A stretch of 64,000 nt of DNA. Source: Paramecium tetraurelia (lineage: Eukaryota). The first letter of the stretch is position 1, and each line of letters starts with the position of its first letter. Positions 1 through 64,000 of the stretch are shown here, one piece after another. Made by a program: the position numbers and the translations under genes. The notes under the pieces are model-generated. The model saw only the letters and a list, made by a program, of their open reading frames with translations, was not told where the DNA came from and searched no databases. Location of the stretch: positions 186,001-250,000 of the forward strand of contig CT868002.1 of NCBI GenBank assembly GCA_000165425.1. Direction: 5' to 3'.

Positions 1-2325
1 AAGATTTGTAGATTTTAATTAATGGAGATTAAACTATGATAGGAGAAAAGGGAATCAATTTATCAGGAGGACAAAAAGCAAGAATCAGTTTGGCCAGGGC
101 TATTTATAGTGATTCTGATATCATTCTTTTGGATGATCCATTAAGTGCTGTTGATGCTCATGTTGGGAATTTCATCATGAAAGAATGTTTATTAAGCAAA
201 TTAAAATCAACTACTAGAATTCTGATCACTCATGCTTTAAATTATTGTAAATATACAGATTATATTTACCTATTTGAAAAGGGAGAAGTGATTGAGCAAG
301 GTGCTTATAGAAGTATGCTCAAAAGTTAAAAGTTTTAGGAAATTAAAACAAAGTTTAACAATAATTATAATGAAGATTTAGAAGATTCCCTATTGATTTC
401 CAATCCATTAGAAAGTCTAGTGAAGCATACTAAATCTGAAAATAATAACAATATTAGTACCATTAGTACTATCACTCAATTGAATTAATCTTAGTAAGAT
501 GAAGTGGATGATCTTATGATATTAGAAGAGAGATAGAAAGGTAACATTAATTATGAAGTCTTCTTGTAATATTTTGCTCATAATGGAGGTTGTCTAAGTT
601 TCTCCTTAGTGATGATGATTATGGTTGTCTGGGTATTTTGTTACTTAGGTTCTAGCATATGGATTTCAAAGTGGGCTGCTTTGTCATCTACTGATGAAGA
701 ATTTTCAAGAAACACATTGTACTTTTCAATCTATTTCACTTTTGGCTTTATGCAGGCTTTCTTTGCCTTTCTTAGAGCCGTTACAATTATTCATTAATCA
801 ATTAAATCAGCTTAAATAGTCCACACCAAAATGATGAACACATTGATTTATGCTCCTCAATGTTCATTTTTCGAAAGGGTACCTTAAGGTAGGATTATGA
901 ATAGACTCACTAAGGATATTAATTCATTGGATACTGAAATCTATTGGAATATCAGTTGGCTCTATACTAAAGTCAGTCAATTGATTAGTAATACTTTTCT
1001 AAATGTATATGCAAGTACCTACCTTATAATACTTCCTATTTTGGGATTCTTCCTCATATGTTTCAAAATGAACAGACTCTATATGAAAGCCTCCAGAGAA
1101 CTTCAAAGACTAGAATTAATCAGTAAAAGCCCAATTCTAAGTTATTTCACTGAAACCTTATCAGGATTATCTACAATCAGGGCTTATTAACAAACTAATG
1201 AATTTCTCTACAATTTTTCAAGAAAAATAGACACCAATAAAAAAATATATTACAAATAGGTTGAATCAAATGCATGGTTTTTATAAATCTTAGGATTGTC
1301 TAGTCTGATTGTAAACATCTCAGCTATTGTTTATTGCATCTATTACACTCAAAACCCAGCATTTGCAGGACTTCTAATGACATATGCCTCCAATATAGAC
1401 ATAAACATTCTTCAAACAGTTGAATCTTTAAGCCTATTAGAAAATGGCATTATTTCCTTTGAACGATGTTTAGCATACACAAAGTAACATTAATATCTTA
1501 TCATTAAGTGTAAAATCAGAGAAAAGAAATGAAAATAATGTCAGAGTGTAAAATTGGCCAAGACTTGGTGAAATCCAATTTGCTAACTTCTCTGTCTAAT
1601 ATCGTTCGAACCTCCCTCCTGCATTAACCAATTTAAATTTCAAAATTGATACCAAGGAAAAAATTGGAGTTGTTGGTAGAACTGGAGCTGGCAAATCATC
1701 CATCACCTTGAGTCTTTTAAGGATCTTAGAATCCTTAGAAGGACAAATACTAATTGATGGTGTTGATATTTCAACTTTATCCCTTAAGCAATTAAGGGAA
1801 TCAATCACAATCATCTTACAAGATGCTGTAATATTCAATGCTACCATAAAAGAAAATCTAGATCCTTTAAGTCAAAGATCAAATGAAGAAATTTTAACCG
1901 CCATTAATTAATGTTGTTTGAATAGGTTAATCAGTAATAGGGATGGGCTAATGACTAAAATTTCAGAAGGTGGAGACAATCTAAGTGCTGGTGAAAAATA
2001 ATTAATTTGTATCGCTAGAGCTATATTAAAAAAAACAAAAATTGTGATTATCGATGAAGCCACTGCAAACATTGATGTAGACACAGAACATAAGATTTAA
2101 TAAGTTATTTAATCCGCATTTCAAAATTGCACTGTACTAACTATTGCTCATCGTATAAATACAATATTACATTGTGATAAGTATTAAATTTACTATTAAT
2201 CTAGAATTATAGTTATTGATAAAGGGTAGTTGAAAGAATATGGATTCACCCAAGAATTATTAAACGATAAGAATTCTACATTCTATTCGATATATTAAGA
2301 AGCACTATAAAATGAAGCTCACTGA
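1..2325 (+). CDS. ABC transporter subfamily C (MRP-like), 3' part: end of NBD1, TMD2 and NBD2
   Basis: NBD1 has GEKGINLSGGQKARISLARA and LLDDPLSAVDAHVG. NBD2 has GVVGRTGAGKSS, LSAGEKQLICIARA, IDEATANID and IAHRINT. Introns at 1484-1508 and 2181-2204; TGA at 2323-2325. The 5' end lies outside the window. Confidence 0.93.
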
Positions 2326-2418
2326 TCATTGATTCAAAAAAATTAATGAAGATTATTATTCCTTTATTGTTTATATTCAAAATAAAACCAATATTTAAAT
2401 TTCAAAATACTAAAATTA

Positions 2419-5400
2419 TCATTAAAAATTTATCATCTTTTTCTAATCCAAATTTTTTAGATTTTTCACTGGAAATTTTTCAAAATATTCGGATACCTAT
2501 TTTAAGGATGAAAATAGCTCCTATGAAAATTAAGTGTTATCTGTATTTGTTTATATAAAAAGAAAAATTTCTTAAAAGTAGACCACAGTGTCATAACAAG
2601 TAATTTGTTATTGATTTTTTTTTTTTAATAAGTATTAATTTAAAAAGCATAAGCTTGATCGTAAAACTGGAGATTTTATCTGGTTATATATTTCGGATAA
2701 TACACATTAAGATTCTATCTTCTTAATTTCTTCATTCAAATAATCAATACTAACTTCCATTAATACATCTTTTTCACTTATTTTCATTATTTATCCATTT
2801 AAGTATAGGTATTATTTTGCTTTTAATATTTTTAGGTCCTCTAAACAAGATATTTCACAAATTCTCAAAAAATATTCTGATATAATTTTCTCGTTAGAGT
2901 GACTTGCTTATTGTAGTTTTTATAAAGCGTGCTAGATTGTAGCAAGAAAACAAGACACATACAATATCACATCCATTTAGCCTTCAAATTATCTTATCAT
3001 TTTTAAAACCTTAGGACAATCGTTATCTCTAGGAGAATTCATTGAACTAGGAGGTAATTCCATATACTGAAAATTGGGTTGGCCAATATACTACTGATTT
3101 TAATTATTTTATTAATATTATTGTTATGATTATTATTATTATTACTAATATTGTTTTTGTTATAAATATTATTACTATTACTATTATTACTATTATTGCT
3201 ATTATTATTACTATTATTGCTATTAGTATTATTGTTATTGTTATTGTTATTGTTATTGTTATTGTTATTGTTATTGTTATTGTTATTGTTACTAGTGTTA
3301 TTATGACTGTTATTAAAAATATTATTGTTATTAGTTTTATGAGTATTATTATTAGTTTTACTAAATTTAGTATTAGTTTAATTATTAGTTCTATTACTAT
3401 TATTATTGTTATTAGTATTAGTGTTGTTGCTAGTATTATTATTAGTTTTATTACTATTATTAGTATTAAATATGGTTTTGATTTTCCTAAGGAAATTTTT
3501 CAGAATTCTACTTAGAATTTTCTTGAATCTACTCAACATTTAAGAAAAGGACATTTTATTTATTTTAAATTTTATCATTATCTTTATCTTTATTTCCAAA
3601 ATGATTTTTTTAGTTTTATTCCTCAAAACTTTAAACATTAGTGGGTTCGATCGCTTATCCCTATATTGGGGCTATTTGTTTAATCTTTCCCGATCCATTA
3701 GATTTATTCTGCTATTATTGGTTTACATTAGCATTATGATCTTACTCTTATTAGTTTTAAATCATTTATAAATCATAAATATTTTAGCCACTTTTTTAGG
3801 AATCCTTAACAGTGTTCAATTCTTTTTATAGTTATTCCCAAGTTATTCGACTTTATGGTTCATAAAGAGTCATGTTCTCAATATAATATTTTAATTTATC
3901 TCGAAGAACACTATTTTCAATTCCTCTATTTAGAGGACATTTAAGAGGATTAAATTATAAATTTTATTATTTTTTAATTAAATCGTCTAAAGATTAAACA
4001 TTTAAATAGTAGTTTTCATAAATTAAATAATACAAAATGGTTCCGAGCTAAAATAAATTAAATTAATACTGAAAAGATGTCGCATTAGTAATCATATTGT
4101 TTTCCATCAATAACTTCTGGAGCAGAAAATATTGGTGTTCCTGCCACAGTGACTGCTAAATTTTAATCAGCTATGATTTTCCCTACCCCAAAATCTATGA
4201 TCTAACGTAATACAATATCAGAAGTACTTTATAGATTGGAATTTCTTTCTCATGTTTGACAAGAATATTCTAAGGCTTCAAATCTCTGTGTATTATATCT
4301 AAATCTTTCAAATAACAATAACCATTGACAATTTGCTTAAGCATATCCATAATTTCTTCATCTCTAAGTTTTCTATTTTTTTTTTTGAAATATTCTTCAA
4401 TATTGGATTCACATATCTCCATAATTAAAAATGTTGATTGTTCATCTTATGACAGAATGATATCCAAAATCTCTATAACATTTTTATTCTTTTTGTGTTA
4501 TTTTATTAATTTCTCATAGATCTCTTATTCTCTTTAACCTTCTACTTGAGTGATGTCAATTATTTTAGCACACAAGTTCTGGTTAGTCTCCAAATTTTCA
4601 ACAAAGTATGTCACTCCCTAAGAACCTCTACCAAGAGATTAATTAAGATTTATATAGTATTTATTCTTTAATAAATGGAAGTTTGGATGCAATTAATTGA
4701 GCATAGATAATTGTTTCCAAGTGATTCGATCATTCTAATAATATTCTAACATCTTTCCTATTAGATTCTTTAAAAATTAATCTACTCCGTCTTAGTTTTC
4801 TAGGCGATCCATAAATCTATTTCTAATTAAATCCTCTTAAAATTTCTTAAGATCTTATACATTGTTAATTCCTTCTGTAGGTTTAACCTTGTAGCATAAT
4901 TAAAATAATATAATTCCAAGCTAAAGGATATTGATTATCTTACTAAAAATATATCGGTTTATAAGTTAATGTCTAAAGAATTATTTAATTCTTCTGGAGC
5001 CTTGTAATGCGAAAAATTATATGCTGACTTCTATTCGCTGTTGAAGAAATTAATAAATATCTTGATTAAGATTTTTTGGTTTTTTAATTTCCTAATTAAA
5101 ATGTTTGAAGGGGATAGTTCCAAAGACTGATTTGTATATTTTGCTATATGAATATATGCGTTAATTATCTAACTCAAAATATCATATATTTCTTCTGAAG
5201 AAAATGGATGCGATTTTCTATTGAGCATATATTAATATAAAGTGAAATCGCATTGTTCTATTTAAATTAAAATGTCCTCATTCCTTTAAATCTTGTTTGT
5301 TATTGAAATTATGTTAAAGCATTCATTCTTTTTTATCACATCAAATAAGTTTTAGTTAAAATGAATATTTTAATTGATTTTCCCTTGCACTATATAAAAT

Positions 5401-5504
5401 TTTTATTTTGTTTCAGTATTTGTAAACGCGATCAATTAACAGACTGTTCCTCGCATAATAGAGGTTTGATCATAATTTTCTAAATGCTCTGGGTCAAAAT
5501 TCAT
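2419..5504 (-). CDS. Protein kinase with an N-terminal degenerate kinase-like domain and a poly-Gln tract
   Basis: Ciliate-code frame gives LGRGSQG, IIHRDLKPQNIL, IIDFGVGK and AGTPIFSAPE. Tiny introns near 4048-4069 and about 4203-4228. ATG at 5504, TGA at 2421-2419. Confidence 0.85.
3100..3470 (-). repeat. Low-complexity triplet/hexamer repeat, (TTATTG)n on the + strand, encoding a poly-Gln tract
   Basis: Runs of TAA/CAA/TAG codons on the minus strand in the kinase frame, in the same register as the TGA at 2419. Confidence 0.85.
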
Positions 5505-5609
5505 TTATAGAATAATAATTAAGAGTTTTTATATTTATTTTCTAATAATTATTCATAAATCATGAAGGATTTTTTTTTGATTTTATTTATATGATGCGAT
5601 TTACAAAGA

Positions 5610-6341
5610 ATGGATAATTTTTTTTAATAGTTCTAAGTATTAACAAAAATTAAAGTATGTGTTAAATAATTAATGATTTATGATTTTGATTAAGAAGCTA
5701 TTTCATAAAGAAAAACAAAACTCTAGTTATTGTTAAATAGGAATAATAATAAGTAGAGATTTTTTTGTTATCGTCAACATTAAATAGTTAAACAAGTATC
5801 CGAACCTCCAAAAAGAGTTTTTTCATATTCTCGCTCTATAAGACATTTCTAGGAGATAATGTCTAAAACGGGATCTATAAGTTTGAATAAAAAGGCTATT
5901 ACTTTATTTCTAAAAAGAGATGATCACACAGAGAAGCGGTCTTACGACGAGATAATGAAAGTTACAAACTCAAAGATGATATAGACTGATAATATAAATC
6001 AAGATGACTATGGTTTTAGGACAGAAAGAAATTATTTGTAAAAACAACAATCACCATATATCAAATAAAGGAAATTCAGTTAGCATCTAAACATTAAAGA
6101 TAAAGTTCCGAATAAACCCTACATTTAACAGACAATAGAGAGGTCTGTAGTTTCAACTTATAAAACCATCAGAAGTTCAAAAAAACATACTTTTCAAAAT
6201 GAAGTTTTGCAATAAAAAATGGATTATATGTTAACTCAAAAAATCACAGAATAAGAACAACAATACAACAAGAACAAACAGAAATAAATTGATCTTTATT
6301 CGAATGATAATATATTTACAACAATAACTCACAGATATTGA
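5610..6341 (+). CDS. Hypothetical protein
   Basis: Uninterrupted ciliate-code ORF from ATG 5610 (MDNFFQQFQ...) to TGA 6339-6341; no motif recognised. Confidence 0.55.
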
Positions 6342-7523
6342 TCAAATCATAAACTCTTCCATAATTCCACATAATTTATCAATTGCTATTTATGGAATAG
6401 GCAAATATAAGCATATTCTACATCCACCTAAAGCTCTATGTCCTTTCACTTCAATAATGCCATTATTTTTGCATACCTCAATAAATTTATTTGTTTCAAA
6501 CTCATCCTTTAAAGTAAATGTAATATTAATTCTTGATCTTTATTCTTTCTTCACTTGATTTATAAACACTCCATGACTATTATCTATAACTGTATATAAC
6601 TATTGGGATCTTTTTTTACAGTATTGATCCCAGAAATCTAAAGATCCTTACTTTCTAATCCAATCAAAAACCAATGTATTAACATAGATTGGGAAAATTG
6701 GAAGATTACTGATTAGTGATTGTTTTTTAAGCATTTCCTTGAAATCCCACATATATGGAATATTCTGATTATTTTGGACAAGTTCAGGTTTTATAATCAT
6801 CAACGTTGACCCTGCAATACCAATGTTTTTTTGTGCATGTGCATAAACTAAGTCCAATTTATTCCAATCCAAAGGTCTTATTAGTTGATTTAATATACTT
6901 AGTCAAGAAATTGGAACTCATGTCTGTTACAGTTGGAACACTTCCTAATTTGGGAATAAACTGATATTCTAACCCTTCAACAGTTTCATTATCACAGTAA
7001 TGAAGATAGGAGTCTTCTTTATTTATATTCCATTATTCAAATTCAGGAACAAATCTTTTGCCAAATTTATCTTACTTCAATTAAATATAATCGTACGGCA
7101 GTGTTCGTAGCAACATTTACATTTTAACAGAATTTTTAAGATTCCTCTAGAGCTTTTGATGACCAATATCCTGTATTTGTATAAGATGCAGAACTATTTT
7201 ATGTTTTCAATAAATTCATAGGTATTGCTTCAAATAATAATGATGCTCCACCTTAACAAAAGATTATTTTATATTAGTTTGGTATCTATAGTCATTATGG
7301 TATTTAAATTTACGTTTAAAAGTGATTACAAATCATTAATAGCTTAGTCTAATATTTGATGATATTCATGATCATATTTTGAGAATTCTAAAATTGATTT
7401 ACCATTCGGTTAAATAAATTCTTATTCCAATTTGTGCAATACCGATCGAGGAAGTTGAGTTGGTCCTCCAGCAAATGAAAATTTACCCCAAAATGTTGGA
7501 TTATTTTCATATTAATCAATCAT
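6342..7523 (-). CDS. serC: Phosphoserine aminotransferase (SerC/PSAT1 family)
   Basis: Motifs FSFAGGPTQLP, CQGGASL, YCDNETVEG, DMSSNF, the PLP-lysine motif AHAQKNIGIAG, and GHRALGGCRICLY; three tiny introns. Confidence 0.93.
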
Positions 7524-9581
7524 TTATTTATATATTTCATATTTCCAGTCAATTACTTTTATATCAAAGAGAATTCTATTGTGTCAATGCATTCTTAATT
7601 GGTTTCATATTCTACTCTATCTCCTTTGAATCCAGGGTTCTTGAATCCTGTGATTTTCAAGCCTTCAGGAATTTTGATAGATTTTATATCAAATTCTATT
7701 TATCCCTAAATTTGAATTATTTATGTACATCTTTAAGTGATTCAAGATTGTCACAAATCCTAGATGATTATCCTTTGTAGTTACATTCACTAAAGACTTC
7801 AATGCACTCCTTTAATGGTGAATATAAGAGTAGAAACTCTCTGAATCCCCATGAAGCTTCGTCTGCAGTCTTTGATAATGTGCTTTTGAAATCCACAGTC
7901 AATTCTGATTAAGAATGAGGAATGATTTTATCAATTTTCATTATTCTTTCTTTCCAATTTCCATTCTAATTACCGCAAATATCACTTTAACCAGGATCAT
8001 TCCAACCCAAAAATTAACTCCAAAATTCTTAGTTATCAACAAACATTGTCAATTCTTCTCCATCCCATTAATCAATTTTATATACAGTTGCTTTAATTCT
8101 AACAAAATCATGTTTTGGTAATTGAAACACTTTTTAAACTGATGCTTTCTAAAATTATAAATAGTATTATAAATAATTACTTTTCCAAAAGCTTTGTATC
8201 CTCCTACTAATCCTAAATCTCCACATTGTGAAGTTGGTGGATTTGGAGCAGCAGCATCAAGATCCTAAAATGTCCATCCATCAACTTTATTAAATTACTC
8301 AGGAGTAAAGAACTCTTTAGATAAGATATACCATTCATTTTTGTTAATACATTTTCCATCTTACAATAAATGTGTTGGTTAACATTTGGTACATTCATTT
8401 TCAGCTGTTCCAACACATTCTTCACAAAACTTTGTGCATTATGCTGCAAACAAAAAGAAATCCCTAACTCCCCATGACTATTCATCAGGGTCATTTTTCA
8501 ATGAAGTAGTAAAGGATATAGTTAAAGTTGGACTTGAATGTTTTTAAATAATCTCAATTGATACAATTTTCTCTCCATAACCAGGATCTGTTGATTTACT
8601 AATATATAGGGAATGTCTTACGCTCCACACAAGTCAATTCCATCTGTTTTTTAGAATGCCAATTTCTAGACTTATTTGTCGTCAATTTTCACATAGAATT
8701 CTTCATTATCCCATAAATCAATCTAAATAAATGTATAATTTTACCTTCCAAAAAGTAAATTTCACCATAATTTTACTATGAGGGACTAAGTTTGTAATTG
8801 TATTTGACAATAAAGCTTTAGCACCAACATTTTCATATCCTCCAAATATTACAATTCCAGAACATTCATATCCTTTTGGTTTACCATTCTCTAATTTCCA
8901 TCCTTCCAATTTGGTATCTACATGGAACCAACTCAATGCCTCTTGATTCCAATGTTTGCACTCTTACACTTTGTCATTATGACATATGCCACACTCTGAT
9001 GGACATGGAATAAGAGATATTTTCATTTGTCTAAATCCCCAAGCTTAAACGTCTGCTTTTCCTTAAGAAGTGGTAGCCAAAACAGTTGTAACTGTGGGTG
9101 AATTATGAAGTATTTCAAACTCAACATCGAAAACCTTATCACTATTTTTTGATTCGGATCCTCCACATAGACGTATTCCTCCTTCAGTAAATCCCCACTT
9201 CATTTCCCAAGGAACTCCATCCACATAAACAGAAAATACATCATTTTCCCATTCTCCAATTCTAAAAATATATGACTATATAATCTCAATACTTCCATAG
9301 TTGCAGATTGAACTTTAACTTGTAATGAGGTGGTATTTTCATCAATTTAGTTGCTGTACTTTTTGTACCGAAACTCTTGAATCCCCCCACAATATTCTTA
9401 CCACTACATTTTGTAATTATATCTGTAGTTGCTTCAAATTAATTTTATATCACCCAACCTTTATATTATTTTTCATTTTACCATCCAAAGAATCAAATTC
9501 TTCCTTCTAGAATGCCTCATATGTTGTGATCCACTATGTATTACCTAACACTAATAGTGCAATAATAAATAATAATTTCAT
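7520..9581 (-). CDS. Secreted Cys-rich protein with three repeated domains and a C-terminal beta/gamma-crystallin-like domain
   Basis: Signal peptide MKLLFIIALLVLG. Three repeats of FGG(F/Y)...PH.K....W..D.W separated by CxxC (furin-like) segments. C-terminus ECNYKG...IKSIKIPEGLKITGFKNPGFKG. Confidence 0.7.
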
Positions 9582-9605
9582 TATAATAAAAAAACGAATC
9601 TATTT

Positions 9606-11589
9606 TCATATTTATGAGTTATTTAGTATTCTTGTTACGCTCAATCGATTATTATTGAACACATTAGACTTATCAACATTTTAATATTGTTGTGGACTGT
9701 ATAAATGTTTACTGTAATTTTATTGGTCCTCAATCTAACTTGTGGATATGTACTTGCTGTGATGTTAATTGTTTTCTTGCGATGAATTTAATGACGACTA
9801 AATATATTGAAGTATCAATTACTTATTTCATCATGTCACTGTATCCTTATTAAGTGTATCTTTTTCTTTCCAAAAAATCATTTTAAAAGAATGTCTTTAA
9901 TTCTTCGTTTGGATTGAACATTGAGAAAGTGCTACTCACAGAACTTCGATTAAAATCTTCAGATCTTTTTAATTCGCTCTCCTACTACTTCCCAACACTT
10001 GAAGGTCGATACTGATAATTTATTTTTGGCGAATACTGATCCAAAACCTATTATTTATACTTGCTGAAAATAAGGATATTATCCTATGCTTAGGGATTAC
10101 CCAAAATGTTATTCCCTCTATTTGAATTCGGCCTAGAAATAGAGCCTTGAAATTAATTATAATAAGCCTATCCCATAATCTTTGGTTCATCTAATTAGGG
10201 CGACATTGGTTATTACTACTATTTGTACAAACTATTATTAGAAAATGCTCTTTTATGAAGAGATTCATTCATTTCCTGAGTAATTATCTTATTCATCTTT
10301 GAATGATTGCTATCAGAAAGATGTTCATCATGCATCTTTTTTAGTTTATCTGATGAATTAGTAAAAGAATTTCTTTCACTTGCTATTTCTAGTAGATGTT
10401 GTTTATGCAGTTTTTTATCTTAATCAAGTAAAGCCTTGATTTTAGATACTGCCTAAGTGTTTTACTATGTTTTTGTTTATCGATTTGATGCTCTGCCTTT
10501 AGAAGAAGCAGAGTGACTACTTTGTTGATTTGCATGTAAATATGAATTTTCTTCTAAAACTGGTTCTAAATTCTTTTTTGATTATTACTTTTATGAATAT
10601 TTAAATTTAGGAGATCTATTTGGTGATTTTTATTGCCCATGAGATGATTTGGATGTTTATAATAGTTATTTTTAACTAGATTATGGTTAAGCAAATGTTT
10701 AATTTGTATTATGTGTATTATGGGTATTCTGTGTATTTTAATCACTTTATTTAGTATTTGATTATGAAGATATTTATGATTATTATAACTATTACTATTA
10801 TTATTATTATTATTATTAACTATGTTAATGTTATGAATATTGTATATATTAAGGAATATAATTATCTCTTACTGGGTATCTATCTGTATCTTCAAATACA
10901 GGCAGCTCTTCAGTATCTGGGTGCTAGTAATCAACATAGTGACTCTTTTTGAAATGATTATTATTATCCTAAATAGTTTTAATAGGTTTTGGAGGTTTAT
11001 CTTTTATTAAATTGTCTCGCATAACAGATTTAATCTCTGTGTCATCCAAATGATGTTTAGAGATCGTTATATGTATTTAATTAATTGTTTGAGGTTCTAT
11101 TTGAGTTATCTTTGGAGTTATCTCCTTAGACTTTTTATGGACTAATTATTATTATTGCTATTTGAATCCAAGCGAAGCAGATCTCTTTCGATCATCATAT
11201 ATTGGGGATGCATTTTGCATTAATCTCTCATGACTTCTTTGTGTCTGCCGTTGCCTTAGCTTTAGAACATATTCATTACATTATTGAATTATTATATTGG
11301 ATCTATTGGGTTAATTTACTTATTTCATCTTTCAATTGATCTAATTCATGTCTAATATCACAAGGTTCCTGAACTTACAACAATCTGCCATACTATTGTA
11401 GTTTGCCTAAATTCAAACTAATGATTTACTTGCATAATCGATTATTTCATGTATATTTGGTTTCCCATTTGTTACATAACCCTTTTTAATAAGCTTATCA
11501 AATCCTATGACAAACACACATTTGATCATCATCTCCTAATGTTAAAAAGGGAACAAATTGATTAATGATTGTACTAGTTTCCCATTCAT
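9606..11589 (-). CDS. Hypothetical low-complexity Gln/Ser/Asn-rich protein
   Basis: Open ciliate-code frame from ATG 11589 with an intron near 11407-11429; Q-rich tract near 10770-10830; TGA at 9608-9606. Confidence 0.55.
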
Positions 11590-12331
11590 TTCCTAATTTT
11601 GAATTTTCGTTATATTAAATTTTATTGATAAATTGATAAGAACATCAATTTTTTGATTTTTTATTTATTGAATTTTGAGCCTTTATTTTTTCGAGAAATG
11701 ATTATCAATATACTTAAAATATTCTATTTCTTGATATTTTAGATTGTAATTGTTAATAGCTGAATGATAAATAATTCGAGATGTTTAAAAATGCATTTTC
11801 CTAAATTACCAGAGAATAACATAGTTTTATAAAGAATAGAAACAGTAATTCGCAATTAAATGTAAATTAAATTAAATTTTTGGTATGAAATTATGCTAAT
11901 CAAGGTGTAAGTTCCTAATATCAAATTTCAAATTAAGAATTTTACCTTATAAAGATCGAATTACTGATTTAATTTATAATAGTGATATCATTTAGTTTTT
12001 ATGATATGAAAATTTGTAAATTGATTCAATATGCAATCTTGAAAACGATAAGATGGATTAGTAGATAAACTATAAACTATAAACTTTTGTTGAATGTTAT
12101 ATCTAATTGTGACAGAGGATTGCACTCTTTTTTAAAATAAAGTTATTATACTATTCATTAATTAACTATCTTTTAATTATTTATTTGATTAAATAAATGA
12201 ACTTGTGGATTAAATGCTAGTTCGTGATGAAAAAACTAGGATTATAGATAAAATATTAATATCATTGGTATTCATCAAATCTGATTACGATGATGAAAAA
12301 CTAGAACATCTATGTATTAATTTTTTGTAAT

Positions 12332-13340
12332 TCAATTTTAATGATTTTATGAAAATGTTAACAATTCAAAGGCTATAGACTTCACTCTTTCTGTGTTTTT
12401 GAGTGTCCAAGGAAGTCGTTTAATATCAAAGGTCGTCTATAAAGTAATCGAATATATAATTACTATTTTGTTATTCCTTAAACTCAACCAAATTTTGTCC
12501 TATAATTTATCAATCTTCTTCTTTCTGTCTGCCTATATTGTATCGTCTAGGTGTTCTATATTTAGAACAGAATATACCTAAAAACTCTTTATAAAAGCTT
12601 TGAAAAATTTGAGATGAAAATACTTCTTTTAAAAAATCATTGTTCATTGTTTTGTTTTTACTGTTTTTTCTAAATGGAAGAACAAGTGGAATCTTCTTTT
12701 CCTACTCCATAATAGTTAGAAATTCTTATCGAGCTGTTTTTAATTTAGTTTCTAATAGATTGTTTACAATAGTACTTGTAATGTTGTCTCGTTCAGATAT
12801 TTTCTTAAATATGAACCTGAATGCTTTTCTTAGACAAAACTTGATTAATTCTTCTCGACTCTTGATTTGCTATGACTATTTGGTAGCTAAAATTTCCAAG
12901 ATTTTGGCTAATTGAGCCTGATTGATATTTCTAAGGTTTTATGCAATATCATTGATCTGATGATGGTCGTCAATGATTAACAAGATGTAATCACGTAGCT
13001 TTTATTTGTTGAAAAGATGTTGTTGTAAGGGATCCATAATTTGATTAGTTGTTTGAGAATCTGCAATAGCCAAACTCATTTTTTAAGAGGTTGTGGAGAT
13101 CTCAGTGTGCATTACAGGATAAGTAAGAGGATTACCATAATCAGGATATCCATTAAATGGTAATTATAACTATATATACTGCTCACTCTAGTGGTTATGA
13201 ATTGGGGCAAAATTGCATGGTACTTAAAATTATGAATAATAAGTTTATAGAGGATTTTAAAAGTGAAAATGTTATGTAAATGGCTAAGGTTAATGGATTA
13301 AATTGGAAAAGATTAGTGGATTGGTAAAAAGTTGGCTCAT
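12332..13340 (-). CDS. Ciliate-family protein with motifs KSREELIKFCLRKAFRFIF, LPFRKNSKNKTMNNDFLKEVFSS and KRLPW
   Basis: ATG at 13340, open frame with an intron near 12557-12578, TGA at 12334-12332. Function unknown; basic motifs are suggestive of DNA binding. Confidence 0.65.
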
Positions 13341-13650
13341 ATATGATGTATAATATTTATATTAAATCCAAATTAAAAGTATCTTTAATATAAGCATGAA
13401 ATTTATATTTAATAATATTCTGATAAATTTAGTGGAAGTTATCAAAATAGGTATATTCTAAAGTTTAAATAAAGTGTAGATAAGATCAAAAATAAGAATG
13501 GAAGTTAATTATTTAAACCAACAATTCTGATTTTGTTGTTAATTTGATTTGGTTGTTCAAAATTATATTAACAATTGTAATTAGAAGGCAATAAAAATAA
13601 ATAAAAATTATTTATATGAACACAATTTTATTAATATTTATTATAGACTA

Positions 13651-15354
<1,704 letters not shown>

Positions 15355-15655
15355 TTTATTTTTAATTATGATGCTTTATCAAGATGAATCATCTTTGAAT
15401 AATACGTACTATACGTCATTCAAATTATAGATTTAGGAATTATGATTTAATTTATTTTTTTTATTTTATTTCATGATGTATTATGCCATCATTTCTGAAT
15501 GTTACAAATACGAATTATTGCTCATTTTATTATTATTCCTCTTCAATTATTCACTTAATACTAACCCTTCTCAAATAAATTTAATTTTATTACACTTCCT
15601 TTTATATTATAATATAATAATTATATATATATATTCTTACACACAACTTATCCAA

Positions 15656-17787
15656 ATGTCTCATTCTGCCAAAGAATACCTCCCCATCGTCTTCGCTGAT
15701 CTCCAAATCTCTACTAAAAACGACTATTACATCGAAGAGAAGTAATAAACTAATCTAATCAAGACTCCCCATCCTCAAATCACACCACCATACAACATCT
15801 CAACCCAAATTGTCCAAAGTCACTACACCATCCAAATCCCAATAGGAAATAATTAATCATCAGAATGCCATTAAAAAAATAGTGTTCCCCAATATACTCC
15901 AAAGAACGAAACAAGATATCAAAAAATATCGAAAACATCAACTCTCTTTGATAAGTGATGAAATCTCAAACTCACAACCCATTATCGAATTAGAACATAA
16001 AAAAATAAGCAAAACCAATAGCTAATCTCCACTTAAATTGCATTCTTAATAACCAAGTTATATTAGCAATTACCCAATAAGAACAGATCTTTCATCTTTA
16101 ATATTCGATAATAATTTAGAATCTTAATCAAATGATTCCATTGTCAAGTTTCGTAAACTAAGGTAACTTATAACTGATAAACTAGTCCAACTTTCAATGA
16201 AACATCATGGTAAAAAGTAGACAAAGTCAACAGAATCAATTTAGCTCATGAAGTCTAAAAAGAAATACATCATTTGGAAAGATTCAATGCATATTGGAAA
16301 CCAGATATGATTAATTAATATCTGCAGCTAAAAATCGTGCATTAAGGAGTGAACTAGAAAAGAGGAAACAAGAGAATATTTATATTAATGTACCTTCCTC
16401 ATCAAACTCTTGTTTTAAAAAGTTCACAAGTTGAAGTAAAAAATAGGTTTTATTTTATACACAATTTAATAGTCCTTTATCATTATAACTAAATACTTTG
16501 ACATACTTTGTTCCGCTTTACGAGAAGATTAGTAATTAGAGTGAACTAACAGAAAATTACAATATTTGGTCAAAGCACTTTTTAGATTTACTACATTATA
16601 AATAACACATCAACACAGTAAAATTTTACTTTTTAGATGGCAAAGAACTTTAAACATTAAATTAAATACCTTCTTATGAAAAGTTTATATATTGCAACTT
16701 ACATGTAATTGAATGAGCAATCAATATAATAGGGAGAATTTGATCTTTGGAATAGAGTTGGATAAACTTTAAATTTAGGAGGACAATTTTAATTAGATAA
16801 GTATGTCAAATTGGCCACAAAAATGGTAGATCTAAGATCGAAGGATGATATTCTTAAATTTTTTGGTAAAAGAGATAATTTTCTACCTTTTTATTCGATG
16901 GCTTATAATTAAGAAGATGAATGTGCAAAATCTCCTATTTTACAATAAATAGAAATGATTCAGCAAGATGCAGATGATGAATAATTGAATGATGAAGTGA
17001 TTGATTAATCCATCTTTCAAATGAATAAGAATCAATAGAAAGCATACTTAAAAACAATAAAGTAATTTATTCAATAAAATAAAACTAAATACTCATAAAC
17101 ACTGGCTAATTAAGAAGCTGGCATGAGGCAAAGAAAACAGAATATTAAAGAAATTAGAAGAAAATCAATAGAAATTAAATTAAAAGGAGTATTCTATTAT
17201 TTATAACATTTAATTAGTAAAAGTAAATGTTGGATCTTAATGAGGAAACTCACATAGAAATGAAATTACTACATGAGGACACTTAGTCAATTGATGAAAT
17301 TAAGGAAGATGCAGTGGATAAAGTAGATGTGTTTAAGAATGCAATATATAAAAAGTTACCAAAAAAAATAGAATTAACTAATGATCCATTTTCAAGCTTC
17401 TCTTCGAAAGACAATAAAAAATTTAAAGAAATTATGAAGTTGATTAATATTGAACAAATAGTATTGGAGAAAAAGTTGAATAGATAGGATGTTATGCATT
17501 ACCTATCTTTATTCAAGGCTCTAATGGATTCAGATAATCTAAATTATTTTACTACCAGCCAATTAGATTATCCTTCCTTATATATTTCCAGGGAACAACT
17601 AAAGAAAAGCTTGCCCTACATAATATTGTATAAAAATCAGTTGAATACTGGAAAATTGAATGAAATATATGAGAGATAATATAACTATGTTGAATTCTTG
17701 GATTTCTTGGATATCTTTACTACTGAATACATAGTCTCAGAGAAGGAATTGGAAAGATTAAAAAATTAGAAATAAGATGCATATTGA
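15656..17787 (+). CDS. Hypothetical protein with a possible doublecortin-like segment and a degenerate EF-hand-like C-terminus
   Basis: Continuous frame after removing introns at about 15742, 16162, 16447, 16704 and 17203; TGA at 17785-17787. Confidence 0.55.
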
Positions 17788-17845
17788 CTATTCTATATAT
17801 ATATAATTTCGATATCTTAATTTTGATAAAGTAAAATAGATTATT

Positions 17846-18826
17846 TCATTGTTCTTATTCTTCAGATGTTTAAAGTATCTATTGGTATCTATTGCTCATT
17901 TCATGAACAATAAGTGAATCATCAACTCCACACTTGAGTATCCAAGGATGTGCCTCAATTTCGGAGATCTAATTAAATAGTTATATATATAGATCGTTAC
18001 TGATAATCGTTAGTTAGGATTAAATGCCATTAGCTTTGTTATGAGATCCTTCAATTCAGGACTAAAATCAACCTATTGTACTTCCCAAAACTTGTTGTAC
18101 TGTTTTCTAAAATAGTTACAAGATGTCAATACCTGTAAATTAATTAGTATACCTAATCTGTTTTGATGTTTGCAGTTTAAAAGGGACAGAAACCAGAAGT
18201 AATCTAAAATAGTATGACTCCTAATTGAAATAAATCAGCCTCGATTCCATGGTAAGGTTATTGAAGGAATATCTCTGGAGCTGCGGTAGAGGGAGAACCG
18301 ACGTAACTGAATTCATTTAAATTCAATACGTATTGATCTTAATTCGTTTGCTCTGTGCATCTAAAAAGTTAATTGCATATCCGAAGTCACAAATAAGGAT
18401 GTTGAAATTATCATCCAATAATATGTTTTCCAACTTTAGATCTCTGTGAGCTACTCCTTTTTTATGAATTTCAGAAATAACTATGATTTCAATAGATGTG
18501 TACTTTGTATCATTTATTTAAAGTAATGTCTTGAAAATTCTTCAGTGAATTTTCTGAGCTTTAAATATTATAACAGATTTCCCTATTTTGCGTAGTCCAT
18601 CATAATGCAACCATCACATTCACATTCTCTTACTCTGATGACCCCTGGGATGTTGCTTAATAACTGCATCATTTTTATTTCATTTTCATACAATGATGAC
18701 TATTGTTATTTAAAGACCTTCATAGCCATCAATTGTCCACATCTATTAACCAGCTAAACACTATGAATTTGAAGAAATAAAATACTCCGCCGAATAGCCT
18801 TGCCCGATTTTTGTCACAACAAACAT
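17846..18826 (-). CDS. Ser/Thr protein kinase (CAMK-like group)
   Basis: Motifs [49 protein letters not shown] and HPW; several tiny introns. Confidence 0.9.
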
Positions 18827-19403
18827 TTCAGAAATATTAATATACTAATAAATATTTATTTATTTTATAACATTCCATCATCCTGGGGTTAAATAAGAAT
18901 TTATAAAAGTAGCTGGTCATCTCTAAAAATTTAATATTTGAACTTTACTTGCAAAAAGGCTCCATAATTGACCTATTTAAAATAAAAATATTTTGATTGA
19001 AATACCACATATATTATAATTTATTATTTAAACAAACAACCTACAAAAATGAGATTACTATTGCAATATAATACACAAATATTAAAAGACAAAACAATCC
19101 TCAATAATATATACTAATTTTATTTGATTTATGTTTCCATACTCAAATAGGCTGACTTTTGAGTTTAATTAATACATTTTTTAAGTCGAATTTCTAAGTA
19201 CCAAAAACTATGAATTATAGAGATCCTATTGTAATGATGAATTTTTTTGGAAAACATATCAAATTTAAGTAATACTTGTTGAACTTTAAATCACCTTTTA
19301 ATGAAAATTTTTACTAATTTTTTAGATCAAAAATTTATATTAATTGAATATATTAACATAATAATATAAAAAACCCCGGCTTATTAATTTTTTAACTTTA
19401 TTT

Positions 19404-22400
19404 ATGAGTCAACTTATTGGAACTTTGTCCTTAGATACCAATGCCTACGTAGATTACAATATAAGTGAGAATATGTCTAACAACGCACTGGAAAACTCTG
19501 ATTTATTGAAAGTGAGATTGGGAAAGATTAAAGGGATGAAAGTTTGCAATTTTAAGTCATTTGAAAATGAGCATTTTGTAGGTCCGTTTACTAAATTCAC
19601 CAGTATCATAGGACCAAATGGAGGAGGTATATGATGGTTTAATATGATAGGGAAGTCGAATGTTTTGGATGCAATTTAATTTGTATTAGGAATCTCAATC
19701 AGGTCAATGAGATGTCATAGAGCAGAGGAGTTAATTTATAGTTAATCGATGTACTACAAAAACTATCAGGAAGAGGACAGAACAGCTTATGTTGAAATAA
19801 TTTTTGAGGCCATCAATTACATTGACACTTAAATTTCACTTAAAAGAACTGTAAATAAATAGTAGCAAACACAAGTTTATATTGGCGAATAATAAGTTAC
19901 TGAGAAAGAGTTGAGTTCATTTCTCCTCTTATCTAAAATCATATTGCCTGCTAAGAATTTCATTATGTTGCAAGGTGACACTGATACATTGACAACAATT
20001 GAGCCTAAGAAATTAACAGAATTATTCGAATATGTCAGTGGAAGTGTTCAATATAAAAACACATGTCAATAGATCTAAAGTGAGTTAAACAAAGTGGTTA
20101 TTAGGATGAGGGAATTGTAATTTTAAAGAGGAGCCATGAGAACAGAATAAAAAAAAGTGAAAGAATTAAAAAACACTTCGGACAAATACAAAAAAATTAA
20201 TGATGAGATCAATCAATTGAAATTAAAATAGAAACTATTTGAGCTTAAATAGATAGACAATGAATTAGAAGATATCTCAAAGTAATTAACATAGAACAAA
20301 AATGATGAATCTGATTAAAATAGTGAAAATAAGAGATTGATTGAAGATATTCAATAATGTGATTTGGAGATTGAAAAGTTGAAGTAGGAACTCAATTAGA
20401 TTGAGGAAAATGAGAAAAAGATTAAGAAGGATGAGAAATCTAAAGCATATGATACAACCTCAATTGATTTAGAAATAGAATTACTAAAAAAGTAAGTGTC
20501 AACATACGAAGGGTTATTGGGTAAATTGAAGAAGGATATCAATTATCAATAGGAGATGATAGAAGAGGTGTAAACAGATCTTGATGGTAAAACATAGCAT
20601 TTGTAAAAAATAAAATCTTAAAGCAATTTAAAATTATCAAAAAAGTTAATGGAAGAATTTTAAGAGTTGTAAATGAAATTTAAAATATAGAATTAACAAA
20701 TACAATCTGAGTTAGAAAAATTACAAGAAAAACAGGGAGTAGCATAGAAGATCTATGATTAAATTGATGATGAGATCAAACAGTATACGGATGATCGCAA
20801 AGAATTAGTGTAAGCAATTGAAGAATAGAATACTTAGTTGAAGTATGTTAAAGATGAATTTGATGTATTAAAGGATAGACATCAAAATACTTAAAAGAGA
20901 ATTGATGAATTGTATAGATAAAATTAAATTGAGGAAAATGAATTGAAATCACTTTAACAGCATAAAATAGAATAGGAGAGATAATTAAGATTGATTGAGG
21001 TCTAAGAGACTGAAAATATTGATGAAAAATAAACATAGTTGCTGATTTAATAGCTAAAGTCTATGTTCAAAGATTTCAGAGGAGAGTTGTCTAGTTTGTG
21101 TAATCCTGATTAATAATAATTTGCCATCCCATTGAAAGTGGCTCTTGGCTAAAGATTACTTTGCGCATTAGTAGTTGATTCAGAGAAGACAGCAAAGGAA
21201 ATTAATATGCATCTAAGATCTCTTGATATTGTTAAAGAACTCATCATATTGAATAGAGTTAAAAGTAATAAGGATGAATCTGAATTGAGGGAGAATGTTG
21301 AATAGTTTGTACAATAATATAGAAGACAGACAAGAGCAGGTAAAGCATATTTAGCAATTGATATAATTAAATATGATCAAAGTTTAGATAAAGTTTTAAA
21401 GTCTTTATTGAGTGGAATAGTGGTGTGTGATTCATATTAATTGGCAGTTTAATTGTAAAAAGAGAAGATTCAAGATATTAAATAGATTATTACATTGGAT
21501 GGAATCACTTTGGCAACATCAGGTATGATTGTGTTTAACGGATCATAATAAAGATTGTCGGAAATGAGAAATTTTAGATCAAATAATTAAAGAATTTAAT
21601 AAAAGGGACCAAAGGAATCAAAAGAGTAGTTAATTAAGTCTATTGATGAATTGTAAAATAAAATCAAGACTCTCAAAAACATAAGTGTTTAGGATGATCT
21701 TAAATATTAATCTGCATTAAAAATGAAATTAGAAGAATAACAAGCTCAATTATCAAATAAATAGATTTCATTATAAAAATCAATACAAATGTATAATGAC
21801 AAATTAAAATAAGTTGATAAACTATTGGATGAACTTTACATTGAAATAAACAAGCGAAAAGTTTAATTGAAAGAATTCGATGAATAAAATGAAAAACTTG
21901 TTAATTAAATCTAGAACCAATAAAAGGTGGCATATTAAGATTTTGCTAAAAGAAATTCAATAAGTCTGCAGGAATTAAACTAACTAGACTTTCAATAAAA
22001 TTTAGGTAAATAATTGGAAATTAAATAATAATAATTGAATAAACTTTAAGTTTAGAAATAGAGTATGGAATAATATTTGGAAGAATTGAAAAAGAAACAA
22101 GAAGACTTTTAGAACAATATAAAAACTAAGAATGAAGCTATTAACAATTATGAACAAAAGAAAATTGATCTACAACAGAATCATGATAAAAAGAATAAAG
22201 ATTTAGTTTAGTATACCCAAAAGCAACAAGATATTAATCAAAAACTAAAAGCTTAATAAAAAAAATTGCTTAATCTCACTGATTTGAGAAATCAATAGGT
22301 TAGAAAAGGAGTAGATAAAAAACAATAAATCAATTTAATCAATAGAAAATTAGAGTAGTTAAGATTCTAAAGAGGAAGATTAATAGAATTATGTGAAATT

Positions 22401-23258
22401 GAATCTATTCCTGTCAGATTTAAGAGATCTCAAGGAACCTTCCAACCTTCTTTAAATTTTGATGATGACTAACAAATGGATATGGAAGCCATAGATTATG
22501 GTGCCATAAAAAATGATTTGAAACATTCTAATTGGAATAAATTAATGGAAGAAATTAATGTAGAATTAGAAATAAAGGAACAAGAAATTACTAAGTATTT
22601 ATCAGAAAATTTACAGGTTGGATTGATTGGAGCCAAAACAGATGAAAAGTTTGTCTAATTGGAAACCAATATTGAATCATTAGGAAGATCGATTAAGGAA
22701 TTATAAAATCGAGAAGCAGAATTGAGTGATTAATTAGTATAGACATAATAATTAAGAAAGGATAGATTTGATAAATTATTTGATAGAGTAGAAAAGGAAA
22801 TTAAAATATTATATTAAAAATTAACTGAGAATCAAAATAGAGTTGGTGGAACTGTTCTTCTCTATATGGAAAATAAAGAAGAACCCTTTGAAGGAGGATT
22901 GATATATACTCCAAATCCTCCAAACAAAAAATATATTTTTGATAATTCTGAATAGCTTTCTGGAGGAGAAAAGGCAATAGCTTCAATTGCTCTGTTGTTA
23001 GCATTAAATGCAGCTATTGATGCTCCTTTCATTTTGCTTGATGAAGTAGATGCTCATTTAGACTAAGACAATGCGGATAAGTAAGAATTTATTTTAAATA
23101 ATAATAGATTACAAAAGATTGTGAAATTGTTGTCGAATTAGATCTAGTTTGTGCTTGTAAGTCATAATCCGGATGTGTTTGCTCATTCAGATTCACTAGT
23201 AGGGGTAACAATCCAGCATTCTAAAACTACCAGTGAAGCTTTTTCATTATTACTTTGA
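19404..23258 (+). CDS. SMC1: Structural maintenance of chromosomes protein 1 (cohesin)
   Basis: Head motifs NFKSF and FTSIIGPNGGGKSN, long coiled coils with a central hinge (ITLDG), LSGGEK and FILLDEVDAHLD. Introns at about 19627-19650 and 23081-23107. Confidence 0.9.
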
Positions 23259-23420
23259 TTTTTGCAAGTTTTGATATTATTTATATTGTATTTAACTGTT
23301 GAAGAAACGAAAAGAGTTATAATAAAAAACAATTATGTAACAATTAATAATGATACATAATAATAAAGTTAAAAATAATCTGATGATATTCAATTTATAT
23401 ATTTATATTTGCGTAATAAA

Positions 23421-26400
23421 ATGGATAGACAGGGGATAGACACAATTTATAAAACCGATTCTTCAAGATTGATGACATTGCGAAATAATACAGAAACCTT
23501 AAGTAGGATAACATTATTAATCTAAGTTATCAACACATAAGGATTTGATAGTCGGCCTGGATTAGGGTTACAATTCAATGAACAATAAATTCCAGAGAGT
23601 TGTGTTAATGACGATAATGAATTGTATGCTTCAGAAAATTCCTCTGTTTCAAATTAAAGTAGACATCGAAGTAGAAAAGAATCAAAAGCGGAATCCCTGA
23701 GTAAAATCATGAAGGAAACCCAGAAAATTTAATCAGACGATTTCCATTAGCCAATTGGAGGGTGGGATAATAAAATATGGTAAAAAGGAGCATTAAGAAT
23801 TATGACTTATGTTATCAGATTCGTAATGGCATTATTAATCAACTCTGAGAAGTTCAAATTTACCTTCATGAAAAAAAGGCAATTCTAAGCAATAAATGAT
23901 TAATCAGCCATTTTTGATTATTATGAGGAGAGATTTTTAATACGGGGCAAAAAGAAGCTTAGTTATTCAGTAATTATATAAAATAATTTAAGTAAATTCT
24001 AAAATTAAGAATTCAGAACAACTGCTTATATTAGTCCTGCCATATATTTTTTTAATATCTCATTAATAAGATCATCTTCATCATAGTTCCAACTAGCACT
24101 CCTAAACTAATATGGGATGTATTCCTCTTGATAATTTTATCAATTCAGATGGTCTTTGTTCCATTAAAGATTTGCTTTTAAATTGAGATAACATAGGATC
24201 TGTTGTAGTTTTTTTTATTGACATTACCACTCTATGTCTACCTGATAGAAATATTGTTGAATTTTTTAACAGGATATTATGAGCATGGTGTATTGGTAAT
24301 AGATTAGAAACAAATTGCAATGCATTATTTAAAATCTACATTTATGTATGATTTTTTAAGTGTGATGCCTTAATTTATTAGTACTATAAGCAATGAATCC
24401 CAAATTTTTGAGATTCTCTTATTGATACGTTTGAAAAGGTTGATATTGCTTGCGGATACACTAGAAGAGACCTTAAATTTGAGATAGCATTATTAGACAT
24501 TCATTGATGTTGTTCGTCTGCTGATTTAATTTCTATTTTTGTCACATCTATTTGGATGTGTGTGGCATTACATAGGAGTTCTAGAAGAATAATTTGGGTA
24601 TTTTTGTTTTAGATATATTGATTTAAGATACGATCAGAATTGGATCAAGTAGAAAAATATAGATGGAGAGTCGTGGTTTGTTAGATATGTATTTTCAATA
24701 TACTGGAGTTCTATTACTACATTGACAATTGGATATGGAGATGTCATACCAGTAAGTAGTGTTGAAAGGATGTTTGTGGTAATAGTAGCTGTAGTCAGCA
24801 GTGTGGTATTTGCTTATACAATTTCGAGTATTGGGAATATTTTTAGTCAATTGAATGAGAATAAGAAGAATTAGAGACATAAAATGTTTCTAATAAAGAA
24901 TTTTATTGATGAAAGGAATGTAAATAAAGTATTGGCTAATAAAGTCAAAAAGTTTTTTGAATATTTTATTTAGATTGATCATACTTCAGATAATGAATGC
25001 GTTAAATTGATTGAGAAATTAGATCCAACTTTGAAAACAGAATTGAAGATAGATATCTATAGAAAATTTATATCAAATTCTAAGTTAATATCTGCCACGT
25101 TCTCTGATCTGATGTTGAATGAAATTTGTTAATTAGTCTAAGAAAAATAATACATGCCAGATGAATTTATTGTTATTTCAGATTAAGAAATTAATGAATT
25201 ATATTTTGTGTTAGAAGGAGAAATCTCATTGATTGTAGAGTTAAATAAATGTATCACTTGTACTATTCATAATTTTAGAAAAGAATAAAGTCTCACAATT
25301 ATCCCTAATTAAAAAAAATGAGGTTTTGGGAGAAAAGTATTTTCTTACTAACGCTAAACTGCCTTTCTCAGCCAAAGCCTAGAGTTTCGTAAGAGTTGCT
25401 GTCTTGGATAAATAACAATTAAATCTCCTACTCCAAAAATACCCAGAAGAATTAGAAAAATATAAATAAGCATTGAATAAAGTTAAATTGCAGGAAAGAA
25501 TCAAATTAGCAGGTTGTGAGCTCTGCTATTAAAATCATAAAGTTTTAGAATGTCCTTTTGTCTTCTATTAACCAAACGTTCGATTTATAGTTAAACGATA
25601 GTACCTTTAGGAATAAGCAAGGCGATAGTTTGAACGAAGACAAGCTAAATCGCATGTAATATTTCATTATTAGTTAGAATTCTAAAAGTGATCGACTGGG
25701 CATATAATATCGATTAGTCACATATGCTTTGGAGAATAATTTAATTTAAGAAGAATCTATAAATGATTCTGTAATTAAGAAAATGGATTTGTAATGCTTG
25801 GAACATCAAAAAAATCTATTTAGATCCTGTACTGATTCTTCTATTAATACTCTGATCAAAAATAACATTAACCCTAATTTTCAGAGCGGAGGCAAGGAAA
25901 GTCCTCATGAGAGTCAAGAGTAAATAATGAGATAAAATTCAAATAATACTCATAATCCGAGACCTAGTTTTACAGGAATTGGAAGTACAAAGTAGATGTC
26001 AACTTTGAAATTAATTAAATTAACTAACAAAAAGTAAGAAAAGTAAGAAATATTTGAAAAAATTGAATTAAAAGTACCTGAGAAAATAGTTTTATAAGAT
26101 ATTTGCGAACATTCATCTGATTCTGATTTATAATCACCTGATAAGACTAAATTAACAAAATAAAATAGTTTCACTTTTTGTGCTTCATCGGATTTCAAAA
26201 CTCAATTGAAAGTAGAGTACTATTAGAAATTAATCATTAATGAGTTGGATGGTCTAGATAAATATTAAGAATACTAATATTATTATCCTTAATACAATGT
26301 TGAAAGAGTGATTGAGATGATTAATGAGAAGTATAAATTAAAAAGACTCAAACAATCTAAAACATTGATTAGAAGATAAAGCAGATATTTATCATCTTTT

Positions 26401-26466
26401 CCTACCATATCATTAAGAAAGAAAAAAAGTGGAATTATTGGGGAAGAAATTATACATGAGAATTGA
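23421..26466 (+). CDS. Cyclic-nucleotide-binding-domain K+ channel (EAG/HCN-like ciliate family)
   Basis: TM segments (LIWDVFLLIIL, SHLFGCVWHY), pore YWSSITTLTIGYGD, C-linker and CNBD (LYFVLEGEI...LGEKYF). Confidence 0.9.
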
Positions 26467-26489
26467 TAATAAATATATTATTACTTATC

Positions 26490-28592
26490 TCACTCATTAA
26501 TCTTATCGAAATTAATATTATCAAAGGCATTTATACTTTGTTTGGTTAATAAATATGTCAAGGTTTCATCAAATCTTACAAGTTCTATTTTGAATTAATA
26601 ATATATTAATACCAAAATATTACATAAACTGTCTGAATTAGTCAACATCCTGAAATGCCAACAATTAGGCTAAATACTCTAATTCTATATTTGATATATA
26701 TCTAAGATTAATGAAATATTTATACGTTTTTACTATTTATTTCAAAGCTTTTACTCTAATTCTAACTAAAAAATGATTAATAATACTTCCCATTGTCTCA
26801 CTTGATTCTTTATAATCCTTAAATAGTTTAACATAATTTCCACATTTGTAAGATTCTCTTATCCTAAAATCATGAATAATTTATATACCCAAGAGCAAAT
26901 TTAATTCTCTAATCATCAGGATTCTAATGCAATATTTTGACTAATTAATCTTATTTATTTAACATTGTTAGATAAACAATCCTATAACTATCAAATTCAA
27001 CTTTATTTCCTATGAAATTGGCATCCTTCCCTTCACTTATGCTTATCATGTCATACAAATCACACAACATAGTCCAACAACTTTCATATCTTGGGAAATC
27101 TCCACATTCTAAACAAATTCTAGCATTTTCTTCATACACTTATACTGTAAATCTATTCTCTATATGTTAAACCAACAAATCCTATCTTATTGATCTGAAT
27201 TGCTCTATTGTGAAATTATAATCTGCCTAATAGTTCTTCCACTTCTCCAGAATATGATTTAAAGCCTTTTTTAAAATGTGTTCAGGTCTTATGGTATTAG
27301 GATCAGGCAAACCAGTAAGTCTATAATATGGTTTTTCTAAATCTTCACAAGTTCCCTTAAAAATAAATTTAATTCCAATATACTGTAATTTTCATATTAG
27401 TTTAAATAAATTGGTCTTCTTCCTCTATTTTTTTTTTAATCTATTTTTATTGTTATTTAATCTATATTGATGCATTGGGCTGTAATTTCCCGAATTATAG
27501 CATTGCCAAATCGATGCTATAGTCAATTTTCTTATTTTTCATATGATGTTGATTTAAAGTATCAACTTATTACTATTTCAGTTAATCGTTTAAAGACATC
27601 AAATTTTAAATACTAGTAGATGCTGTAATTTCTATTATTAAGAACCATTACTTTACGCTGGTCCAATAGGTTGGGCTTAACTTGGAGCCCCAAATTTACT
27701 TGTTTAGCCTAATGAATTCAATGCCATAGCTGTGCTTTGTTTTATTTGGAGAGGTTAAGAAAATAACGACTAAGTTCGTATTTAATTCTCTCTAGGAAGT
27801 GTTGGCAATGGAAATTTAGACCAATCCCTTATGCTGTATTCATTTTTGCGTTTGGCTTCTGCAATTGTAGCCTTTAAATATTGCTCCATGTGATTTCGTT
27901 CGTTGTCAGATTGACATTTATTAAATGCCCTCTCTACATACTATTTCACTGTAACAGAGGATTATTCGTTAAATATTTCTCTGGAATTACAAAATCTCGC
28001 ACCTATTTTGGTAATTAAAATAATCATACTAACTAAATTAGGCATTTCAACATTTAACTTCCGATATAAGTAGGAGTATATCTTAATCTCATTATCCCAT
28101 CTTGAAGGTTGATCCAATTCTGAGACATCTACAGGAGGTAGAAATTGATTCTACTCTTTCTCAATCCTATTGTTCATCACATTTTTTTATTATTAATCTT
28201 GGACTTATTAAATATTTTATGGTTGCTATGGCTATTGTTGATTCACTTGTTAGAGTGGTTAGGATACTTTTTATTGTGAATTCAACGCTGGATTGGATTG
28301 TTGGAGATACTATTACTAAGGTCTGTAAATGTTATTTAGATTACCCATGAGATTGTTATGTTCTAGCTTTAAATAATCATATACATTAGGTTTGTAACAT
28401 TTGATAATTATATGGATGATATTGATTATATTAATATTGATTTGGCATCATTTACTAGTACCCATATGGCATATATTAGTTATATCCATAGTAGTTTTGA
28501 TACATAGATTACTAAGATGATTAGGATTGGCTAAAAGAAATCTACTCTGCTCTCATAGCATCTTCTATTGTTTATCTTTTATTATTGCTCAT
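26490..28592 (-). CDS. SAC3/GANP/THP3-family protein, LENG8/Thp3-like
   Basis: GTCEDLEKPYYRLTGLPDPNTIRPEHILKKAL...EQFRSIRQDLLVQHI...VYEENARICLECGD; Q/Y/P-rich N-terminus. Confidence 0.85.
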
Positions 28593-29012
28593 TTTTAATT
28601 AAATGATTAATGTGTTTCAATATAAAACAATTTATCAATAGATAAATTATTAATTTTAATTCAAATGAGAAATAAGAACACAAAAAGAATAGAATTTCTA
28701 AATTCCACATTAAATTAGAGTTACTTGAGTTTTATATATATATCAAAAATAAAAGAGAATTTATTTACTTAATTATGTAATTAAAACAAACAGAAAATGA
28801 AACTCTTTATAAATATCTTTTTGGTTAGATTCATGTTAGAAATCTCTCTCTACATAGTAAGTAAATCAATTCTAAAATGTGACAGTCATCAAATTGTGAT
28901 GAGATCTTAATTTTTAATGCAAAAATGGTTTGAACAATAAAAATGATAAAATGGATTTATATAAATAGCTGAAATATCTTTATAATAGACTATCGTTCTT
29001 ATACTTATAATG

Positions 29013-30044
29013 TCATAAATCTGTTAATCTTGATAGTTTCTAAACTCTATTGAGTAGGTAATCACCCTATTTAATTAAATTATTATAGAGTTAGTTTCTA
29101 TCATCAGCCCTAGATGATTCGATGATCCCAGCAACTTTATCAATTTTACAATTGATTCTTCTTGATGATATTAATTCGCTCAATTCTCTAATGAATAAAA
29201 TAATTTTATACCTATCAATAAATTATACACTGACTCCAAATGCTTTTGCCATATTATTCAATGTCACTGTTTTATAGCTTTCCAAAAATTAGGAGTAGAA
29301 TACTACTCTATATTCTCTAATTAAATATTTTCTATGGATACTCAAGTATTGATCCTGTGAAAGATTTTCATTGACAATTGCTAAAATATGAATGATATTC
29401 CATACCAAACTTCTAGAAGAGTGTCTTATAATCACATTGTAAAAATGATTCCAAGAAACTTTTCAGGACTTGATTCTCTCTTAAAACTCCCACAACTTCT
29501 GGGTTTTAATGTACCTTCTTCTTTAAAGATTATCTATCCAAACATATGATACTGGTTAGAACAGTGTAACTAACTATTTCATTGTAGGATATGATTTCAG
29601 ATGAATTGAATGTGGCAACAGAGTCTAAGAATAATTTGCATGCTTTTGTGATATCTCTGATCATCAAACAATAAATTCCTTCATAAACTTTGAGTCTATT
29701 CTTTCTTTCCCAATCACCTCCTTAATCCAATAATATTTATTATTAATTCAAATGATCCTTGAATTTTTCGAGGTTTCTTTATTTTAAATATATTTGTAAA
29801 ATTAAGAAATGGACATCCATTTTTTTTCCAATGCCAACAGATTTTGGCAATGTGTCAATATAAGTTTTGATTGCCTCAAATAATAATACAGATGTACATC
29901 TTCATATTTATTATATTTTTATTGCAATGAGGCTTTTTCAAGCATTGCATCTCTAACCTCAACATCTCCCAAATTCTCTTAAGAGTCTTTTATTTTATTT
30001 TCTGCTGCCTCTAACTATTCTTCGAAAGTTTTCTCCTACTCCAT
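29013..30044 (-). CDS. RPN7: 26S proteasome regulatory subunit RPN7/PSMD6
   Basis: ENLGDVEVRDAMLEKA, GGDWERKNRLKVYEG, FLESYKTVTL, CKIDKVAGIIE and GDYLLNRVQKLSR; three introns. Confidence 0.93.
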
Positions 30045-30127
30045 TTTAATTTTAAATTTAATTAATACTAATCTCAATATAAGTATTAATTACTTCAAGT
30101 CTTAATTCTTCCAAATGTATTATACGT

Positions 30128-30319
30128 ATGAATTATACTCAATTATTTGAGCCTTGGAAGTAATCCCAATCTGGTATTAATTCAAATAAGTATTTCAAAT
30201 TAGAAAATATGGGTTCAGGAAAATATCAAAATCTTTTAGTACTTGGGGATAAATATTTATATCAAAGCGAAATCTTTGGTATCATAAAAGAATGTAACTT
30301 ATTTTTAAATCACTTATGA
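30128..30319 (+). CDS. Possible small protein (63 aa or fewer)
   Basis: Open ciliate-code frame MNYTQLFEPWK...NHL* with higher GC than its flanks, divergent from RPN7; no homology recognised. Confidence 0.25.
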
Positions 30320-30446
30320 TAATTAATAAATATATTAAAAACAGAATTAGTGAAATGCACTTTATAATAATAAATTCATTTGTTGATACTTTTTTGACCT
30401 TATTTATATTCGATATCATAAGATTATATTAATATAAATACAATTA

Positions 30447-30838
30447 ATGAATAAAATAAATTTATAAAAGAAACAAAAATAAAAATAAAAGTTTATTCCT
30501 TTAGGATTTGTCATCAAATACGATCCTCCTGTTATTGGTATCAGCTAAATATAAATATTAAAGGATTATTATATAAGAGAAGCATACAGGAAAATAAAAA
30601 AAAAGTTTATAACATACATTTATAAAATTTAATAAGATTAGATGATGAGGTTGAGATAACTAAACAGTTATTTGAGGAACACCCTGAATTTTTGGATCCT
30701 GATATCATAGAGCCTGAATAAGTTTTAGGTTTAGTATAGAAGTTGATCGAATTTAGATAGATAATGGAGCAAGATGATGAAAATGAATATTTAGAAGAGG
30801 AGACTGATAGTCACATAATTGAGGAGATGTTTGATTGA
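30447..30838 (+). CDS. CEP19-like small protein (N-terminal domain only)
   Basis: FVIKYDPPVIGLLYK...KKKVYNIHLQNL...ITKQLFEEHPEFL...QVLGLVQKL resembles the CEP19 N-terminus (GIRFQPPAIILIY); intron at about 30538-30563. Confidence 0.6.
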
Positions 30839-30865
30839 TAATTTTTATCTTGATATATATTTTGA

Positions 30866-33011
30866 TCAATATTCAATTTTGATTTGCACTAAAACGTAGG
30901 AATTAGCTAAAGTTTTAAACTGAGAATTTAATAAAGGAATTATTCTATAGCCTGTCCTTAGGTTAAGTGGTGATAAACAATACTAGCCCAACAAGGAATC
31001 TCCCAATATGGAATAACTGTAGGCTTATACATAGATAACATCTTGTTAAGCATGTTTTAGTTGGATAACACATTAGTAATTAAAGATTGGATGATATCCG
31101 TTATCCTAAACAACTTCTGTTCTCCACTTATCCGATTTGTTGACGTCATCTTTATTTCCAGCAACTCTAATTTTAATGTATGGATCAACAATTTCTTCTT
31201 ATCTACGTTTCGCTTCCTCCCAAACCAGATTAGTTGCACTGATGATGCGAACATAAATGTTCATTCGTACATCTTGATTAGATTTCAAAACATAGGAACT
31301 GTTAAGGAACATTCCGTAATTCTACAACATAAATAAATCTTTGGTCTGAATATTCAAAGCAACCAACTGAGCTCCTGCAGTCCAAGATGGGAATGGATCA
31401 TAATTGCTTGAATCAAATCTCAATCCTAAAGGATAGACTCTGACAAAATAATTATCAACATATTCTTAGAATTTGCCATGACTCTTCTTTATTACATCCT
31501 ATATTTTATCTTCTGAAACACTAGATACAATCCAAACTAATTCTGGCTTTTTGTCTAATTTTAGTGATACTGCATATAATGAAGTAATTTCTAATAACTC
31601 TCTACATATTTTCTTGTGATGTTCATCAAGTGTTTGACTAAATTGTTTAACATTAGCTTAGATATCCTAATTATCATCGTCATCAAATGTAATCAACATA
31701 TCGTCATGTGATTGTGTATAGAATAATGTGGAAGATTGAGTCTGCAATTTCTCCTATAAAAATTGATCATCTCCCTTATATTTAACTAGAACTCTCCGTT
31801 ACAATTATTGTAATGTAGAAAACTTCTCTTATTTGAAATCTTTAACCACAAACAGCATTTCTCCAAGAATGCTTTATAAGAGATCTGCTATTCTCTTTTA
31901 TTATTTCAAACAACAATGCATTTCAAGTGATAAAATGGCAGGATTATTATCCTTATAGAAGGCAAAGTCCCTTACTGTAGAGATGACATCTTTGAATTTG
32001 ATGTCATTAACCAAGGTATGTCCATGAGTAACCTTGGGTTCTCCATCTTCACCATCCCAACAATCCAATTCAACACATTTAAATCCCATTTTGAAGGCAT
32101 CTTAATAAGCAAAACAGCTTGATTCGCCTGTCAATTAATTTGTTTCCAAATAAGTATTATGTGAGGAATTAATTAAGTATTTGGTGATTGGCTAAGATAG
32201 ATCTACAGCCGTCGGTTGAAATAGTGAGTTCTCCTCACTAAAGATGAGATTTTGGAAATCATAAAAGTTGTATTATTTTCTTTTGGGTTAATAATCATTT
32301 TAAGCTTGTTCGACTTTGAAAAACTGTTGTAAGTCTTTATCTGTCATTAACATGGCTTAGAGTGGATCTTCAAACATTCCTTCTTGTTTACTACTGTATT
32401 TTTGGTATAATTCTGTTAGTTCATGTCTGCGTGTTATGTCCATTAATAATTTATATAAGGTTGCTTCGTCTAATTGATTATTCTTTTGATTTTTCTCGAA
32501 GATCTAAATTAGTTTTCTTTCTGGAATTTCAATTTGCAATTCTCCTATTAGGAATTGAAATTCCTTGAAGTTGAGTTTGTTGTCCATGTCAATGTCTGCT
32601 TTGGTGATCAATTTGAGAGCACTGCTCCAGATTTGATTATAACTATCAAGTTGTTTTTAGATCCTGTTGCCTTCCTTAATCAAATAATCCAATCCCTCTT
32701 TGATTGTGATCAATTGGAAAGGATTTTCGAAATACAGTTTTATGTATTCTCCTTAAATGTTGATGATTTTTAGTTTGGATTATTCCTTTTATTAGATGTC
32801 TGAGATCTGAGTGAGATCGAAATAGGTACTAAAAGTGCCTTGGGGATCAAGCTAAGATACAGATATGATAGATGATTACCATTTAGATCATTCGAACCTC
32901 ATTTGGACTTAACAATAAAATAATTTAAGTACGTTTCATCTTGTGCAATTTTACGTTGAGTAGCACACCATAAACTAATGAATTAACACCTTAATGGTTG
33001 ATTTTATTCAT
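30866..33011 (-). CDS. PLC: Phosphoinositide-specific phospholipase C (PH-EF-X-Y-C2, delta-like)
   Basis: X box [11 protein letters not shown]...[22 protein letters not shown]...ILSLEMHC; Y box [16 protein letters not shown]...[13 protein letters not shown]-hand [14 protein letters not shown]. Confidence 0.95.
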
Positions 33012-33058
33012 AGAAGTGGATTGTAATTAAAATAATCAAAGATAATGATATTATTAAT

Positions 33059-35704
33059 TCATTTATTATCAGATAATAGTAATTGTTTGAGTAGAAAATC
33101 GGCTCCATTAATTGGTGGGTCAGCAGATTCAAATTTCTCAATAATTGGAACAATCGTCTACACTTCCCATTGCTCCCGAAAACTCTGACGTTTGTCAATC
33201 ATCAAACACATCAACTTGACAATGCTTTGTTGCAATTCATTCTCGATAGGCACTTATAATAATTGTATAATATAAGGCATCAACCCAGACTGCACTTTCT
33301 CCAAATATTTTTCATCCTCAACATTTAGATGACAAATCTTGAATATGGTATTGATGGCTTCGGCTTTCAAAAAGTCAACATCCTTTATTTCAACGAAATA
33401 CACATCACTGATAAGCACGACAACCTGGAAGAACAGATCCAGTTTATCTCTGAGATCCATATCTCTACTGATGCATTTAGTGTAGATCTTAAAACACATT
33501 GCCAGGACTTGAGCCGAGTATAGAGCAAATCCTTTATGCTTTTAGATGATTCCAATCAAAGTATTCATGATATCTAACTAGAGGAAGGCTTCAATGTTCT
33601 GAACGATAGTCATTAATGAAAATATCAATTTCAAAGTATACAATAAGACATTCTGATTATTGGTAATCAATTTACTGTTGATCAGAGCTATCCCATTTTC
33701 TTTCATGATCTAATACTTAAATTCCTTTGAATTCGCACACATATTATATAGAGCAACACAAGCATAAGTGCTTAACATAGGGTGATCAGATTAATATACA
33801 ATTAGCAATGGTGATATCAATCCTTTTTGAAGATTTATGATTTGCTCTGTAATTTGCTCCTTATCTTTTGAATGATAAGTGATAATGTGCTTGCAAGTAG
33901 CTAATTTAGTAGTTTTCCCATGGATCAACAAATGCATTAGCAAATCAATATATAATTATTGTTAATCCTTCTTCAAAAGTTCCTCCTTAAATAAATCTGT
34001 ATCTAAAAAGGAAATCATAACTCTTTCATTAAAGATGTATTTTTGATATGCTATTTTTGGGAACTTCTTAGACACTTCCTCAATAATGAAATCATTACTA
34101 ACACCAGACTATTCTGACACAGAATATAAACAGAAATCAAACACCTTAAGAACATCATCCTTATAATAATTATGTGCCTTCATTATTGTCTTAAATCTGA
34201 AACTGGAATCATAGCCTCCATCCAATTAAGAGGCTAAGTATCTTGACACCTTGTAGATATATATCCTTGTTTTTTCCTATTTTTATTTGTCACTAAGTTT
34301 AAGTTCTGAGAATTGAGTTGCTGAAATCTTTTTGAATCCATCCAATATGACAGCAGGTCTCTTGTTCTAATCTAATTCTTTTTCATTGTCAGATTTATTA
34401 AATAAAATTTTGAATCCCTGAATAATAGGAATAACCAAGGTTTCCCTGATTTTAGGAGTGATCAAATGTTTCTATTGGACATAGAACATCCAATCCTCAT
34501 CAAAAACGAGACTGTCAGCCATCAATTGCAAGAATCCTTTGTATATAGGATCCATGGGTTTCAAATCTGAGGCATAAATAGAATCGGCAGCATCTCTCAT
34601 AATATTCAACCAATAGAAATCTGAATACAATTGTTTATATGCAGCAATATAAGCTTCTCCTGCATTCTTTTTTTCCTCTTCTCCATCTTCCTCATTTTCA
34701 GATTCTTATAATTACTCTTCTAATTCTTATTAATCTTGGTCTGCCTCAGGGTTGTTATCTTCAACTTTGCATTTTGGATCATAAAGAAAGGTAAGCACAA
34801 TGTCAACGAAATTCTCTAAATATGGTGGATGGTATTTCCTTCTCATCATAATCACAGCATATTCCATTTCAATAGCCTACTTAGTAGTTCGTTTCTTCTT
34901 AGTGCCTTGTTGAGGTTCATCTTGATGTTTCATGACAACCTTGGCTCTTGTTTGCCAACACTTCCATTCTGCTAAATCATTGTACAGATTCTTTCTTTTA
35001 AAATACGGGGCTGAATGAGTTATCCAATACTTTTCTTCTTCTGACAGAGCATTATGCACATAATATTCAGCATAATACTGTATATCTTGATGATTGTGCA
35101 TGTGTTCCAAAACTTCGAGCTCATTTGTTTCTGAAACTTGCAAAGTGAATTGAGATTTGTTTTATCCATTTCGATATAACCCTTTCTTTGTATTCTAATA
35201 GGAATTCAGGAAAAAGATGTTGTATCCATTGAGCACATGCATATTAAACTTATACATTTCTTGATTCTCCATCAATTCTACTTATGGCTTCTTCAACATT
35301 GTTACTTGATAGTTGTAATCCCTAAACTTACCCTTATAAGTTGGCAATTCACGCACTTCCAGAAACTTATACATGTAATCTGTCTTCCAACCCTACTGAA
35401 TAAACTTGATCAAATCTCTTCGTTCTAAAGTGTGAATGTTCATTTTGAGTGGCACATTCTTGGGTCTCTTCCCATTGAAATGAATCTAAAACAAATATAT
35501 ATCCTGAGATGACACAATCAAACGATCAATGCATTAAAAACTCACTTTAGCTTCCAATATGTCAAATCCTTCTTTCAAAAAGAATATTGAAGTGTTTCCC
35601 AATACTATAAAATACCGATTATCGTTATGTTGAACCAGAGTCATGTATTCTACACCCATTTCAAATAGAGATGACAAGGCAGTCTTAGTTGTCACACTAA
35701 TCAT
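33059..35704 (-). CDS. Large hypothetical protein with a probable armadillo-like helical C-terminal half
   Basis: Long ciliate-code ORF of about 880 codons; helical repeats such as LSTYACVALYNMC and AEAINTIFKIC. Confidence 0.6.
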
Positions 35705-35760
35705 TAGATTTATTTAATTTATATCATCCTTACAACATGTGACATAAATATATTTATATA

Positions 35761-36784
35761 ATGGATAGTCCAGTCACAATATTTTCATTTGTTGGAAGTA
35801 GTGCCACTGGTTTCGCCCTTTACCAACTCGTACCCTTGCTTTCGCAGTTGAAGAAGAAATACATCCAATACCAGCAAATCAATGAATTTACGCCCACCTC
35901 TCTGCTGAATTACTTCAATCAAACTCAGCAAACCACAGTTGAAGCCTTCATTGCAGGAGAATTGATATCTGATAGTCCAATCATCTCAAAGGTCCCTCTC
36001 ATTATAAGTGAAAAGAAAATCTATTACGTTTATGAAAATGGCATGTATATTCTTAACATTATTTCATAGAAAAAAGCTAATCAAAATCATCCAACATGGT
36101 GCATCTTAATTAAGTGTTGCTGACTATTACAATAGAATTGAAATATGGAAAAACTCAACTCTTAATTACCAATTTTCCATGAGTCATATCTGGGATCGCT
36201 TTCTACCAAAACAACTAAGTTTCTTTTAAAGATTTGCAAATTTCATCCTCAAAACATTGAATTAAATCAAAACAAGAAGACTATTTCTCAAAGGCTTTTA
36301 TACTGGATAACTGGAAAGGGAATACGGTATCATAGCAAGGGAATTCTATGTATTATATGGTGAAGTTATACTAGATAAAAAGCTAAATAAGATGTTCCTC
36401 TAAAATCCAAAATTCATTCTCAAAAGCAAGAAACAATTGTTATAGATAATATAATAATAGATTAAATATAAGAGATTAACAATAGCAATTCTAGTTGTTA
36501 TATTTACTATTTGGACATATATTTTTGGTTGTAATGTTAAAAATTTGATTTTTAAAATTCTTAAAGAGAGAGAGAAAGCAAGATTAGATAAGTTAAGAGG
36601 CTAAAAATACTTAGAAATTGATAATTATGAGTGCCAGATTTGTTATGAAAGACCACGAAACATCATTATTAAACCTTGCAAACATCTGACCTTGTGTCAT
36701 GAATGTATATAAAGACTTAAGTAATAAAAATGTCCCATTTGTAAATAATAGATTGAGGATTAAATTGAAATCTTTTTTACTTGA
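35761..36784 (+). CDS. MUL1/GIDE-type membrane RING E3 ubiquitin ligase
   Basis: N-terminal TM, GIDE-like middle region, second TM and a C-terminal RING CQICYERPRNIIIKPCKHLTLCHEC...CPIC; intron at about 36046-36069. Confidence 0.8.
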
Positions 36785-36813
36785 AAATTATATAAATGTA
36801 ATTGATTATTATA

Positions 36814-37811
36814 TCAACATTCATCAATATCAGAATATACAGATTCGTCAACTTCAGCCAAATTATCTAGAATTTCTATTATTCTCGCTTGCTTTAATTT
36901 TTCGCATTCCTACTCATTCTTAGCCAACAAAGACCCTGTAAAACATACTGCATTAAATGATACTCCATTATAAGTTGCTTTCTTTCGAACTACTATCATC
37001 ATAAACTCCTAAGTCATTATTAAGTTGTGTTTGAAATCCTTAATATCCTCTACTTTACACTTATTTAATAGCTTTTCATAAGTTTCGTAAATTAAATTCT
37101 ATTACTATAACTCATCACAATTCTTGCTTTATAATAAATCCTGATTAAAAAATAATATAAAATGCTTGATCTTTTTTAAGTACCTCAACCTTGTAAATTT
37201 GTTTGGCTATTTCACACTCCTCTCAAACCACCATTCTCTTACGTGATTTAATATATTTGCGCTTTGAAATGCTAATTTAGACACAATTTAAACATGTTTG
37301 TGATCTAAAGAAGCCCCCGCCTCACTATGAGAATTAAAAAATGCAAATCCCTCTACTGCGCATAACACATCATAGGCTAAACTTAAGTAATCTTTGCTGA
37401 ACTTCTCACTTTAATGAATAAATTATTTTGGCACCAACAATGTATGGTATGGATTTACAGGATATTTATTCAATAGCAGATTATAATTCTCAAGCTTCAT
37501 AACTAACTGTCCAGGTTGGAAAGGTTCAATTAAAGGATCAATCTATATGTATATTTATACTCCTGCTTACATTTTCTTAATGACACACTGGTTTCTTGGC
37601 TAGAGATTTCACTAATTTTATGTGAAATTCTATTCCTTGTTCGTTTTTAGAAAAAGTTTGTAATACATCAAATGGTTCTACAAACCCCCCATCAGCATTC
37701 GCATTATAACATTGCATTATTTGCTTTTTTATATTCTCACGAAACTCTGCTTTCGTAAACTAAATATACCAAATACTCACTCTACCCCTCTAAATATTCG
37801 ATAAATTCCAT
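36814..37811 (-). CDS. ATP adenylyltransferase / Ap4A phosphorylase (Apa1/Apa2 family)
   Basis: NLLLNKYPVNPYHTLLV, FAFFNSHSEAGASLDHKHVQ (HxHxQ motif), MMIVVRK...FNAVCFTGSLL. Confidence 0.85.
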
Positions 37812-37998
37812 AACTAAACCCTATAGCAACAACCCCAAATAACCCTTTTGAGAATATTTATGATTTCATAAGTAAATTATTTTAATAAACTATATAATAC
37901 TGTGTAACAATGATATCTAAATTTAGACAAAACAATTATTTTAAGGATTGTCATTAGAATAAAATGTTGCATTGATTTAGAAATATAGATTATTATTA

Positions 37999-38337
37999 AT
38001 GTTTCATTTATGTAATGTATAATTATTGGTTAGATTTAGATTATCATTTTCTTTTTTTTTTGATTCTAATCTTCTTTGTGTACTTTTTCTAACAATATTT
38101 TCATCTTTATATATATAAATAAATGGAATTTACAAATTCTTGATTTGATTATCATAAATTCAATGCAAAATCCAAAAATGAATGCATTTCTAAAATGTTT
38201 AAAATACATTGATCTTGCTTTTTATTATACTGTTTATAATTTCTCTGCTGTCACCTCAAATGTATAAAACTTTCCTAATTTCTACTAATCTTTTGATTAT
38301 TTAGACATTTTATTATTTCTATATTATTTATATATAT
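37999..38337. repeat. Left arm of a 339-bp perfect inverted repeat (partner 41557-41895)
   Basis: Reverse complement matches by eye (position pairs sum to 79894), including the T10/A10 run. The ORF track gives an identical 63-aa ORF at 38076-38267(+) and 41627-41818(-). Confidence 0.95.
38004..38308 (-). CDS. 91-aa single-pass membrane microprotein, SMIM4/UQCC5 (UPF0640)-like, copy 1
   Basis: ATG at 38308, 29-nt GT..AG intron at 38133-38105, TGA at 38006-38004. Protein MSKQSKDQQKLGKFYTFEV...AFIFGFCIEFMIIKSRIYENIVRKSTQRRLESKKK...HK*. Confidence 0.7.
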
Positions 38338-38643
38338 ATATTTAATATATTCTTAATTGTGTTGATTATTAATTTCAAGTTAAATCCTATCTTTTATATT
38401 AGAAAGTTTTCCCAAATTTAATTATTTAATTTCAGATATAATATACGCTCTTGTGTCTTGATTAGTAAAATATTTTAGTTGCAGAACTAGATTAATTAGT
38501 TTAAACGAATATTTAATCAATCTTTAACATTTACCTTATCTTAATGTGAGAGTAAGAAATTCAATCTTATTTGAAGGGTTATTATAATAAATTAAATATT
38601 CTATAAATCAATAAATAACTATATTATAATTAAATCATTTGTC

Positions 38644-39484
38644 ATGTTCGACTAAGCATAGTTAACAGAATTGTCAAAGAGAGATAAAGTATTAGTCTCT
38701 TCTAGTTTTAGGATAAAAAGTTGAACTCCTAATTACCTCTCTATATTGGGAATTCTCAGGGTGTTTGTAGAAGAGATATCCTCGTTTAGTGGGTTATTTA
38801 GGTAATTACAAAATATTATTTCAGTAATCTTAAAAATTTGAGCACAGCCTCAAAACCTTGGAATTAGCAGTGATATACATAGATACTTATCTGAATATTT
38901 TTAATATTGAACCTGAATTTTTAGAGCTCTTGGGCATTTCAGCATATTCAATGGCTTCTAAAGTAATTTATTTTTGTAGATTGAAAGTTTAATGAAACAG
39001 AAGCAATAGGCCAAATTAAGTTAAAGGATGATTTTGGCAAAGTGTTATACGAAGATCAAGTATACAACGAAATGGAAGTTCAATTGTTGTAATCCTTAGA
39101 TTTCCAATTAAATCACGTAACTCCATCCGATTATCTGATTGAAATGGGTATTTCAATAAACGAAAGCATTTCCAGTCTCATTATGTTTGTTTTAATGGGT
39201 AAATTATTTGTTATATCATTTAATTAGATTTCGAAATTTATAAACATTCTTAGATTGTTCTAGCATTTGCTATTTTCAACTTTTAATAAGAACAGTCTCA
39301 CATGTTTACAGATAGAGTTAAATCAGTGACTAAATTGATAAACAATAAGTTAAATAAAGCAAAAGAGCAATTTAATTTGGATAAAACTGAAAATGATGAA
39401 ACAAGAGGGCTTGAATCAAATTTAGGCACTTAAAAAAAAATATACAAAAAAAGATAGTCAAAAAAGTTAAAACAATTAGCATGA
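38644..39484 (+). CDS. Cyclin (N-terminal cyclin box)
   Basis: RRDILVQWVIQ...SLKTLELAVIYIDTYL...LELLGISAYSMASKFNE...MEVQLLQSLDFQLNHVTP; four tiny introns. Confidence 0.88.
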
Positions 39485-40143
39485 ATGACTTATCTTGATT
39501 GGTTTCAATGAATTTGATCTAAGGGGAGATCATATAAAATAATAATATATCATTTCATTTCATTTTCTATTTTCCATTCAAAGGATTAAAAAATGTAAAT
39601 CAGAATCCAAATTAACATTCATAAATTTTACTTAATATGCAAATGCTCCTTTTAAAACTACGATACTGCTTTAAATTTATTAAACCATTTAATTCAAGCA
39701 AAGAACAGTCCTGATCCAAAATATAATAGAAAATTTTTCAAATAATGTATTACTTAGTTTAATTTACCTTTTTTCTTTGAAACACAATATAAATTTATAT
39801 AAATTCATATTTCCTCATTTAGATTTAAATTGTAAAAATTATCGTGAATTAATTAAGGTTCTCTCTAATGTTCACAATTATGATGCGATACGAAATAATA
39901 CAATTGATTTTTATATCGTTATCTATTTTTGGACATTAGTTGACCAACAATTTATTATTAATTAATTTTTTATTGAAATTTTAATATCATTCTAAATAAG
40001 TGAAACATAAAGTAAAAGCTATATTCGAAATGACTGAGCAATTTTATTAAAATAAAAATATTATGTAATGTTTATTTAAAAAAGAATAGAGAACAATAAA
40101 AATAAGAATCATACAATAAATGGAACTAATGGACTTTATGTTT

Positions 40144-40952
40144 TCATAATTATTTATTACATCTAAATATATTATTTTTATACCATATTCTACAATTACG
40201 AATACTATGAACATAGAGTCTAATACTTTGAGGATAAAACAACATTCTCTTGATATAAATTTGACACTTAAACTTAATATAACAAATTCTAAAATAACTC
40301 TTTAAATTTACCTGATTTGTCAGTTATTGGATGAGCATAAGTTATTATTTGTTTTAGTCTTCCATGACTTAGATAGGTTGCTGCGTTATTTCCTTTGCAA
40401 TTTCATCTGTCTATTTCTTTAATTCATTTTCCTCTCCAATACCTAGAATAGGATAAATCTATTATTTTACTTTAGTCTTTTGTTACTACATTGAGTCTTT
40501 TGTACATTTAACTTTGTCTTTTTTTGTTCTTACGAATGACTTTTTTACAAGATCTTCCTTCCTTCTTGAAAATCTACATGATCGCCTTTGCTGTTGAGAA
40601 GTTGATACCAAGTTATTATGCTGCACTCTTTATTGTACATCCAGTTTATGTGACTTATTTGATCAAACCCTCTCTCTAATCGTTGGTTATTTTTGCATAC
40701 TTGAGGCCGTGCTTACCTGATTTAAAACTTAAATAATATTGTACCTCTTCTTCTTTTTGTCATCTCTTGTTCATTTGATGATTAAATCAATAATTTCTTA
40801 CATTCCTGCTCCTGCTCTGCTAAACTGAAAGACGAGTCAGAGTCATTATTACTGTGGGAGCCTTGTACAGAGCAAATTTCTTAATCATCCATGTTAGAGG
40901 AATTGACTGGATTAAGTATTTGGCACTGCTAGATTTATTCTTTTGGATCCAT
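40144..40952 (-). CDS. Helix-turn-helix (homeodomain-like / Tc1-IS630 N-terminal-like) DNA-binding protein
   Basis: YAKITNDQREGLIKQVTQTGCTIKSAAQQLGINFSTAKAIMQIFKKEGR followed by a basic tail; intron at about 40717-40744; no DDE domain seen. Confidence 0.75.
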
Positions 40953-41556
40953 ATTTTACATACAAATCAATTTTAAATTAAATCAAACTAAATTATGAGA
41001 TATATTAAGTGATGAATTAAATTGAGAAGACGTCATTGTAATAATTATGTCTCTATTAAGAATATATTAATTTTTATTACACAAACAACTGTTTTTTATT
41101 ACATTAACATCATTTCTATGAATATTTTCTGTAATTATATTAACAAACTTATGTATTTTCAAATTAGTGATAGCCATTTTTATAAAATTCAATTTGTCAA
41201 TATTTTTATAATAATTAATTGAGATTAACAAACACTCTTTGGAACCTTAAAAACAACATAAAGGATGAAATATGGCATTCTGCTTTTTTGAACAGATGCA
41301 AATATTAATTATTCATAATAAATTACATTTTTAAGTCTAATTTCCTATTAAATATAATTTGGTGCTCTACTCATTTTTAAATTTATGATAATTCTAACCT
41401 AAATGAATAAAGTACTATCAAAGTCTTAAACAAATTGAAGTTATGAAAATTAACAAATAATAAAATTGAAATCACTCATTATTAATTATTTAATGTATGA
41501 TTATTAATAATTAAATAACAAAAAATTGTTAAGAATATTAATAGATATTTATATTA

Positions 41557-41895
41557 ATATATATAAATAATATAGAAATAATAAAATGTCTAAATAATCA
41601 AAAGATTAGTAGAAATTAGGAAAGTTTTATACATTTGAGGTGACAGCAGAGAAATTATAAACAGTATAATAAAAAGCAAGATCAATGTATTTTAAACATT
41701 TTAGAAATGCATTCATTTTTGGATTTTGCATTGAATTTATGATAATCAAATCAAGAATTTGTAAATTCCATTTATTTATATATATAAAGATGAAAATATT
41801 GTTAGAAAAAGTACACAAAGAAGATTAGAATCAAAAAAAAAAGAAAATGATAATCTAAATCTAACCAATAATTATACATTACATAAATGAAACAT
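41557..41895. repeat. Right arm of the 339-bp perfect inverted repeat (partner 37999-38337)
   Basis: Exact reverse complement of 37999-38337 as far as can be checked by eye. Confidence 0.95.
41586..41890 (+). CDS. 91-aa single-pass membrane microprotein, SMIM4/UQCC5 (UPF0640)-like, copy 2
   Basis: ATG at 41586, intron at 41761-41789, TGA at 41888-41890; exons total 276 nt; identical to copy 1. Confidence 0.7.
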
Positions 41896-41996
41896 AGTTA
41901 AGCTTTAATAAATTAACATTTCTTTTAAATTACTTGATCATTATCTTGATATAATATTATCATTTATCGAAATTAAAAAGAAATAGAATTGTGATT

Positions 41997-42820
41997 ATGG
42001 ATAATCTTCAGCAAATTTTAGTCCATCAAATCTTAAAACCACTCCATAATTTAACAAATTTAAATCAATTCTTATAAAAGACTAATAATTAATTATATCT
42101 CTGTTTTTTATAATTTTCTTTCAATTCATTTTTAATATTGCATATAAATTATTTTAGCTTACCTTAAGAGTCATATGTTTAAAATATCATTCTTAAAATA
42201 TATATTCTTTTCAAAATTATAATTCTGGATATTCTAACGATATATATTTGAAGTAAAATGACTAATATAATAAAAAGGTTGCTTTGATCAAATTCTATCT
42301 TCAAAGTCATAAATAATCAATCTGCTGCAGATATAAATAATGATAAATACAAAACATAATTAAAAATATTGAATATAAGAGAATATCTAAAAATTAATAA
42401 TTAGACTACAAATTTCTTTTAAACGACATAATTATTTTTTGTGTTATAGCATTGATTTCAAATCTTCTCTTTAGATCCTTCGACACTCTATAAGATGGTC
42501 TTATTCAATACTATTCAAACCTTAAAGTGCTAAAGATAATAATAATAATTTATAAGAGTTAAATCTATTTTAAGGATATCAAGTAACAAAGGATTTGATA
42601 TCAGAACACTGAATTATTTATTACAGTTAACAATAGAAATATATATAATAGTTATGAGAAACATTCTCATAAAATGGGAAGATTCTTATGTTTTTTGAAT
42701 TAGAGAATGTTAATAAATTTTTAATGAATGAACTTGTATTAAATACTGAAATTTATTCAAGAAATTAAGATGAGAATAATATAAAAAATGATAATAAATG
42801 CGTTAATAAATTAAATACAA
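41997..42820 (+). pseudogene. Possible decayed gene remnant
   Basis: Coding-like segments from ATG 41997, repeatedly broken by in-frame TGA and frame changes that GT..AG introns do not explain. Confidence 0.3.
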
Positions 42821-42821
42821 A

Positions 42822-43332
42822 TCATAAAATTAACTGTTCGCTGAGCAGAAAGGCTGGCACTCTTTATTTTTTTTAAACAAGATCTCTAAATTATTATGAT
42901 AATTTACTCTAAGAATAATTTTAACACTCCACTAGACTTATTCATTTCTAAAAATATTTTGGTCTTGTCATATTTTTATTATTTTTAGATTTGATTTTTA
43001 TCTGGTCTAGAAAACGGGTCTTAATGAATTGATAGAGGTCTATTTAAATTATGATAGAGAAATAAAGGATCTTCCTTCATTTAAGCATAATTTGATCTTA
43101 TTTCATCATGAAAGTTTTTCTATTCCTTTTATTCCATGAATCGTTTCTCATATGGTATATACCAATGGTTATAAAATTTTGGTTTTGGGGAAGGCGATAC
43201 ATGTTCCGAATATCTGGAAGTCTTATTATTTTCAATTAATTTTGGTAAGGATTTAAAATTATTTGTTCTCGAACTCTGTGCTTCTTTCATGTGAATACTC
43301 TTTGCTCTTGGTTATAATTTCTGTTATATCAT
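42822..43332 (-). CDS. Small hypothetical protein
   Basis: ATG at 43332; KPKFYNHWYIPYEKRF; intron near 42886-42907; ends QRVPAFLLSEQLIL*. Confidence 0.55.
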
Positions 43333-43404
43333 TAATAACAAAGTTTAGAAAGTTAATATAATAATTAAATGAATTAATTTAACTTTTCAAGTAAATTAAC
43401 TTAG

Positions 43405-44321
43405 TCAAACAATTTTAGTTCCTCTTGCTGTCTATTATTATAGTGTCTATAACTATTCTTCAGCTTGTTTCAAATTCATCTTTAGTGTTTCATTTTCTTT
43501 TAATAAATTTTCAAACTATAATTAAGCAGTCACCGTGGCTTTGGTAGCAAAATAAGTTGAAATTGATTTCGGAATAGAATAAGCGATTCCAAGGACAAAT
43601 AATCCCATAAGGATATATTTAAAAGACACTTACCCTATAATTTTGGCTTTTTATAAAACATTTTTATAAATGAATGCAAAACTCGCTTTCTAAGCATCTT
43701 TAAATTTGGAGAACTTTTGTTTCTATTCATCGAAATTTTATGAATATTAATTATTCAGATCAGATGCATCTTATTAAAACTTATTGGTGTATTTATTCCA
43801 AAATTGATAAGTCCATCTATCTTATTTGGATTGGGTTTAGTTTTATTGCTATTATTTATATTAATTAGTATAATTGGTTGATGAATAGTTAGTTTATTAT
43901 TTTTTATATGATGACTAGTTTTCAGATGATGTTTTCCAAAAAGCATTGTTTTTTAGTTTATTTAAAGAACTCTGTAGTTTAAGATTATATTGTTGCAATG
44001 TTTCCTTGGGGAAGGTTTTTTACAATTGATTAATATATAATTCTAGGAATCAATTTAAGAATTTACCTTTTTCCTTTTTAGCAAATCCTTTGAGTTTTTT
44101 GAAAGGATCACTTACGTAGACATCCTTTAGAACTAAGGTTTAGATTGATTATTACTATTCGAATATTCTTTGAAATTAGACAAATGATCAAAAGTAGGTT
44201 TGGTTGGATCTTTAGCATTATTCATTTGATTGATGTGCATCTTTTCACTTTTTAATTATTGCGTCACTTTATTTGCAGAGACTTTAGCTTGATTAACAAT
44301 TTATAAAATTTTTTAGAGCAT
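43405..44321 (-). CDS. Hypothetical single-pass membrane protein with a C-terminal coiled coil
   Basis: ATG at 44321; Q-rich N-terminus; TM YILMGLFVLGIAYSIP; TGA at 43407-43405. Confidence 0.6.
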
Positions 44322-44371
44322 TTAATTTTATTAATGGATTTTAATTTATCTATCATTTATCATCATTTTTT

Positions 44372-46478
44372 TCATTTTTCTTGTTTGCCTTCAACTATCA
44401 GAGTCATATTACGATGAGGTCTTCTTGTACCATCTTTGGGTGAATTTTTATTTGAGTTGGATCCTGAACCTTCAGTATTTGCTTTGGGTTCTTATCCAAA
44501 CCTCATAGCATTTATGAGCATTGTGACTCGTCTAGGCATAGGTAAGAAAGAATGAGAATTTTTAAAGTTTAATTTTTCAATTTCTTTTTTCCTTTCGTTG
44601 GTTTTATCAATAGTTTTTCTTTTTTCTGGAATTTAATGAAAAGACACTCTAATTTTTGAGTTTCTTGGTTTTTCTTCATTAACTTTATCAGATTAGATTA
44701 ATTAATGTGAAACATTCGAGTCTAATTCAACTACTAAGATATCACTTTTGACAAACCCATTATAATTATATCCGCCAAAAATGAAAATTTTAGTATCGAT
44801 ACAGGAAGAGGAATGGCCACATCTTCCAGGCATTTAAGCTCCTTTTAATTCTAGTTGAATCCAAGAGGAGTTCTTCACATCGAACAAGTACAAATCATTT
44901 AAGAATCCTTCAAAAGTATTGTCGTCATTTTTTCCACCATATACAACGATAGAACTCAAAGCTTCATTATAATTCATGGAATGCTGACATCTAGCAACTT
45001 TAAATTAATAACAATTTTTTACTAGGACTGATTCCTTTGCACTCAACTTGCTCAATACGAATAGGTTTTTAATACACATCAATACGAATAAAGGTATCTA
45101 AATAATCTCCAAATTTATCTTGACCTCCGAATACATAAATTCCTTAATTTGAAAACTTAAGATCAGGGTCTTGTCTATAAATATCACAAAATTTATTCTG
45201 TGTGACTAAGCAAGATTTATGAAAAGCAATTCCATTGGCATACAAATCAAATGGGTCTACATTCAATTGGACCCATTTAGATTGTGGAATGTCATAACAA
45301 AGTAAATCTTTCATATAATTACCTCTATTATCTATTCCTCCAAAAATTATTAAATATCTTCCAACTATTTCACCAATATGACATTTTCTTGCAGGAATAG
45401 TTCCAGGTTATTTGATCAATTTGATATCAAAGGATGCTTTATAAATTGAAATATTGTTTACTCAATGAGATTGTCTTGACATCACTGGTGCATTCACTAA
45501 CTAATTTGTGATTAGATTGTTCAACATGAATTTCTCCTCCAAACAGAATCATAAAGTTCTTATAGATTCCAGCAGTATGATGAACTCTGTATCCATGAAT
45601 AGATTTTTCATCTAATTTTTGAGGACCCCACTTATAAAACTCTATTTAAGATAGGACACATTATTACATTTATCAACTATGGCCACACACAAATCTTCCT
45701 ATTATACTGAACTAGAACCTCCGTACAAATAGAGTTTTCTATCATAAGTGACCATCGAACTTCCATCTCTTGAACAAGGACCCCAGAAGTTGTAGTCGAA
45801 ATTATAAGCATAAGCAAATTGCTTTTTAATTTAACTTAATGCCACTTATGACTCGAGTATTCTTTTTTATAATTGTTAAGCATCAGCATTTCTTTCTTAT
45901 AATTATTAAGCCCCGCCCAATCTTACTTATTTTCTAAGCAGTTCCAACTTTTGTTAATCTTAATATGCTAAGGATGGATAGACCTTAATTCCATTAGTTT
46001 ATGAGTGAATCTTTTTTAATGCTTATTTAACTTGGTTCATTTAGTCTTCCTCATATTGTTTGTATTGTTTCCTCATTTTATGGAAAGTCTCTCTATTATG
46101 AAGCAATTGCAATTTTCGAGATGTATAAGATTTTTATTGATCGACACTTTCCATTTCTACTTCATCCAAGGATGCCTCTCCAAACAGATATTTACTGTAA
46201 TTATTCCAAACCATTTTTGATTATTACAATGATCGTTTTAATTCTGAAACCGCCCCTTAATTTAGTTCTCTAAATGAAACAAAGTTTTGAACATCACTAT
46301 CTGGTTACATTTGAAGCAAGTCGCAATTCTCATTTATTGCCATGGGATAAAACTGATTCAAAGGAAGTGGACTTAATTTATTGTGAGTCTTTTTATATTT
46401 TTCGAATAGAGTTGTTATGTCCATTCTTGTGTTCGTGTGATAAGAAAGAGAATCTACTTTGGGACTGTAGCTGTCCAT
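44372..46478 (-). CDS. Kelch-repeat protein
   Basis: Repeated GG motifs (LYLYGG, MILFGG, LIIFGG, IYVFGG, IVVYGG, IFIFGG) with R..H signatures; ATG at 46478. Confidence 0.88.
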
Positions 46479-46496
46479 TTTTTATTATTATTTATT

Positions 46497-48224
46497 ATGT
46501 AAAAATCCTGGGAAACCTTGTGTAAGAATCTCAGAAGTCCCTACCTCCAACATTTCTTAGATATCTAAAGCCCTTATTGACGAGCTTGGCCAATAAATAG
46601 ATCAACCTCAAGTGTCTCACGAAATCGCAATTCAAATTTAAGAAATGGTATCCCAAATCGTTTAGATGTACATTCAACTAATAAGTTTAGTATAGATATT
46701 GAACACCAACATTTGCTTGATGGATTTGAACAGAGTGTCTTGTTATTTGCATAGATTGATTCAGAGGATCGAGTCAAGTAGTTTGAAACATTAAATCTCA
46801 TACAAGAGTTGTATAACAAACTTGCTCTATCGTACTTCTACAATGACGATCTCTTGGATGAAAAGAAGGTCCAGATCCCTATAAATGATGGCACCTCCAC
46901 TTGTTCAGATTTCTCTGATGACAATTTTGAAGTTGAAGACTTTGAAGCTCAAGTTGCCCAAGAGCTCTTTTAATAAATTAAAGGGCAATTGCAGGATCCT
47001 GAAATCGAATAGAAATGTTATCAATTCCACTTTACCATCTTTTAGGAGGAATTAAACATTATGGACTTTTTTAACGATTCCCTCGAATTGCAACTTAAAG
47101 AGTATGATGTGATTGTGTTCTTAAATTATTCAGGACTACTTCAAAAGTTGATGAATTATAAATTAGATAACCAATTGGAATTCTTTGTAGGCCAATTATA
47201 TATAATATTAAGCAGAATTAAGAATGATGAAATAGATTAATTGATTGAAACTAACTGTTTTGAACTCAAATATAGTAGACTCTCACAAAGGAAATTCTTG
47301 AGATGCAAGATCCTCTCCAACTTATACACTAAATTAGTCTATGAGAAATTGGATAGATGGAGAAGCAATTAAAATATTCAAGAAATACAAGGAGAAAATC
47401 TAAAAGATTTGAGAAGTTTCATCGTCTAACACAAGGCTCCGTTGAGTAGATGGGAAGTCAGCATTCTATCCATTCAGGATGTTCAACTTAATAATGAGAA
47501 TATTCTAGACAAATTTCAAAAATTAGTCATTGCTCTTTCACTCCCTTATGATTTATTACTAGAGAATTTTACCATATTGGATAAATTGTATGTCAATTTA
47601 CAATAATTCTAAAAATGGTTTAAATTGAGTTCAATTCCATTCACAGTCTCTGAAATATCTTAGCTATTTAAGGAGGTTAGTTAGACTTATGGCTATTACA
47701 CTAATCAAGGCATCAAAGTGACTCAAAGAGTTGACTTCTATTGGTTTTTAGAAACTGTTTATGCTCTCAATCAAAACGAATAGCCTATCAAAGAGAAAAT
47801 AGAAGGTAAAAATGTAAAGTATAATGATGAAATTACTATACGATAATATAATCGACATTTGTAACTTAAAGTGAACGATTTACAACAACAACTTAACCAA
47901 AAAGAAGCACTTATAGATTAATTAAAAAAAGCTTAGCAAGACTAGTAATAGACATCAAGAATGAAAACTAAGTCTAATAATGAAATTAAAGAAAAGGATG
48001 AGTGTGAATTTAAATTAGAATTATTGCATTAGGCAGAAATAAACTCACTTAAAAATGAAACTTAAAATCAGCTTAAAGTAGTTGAACTTAAATGGAAAAA
48101 TAAAACCAAAGACTTGCTATTTGAATTAGAGAATAAGGATAGATAAATTGATCAATACAGATAACAATTGGAAGCTTTAATGAAAGAACTTGAATGGGTT
48201 AAAACAGAGAGAAGGACCAAATGA
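46497..48224 (+). CDS. Hypothetical protein with a C-terminal coiled coil (start uncertain; apparent +1 break just after the ATG)
   Basis: Long open frame after the intron at about 46668-46690, ending TGA 48222-48224. ATG 46497 is one base out of frame; the next in-frame ATG is near 46644. Confidence 0.6.
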
Positions 48225-48367
48225 ATTTTATATTTCACTTCAATATTTATAATCAAAAATATTTAAATTAAAAAATCAAATTATTTTCAATTTTTAAGAA
48301 ATTAGAAATAATAGAGAACTTTACTTTTTTAGTTTTTTTAGAATGATCAGATATTATATTAAAATTG

Positions 48368-51300
48368 TCATAATCTTTGCTTAATAAATTGTTTTAATAA
48401 TGGTACAGCAACTTTTGGCTCGTTTAATTTCAAATTACCAGATAACTTAGTAGCTAATTGCAATAAAGTGGGAGGAGCAGATTCTAAAATATATAATGTT
48501 AAATTACCTTCATTATAAGTCATACAGAAGCATACAGTCTTAGTACTTTGTCCAGCAGCTGGAGTATGGCCTTAGGCAAACTCACCTAAATAATGTGAGA
48601 GTTCACATAAAATATCAGCTGCATTGTCTTTATTAACTTCAATTGTTGGTGGACATCTACAAAAATTAATATTTTAGATACTTGGGTTACGGTAATGGGG
48701 CAGGAGGTTCTATAACTTCTTCTTCTGAAGATGGTTAAGATTCTTCCTCTGAAAGTGGTTCAGAATATTCTTCTTCAGATTATGATTCTGATTCAACAGG
48801 TGGTTCGACTGATTCCTCTTCTTCTTCTTCGTAGAATTCCTCTTCATAATAATATTCTTCTTCTTCACTTGCGGGAACAGTTTCTTCTACAGGATCAGGT
48901 ACTGGTTCATCAATCACTTCCGGTGTTTCCTCTTCAGATACTGAAGGCTCTACTGGGGTAGTTTCCTCGCTAGGAGGTTCAGATGGAATAACTGGAGACT
49001 CTTCTTCAGGTTCAATAGGTACATCCTCTTCAGATGGTTCAGATGGAATAGCAGGTAGAGGTGGTTCTTTATATTCTTCTTCGGAGGGTTCTTCTGGAAC
49101 TTGAGGAGGTGGAGGTGGTACTGGATCAGTTGGTTTAGGAGTATATCCCCAATGTTCATCATATTTCAATTCTCTGTATGAACCATCACAAAGATTGTAG
49201 TGGAGATTAAAGATTTTACCGTTGTATGATGGATAATATTAATCTTGTCCAACATATAAGTATTTGTGTGGAGAAACAAAATGCTTAACATTTTCGAAAT
49301 GGACTTCGCCTTTTCTAGTAAGGAATTCAACATAACCATAAGCTTTGGAGATGTGTCTGTTGAACCCAAAGTAAATGAAGTGCCAATGAATCAAGTCCTT
49401 TTCATAAGGTACTGCCTACCAATATGTAGGATTTCCGTTTCCATATAAATCTTCGTAGGTATATGTTGTGAAGGCCAAAACTGAATCTTTTTTTTCATTA
49501 CCAACAAACAAGGCTAGATCCCTGTCTCCTAAGAATTTAGCATTTTAATTAACTGCAGGGTTATTCATAGTCAATCTGAATGCAGAGAACCAAGAATTTG
49601 TGGTGGCTTCTTAAACGGTTTGCCATTTGAACCAACCAGAAATGGAATATTCTTGAGCAAAGATTGGTTCGCTATTTTCAATGACTTTTTTAGAATCGAA
49701 TTAGGTAGTTTGAGTGTCGAATTCGAATTCATGAAGATTGGAGATTTATCTTTCACATTTTTCTTCTGGTATAGAGTTACATGCAAATACAAAATCATTA
49801 GCTTCTGCTGGTGTTTCAATGAATACGTTTTGTCCAGCATTAGATTAAACTAATGTAAATTAACCTTAGAAAGATTTAACATCACCTGATAGACCAGCCA
49901 ATGTGAAATACAATTAAGATGGTTTTTTATGATTTACATTGATCTCATTAACAGATGTTTATCCATTTTCATTAACAACAGCGACTGCCTTGCCATTACA
50001 ATATGAGAAATAAACATAAATCCACTGACCTTCAATATCACCTACATTAATAACAGTTGAAGTTGTGCCGTCATTATCATATGACTAAAATTCAAATCCT
50101 GATCTTGTTAAAAATACACTCAATGAATCATCTGTAACTGAACCACTTAACTTCTCAGATTCAGAAATTCTAGCAACAAAATACTTCTCATCTTATCTAC
50201 CATTTGCTAAATAAGTTGGATATGCCTATAACCATCTAGTATAAAATCCAAATCCATAGCAACTCAAGTCATCCCCTTCCAATTATTTACTAATTAATGG
50301 GATTTATTCATCAACTGAAGCTGTATAAACGTTCTCGTTCACTGAATTCAAACATCTTTTTTCAACCTACTCAACAGGTGGTTCAACAGGAGGTGCTACA
50401 ATAGGTGGTTCTTCAAATTCCTCAAACTCCTCCTCTTCAACTTCTTCAAAGTATTCTTCAAATTCTTCTGCTGACTCTTCACGATTTGGATTGACAGGAG
50501 GTTCATCAGGAATTTCTGGACTACCTTCTTCTTCTGGATTAAGTTCTTCCTGAGGTGGACTTTATTCTTCAGGACTTTCTTCATCTGGAGTTCCTGGTTA
50601 CTCCTCTTCTTCTCCAGGAGGAGGAACAGGTACTTCTTACTCTTCTTCAGGAGGTACTGATTCTTCTTCAGGGCCCTTTTCATCTGGAACTTCAGGTTTC
50701 ACTTCTTCTTCTCCAGGGGGAGGTGATGGGACTTCTTATTCTTCTTCAGGAGGAATTGTCTTTTCTTCTGGACCTTTTTCATCTGGAATTTCTGGTTTCT
50801 CCTCATCAGGTGTTGGTGGGGAAGGTGGAACTTGTTATTCTTCAGGAGGAACAGATTCTTCTTCAGGACCCTTTTCATCTGGAATTTGGGGTTTTTCCTC
50901 TTCTGATGGAGGTGAAACAGGTGGATGGTCTTCTTCAGGAGGAGGAAGTGGTTTCTCTTCGGGCTCAGAAGGAGGTGCTTATTCTTCTGGAGTCGGTTCA
51001 TCTGGGACTCCAGGCTCATCTTCGCATGGTGCTGGCTAACCACACCCTTGTTATACAACTTATAAATCCTTGATTTTTCCTTTAATTTTAATGACAGTGA
51101 CTGGATTTGATTAGCATTATTATCTGCAACTATTAAACTATTTGAGAAGGTAAATGCACAATTTCAACAAAGTTGCTTCGCATTCATCTGCAGTTTCAGG
51201 ATTACTCAATCCTTTTAATTTCTATTTGAATTCTGCCAAAATTGGTTCTCCAATCTTACTCTCTGTTTTTGGTAATTCCAGTTTGTCTATTTATTTCTCA

Positions 51301-51606
51301 ATAGCCTTAAACTTTCTCTTTTCTATTAACTGCTTAATGCTTTCCAATCTATATATATCTCTGTGTAATGAATCTCTATGTTGCACTATATCAGCCCATG
51401 CTGCCATTTAAGCAGACACTCTCTCAAACTCATTCTAAGGTGTTGCACAACTCATTGATGTGGTATCTAACAGTGCTATATCTGATAGCTCCATTGAGAG
51501 CAGAGATGTGCTCAAATCTAATTCAACAGAAAGGGCTAAAAATTTATGTTTGATTTATACCACTCCCCAACACTAATATACATATGACTAATGTCGAACT
51601 TCTCAT
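48368..51606 (-). CDS. Secreted protein with Pro/Glu-rich repeats and two laminin-G/concanavalin-like domains
   Basis: Signal peptide MRSSTLVICILVLGS; domains with YGFGFYTRWL / YSISGWFKW, GDRDLALFVG and WIYVYFSY; two P/E-rich linkers; introns at about 51537-51561 and 48657-48681. Confidence 0.75.
50480..51030 (-). repeat. Degenerate coding tandem repeat, unit about 96-99 nt (PDEKGPEEESVPPEEEQEVP.PPP.EEE)
   Basis: Anchor CATCTGG recurs at 50582, 50681, 50780 and 50876 (spacings 99, 99, 96). Confidence 0.85.
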
Positions 51607-52512
51607 TTTAATTAAAATAATAAAAAAACGGATTTCATTATATACATTCATTTCTCATTCCAGTTCTTAAATAATTACTAATTTGTTTTGCATTTTAACT
51701 TTAATACTTTCATTACTCACAGAGCAATTACACTATTTTTTTGATTTTATAAATTCTCCAACAGAAAATGACATTTATCAAGTTGATACAATATCACAAT
51801 ATCTCAAATGTAAATTTTACTATACATTTACCATAAATTTATTCATTGAATGAGATAATATATTTTTATTTACATTTTAAATAATAATCAATTTTTTATT
51901 TCTCTCATGATATATTTTTTTATTTTTTCTAAATTTTCTTCGTTATCCATTTCTAGTCTTACAATATTATTAGAAAATAATAAATATACCAAGTCATATT
52001 AAGTTTTAATGTATTAAAAATAAAGTTTGCTCTGAATTATCATTTAGATTTTCTAATTCTGTCTTTGACCTTCTGATATATACATCTAATTATACAATCA
52101 TAAAAGCAATTCTATAATAATTATTGTTATTCAACTTGGTGCACTGATTGTTAAGACTATTTTGCTTAATCCTTTCTCTATATGTATAATTCAAGGCAAT
52201 AAGTGAGTTGTTATAAATAATTAATCCTTGAACTGGTAAAAGTGTGTTAATTTAAAAAATTATCGTTTCATTTAAATATTTAGAAGATTTGTTTTAATTT
52301 GATAAATATTTAGATTATTGTTTAACCTCTATTAAATTCTATGGTAATATTCTTTTTCTAAACAAAAGGTATCGGAATGAAATTATAGCCAAGAAGGGAT
52401 TTCACCCTTAAAGGAAAATTATCAAAATTGTTTTGTATTTTGATTATGATTGATTAAAATATATTGAGAGCAAATTTAGAAAATAAAGAGTTTTATAATA
52501 AAAATAAATTTA

Positions 52513-54570
52513 ATGATGAACTCGTAATCTCAAAGTGTTATGAATACTTTAGGAGGGTCAAAACGATATGTGTCCCCGTATGAGAAACCTCAGAATTAGG
52601 ATAATGATCTAGTAAGAATATTAGATTTAAGTTAAATTAGAGAAAAATACAATAATCAATTGGACATTAAGCTAAATCCAGAATGATTAATCCAGATCAG
52701 TCTGAATAGGTTAGTGTGATAGGTGACAACAACAATGTTAGCAAACTATCTAATTTGTCCTAATTTGCTCAATTCATGTATATTCCGTGTTCGACTCATC
52801 CAGAATTTTTTATAACAACTTTATGTTAAGAATAAGTATAACTTATAACAATTAGAATTGTGTAGAGCCTCTATGTGCAGAATGCATTAAAAATCATATG
52901 GAACAGCATCAGAAGAGAGGGAGATAGCCTAAATTTGAGAACATATTGAGAGTCAGGAAAGATCAGATTTACAGGGTAGAAGACTTATTAAAATAATTGC
53001 ATGAAAAGTTGAAGGAAGCAAAGTCATATTTCAATGAAACACCATAGATTGTCTATAATAATGCATTGGAGTAGGTCAAATTTATACATGGTTAAATATC
53101 AGATATGATAAATGATTACTTTTAAGGTCTATACAGAGAATTAAATGAGTACAATTAAGATTAGCAGTTGAAATAGTTGAATTAACTTGAGGAGGATATA
53201 GTGCAATAATAGAATGAATTATTGAAATTATAATAGGACTTACAAAATGATAATTATGTAAAGGCCATTACATCAATTTTTGTAAATAAAGAGTAGATAT
53301 TCAGTGAAATAAATATATTTAGATTAGAAAAAATGGTAAAGGATTACAATCAAAGTAAGGTAGAAGTAGTGTTAGAAAAGAGTAATTTAGAACTATTTTA
53401 GACGTATTGTAAGAAATTGTGCTATTTATTAAAAAATAAAAAGCCAGTTCCCGTCTCTCAATTAAAGCAATCATAATTACCCACTTTATAATAGGTGTAA
53501 TCATCAAAGATTTAATAAACTTAGGAAGTAGATTAAAAACTGTATTAATCATCATTGGTTTTCTCAAAATTAGTGTCTGCAGACCTACCACCAATAGTAA
53601 ATCCAACTTCTTTGATTTCAGAGAATTTAACAAATGAAACAGCAAAAAGCAGATTCAATTATTAAAATCACTTTGAGGATGAAAAGGATCAAGTTATTGT
53701 AAGATTGGAAGAAGGAGGATTTGCTGCTTATATTTATGATATCTAATCTTAAAAATACAGAATAGAAACTATAAATAGCGCTCTTAAAATACCACTATGT
53801 CATAAATTATATACTACTTCATTTGGAAAACATTTAGTAATAGGCGGAGTTGATAGGGATAAGTCAAGATTCAAAGCAATAGCACATGTATACGAATTCA
53901 ATCATGATACTCTCTAATTGACTTTGCATTCTGAGATGGTTTTGCCTAGGTCATTGACATCAGCTTGTTAAGTGGACAATTTCTTATATGTTGTAGGAGG
54001 ATCTTCAACAAATGATGAAAATACTTCATTGGCAAAAGCAGAGAAATTAGACTTGACAACAAGGAAATGGTATACTATAGAGGATCCATTCTATAAGACA
54101 ACTGGCTGTGCTTTAGTGGCGACTGATTACAATACGTTAATAAAAATTGGAGGCAAAAGTGATATTTTTACACCTTGTAATTCAGTGGAATCTTATGATA
54201 TTCAAAAGAACTTATGGGTATTTTATTTTATTTATTTAATATAAAGACTACAATAGATTTCAAGTTTTTGTCATCAGGATATTTGAGATTACCATTCTAG
54301 AGTTGTGCAGTTACTATTTCTCAGGATCAAATACTGATTATCGGTGGATCAATTCATGATGTAAGAACTGATGAAACTCAAGTAAGAAGTAAAAGTTAAT
54401 AATAGATTTTTAATGTAAAACAAAAAACCATTTAGAGATCTTCCCAATTGCCAGGTTCAATTGAGTTTCCCACTCAAACAGCAATACTCTAATAGAATAG
54501 TGTATTTATTCTTACTGAAAATGAATAACCTTTGCTTTATGGCAATTCAGATGGATTTAGATATTAATGA
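52513..54570 (+). CDS. B-box-like zinc finger, coiled-coil and kelch-repeat protein
   Basis: CSTHPEF...LCQE..CVEPLCAECIKNH, a coiled coil, then LVIGG, LYVVGG, LIKIGG and ILIIGG kelch blades; several introns. Confidence 0.85.
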
Positions 54571-54640
54571 TAAAATTATAAATAATTTAATGAAGATTAC
54601 ATTGATCCACAATAAAATAGAAAATAAATGTCACAAAAAT

Positions 54641-55080
54641 TCAAGATCTAATTTATGATGTTTTAAATTTAACGGTGGTTTTTTTTTTGTAAACTTTTAA
54701 CAATAACAATTAACTAATTCTTAATATCTGACTTCTTTATTTTAATTGTTTTTAGATAATTTGATTTATAATTTATTTGTATATTGTTATTTTTCTTTAT
54801 CTTTGTACTAGAATTAATCTTCGAAAGCATAAACAATGTCTTTGTCTGTCTCAAGTTTTTATTTGACTTGAATTGGTTCAACTTTTTAAGGCAATTTTAT
54901 TTAATTACAAAATGACAGTGATTTAGTTCTTTACGCTTTTGTTGTTTTGTTGAAAATGGTTTGCAAATATAATTTAGGATCAATATTGGTATTAAGATCA
55001 TAGTCATTATTAAAGATACTTGGTAAAAAGATTTTGTTGTTTGTGTTGTCTACACTAAAGTTTCTCGCCTTTGTTGACAT
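54641..55080 (-). CDS. Small hypothetical basic protein
   Basis: Ciliate-code ORF MSTKARNFSVDN... read to a TGA at 54643-54641; exact frame or intron structure near the 3' end uncertain. Confidence 0.45.
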
Positions 55081-55108
55081 TATATTTATTAATTATTATA
55101 TATATATA

Positions 55109-57140
55109 TCACATATTACAACTAAATTAGGATTGTATATTATTTAGAAAGCGATACAAGTACTCCACGATTCCAATTTCATTTATCTTAAAGAAGATCA
55201 AATTCGTATTCTAATTACATTAACTAATGAGTGCATCAGCTTTGTTAAATTGCTCAGCACAATGATCTCTCTGATCGAATTAATCTATTCAACAATAACT
55301 CAAACAATTACCTAATTGATCATAAATGAAAGCCATATCATAATAATTCTATTGTATCATTGTAATCCAACCAACTTATATGGCAAAGTTGATAGAGGTG
55401 GCATAATACTTAATATTTTTATAAGTACGAGCCATTAGATTCCAAAACTTAGCTTAAATAACACAATTTGATTATGATAATTCATACAAATTTATATTAT
55501 TTAATTTATCTTAAGCTTCCTATATCTAATCTTATTTAATGTTTCTTTCAATTATGTTCAGTTTGTATTCCAGATATTATTAATTCAGATGAAATTACTT
55601 GCATAATTTAATAATCTCCAAATCATTCTCGCCATCCTTTAATAGTTACTTGACTCTAAGCTTAGGATCTCATCATATGAATATCTTACTTTTAATTGGT
55701 GCAATTTGCAATGATTCAGAAATGTATGGATCAGGATTCATTTACAACAATTGCATCATGATCTACTTAATGTACTTAACTGAGATTGGTTCATTGATAA
55801 TTTCAAAGTATTCCAAACATATATTTAAAATGACTAAGATTGATTATTCACTCAAATTATAGGTGGTATCAAAGCATTATTAGAATTGTGACAATGTGTA
55901 CATTGGTTGATGCAAGGATATTTGACTCAAAGCTTCTAATTGAAGAGAAAGAGTCTAATCATTTTAATCGAATTGTTGCAATTAATCAAGTGCATTTTGA
56001 ATCATAGTTGAATTGCCATAATTATTTGCACATACTAATTAGTATGCAGTGATGGACTATTCAATATCTGGACTATGAGACTGTAAAATCTATTTCAAAC
56101 TCTAATGTATTATGTCTTTCCAATTAATATGCTTCTTCTTCAACAATGAATAATTGATTTATTTGTATCTTACTTGTGACCCATATATCAAAGCACTCTA
56201 CAATCTATGTTATGGACTTAACTATTAAGCATGATTCACAGCATATTCTAATAATAGAGTAGCCTATAAAAATGAGCAATCAGTTTACTTATTTTTGATA
56301 ATTGTTGCGATAGGCTATTTCAAAGAGATTGAGCAAACACAAGTTAATACTTTGTTCATCCGATACAGTCTATGACAATCTCAAACCTTCGGATAAACTA
56401 TTCAAAGCTTCATCATAGAAATTCATCTTCATGTTGAGGTAAATGGAGTTCATTATGCAATGATTCACCTTTTTTGGAACAAGACTATTCAATGTCATGT
56501 CATAGTATTTGCGAGAGAACTTTATAGCTCGAAAGGGATATCGTAACAAAGCATATAGGAGGGCTTTCAGAAAATTGACTTTGCAATTCTCATTCAAATT
56601 TGGTTATTCGATTATATGTTTTAGCTCTTCTAAATTTACATAGCTTGAACTTGCTAACAATTAGATTGCATAAGATACTTTGTAATTTAGTAAGCAAGTA
56701 CTCTATGTATGAATCAGTTAAGAAGGGATTGTTTTGCAAATGATTATCTTGACCTTCTCTGAAATCATTCCAAGATTTTAACATTTGATTGAAATCCATT
56801 TGATTGAATAGCAATAGCATATTCCTAAAGAACAAATCAACAACACTGCCTCCTGGAGTTTTCTATTATTATTTTTCACGAAGTGCTGCTATTACAATTC
56901 AATCATTACTTTCTCCAATTATCTTATGGAATTTATTCATTGAAGTAATCTGCAACAATTCAGGTTCGATGTGACTGAGGATTGTATTTTACAATGTTGG
57001 ATTATTAACAATTTCCATGACATCATGTATCTTTTGTAATTTAATTTGAGAGTTACTTTTAAATACTCAGTCAAGAGATCATAAACTTATTGACTAGGTT
57101 TCCTTAATAGGAGGATCAATAAAATGAGGTTGTTGTTCAT
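55109..57140 (-). CDS. APC5: Anaphase-promoting complex subunit 5
   Basis: DLFFRNMLLLFNQMDFNQM and RAIKFSRKYYD...NSIYLNMKMNFYDEALNSLSEGLRLSQTVSDEQSINLCL match the Apc5 TPR-like domain pattern. Confidence 0.72.
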
Positions 57141-57543
57141 TAATTTTTCAAATTTAAAATATTTTATCTAATTAATATTATACACTCTCTATATTATTAT
57201 AATAGTTGTATTTTATAAATATAAGGTTGAGTAGTTTTGGGAGATTAAAAATAAGAGAATTTTTGACAAAATGTAATAGTCAAATGATAGTCAAAATTAA
57301 AGTTAGAATAACTAATCAATAATGTTGATGAATAAATAGTTGGATATGAGAGTTATTGTTATGTTAAATATTTATATAAAAATCTCTGTGAGTATGGAAG
57401 TTGTAAAATGAATTGTGGGTTCATTTGATACAATTTTGTATTAAGTAACCAAAATTCATATTGGATTGGGAAGAGTCAGATGTTCAGTTATGGTAAGTTG
57501 ATTAGAAGAATAGATAAAATATGATATAAATTAAATATATATA

Positions 57544-58939
57544 ATGAATGCTCCATTCCCAGAAAAGATGATAGAGAAATTTGTACAGTTTATTATGTTA
57601 GCTCTTTATAGAATAAGCAAATGGAAGTATTTGTGAAACATGAAGAATTACTTATGAAACAGAGACAAGCATACGAGTAAAAACTTAATAATGTGTTTGA
57701 TCGAAATTTGCAACTGGAAGAGAAGGATAGGAGTATGCATGAACAAGTACGTATTGATTCAAATAGATCTTATCATCAAGATATCAGAATGAATAGTTGA
57801 AAGTATAGCAAGAGAAGTTGAAGCAATTACAGGAATTATAGAAACAAAAGAAAGATAAAAAACAAGCAGCAAATGAGTTATGGTAATTAGAACAGAAATA
57901 ACATGAGAAAGAAATCCAATAAAAGTTGTTTGAAATTCAATAAAAGATCAAGTACGAGGAATTCAAAAGGAAAACCGATGAATTGATGAATCAACTGGAC
58001 GATAATTTAAGGAATCTAAATCTGCGTTATTTAGAGAAACAAGAGAGGAAGGAGAAATACTTAAATGATTTCTTAACTTAAAAGTAATAGACTTTGAATA
58101 CATCCATGCAGATTACTGAATCTCATCATTAAAATGTTTATTCTAATTACTAATAATAAATGAAAAGAATATAAGAAGTAATTAAATTAAATAAATTAAG
58201 ATTTGTTAATTGAAATTGAAAAAATATGAAAATAAAATCAAGTTAATCAATCAATAGAAGTTATCCCAAATTGACTAACTCACCTAGAAGGCTCAACAAA
58301 GTTTTGAACATCAGGAGGGCATCAAATATCGATCACATCAGATATTCCAAAACAAATTGTCGAAGGTACAAAACAAGATGAATTACTTCTAAGACAAGAT
58401 CAACTAAATTGAAAAGAAGAGATTACAACAGTTATAAATGAATTATCTATAGGAGTAGGAGTTGAATCAAAAGAGAAATGATGTTAGAGCCAAATCCGAA
58501 AATATTTATAGGAATAAATCTCTTAACATTCTGAACAAATATTTGGAGAAGGAGAAATCCTTTCAATAGGTGCAATCGTAGAATCAGATTGAATTACAAT
58601 AGAAATTGCAGAGATTAAATGAAAAATGGTAAACACATTAGAATTAAGTTCAAAAGGCTGATCAATTGAAACAATCCTATTTTTCATCATTGGAACAAAA
58701 GATGACCTAGAGAGATCAGAGATTGCAAGATTAAATGTACTAGAATTACCATAAACTATAGATAAAATAAATTGGATGTTCAAAAGAGAAGATTAAAAGT
58801 CATTGAAGATATGGAGAGACAAAAACGAGATCTATTACTTAAATTGGAACAAGACAAAGTTCCATTTACAAATACTTCTGAAATGAAATATTTGTATAGC
58901 ACTCCCAAATAATAGCAATCTAAATTGTTTATTACATGA
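57544..58939 (+). CDS. Coiled-coil hypothetical protein (apparent +1 break near 58770)
   Basis: Q/E/K-rich heptads with three introns. The frame ends at TGA 58804-58806 as written, but coiled-coil-like sequence continues in the +1 frame to TGA 58937-58939. Confidence 0.6.
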
Positions 58940-58960
58940 TTATAACATATTTTTAAATAT

Positions 58961-60247
58961 ATGAGAAAACTTATCTACAAATTTTCAAGACCAACATATC
59001 TTGATTTCTAAGCCACGACTCCTACAGATTACAGAGTTTTGGATGCTATGTTACCCTATCTAACCAATCAATACGGCAATCCTCATAGCAAAACACATTC
59101 ATTCGGATGGGAAACTGAAAAGGCAGTGGAAAAAGCAAGAGCCTCAGTTATTTATTAAACTAATTATATAGATAGCTAACTTGATCAACACACAACCTTA
59201 AAGCATCATTTTTACATCCGGAGCCACAGAAAGTAATAATGCTGCATTAAAGGGTTTATATGGATTTTATGGTAAATAAAAGAATCATATCATTACAACC
59301 CAAACTGAACATAAATGTGTCTTAGACACCTGCAGATACCTAGAGGAAAAAGGAGTTGAAGTTACGTACTTGCCAGTCGATTCTAATGGCTTGATCTCAT
59401 TACAACAATTATAAGAATCTATTAAATCCAACACATTATGTGTCAGTGTTATGCTTGTGAATAATGAAATTGGAGTCATTTAAAACTTAAAAGAGATAAG
59501 CAGAATCTGTCATCAACGCGGAGTATATGTTCACTCTGATATGGCATAAGCTATTGCTAAAATTCCAGTTGATGTTTAAGACCTCGATATAGATTTAGGT
59601 AGTATCTCTGCTCATAAACTGTATGGACCAAAGGGAATTGGAGCCTTATATGTGAGAAGAAAACCAAGAGTTAGATTACAATAAATTATTCATGGTGGAG
59701 GGTAAGAGAGAGGTTTAAGAAGTGGTACTCTTGCACCTCATTTGTGTGTTGGATTCGGTAAGGCTGCTGAGATAGCATAGACTGAATTGCCATATGATAT
59801 TTAACATGTAGATAAATTATACATCAAACTTCTAAATGGAATAAACCAAAGGATTCCTTAAATTCAAATAAATGGATCATTAGAATAACGTTACAAAGGA
59901 AATTTGAATGTTTCATTTGCATTTGTGGAAGGTGAATCTTTACTTATGGCCATAAAATAAGTTGCTGTGTCATCAGGGTCTGCTTGTACTTCTGCTTCTC
60001 TGGAACCTTCATATGTACTTAGAGCTCTAGGAGTCAAGGAAGATATGGCTCATACAAGTCTAAGAATTGGAATTGGGTATTTTAACATCATTATCTATTT
60101 AGACGATTTACTACAGAAAGGGAAATAGATTTCTTAATTGATTAATTGAGTTAAGCTGTCAGTAAACTGAGAGAGATGTCTCCATTATGGGAAATGCATT
60201 AGGAAGGAATTGATATTAATAAGATTGAATGGACTCAACCACATTGA
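58961..60247 (+). CDS. NFS1: Cysteine desulfurase, mitochondrial (NFS1/IscS)
   Basis: [50 protein letters not shown] and [17 protein letters not shown]; two introns. Confidence 0.97.
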
Positions 60248-60265
60248 ATATTTAATTTAATATAA

Positions 60266-61576
60266 ATGTTTAAAGATGCTGCTATCTTGTGTTTACATGA
60301 CAAAAGATATAAATTTCAAGTGGAAATTCGTCGCCAGAGAACTGAAAGTGTGTTTCAATAAAAGAGAGCTATAATAGTGCATAACAAGGTTAAGAAGTTG
60401 GAGTAATATCAAGGACCTTGAATTGCTTGCTTAATTTTCATTAGAGTGTTTCAACCGCAGAGAATACCAGGAAAGCAAAGATTACTTAAAGAAGTTAATT
60501 CATTATGCGGATTCAGAAACAAGTGAAAACTTAAAGTCATTGAATACAATCAATCATCTAAAAGATATTGCGTAGACTTGTGATTCAGAATAGTTTTGTA
60601 TGATTTTGGATATATTTCTTAAAATTTGTCTACCTCAATGTTTAAGTCCTTAGTTGTTGAACTAGGTACAGGAATTATAAAGTATTGAAATTGTTAATCA
60701 ATTTATTACATTATTATAAAGAATAGTTTATATGAATGAAATAGATTAATTAATTGAACAGCATAATATAATTTAATACTTGTTGGATATAACAATAGAA
60801 TTGGATGATTTCAAAGAATGGTTTTAAATTATTGAATAGTTATGCAATTATCATTCAAAACCTTCTCTTTACGTAAATTAAAATTCATTTTCAAATAGTT
60901 TAAGAACCTTATTATTCCTTGTTTAAAATTATTACAATACGATTCAAATCAAGTCACTCTACAAGTGATTGAAAGTATGTGCAATTGCAAAACAGATAGA
61001 AGAGGAGCGATCAATTATTTGCTTATCATTCCAGGATTCATTGATTTGTTGATAAGTAACCTCTCTAAATCCTTCAATATCATCAGCCATATCATTGAAT
61101 AATCTGATGATGGTACAAGTAAATTAATTTCGATGGACTTGTTTATGAAATTGCATAAATTATTAGAAGCAGATTAATCCTTAAAAACTACATTCATTTA
61201 TCTCATTCTCTTAATATGTTTTTACAGAACGGACACCATCATACATATACTTATTGAGTCATAACTGTTTTATAGTATTCTTGCATTAGATGAATAAACT
61301 TTACAATATGATGATTTAATATTGATAAGCCGAATGCTTCTTTATTTAATTAGGAAATATTCTAATGAATCCTTCTATCTGTATTTAATTTAGAAGACCT
61401 TATTTATTAACATGTTAGGATAGTTGCTGAATAAATTTGAACTACAAGAAGTTTATAATAATACGATACATTCAATCATTCATATGGCATTTTCATAATC
61501 GATGGAATTTTCCAAAATATTTAGACAAGTAATGATTTGATCCAATTAATTAGAGTATTTTAATGAAACCTGTTGA
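60266..61576 (+). CDS. Divergent importin-alpha-like (IBB + helical repeat) protein with an apparent +1 break near 60400
   Basis: IBB-like KRYKFQVEIRRQRTESVFQQKR at the N-terminus, followed by leucine-rich helical repeats; TGA at 61574-61576. Confidence 0.55.
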
Positions 61577-61635
61577 GGAATAATTATAAAAGAATAAATC
61601 AAAAGATGCAAACATTGATGATAAAATATACGAAT

Positions 61636-62160
61636 TTTTAAATATTACATATAAATGAGATGCATTGCTATTCAATTATAAATTATATATGACTCATAGT
61701 GAGTATATGCTTAAAAGAAGAGGGAAGAAAAGGAACTCCTCTTATTCTTTTAATCTTTGATCATTGTTCTCTATCTCTTGAACCATTTAAGAATCCTATT
61801 TGTACATCTAAGGGTCATATATTTGATATAGCCAATATGGTACAATTTATTAGATAAGACCAAAGAAATCCAATCTATGGATACTTTCTTAAAAATAATG
61901 ATTGAATCATAAACTAATAAATGGCAATTTCACTATGCAATAAATATATATATGTTTAAAGGATATCAAACATTTTATCAAATAAATTACCAACAAAGGT
62001 GCTGAAGTGACAATTAAAATTAATTAAGAATCCCTTTCAGAGATAAAATTACAATTAAATTATAAGAAAAGGAGCTAAAATTATAGGTTAGTAAAAGTAA
62101 GGAATGAATGCTGAATATAACCAACAATAGCAACTTAAATAAAAGGTTTTGGACTGATAT
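61636..62160 (+). pseudogene. PPIL2: PPIL2/Cyp60 (U-box cyclophilin) pseudogene fragment
   Basis: KLYMTHSEY...GKK, then a frameshift, then FDHCSLSLEPFKNPICTSKGHIFDIANMVQFI...NPIYG, then an in-frame TGA near 61903; no cyclophilin domain follows. Confidence 0.75.
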
Positions 62161-62252
62161 TTAATTTAATTTAGTAGTATATATTATTGTAAAATTAATA
62201 TTAGTCTTTTGATAGTTGGTTATGATAATTAAAGTATTGATATATATTTAGA

Positions 62253-64000
62253 TCATGTCATTTTGCATAAGACATTACCCATATGATGTATATTATTGCT
62301 AGTTAATTTTTGGGTTGTACTCAATAGGTTAAATAAATTATTATTATAGAATTTAATGACTGCTTAGTGTTATTTCAATTCTTTTAACTGAAGCATTTTA
62401 AAGTCATTGGATCTAATCACATCATCTCTTTAGAAACTAGAGTAATGTTGATTAAATTATATAGAATTTTTGGAGACAACTTATCTTGATAAAATCTTTA
62501 GGTTATTAAATGATTACCTTTTTATAAATCTGTAATTCGGCCTTGTGATTTTTTAATTCTTGTAATTTGGTTTATCTATTTTGGATTTCTAATTGTAACT
62601 CTTAATTTTTCAGGACTTTATCACAGAATTCAATCCACTTTGGATTTTGATAAGGATTGTCGATTCCTAAATCTGTTAATTGGTTTAGCAGATCTTAGGT
62701 GTGTGAATCACAATTCAATTATTTTAAAATGTTGTCTTCGACTTTTTCAGATTTCAAGCGAACAAACTTAATCTTGATCTCGTTTCCACTGTTGCTGACT
62801 TCAGTATTAGAATGAACGGCATTAATTTACTACAAATTTAAATGTTTCTTATTTGTATCTAAAAAATAAGAATTTTCTATATTTGAAATCATACCTGGAG
62901 ATGGGGGTATATTTTAGAAATAGGTTAATCTCCTCGATGCTTCTAATTAATGTTAAAGCTATTTTTTTTCTTATTAAACTTTTTTTGTTTCTATTTTGGA
63001 TTTTTATTTAATTGATTAAACTTTCTCACCCAATTCCCTAATTATAGTAATTTATTCAGTAATCAATTTATCCAAATTCTTTGAATGCTTAACTAATTAT
63101 TAGGCCCTATCTTCATTATAGTCCTGATTCTATTAACACAATTTCCAAACGATATTCATTCTTTTCATTTCCAATTACACCACCGATAGATTCTCTTATT
63201 GCTTCTTCAATTCTTCTGATAGAAATTTGTTGATCTCCAAAGTTTTCTGAGTTTCCCCATTTAATTCTTCAGGATACATATTCTATTTGATGGTGGTATA
63301 ATCTTTCAATCTATTTTTTAACACCTAACTAATGTTATCAATCAAACAATTACTTCTAATAAATAATCTAATCTAATTTCTTTTGGAATTGAACTTTCTA
63401 TAAACTTGGCAAAGAAATCTTCTTGCTCAGACTCCTCTCTGTTTTATTGTGTTCAGAATCTGCCCTTGTTTTTAAAATATTAGTGTTCCTAGTTGTATCC
63501 AAAGGACTAAACTATCTCAATCGAATACTCGAATTAATAGAAGGTAATTTGGTTGCTAAATAAAATAAATAACAATAGAAATTACAATTGTGATCCTTCA
63601 TCTATTTGGTCTACTTGGCAATCAGAGCCAACTTTATAGCTTTCTAACTAATTTGCAATTCTTCTGACATAGGTATATTATTTGTATTGTAATAGTCCAT
63701 TAATTTTGAATAGTTATTCTTTTGAGTCAATGCCAACCAAGGAAATTGAACCCATATCCACCTCTTGTAATAGTAATTCTATTGATTCCTTGTATTCGTT
63801 ATGATTTTGTCTAAGATATACTCTTATTTTGTATTAATATATTCCTACACTAGATTTTAATCGAATTGACTGATGTAATAATTAATAAAGAAATCTCGAT
63901 TGGCTTTGATATCCATATTCAAAGTTTCGATGTTACCTTGTTATTAAGGGAAATAATCTTCATTCATCTATTTAGTCTTCTTTTTTGCAATCATCTTCAA
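62253..64000 (-). CDS. Hypothetical protein, 3' part (starts beyond the window)
   Basis: Q/E/K-rich coding-like minus-strand sequence with tiny introns (about 62861-62895 and 63547-63583); probable TGA at 62255-62253. Confidence 0.5.

Follow-up and report, generated by a model that had tools for sequence, protein, structure and literature searches.

Why are two inverted copies of a small gene in Paramecium tetraurelia identical to the last nucleotide, in the intron and at silent sites as well as in the protein, when the DNA on either side of them differs? The mutation rate of Paramecium is very low, and perfect identity of this kind might reflect recent duplication, exchange between older copies, copying from a transcript, selection or an error of assembly. 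Here we discuss these possibilities for a locus in a 64-kb stretch of P. tetraurelia DNA (the window, that is, the whole stretch that was analysed), together with the corresponding genes in sister species.

The inverted arms and their flanks

Direct sequence comparison bore out the exact inverted identity that had been noticed at this locus: every one of the 339 nt of the left arm matches the reverse complement of the right arm. The anatomy proposed for the arms likewise holds for both copies: a leader of 29 nt precedes a gene of 91 codons (translated under table 6, the ciliate code), which is interrupted by a 29-nt intron, and the arm runs on for 5 nt after the stop codon. In the right copy, the 29-nt leader occupies 41557-41585, and the TGA at 41888-41890 is followed by 5 nt to 41895. 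The intron begins with GTA and ends with AAG. The features of the pair are as follows.

37999..38337, minus strand: left arm, running from the leader through the intron-containing gene to 5 nt beyond the stop; gene directed leftwards; identical to 41557-41895 when reverse-complemented
38004..38308, minus strand: left gene copy, 91 codons; ATG at 38308, intron 38105-38133, stop 38004-38006 (translation table 6, RNA contigs)
38338..38357, no strand: left inner flank, with a (TA)n tract that differs in length and, at 38347-38356, a 10-mer (gapped blastn, alignment)
41529..41556, no strand: right inner flank, with the same 10-mer at 41529-41538 (alignment)
41557..41895, plus strand: right arm, the 339-nt exact copy; the gene reads rightwards (sequence comparison)
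41586..41890, plus strand: right gene copy, 91 codons; ATG at 41586, exon 1 41586-41760, intron 41761-41789, exon 2 41790-41890

At both edges of the 339-nt arms, identity falls straight to the background level. The longer entry for the pair in the repeat list (I1, 385 nt, 95%) adds to the exact core an ungapped stretch that matches at about chance level, and gapped blastn aligns 360 columns at 98.3%. Self-megablast returned no repeats besides the arm pair in the whole window. The arms have a GC content of 19% (14% at third codon positions, GC3), compared with 28% GC across the window. GC enrichment is described as typical of conversion between Paramecium paralogues (PMC5485702), of which it is a correlate and not a requirement; it is absent from the arms, a feature that speaks against conversion.

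The outer flanks had been described as unrelated, and they are: their local alignment scores were reached by 250 and 214 of 300 shuffles. The faint similarity ascribed to the inner flanks does exist, in the form of a shared 10-mer, TTAAGAATAT (gene sense), which lies 9 nt beyond the arm on the left and 18 nt beyond it on the right and is separated from the arm on both sides by a (TA)n stretch of unequal length, but it is only marginal relative to shuffled sequence (score matched by 25/300 shuffles for 60 nt and 46/300 for 150 nt). The 10-mer may be what is left of more extensive homology, or a promoter motif common to both copies. Sharp edges of identity together with flanks lacking significant homology would also be expected after a fresh insertion of 339-360 nt. 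A larger ancient inverted duplication was considered as well and rejected, because the genes between the arms are unrelated to each other (blastp) and the flanks are not significantly alike.

Neighboring genes and transcript ends

The two gene copies are arranged head-to-head around 3.2 kb of DNA holding two unrelated expressed genes (RNA contigs, blastp), and a third gene adjoins the left arm on its outer side.

36831..37852, minus strand: gene 0, Ap4A phosphorylase / ATP adenylyltransferase-like, the left outer neighbor; RNA contig of run X18 on 36831-37852, two introns
38613..39562, plus strand: spacer gene 1, 246 aa, four introns, head-to-head with the left copy (RNA contigs of runs X17, X18 and X20, spliced ORF)
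40066..40981, minus strand: spacer gene 2, encoding the HTH psq-type protein GSPATT00030075001 and containing four introns; faces the right copy head-to-head (RNA contigs)

The transcript of gene 0 starts approximately 150 nt beyond the stop codon of the left copy, and its orthologue in P. primaurelia matches Pfam PF19327 and PF09830. The introns of gene 1 are spliced out of RNA contigs at 38689, 38800, 38963 and 39198; we read its product as cyclin-like, and the single exon tested has no Pfam match. Gene 2 matches the P. tetraurelia protein GSPATT00030075001 at 100%, shows a weak HTH_28 Pfam match under the cut-off and is polyadenylated at 40066, as seen from the T-run at the loose end of an RNA contig. 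Rfam and tRNA scans of 37000-43000 detected no RNA genes.

The small gene itself is represented by one contig in each of the RNA runs X17 and X18, on 38033-38315 and 38031-38315, respectively, with the 29-nt intron spliced out at 38105. These contigs end inside the coding sequence (38031/38033), within the identical arm sequence, and none covers 37853-38002; their 5′ ends lie approximately 21-25 nt upstream of the ATG if the remaining letters are collinear. In P. tetraurelia, the 5′ UTR is typically 19-22 nt and the 3′ UTR has a mean length of 44.6 nt (PMC5485702). The original prediction was that identity stops at the edges of the transcription unit, and this view is not upheld at either end. 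At the 3′ end, identity ends only 5 nt past the stop codon, well before the end of the expected 3′ UTR, and therefore does not mark the transcription unit; on these lengths, the two mRNAs should diverge across most of their 3′ UTRs. At the 5′ end, the boundary falls inside the (TA)n tract, with weak similarity approximately 20 nt further on.

Two loci in independent data

Assemblies are notoriously prone to error at short inverted repeats, and the runs examined here are all available as k-mer contigs and not as raw long reads. A collapsed repeat, with a single copy or two differing copies made identical by consensus building, had accordingly been named as the main alternative. The data make this scenario barely credible. 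In DNA run X1, whose study is not marked as the one behind the window, the arm appears unbroken as one Logan contig of exactly 339 nt without variant letters, and a fixed difference between the copies would have split it. The contig aligns on 37999-38315, its last 22 letters falling in a TA-rich stretch, and so far as it is aligned it ends at the edges of identity. Its depth of 58.2 is approximately twice that of the seven other contigs listed for this run (23-33). The double depth, together with different flanks on both sides, points to two loci. Moreover, 16 of the 24 listed runs contain 0.99 of the sampled words of 37000-43000, a 6-kb stretch. Pairs are also independently annotated in three other species, and in P. 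octaurelia the two copies must be separate loci because a 3-residue indel distinguishes them. In P. tetraurelia, the data point to a genuine two-copy locus of the macronuclear genome that is also expressed.

The pair in sister species

Gene order in the sister species was read from the order of CAD protein accessions, which is assumed to equal gene order and stands in for genomic coordinates; some of these accessions are isoforms of one gene (e.g., P0014 is a truncated form of P0015). By this measure, the pair flanks the orthologue of gene 2 in P. octaurelia (CAD accessions 8162263 and 8162269 for the small gene, 8162265 for gene 2), P. primaurelia (small gene 8094971 and 8094979, gene 2 8094973) and P. 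pentaurelia (small gene 8193944 and 8193952, gene 2 8193948/50), and in the latter two gene 0 (8094969 and 8193942, respectively) adjoins it. The copies and gene 2 are apparently on one scaffold in all three species, with an outright tie to a single contig for the octaurelia copies only. On this accession order, three or more lineages within the aurelia complex appear to have the pair in common. In P. sonneborni (clade B), each of two scaffolds carries one annotated copy, and so either the duplication may postdate the origin of the complex or a copy may have gone unannotated. The window's own small protein was itself not recovered from the NCBI protein set of P. tetraurelia. Metagenome contigs of other ciliates (L001-L007) carry a single copy each within at most 10 kb per side (for L001, 2.9 kb upstream and 0.7 kb downstream), with no relatives of gene 0, 1 or 2 in the DNA examined; these loci do not date the duplication.

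Within species, none of the 91 residues differs between the two copies in P. primaurelia, P. pentaurelia or P. tetraurelia, the last of which has identical DNA as well; the copies of P. octaurelia show no substitutions and the single 3-residue indel mentioned above. Between species, 4 of 91 residues separate P. tetraurelia from P. octaurelia, and 9-10 separate either of them from P. primaurelia and P. pentaurelia, which share one sequence and are therefore counted as one lineage. At the protein level, the copies are hence closer to each other than to their orthologues in all four species (0 substitutions within species vs 4-10/91 between lineages), which is the pattern that had been anticipated if conversion operates. 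In P. tetraurelia, the identity of the arms includes the leader, the intron and all synonymous sites. In a related Paramecium, the stretch coded by the intron (a read-through gene call) is mostly different and one codon shorter; the intron sequence is not constrained.

Gene conversion and the alternatives

We infer that gene conversion between old inverted duplicates best explains the identity, with a probability of roughly 0.7. Conversion that is still ongoing, as suggested in the original prediction, fits both the position of the pair around the same neighbor (by accession order) and the concerted residues. Studies of the P. aurelia complex have documented widespread conversion among paralogues (PMC4199370, PMC10195154). 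In this model, the single-intron gene would have been duplicated in inverted orientation before the split between tetraurelia/octaurelia and primaurelia/pentaurelia. Since then, arm-to-arm recombination would have overwritten one copy with the other (non-reciprocal gene conversion), so that new substitutions in either arm would vanish or spread to both copies, while occasional crossovers between the arms would probably flip the 3.2-kb spacer. The conversion tract would comprise all the remaining homology, i.e., the leader, both exons and the intron, and would end where homology ends: upstream within the (TA)n tract, downstream at 5 nt beyond the stop codon. The ends of the arms would then be the limits of surviving or original homology and not those of the transcript. 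The two identical copies may be kept for dosage, a role that is possible because no copy of the small gene was found among the annotated proteins of the WGD-paralogous regions.

Constraint on the protein is strong, with 31 invariant columns among 10 sequences and 45 representatives of the family at E<=1e-3. Nevertheless, it is very improbable that purifying selection alone has held two old copies identical without exchange, as constraint at the protein level cannot fix a 29-nt intron, synonymous sites and a leader, the intron-coded stretch differs in a relative (see above), and species-specific residue changes are present in both copies. Just as improbable is the proposal, also part of the original prediction, that an unspliced pre-mRNA served as the template for making or renewing one copy, with identity corresponding to the transcription unit. 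The retained intron fits such an origin, and so does the position of the 5′ edge: at 29 nt before the ATG, it is near both the RNA contig ends and the typical 5′ UTR length. However, the 3′ edge shows no A-run and, at 5 nt past the stop, does not agree with the poly(A) site expected from the mean 3′ UTR, while upstream of the 5′ edge weak similarity and the (TA)n length difference continue. Nor does the locus look like a retrocopy, given the presence of the intron, the 3′ limit and the absence of an A-tail remnant. A general, rather than targeted, survey of titles and abstract beginnings in the Paramecium literature on conversion and concerted evolution met no ciliate mechanism for such copying.

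Recent independent duplication deserves more weight than these, although we regard it as unlikely. Here, the tetraurelia pair would be a fresh inverted copy of 339-360 nt, and the other pairs would be separate events, or repeated re-duplication would have replaced the older copy. Perfect identity, sharp ends and the lack of significant flank homology are in keeping with this scenario, as is the one annotated copy per scaffold in P. sonneborni. Recent single-gene duplicates are rare (median 28 per Paramecium genome, which is read as strong dosage constraint), yet they occur and favor genes without a WGD partner (PMC10195154). Against it, three or four independent inverted events on the far side of the same two neighbor genes would be needed in P. 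tetraurelia, P. octaurelia, P. primaurelia and P. pentaurelia. Should P. tetraurelia and P. octaurelia instead share one event, all 4 differences between them sit in both copies of each species, and conversion would be needed even so.

Orientation of the spacer

Gene 2 lies beside the copy on the gene 0 side in P. primaurelia and on both P. sonneborni scaffolds, and beside the far copy in P. pentaurelia, the latter matching the tetraurelia window (accession order). This difference suggests that the spacer has flipped between sister species; the placements would require the tree to include two flips or more, such as crossing over between the inverted arms would produce. The short-read assemblies used mate pairs of 5-13 kb (PMC8354472), and the orientation of the spacer could still be wrong in them.

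A more far-reaching and distinctly tentative idea is that the arms act as a recombination switch. The spacer, with its cyclin-like and HTH genes, would flip recurrently, and the two orientations might even be found side by side in one species or in the polyploid macronucleus. With every flip, the arms would be re-homogenized and the neighbors would trade the copy with which they share a divergent promoter region. If this doubtful idea were true, some "recent" single-gene duplicates of Paramecium would be old pairs held at zero divergence, perhaps retained to restore dosage lost with a WGD partner.

Relation to known systems

Inverted copies kept alike by conversion are known from other eukaryotes, for example Hsp70Aa/Ab in Drosophila and the palindrome arms of the human Y chromosome. 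These paralogues, head-to-head or palindromic, have stayed at near-zero divergence over evolutionary time, silent sites included, and recombination between their arms can invert the spacer. The Paramecium arms are far smaller, 339 nt with one 91-codon gene, and belong to a genome in which single-gene duplicates are reported to be nearly absent (PMC10195154). Conversion between WGD paralogues of the aurelia complex concerns the same organisms, and there too paralogues are closer within than between species and identity reaches into non-coding sequence (PMC4199370, PMC10195154). Those paralogues, however, lie on different scaffolds, their conversion is mostly old and associated with raised GC, and the median of their longest identical stretch is 108 bp in P. 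tetraurelia (PMC4199370, PMC10195154), whereas the inverted pair is a local single-gene duplicate 3.2 kb apart, low in GC and identical over the whole 339 nt. Judged by titles and the beginnings of abstracts, the literature on gene conversion and concerted evolution in Paramecium contains no local inverted pair of this kind.

The pair resembles the recent single-gene duplicates of Paramecium (PMC10195154) in being of non-WGD origin, in its zero divergence and in the lack of a WGD partner among annotated proteins, and the gene may be included among those in table S4 of that study. It differs from them in that the cross-species data indicate an old pair, whose recent look would be due to homogenization. 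The age of the pair would be hidden because its copies are homogenized; a locus that looks to be of age zero, though apparently old, is relevant to the counting and dating of such duplicates. The process would be well-known gene conversion at an unusually small and clean locus and implies no new mechanism. With 339-nt arms, a 3.2-kb spacer and an orientation that may differ between sister species, the locus offers a very small, experimentally tractable case of arm-to-arm conversion.

The encoded protein

The gene product is a widely conserved, uncharacterized small protist protein of 91 aa, helical and with one hydrophobic segment. Its family is widespread in protists, and orthologues of the same length are present in P. 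octaurelia, P. primaurelia, P. pentaurelia and P. sonneborni. The AF2 model of the P. octaurelia orthologue (P0009) has three helices (mean pLDDT 81.9) and gave no Foldseek matches at E<=10. Profile searches of PDB sequences returned no chains with one profile (A1) and a single chain, 2j8a_A (E 1.8e-4), with another (A3); this match is probably due to chance.

An Atlas feature search placed two clusters of PF15114 at ranks 2 and 3, with scores of 0.90 and 0.89. This Pfam family, UPF0640/SMIM4, is a small mitochondrial membrane protein with a role in respiratory-chain assembly (PMC8719881). A Pfam search of P0009, P0007, P0004 and P0005 gave no match to PF15114; among 28 members of the gene's family, one matches it weakly (14.2 bits, E 0.043) and none reaches the gathering score of 27 bits. 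The family thus never meets the Pfam cut-off, but the gene product is similar to UPF0640/SMIM4 in size and also has one hydrophobic helix, a likeness that offers a weak functional lead and no classification.

Structure of the inverted pair and its neighbours

The original prediction held that reverse-complementing 41557-41895 (right arm) gives 37999-38337 (left arm) exactly, and all 339 nt are indeed equal. The pair is recovered by a repeat finder (as I1), matches drop to background level immediately outside both arm ends, and self-megablast of the whole 64 kb gave no further repeats. The anatomy of each arm is also as claimed, i.e., a leader, ATG, two exons with a 29-nt intron, TGA and 5 nt beyond. 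The small gene thus delimited has 91 codons (ciliate code), and its two copies point outwards, with their 5′ ends facing each other across 3,219 nt.

Features of the arms and of the neighbouring genes
Leader: 29 nt per arm
ATG: 41586 (+) and 38308 (-)
Exon 1: 175 nt
Intron (GTA...AAG): 29 nt, 41761-41789 (+), mirrored at 38105-38133 (-)
Exon 2: 101 nt, TGA at 41888-41890 (+), mirrored at 38004-38006 (-)
Post-stop part of the arm: 5 nt
Gene 0 (outer neighbour on the left): 36831-37852 (-), RNA contigs, two introns
Gene 1 (spacer): 38613-39562 (+), RNA contigs, four introns, 246-aa protein
Gene 2 (spacer): 40981-40066 (-), RNA contigs, four introns, HTH psq-type protein

The neighbouring genes were defined from RNA contigs of three runs, after which splicing and open reading frames were worked out. 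The resulting order is gene 0 (leftward), small gene (leftward), gene 1 (rightward), gene 2 (leftward) and small gene (rightward). The primaurelia orthologue of gene 0 matches Ap4A-phosphorylase Pfam families. We read the gene 1 protein as cyclin-like, and the one exon tested gave no Pfam match. The poly(A) site of gene 2 at 40066 is marked by a T-run loose end, and a gene 2 exon matches P. tetraurelia GSPATT00030075001 (293,094-bp scaffold) at 100% identity. Gene 1 and gene 2 are unrelated, which rules out a larger, ancient palindrome of which the arms would be the conserved remnant.

Within the conserved HTH exon of gene 2, a 40-nt piece (40569-40608) draws high-depth contigs in all four runs aligned; these have 4 mismatches and extend far, unaligned, to either side. 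The numerous HTH psq-type paralogues of gene 2 in Paramecium (26 proteins at E<=1e-3) are in line with this. Two stretches of ~500 nt each, 39563-40065 in the gap where genes 1 and 2 converge (3′ end to 3′ end) and 40982-41500 upstream of gene 2, showed RNA contigs in none of the three RNA runs; they seem long for so compact a genome, the missing contigs being no proof.

Two real copies of an expressed gene

An assembly artefact behind the identical pair was the main alternative raised earlier. Among the 24 public runs listed, 0.99 of the words sampled from 37000-43000 occur in 16, and contigs of four runs were aligned to 36500-41500, a stretch that includes the left arm but not the right. In X1, a DNA-like run of 2024 that is not marked as a source of the assembly, a single contig, exactly 339 nt long and with no other letters, represents the whole arm (aligned on 37999-38315, the remaining 22 letters falling in a skipped TA-rich stretch). 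Its depth is 58.2, compared with 23-33 in the seven other X1 contigs listed. Two identical copies in different flanks would be expected to yield such a contig, at repeat length and about twice the depth, and had the copies differed at any fixed site, it would have been broken there. Together with small-gene pairs annotated independently in three other species, this contig leads us to reject the artefact; the inverted-pair locus is real. Moreover, the RNA runs X17 and X18 each give one contig over 38033-38315 and 38031-38315, respectively, with the 29-nt intron left out. Hence, the small gene is transcribed, from one copy or both, and spliced as predicted.

Age of the pair and probable homogenisation of its copies

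Orthologues of 91 aa were found with the first exon of the small gene as query, and the layout in other species was read from accession numbers and scaffold lengths.

Small gene and neighbours in other species of the aurelia complex
P. octaurelia, 578,670 bp: gene 0 not returned; small gene CAD8162263, CAD8162269; gene 2 CAD8162265
P. primaurelia, 394,926 bp: gene 0 CAD8094969; small gene CAD8094971, CAD8094979; gene 2 CAD8094973
P. pentaurelia, 395,945 bp: gene 0 CAD8193942; small gene CAD8193944, CAD8193952; gene 2 CAD8193948, CAD8193950 (forms of one gene, one truncated)
P. sonneborni, 380,486 bp: gene 0 CAD8116294; small gene CAD8116296; gene 2 CAD8116298
P. sonneborni, 367,710 bp: gene 0 CAD8118914; small gene CAD8118913; gene 2 CAD8118912

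If accession order equals gene order, octaurelia, primaurelia and pentaurelia share with tetraurelia a small gene on either side of gene 2, and in the last two of these three species gene 0 comes directly outside the pair. On the same proviso, the duplication therefore predates the split of tetraurelia/octaurelia from primaurelia/pentaurelia. P. sonneborni, placed in clade B, the earliest split from the clade A that holds the other four species (PMC10195154), has two scaffolds with one annotated small gene each, flanked by gene 0 and gene 2. A second copy there was possibly missed in annotation, because the protein search did not have the window's own protein among its matches. The duplication is possibly, but not necessarily, older than the whole complex.

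Conversion between the copies was expected to leave them more alike within than between species, and the protein sequences have this pattern. The tetraurelia copies are identical in DNA; primaurelia has one protein sequence for both copies, as does pentaurelia, and these two sister species have that sequence in common. Of the 91 residues, 4 (positions 9, 30, 89 and 90) distinguish tetraurelia from octaurelia, and 9-10 distinguish either of them from primaurelia/pentaurelia, each between-species difference being carried, at the protein level, by both copies of its species. The sole difference between the octaurelia copies CAD8162263 and CAD8162269 is a 3-residue indel near the N-terminus, so homogenisation is not always perfect. 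One of these copies has 88 aa instead of 91, the missing residues lying at a short direct repeat of codons.

Selection alone cannot explain identity at neutral sites: in P0006, a gene call of a related Paramecium that reads through the intron, the intron-coded stretch is one codon shorter than in the tetraurelia read-through and mostly different, while the two tetraurelia introns are identical to each other. Separate duplications, lineage by lineage, would mean three or four insertions at one place, and a single tetraurelia/octaurelia duplication would still need conversion for the four shared differences. Fresh insertion of one copy would look alike in its sharp edges without flank homology. 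Base composition counts against conversion, since the arms are GC-poor (19%, GC3 14%; window 28%), unlike converted Paramecium paralogues, which are described as GC-enriched (PMC4199370, PMC10195154). In the reading by conversion, the pair only appears "recent" because it has been homogenised.

The suggestion that identity stops at the edges of the transcription unit is not apt. Identity ends 5 nt past the stop, and the mean length of 3′ UTRs in P. tetraurelia is 44.6 nt (median 44 nt), as given in PMC5485702; the two mRNAs should therefore differ in most of the 3′ UTR. Upstream, the exact match ends within a (TA)n run of unequal length in the two arms. The RNA contigs, whose ends are not transcript starts, reach ~38329-38333 if their 14-18 unaligned letters are collinear, a few nt inside the boundary at 38337; 5′ UTRs average 21.7 nt, with a median of 19 nt (PMC5485702). 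The faint similarity noted in the inner flanks does include a shared 10-mer, 9 nt (left) and 18 nt (right) beyond the arm, but it is only marginal against shuffles (25 of 300 reach the score). Copying templated by a transcript finds no support, because the 3′ edge of identity has no A-run. We read the edges as limits of original or surviving homology.

In other eukaryotes, inverted gene pairs whose arms convert each other are a textbook case. With paralogue gene conversion also well documented in the aurelia complex (PMC4199370, PMC10195154), the mechanism is not new.

Spacer orientation and the whole-genome-duplication partner

By accession order, gene 2 adjoins the gene-0-side copy in primaurelia (accessions ending in 69, 71 and 73) and on both sonneborni scaffolds, and the far copy in pentaurelia (42, 44, 46, 48/50 and 52), the latter matching the tetraurelia window. 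Primaurelia and pentaurelia are closely related sister species (PMC10195154), and accession order in short-read assemblies would require at least two spacer inversions on the species tree. Reciprocal exchange between inverted arms would yield such inversions, and the spacer may flip. The two states might instead be assembly choices; fused reads of ~450-bp fragments and 5-13 kb mate pairs went into the sister assemblies (PMC8354472), data that ought in principle to settle the orientation.

Paralogues of gene 0 and gene 2 from whole-genome duplication (WGD) lie close together by accession number (e.g., CAD8205683 and CAD8205687) on scaffolds of pentaurelia (314,096 bp), octaurelia (378,862 bp) and tetraurelia (275,394 bp), and the protein search gave no small-gene copy among the annotated proteins of these scaffolds. 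The small gene may have lost its WGD partner. Single-gene duplicates are reported in PMC10195154 to be nearly absent in Paramecium, those that exist favouring genes that lost theirs. The locus is of modest interest for this near-absence, its hidden age, the lack of a WGD copy among those proteins and possible spacer flipping.

The encoded protein family

The family is conserved, with 31 invariant columns among 10 sequences and 45 relatives at E<=1e-3 in a search of 1.84 billion representatives. Seven metagenome contigs of other ciliates (L001-L007) carry single copies with the intron at the same position; this phase 1 intron directly follows R/K-I codons, a position kept in distant ciliates. 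Prokaryote-style calls on metagenome contigs (P0004, P0005, P0010-P0012) read into it and end "...IC".

Pfam gave no family at its cut-off, and the PDB no credible match by sequence and none by fold. The AlphaFold2 model has three helices (residues 6-15, 21-55 and 57-89; mean pLDDT 81.9), with a hydrophobic segment within the second. The profile of the family alignment A3 matches residues 60-128 of PDB chain 2j8a_A (E 1.8e-4; entry "Histone-lysine N-methyltransferase, H3 lysine-4 specific") in a part that looks like the hydrophobic segment and the helix after it, probably by chance. An Atlas feature search placed two UPF0640/SMIM4 clusters at ranks 2 and 3 (0.90 and 0.89), with other small mitochondrial inner-membrane proteins further down, and PF15114 weakly matches 1 of 28 family members (E 0.043). 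Thus, as a lead only, the product may be a small mitochondrial membrane protein. The Paramecium members of the family begin MSK, and several distant members (P0063, P0066, P0074, P0076 and P0087) begin MG(A/S)K/S, which we take to resemble an N-myristoylation signal.
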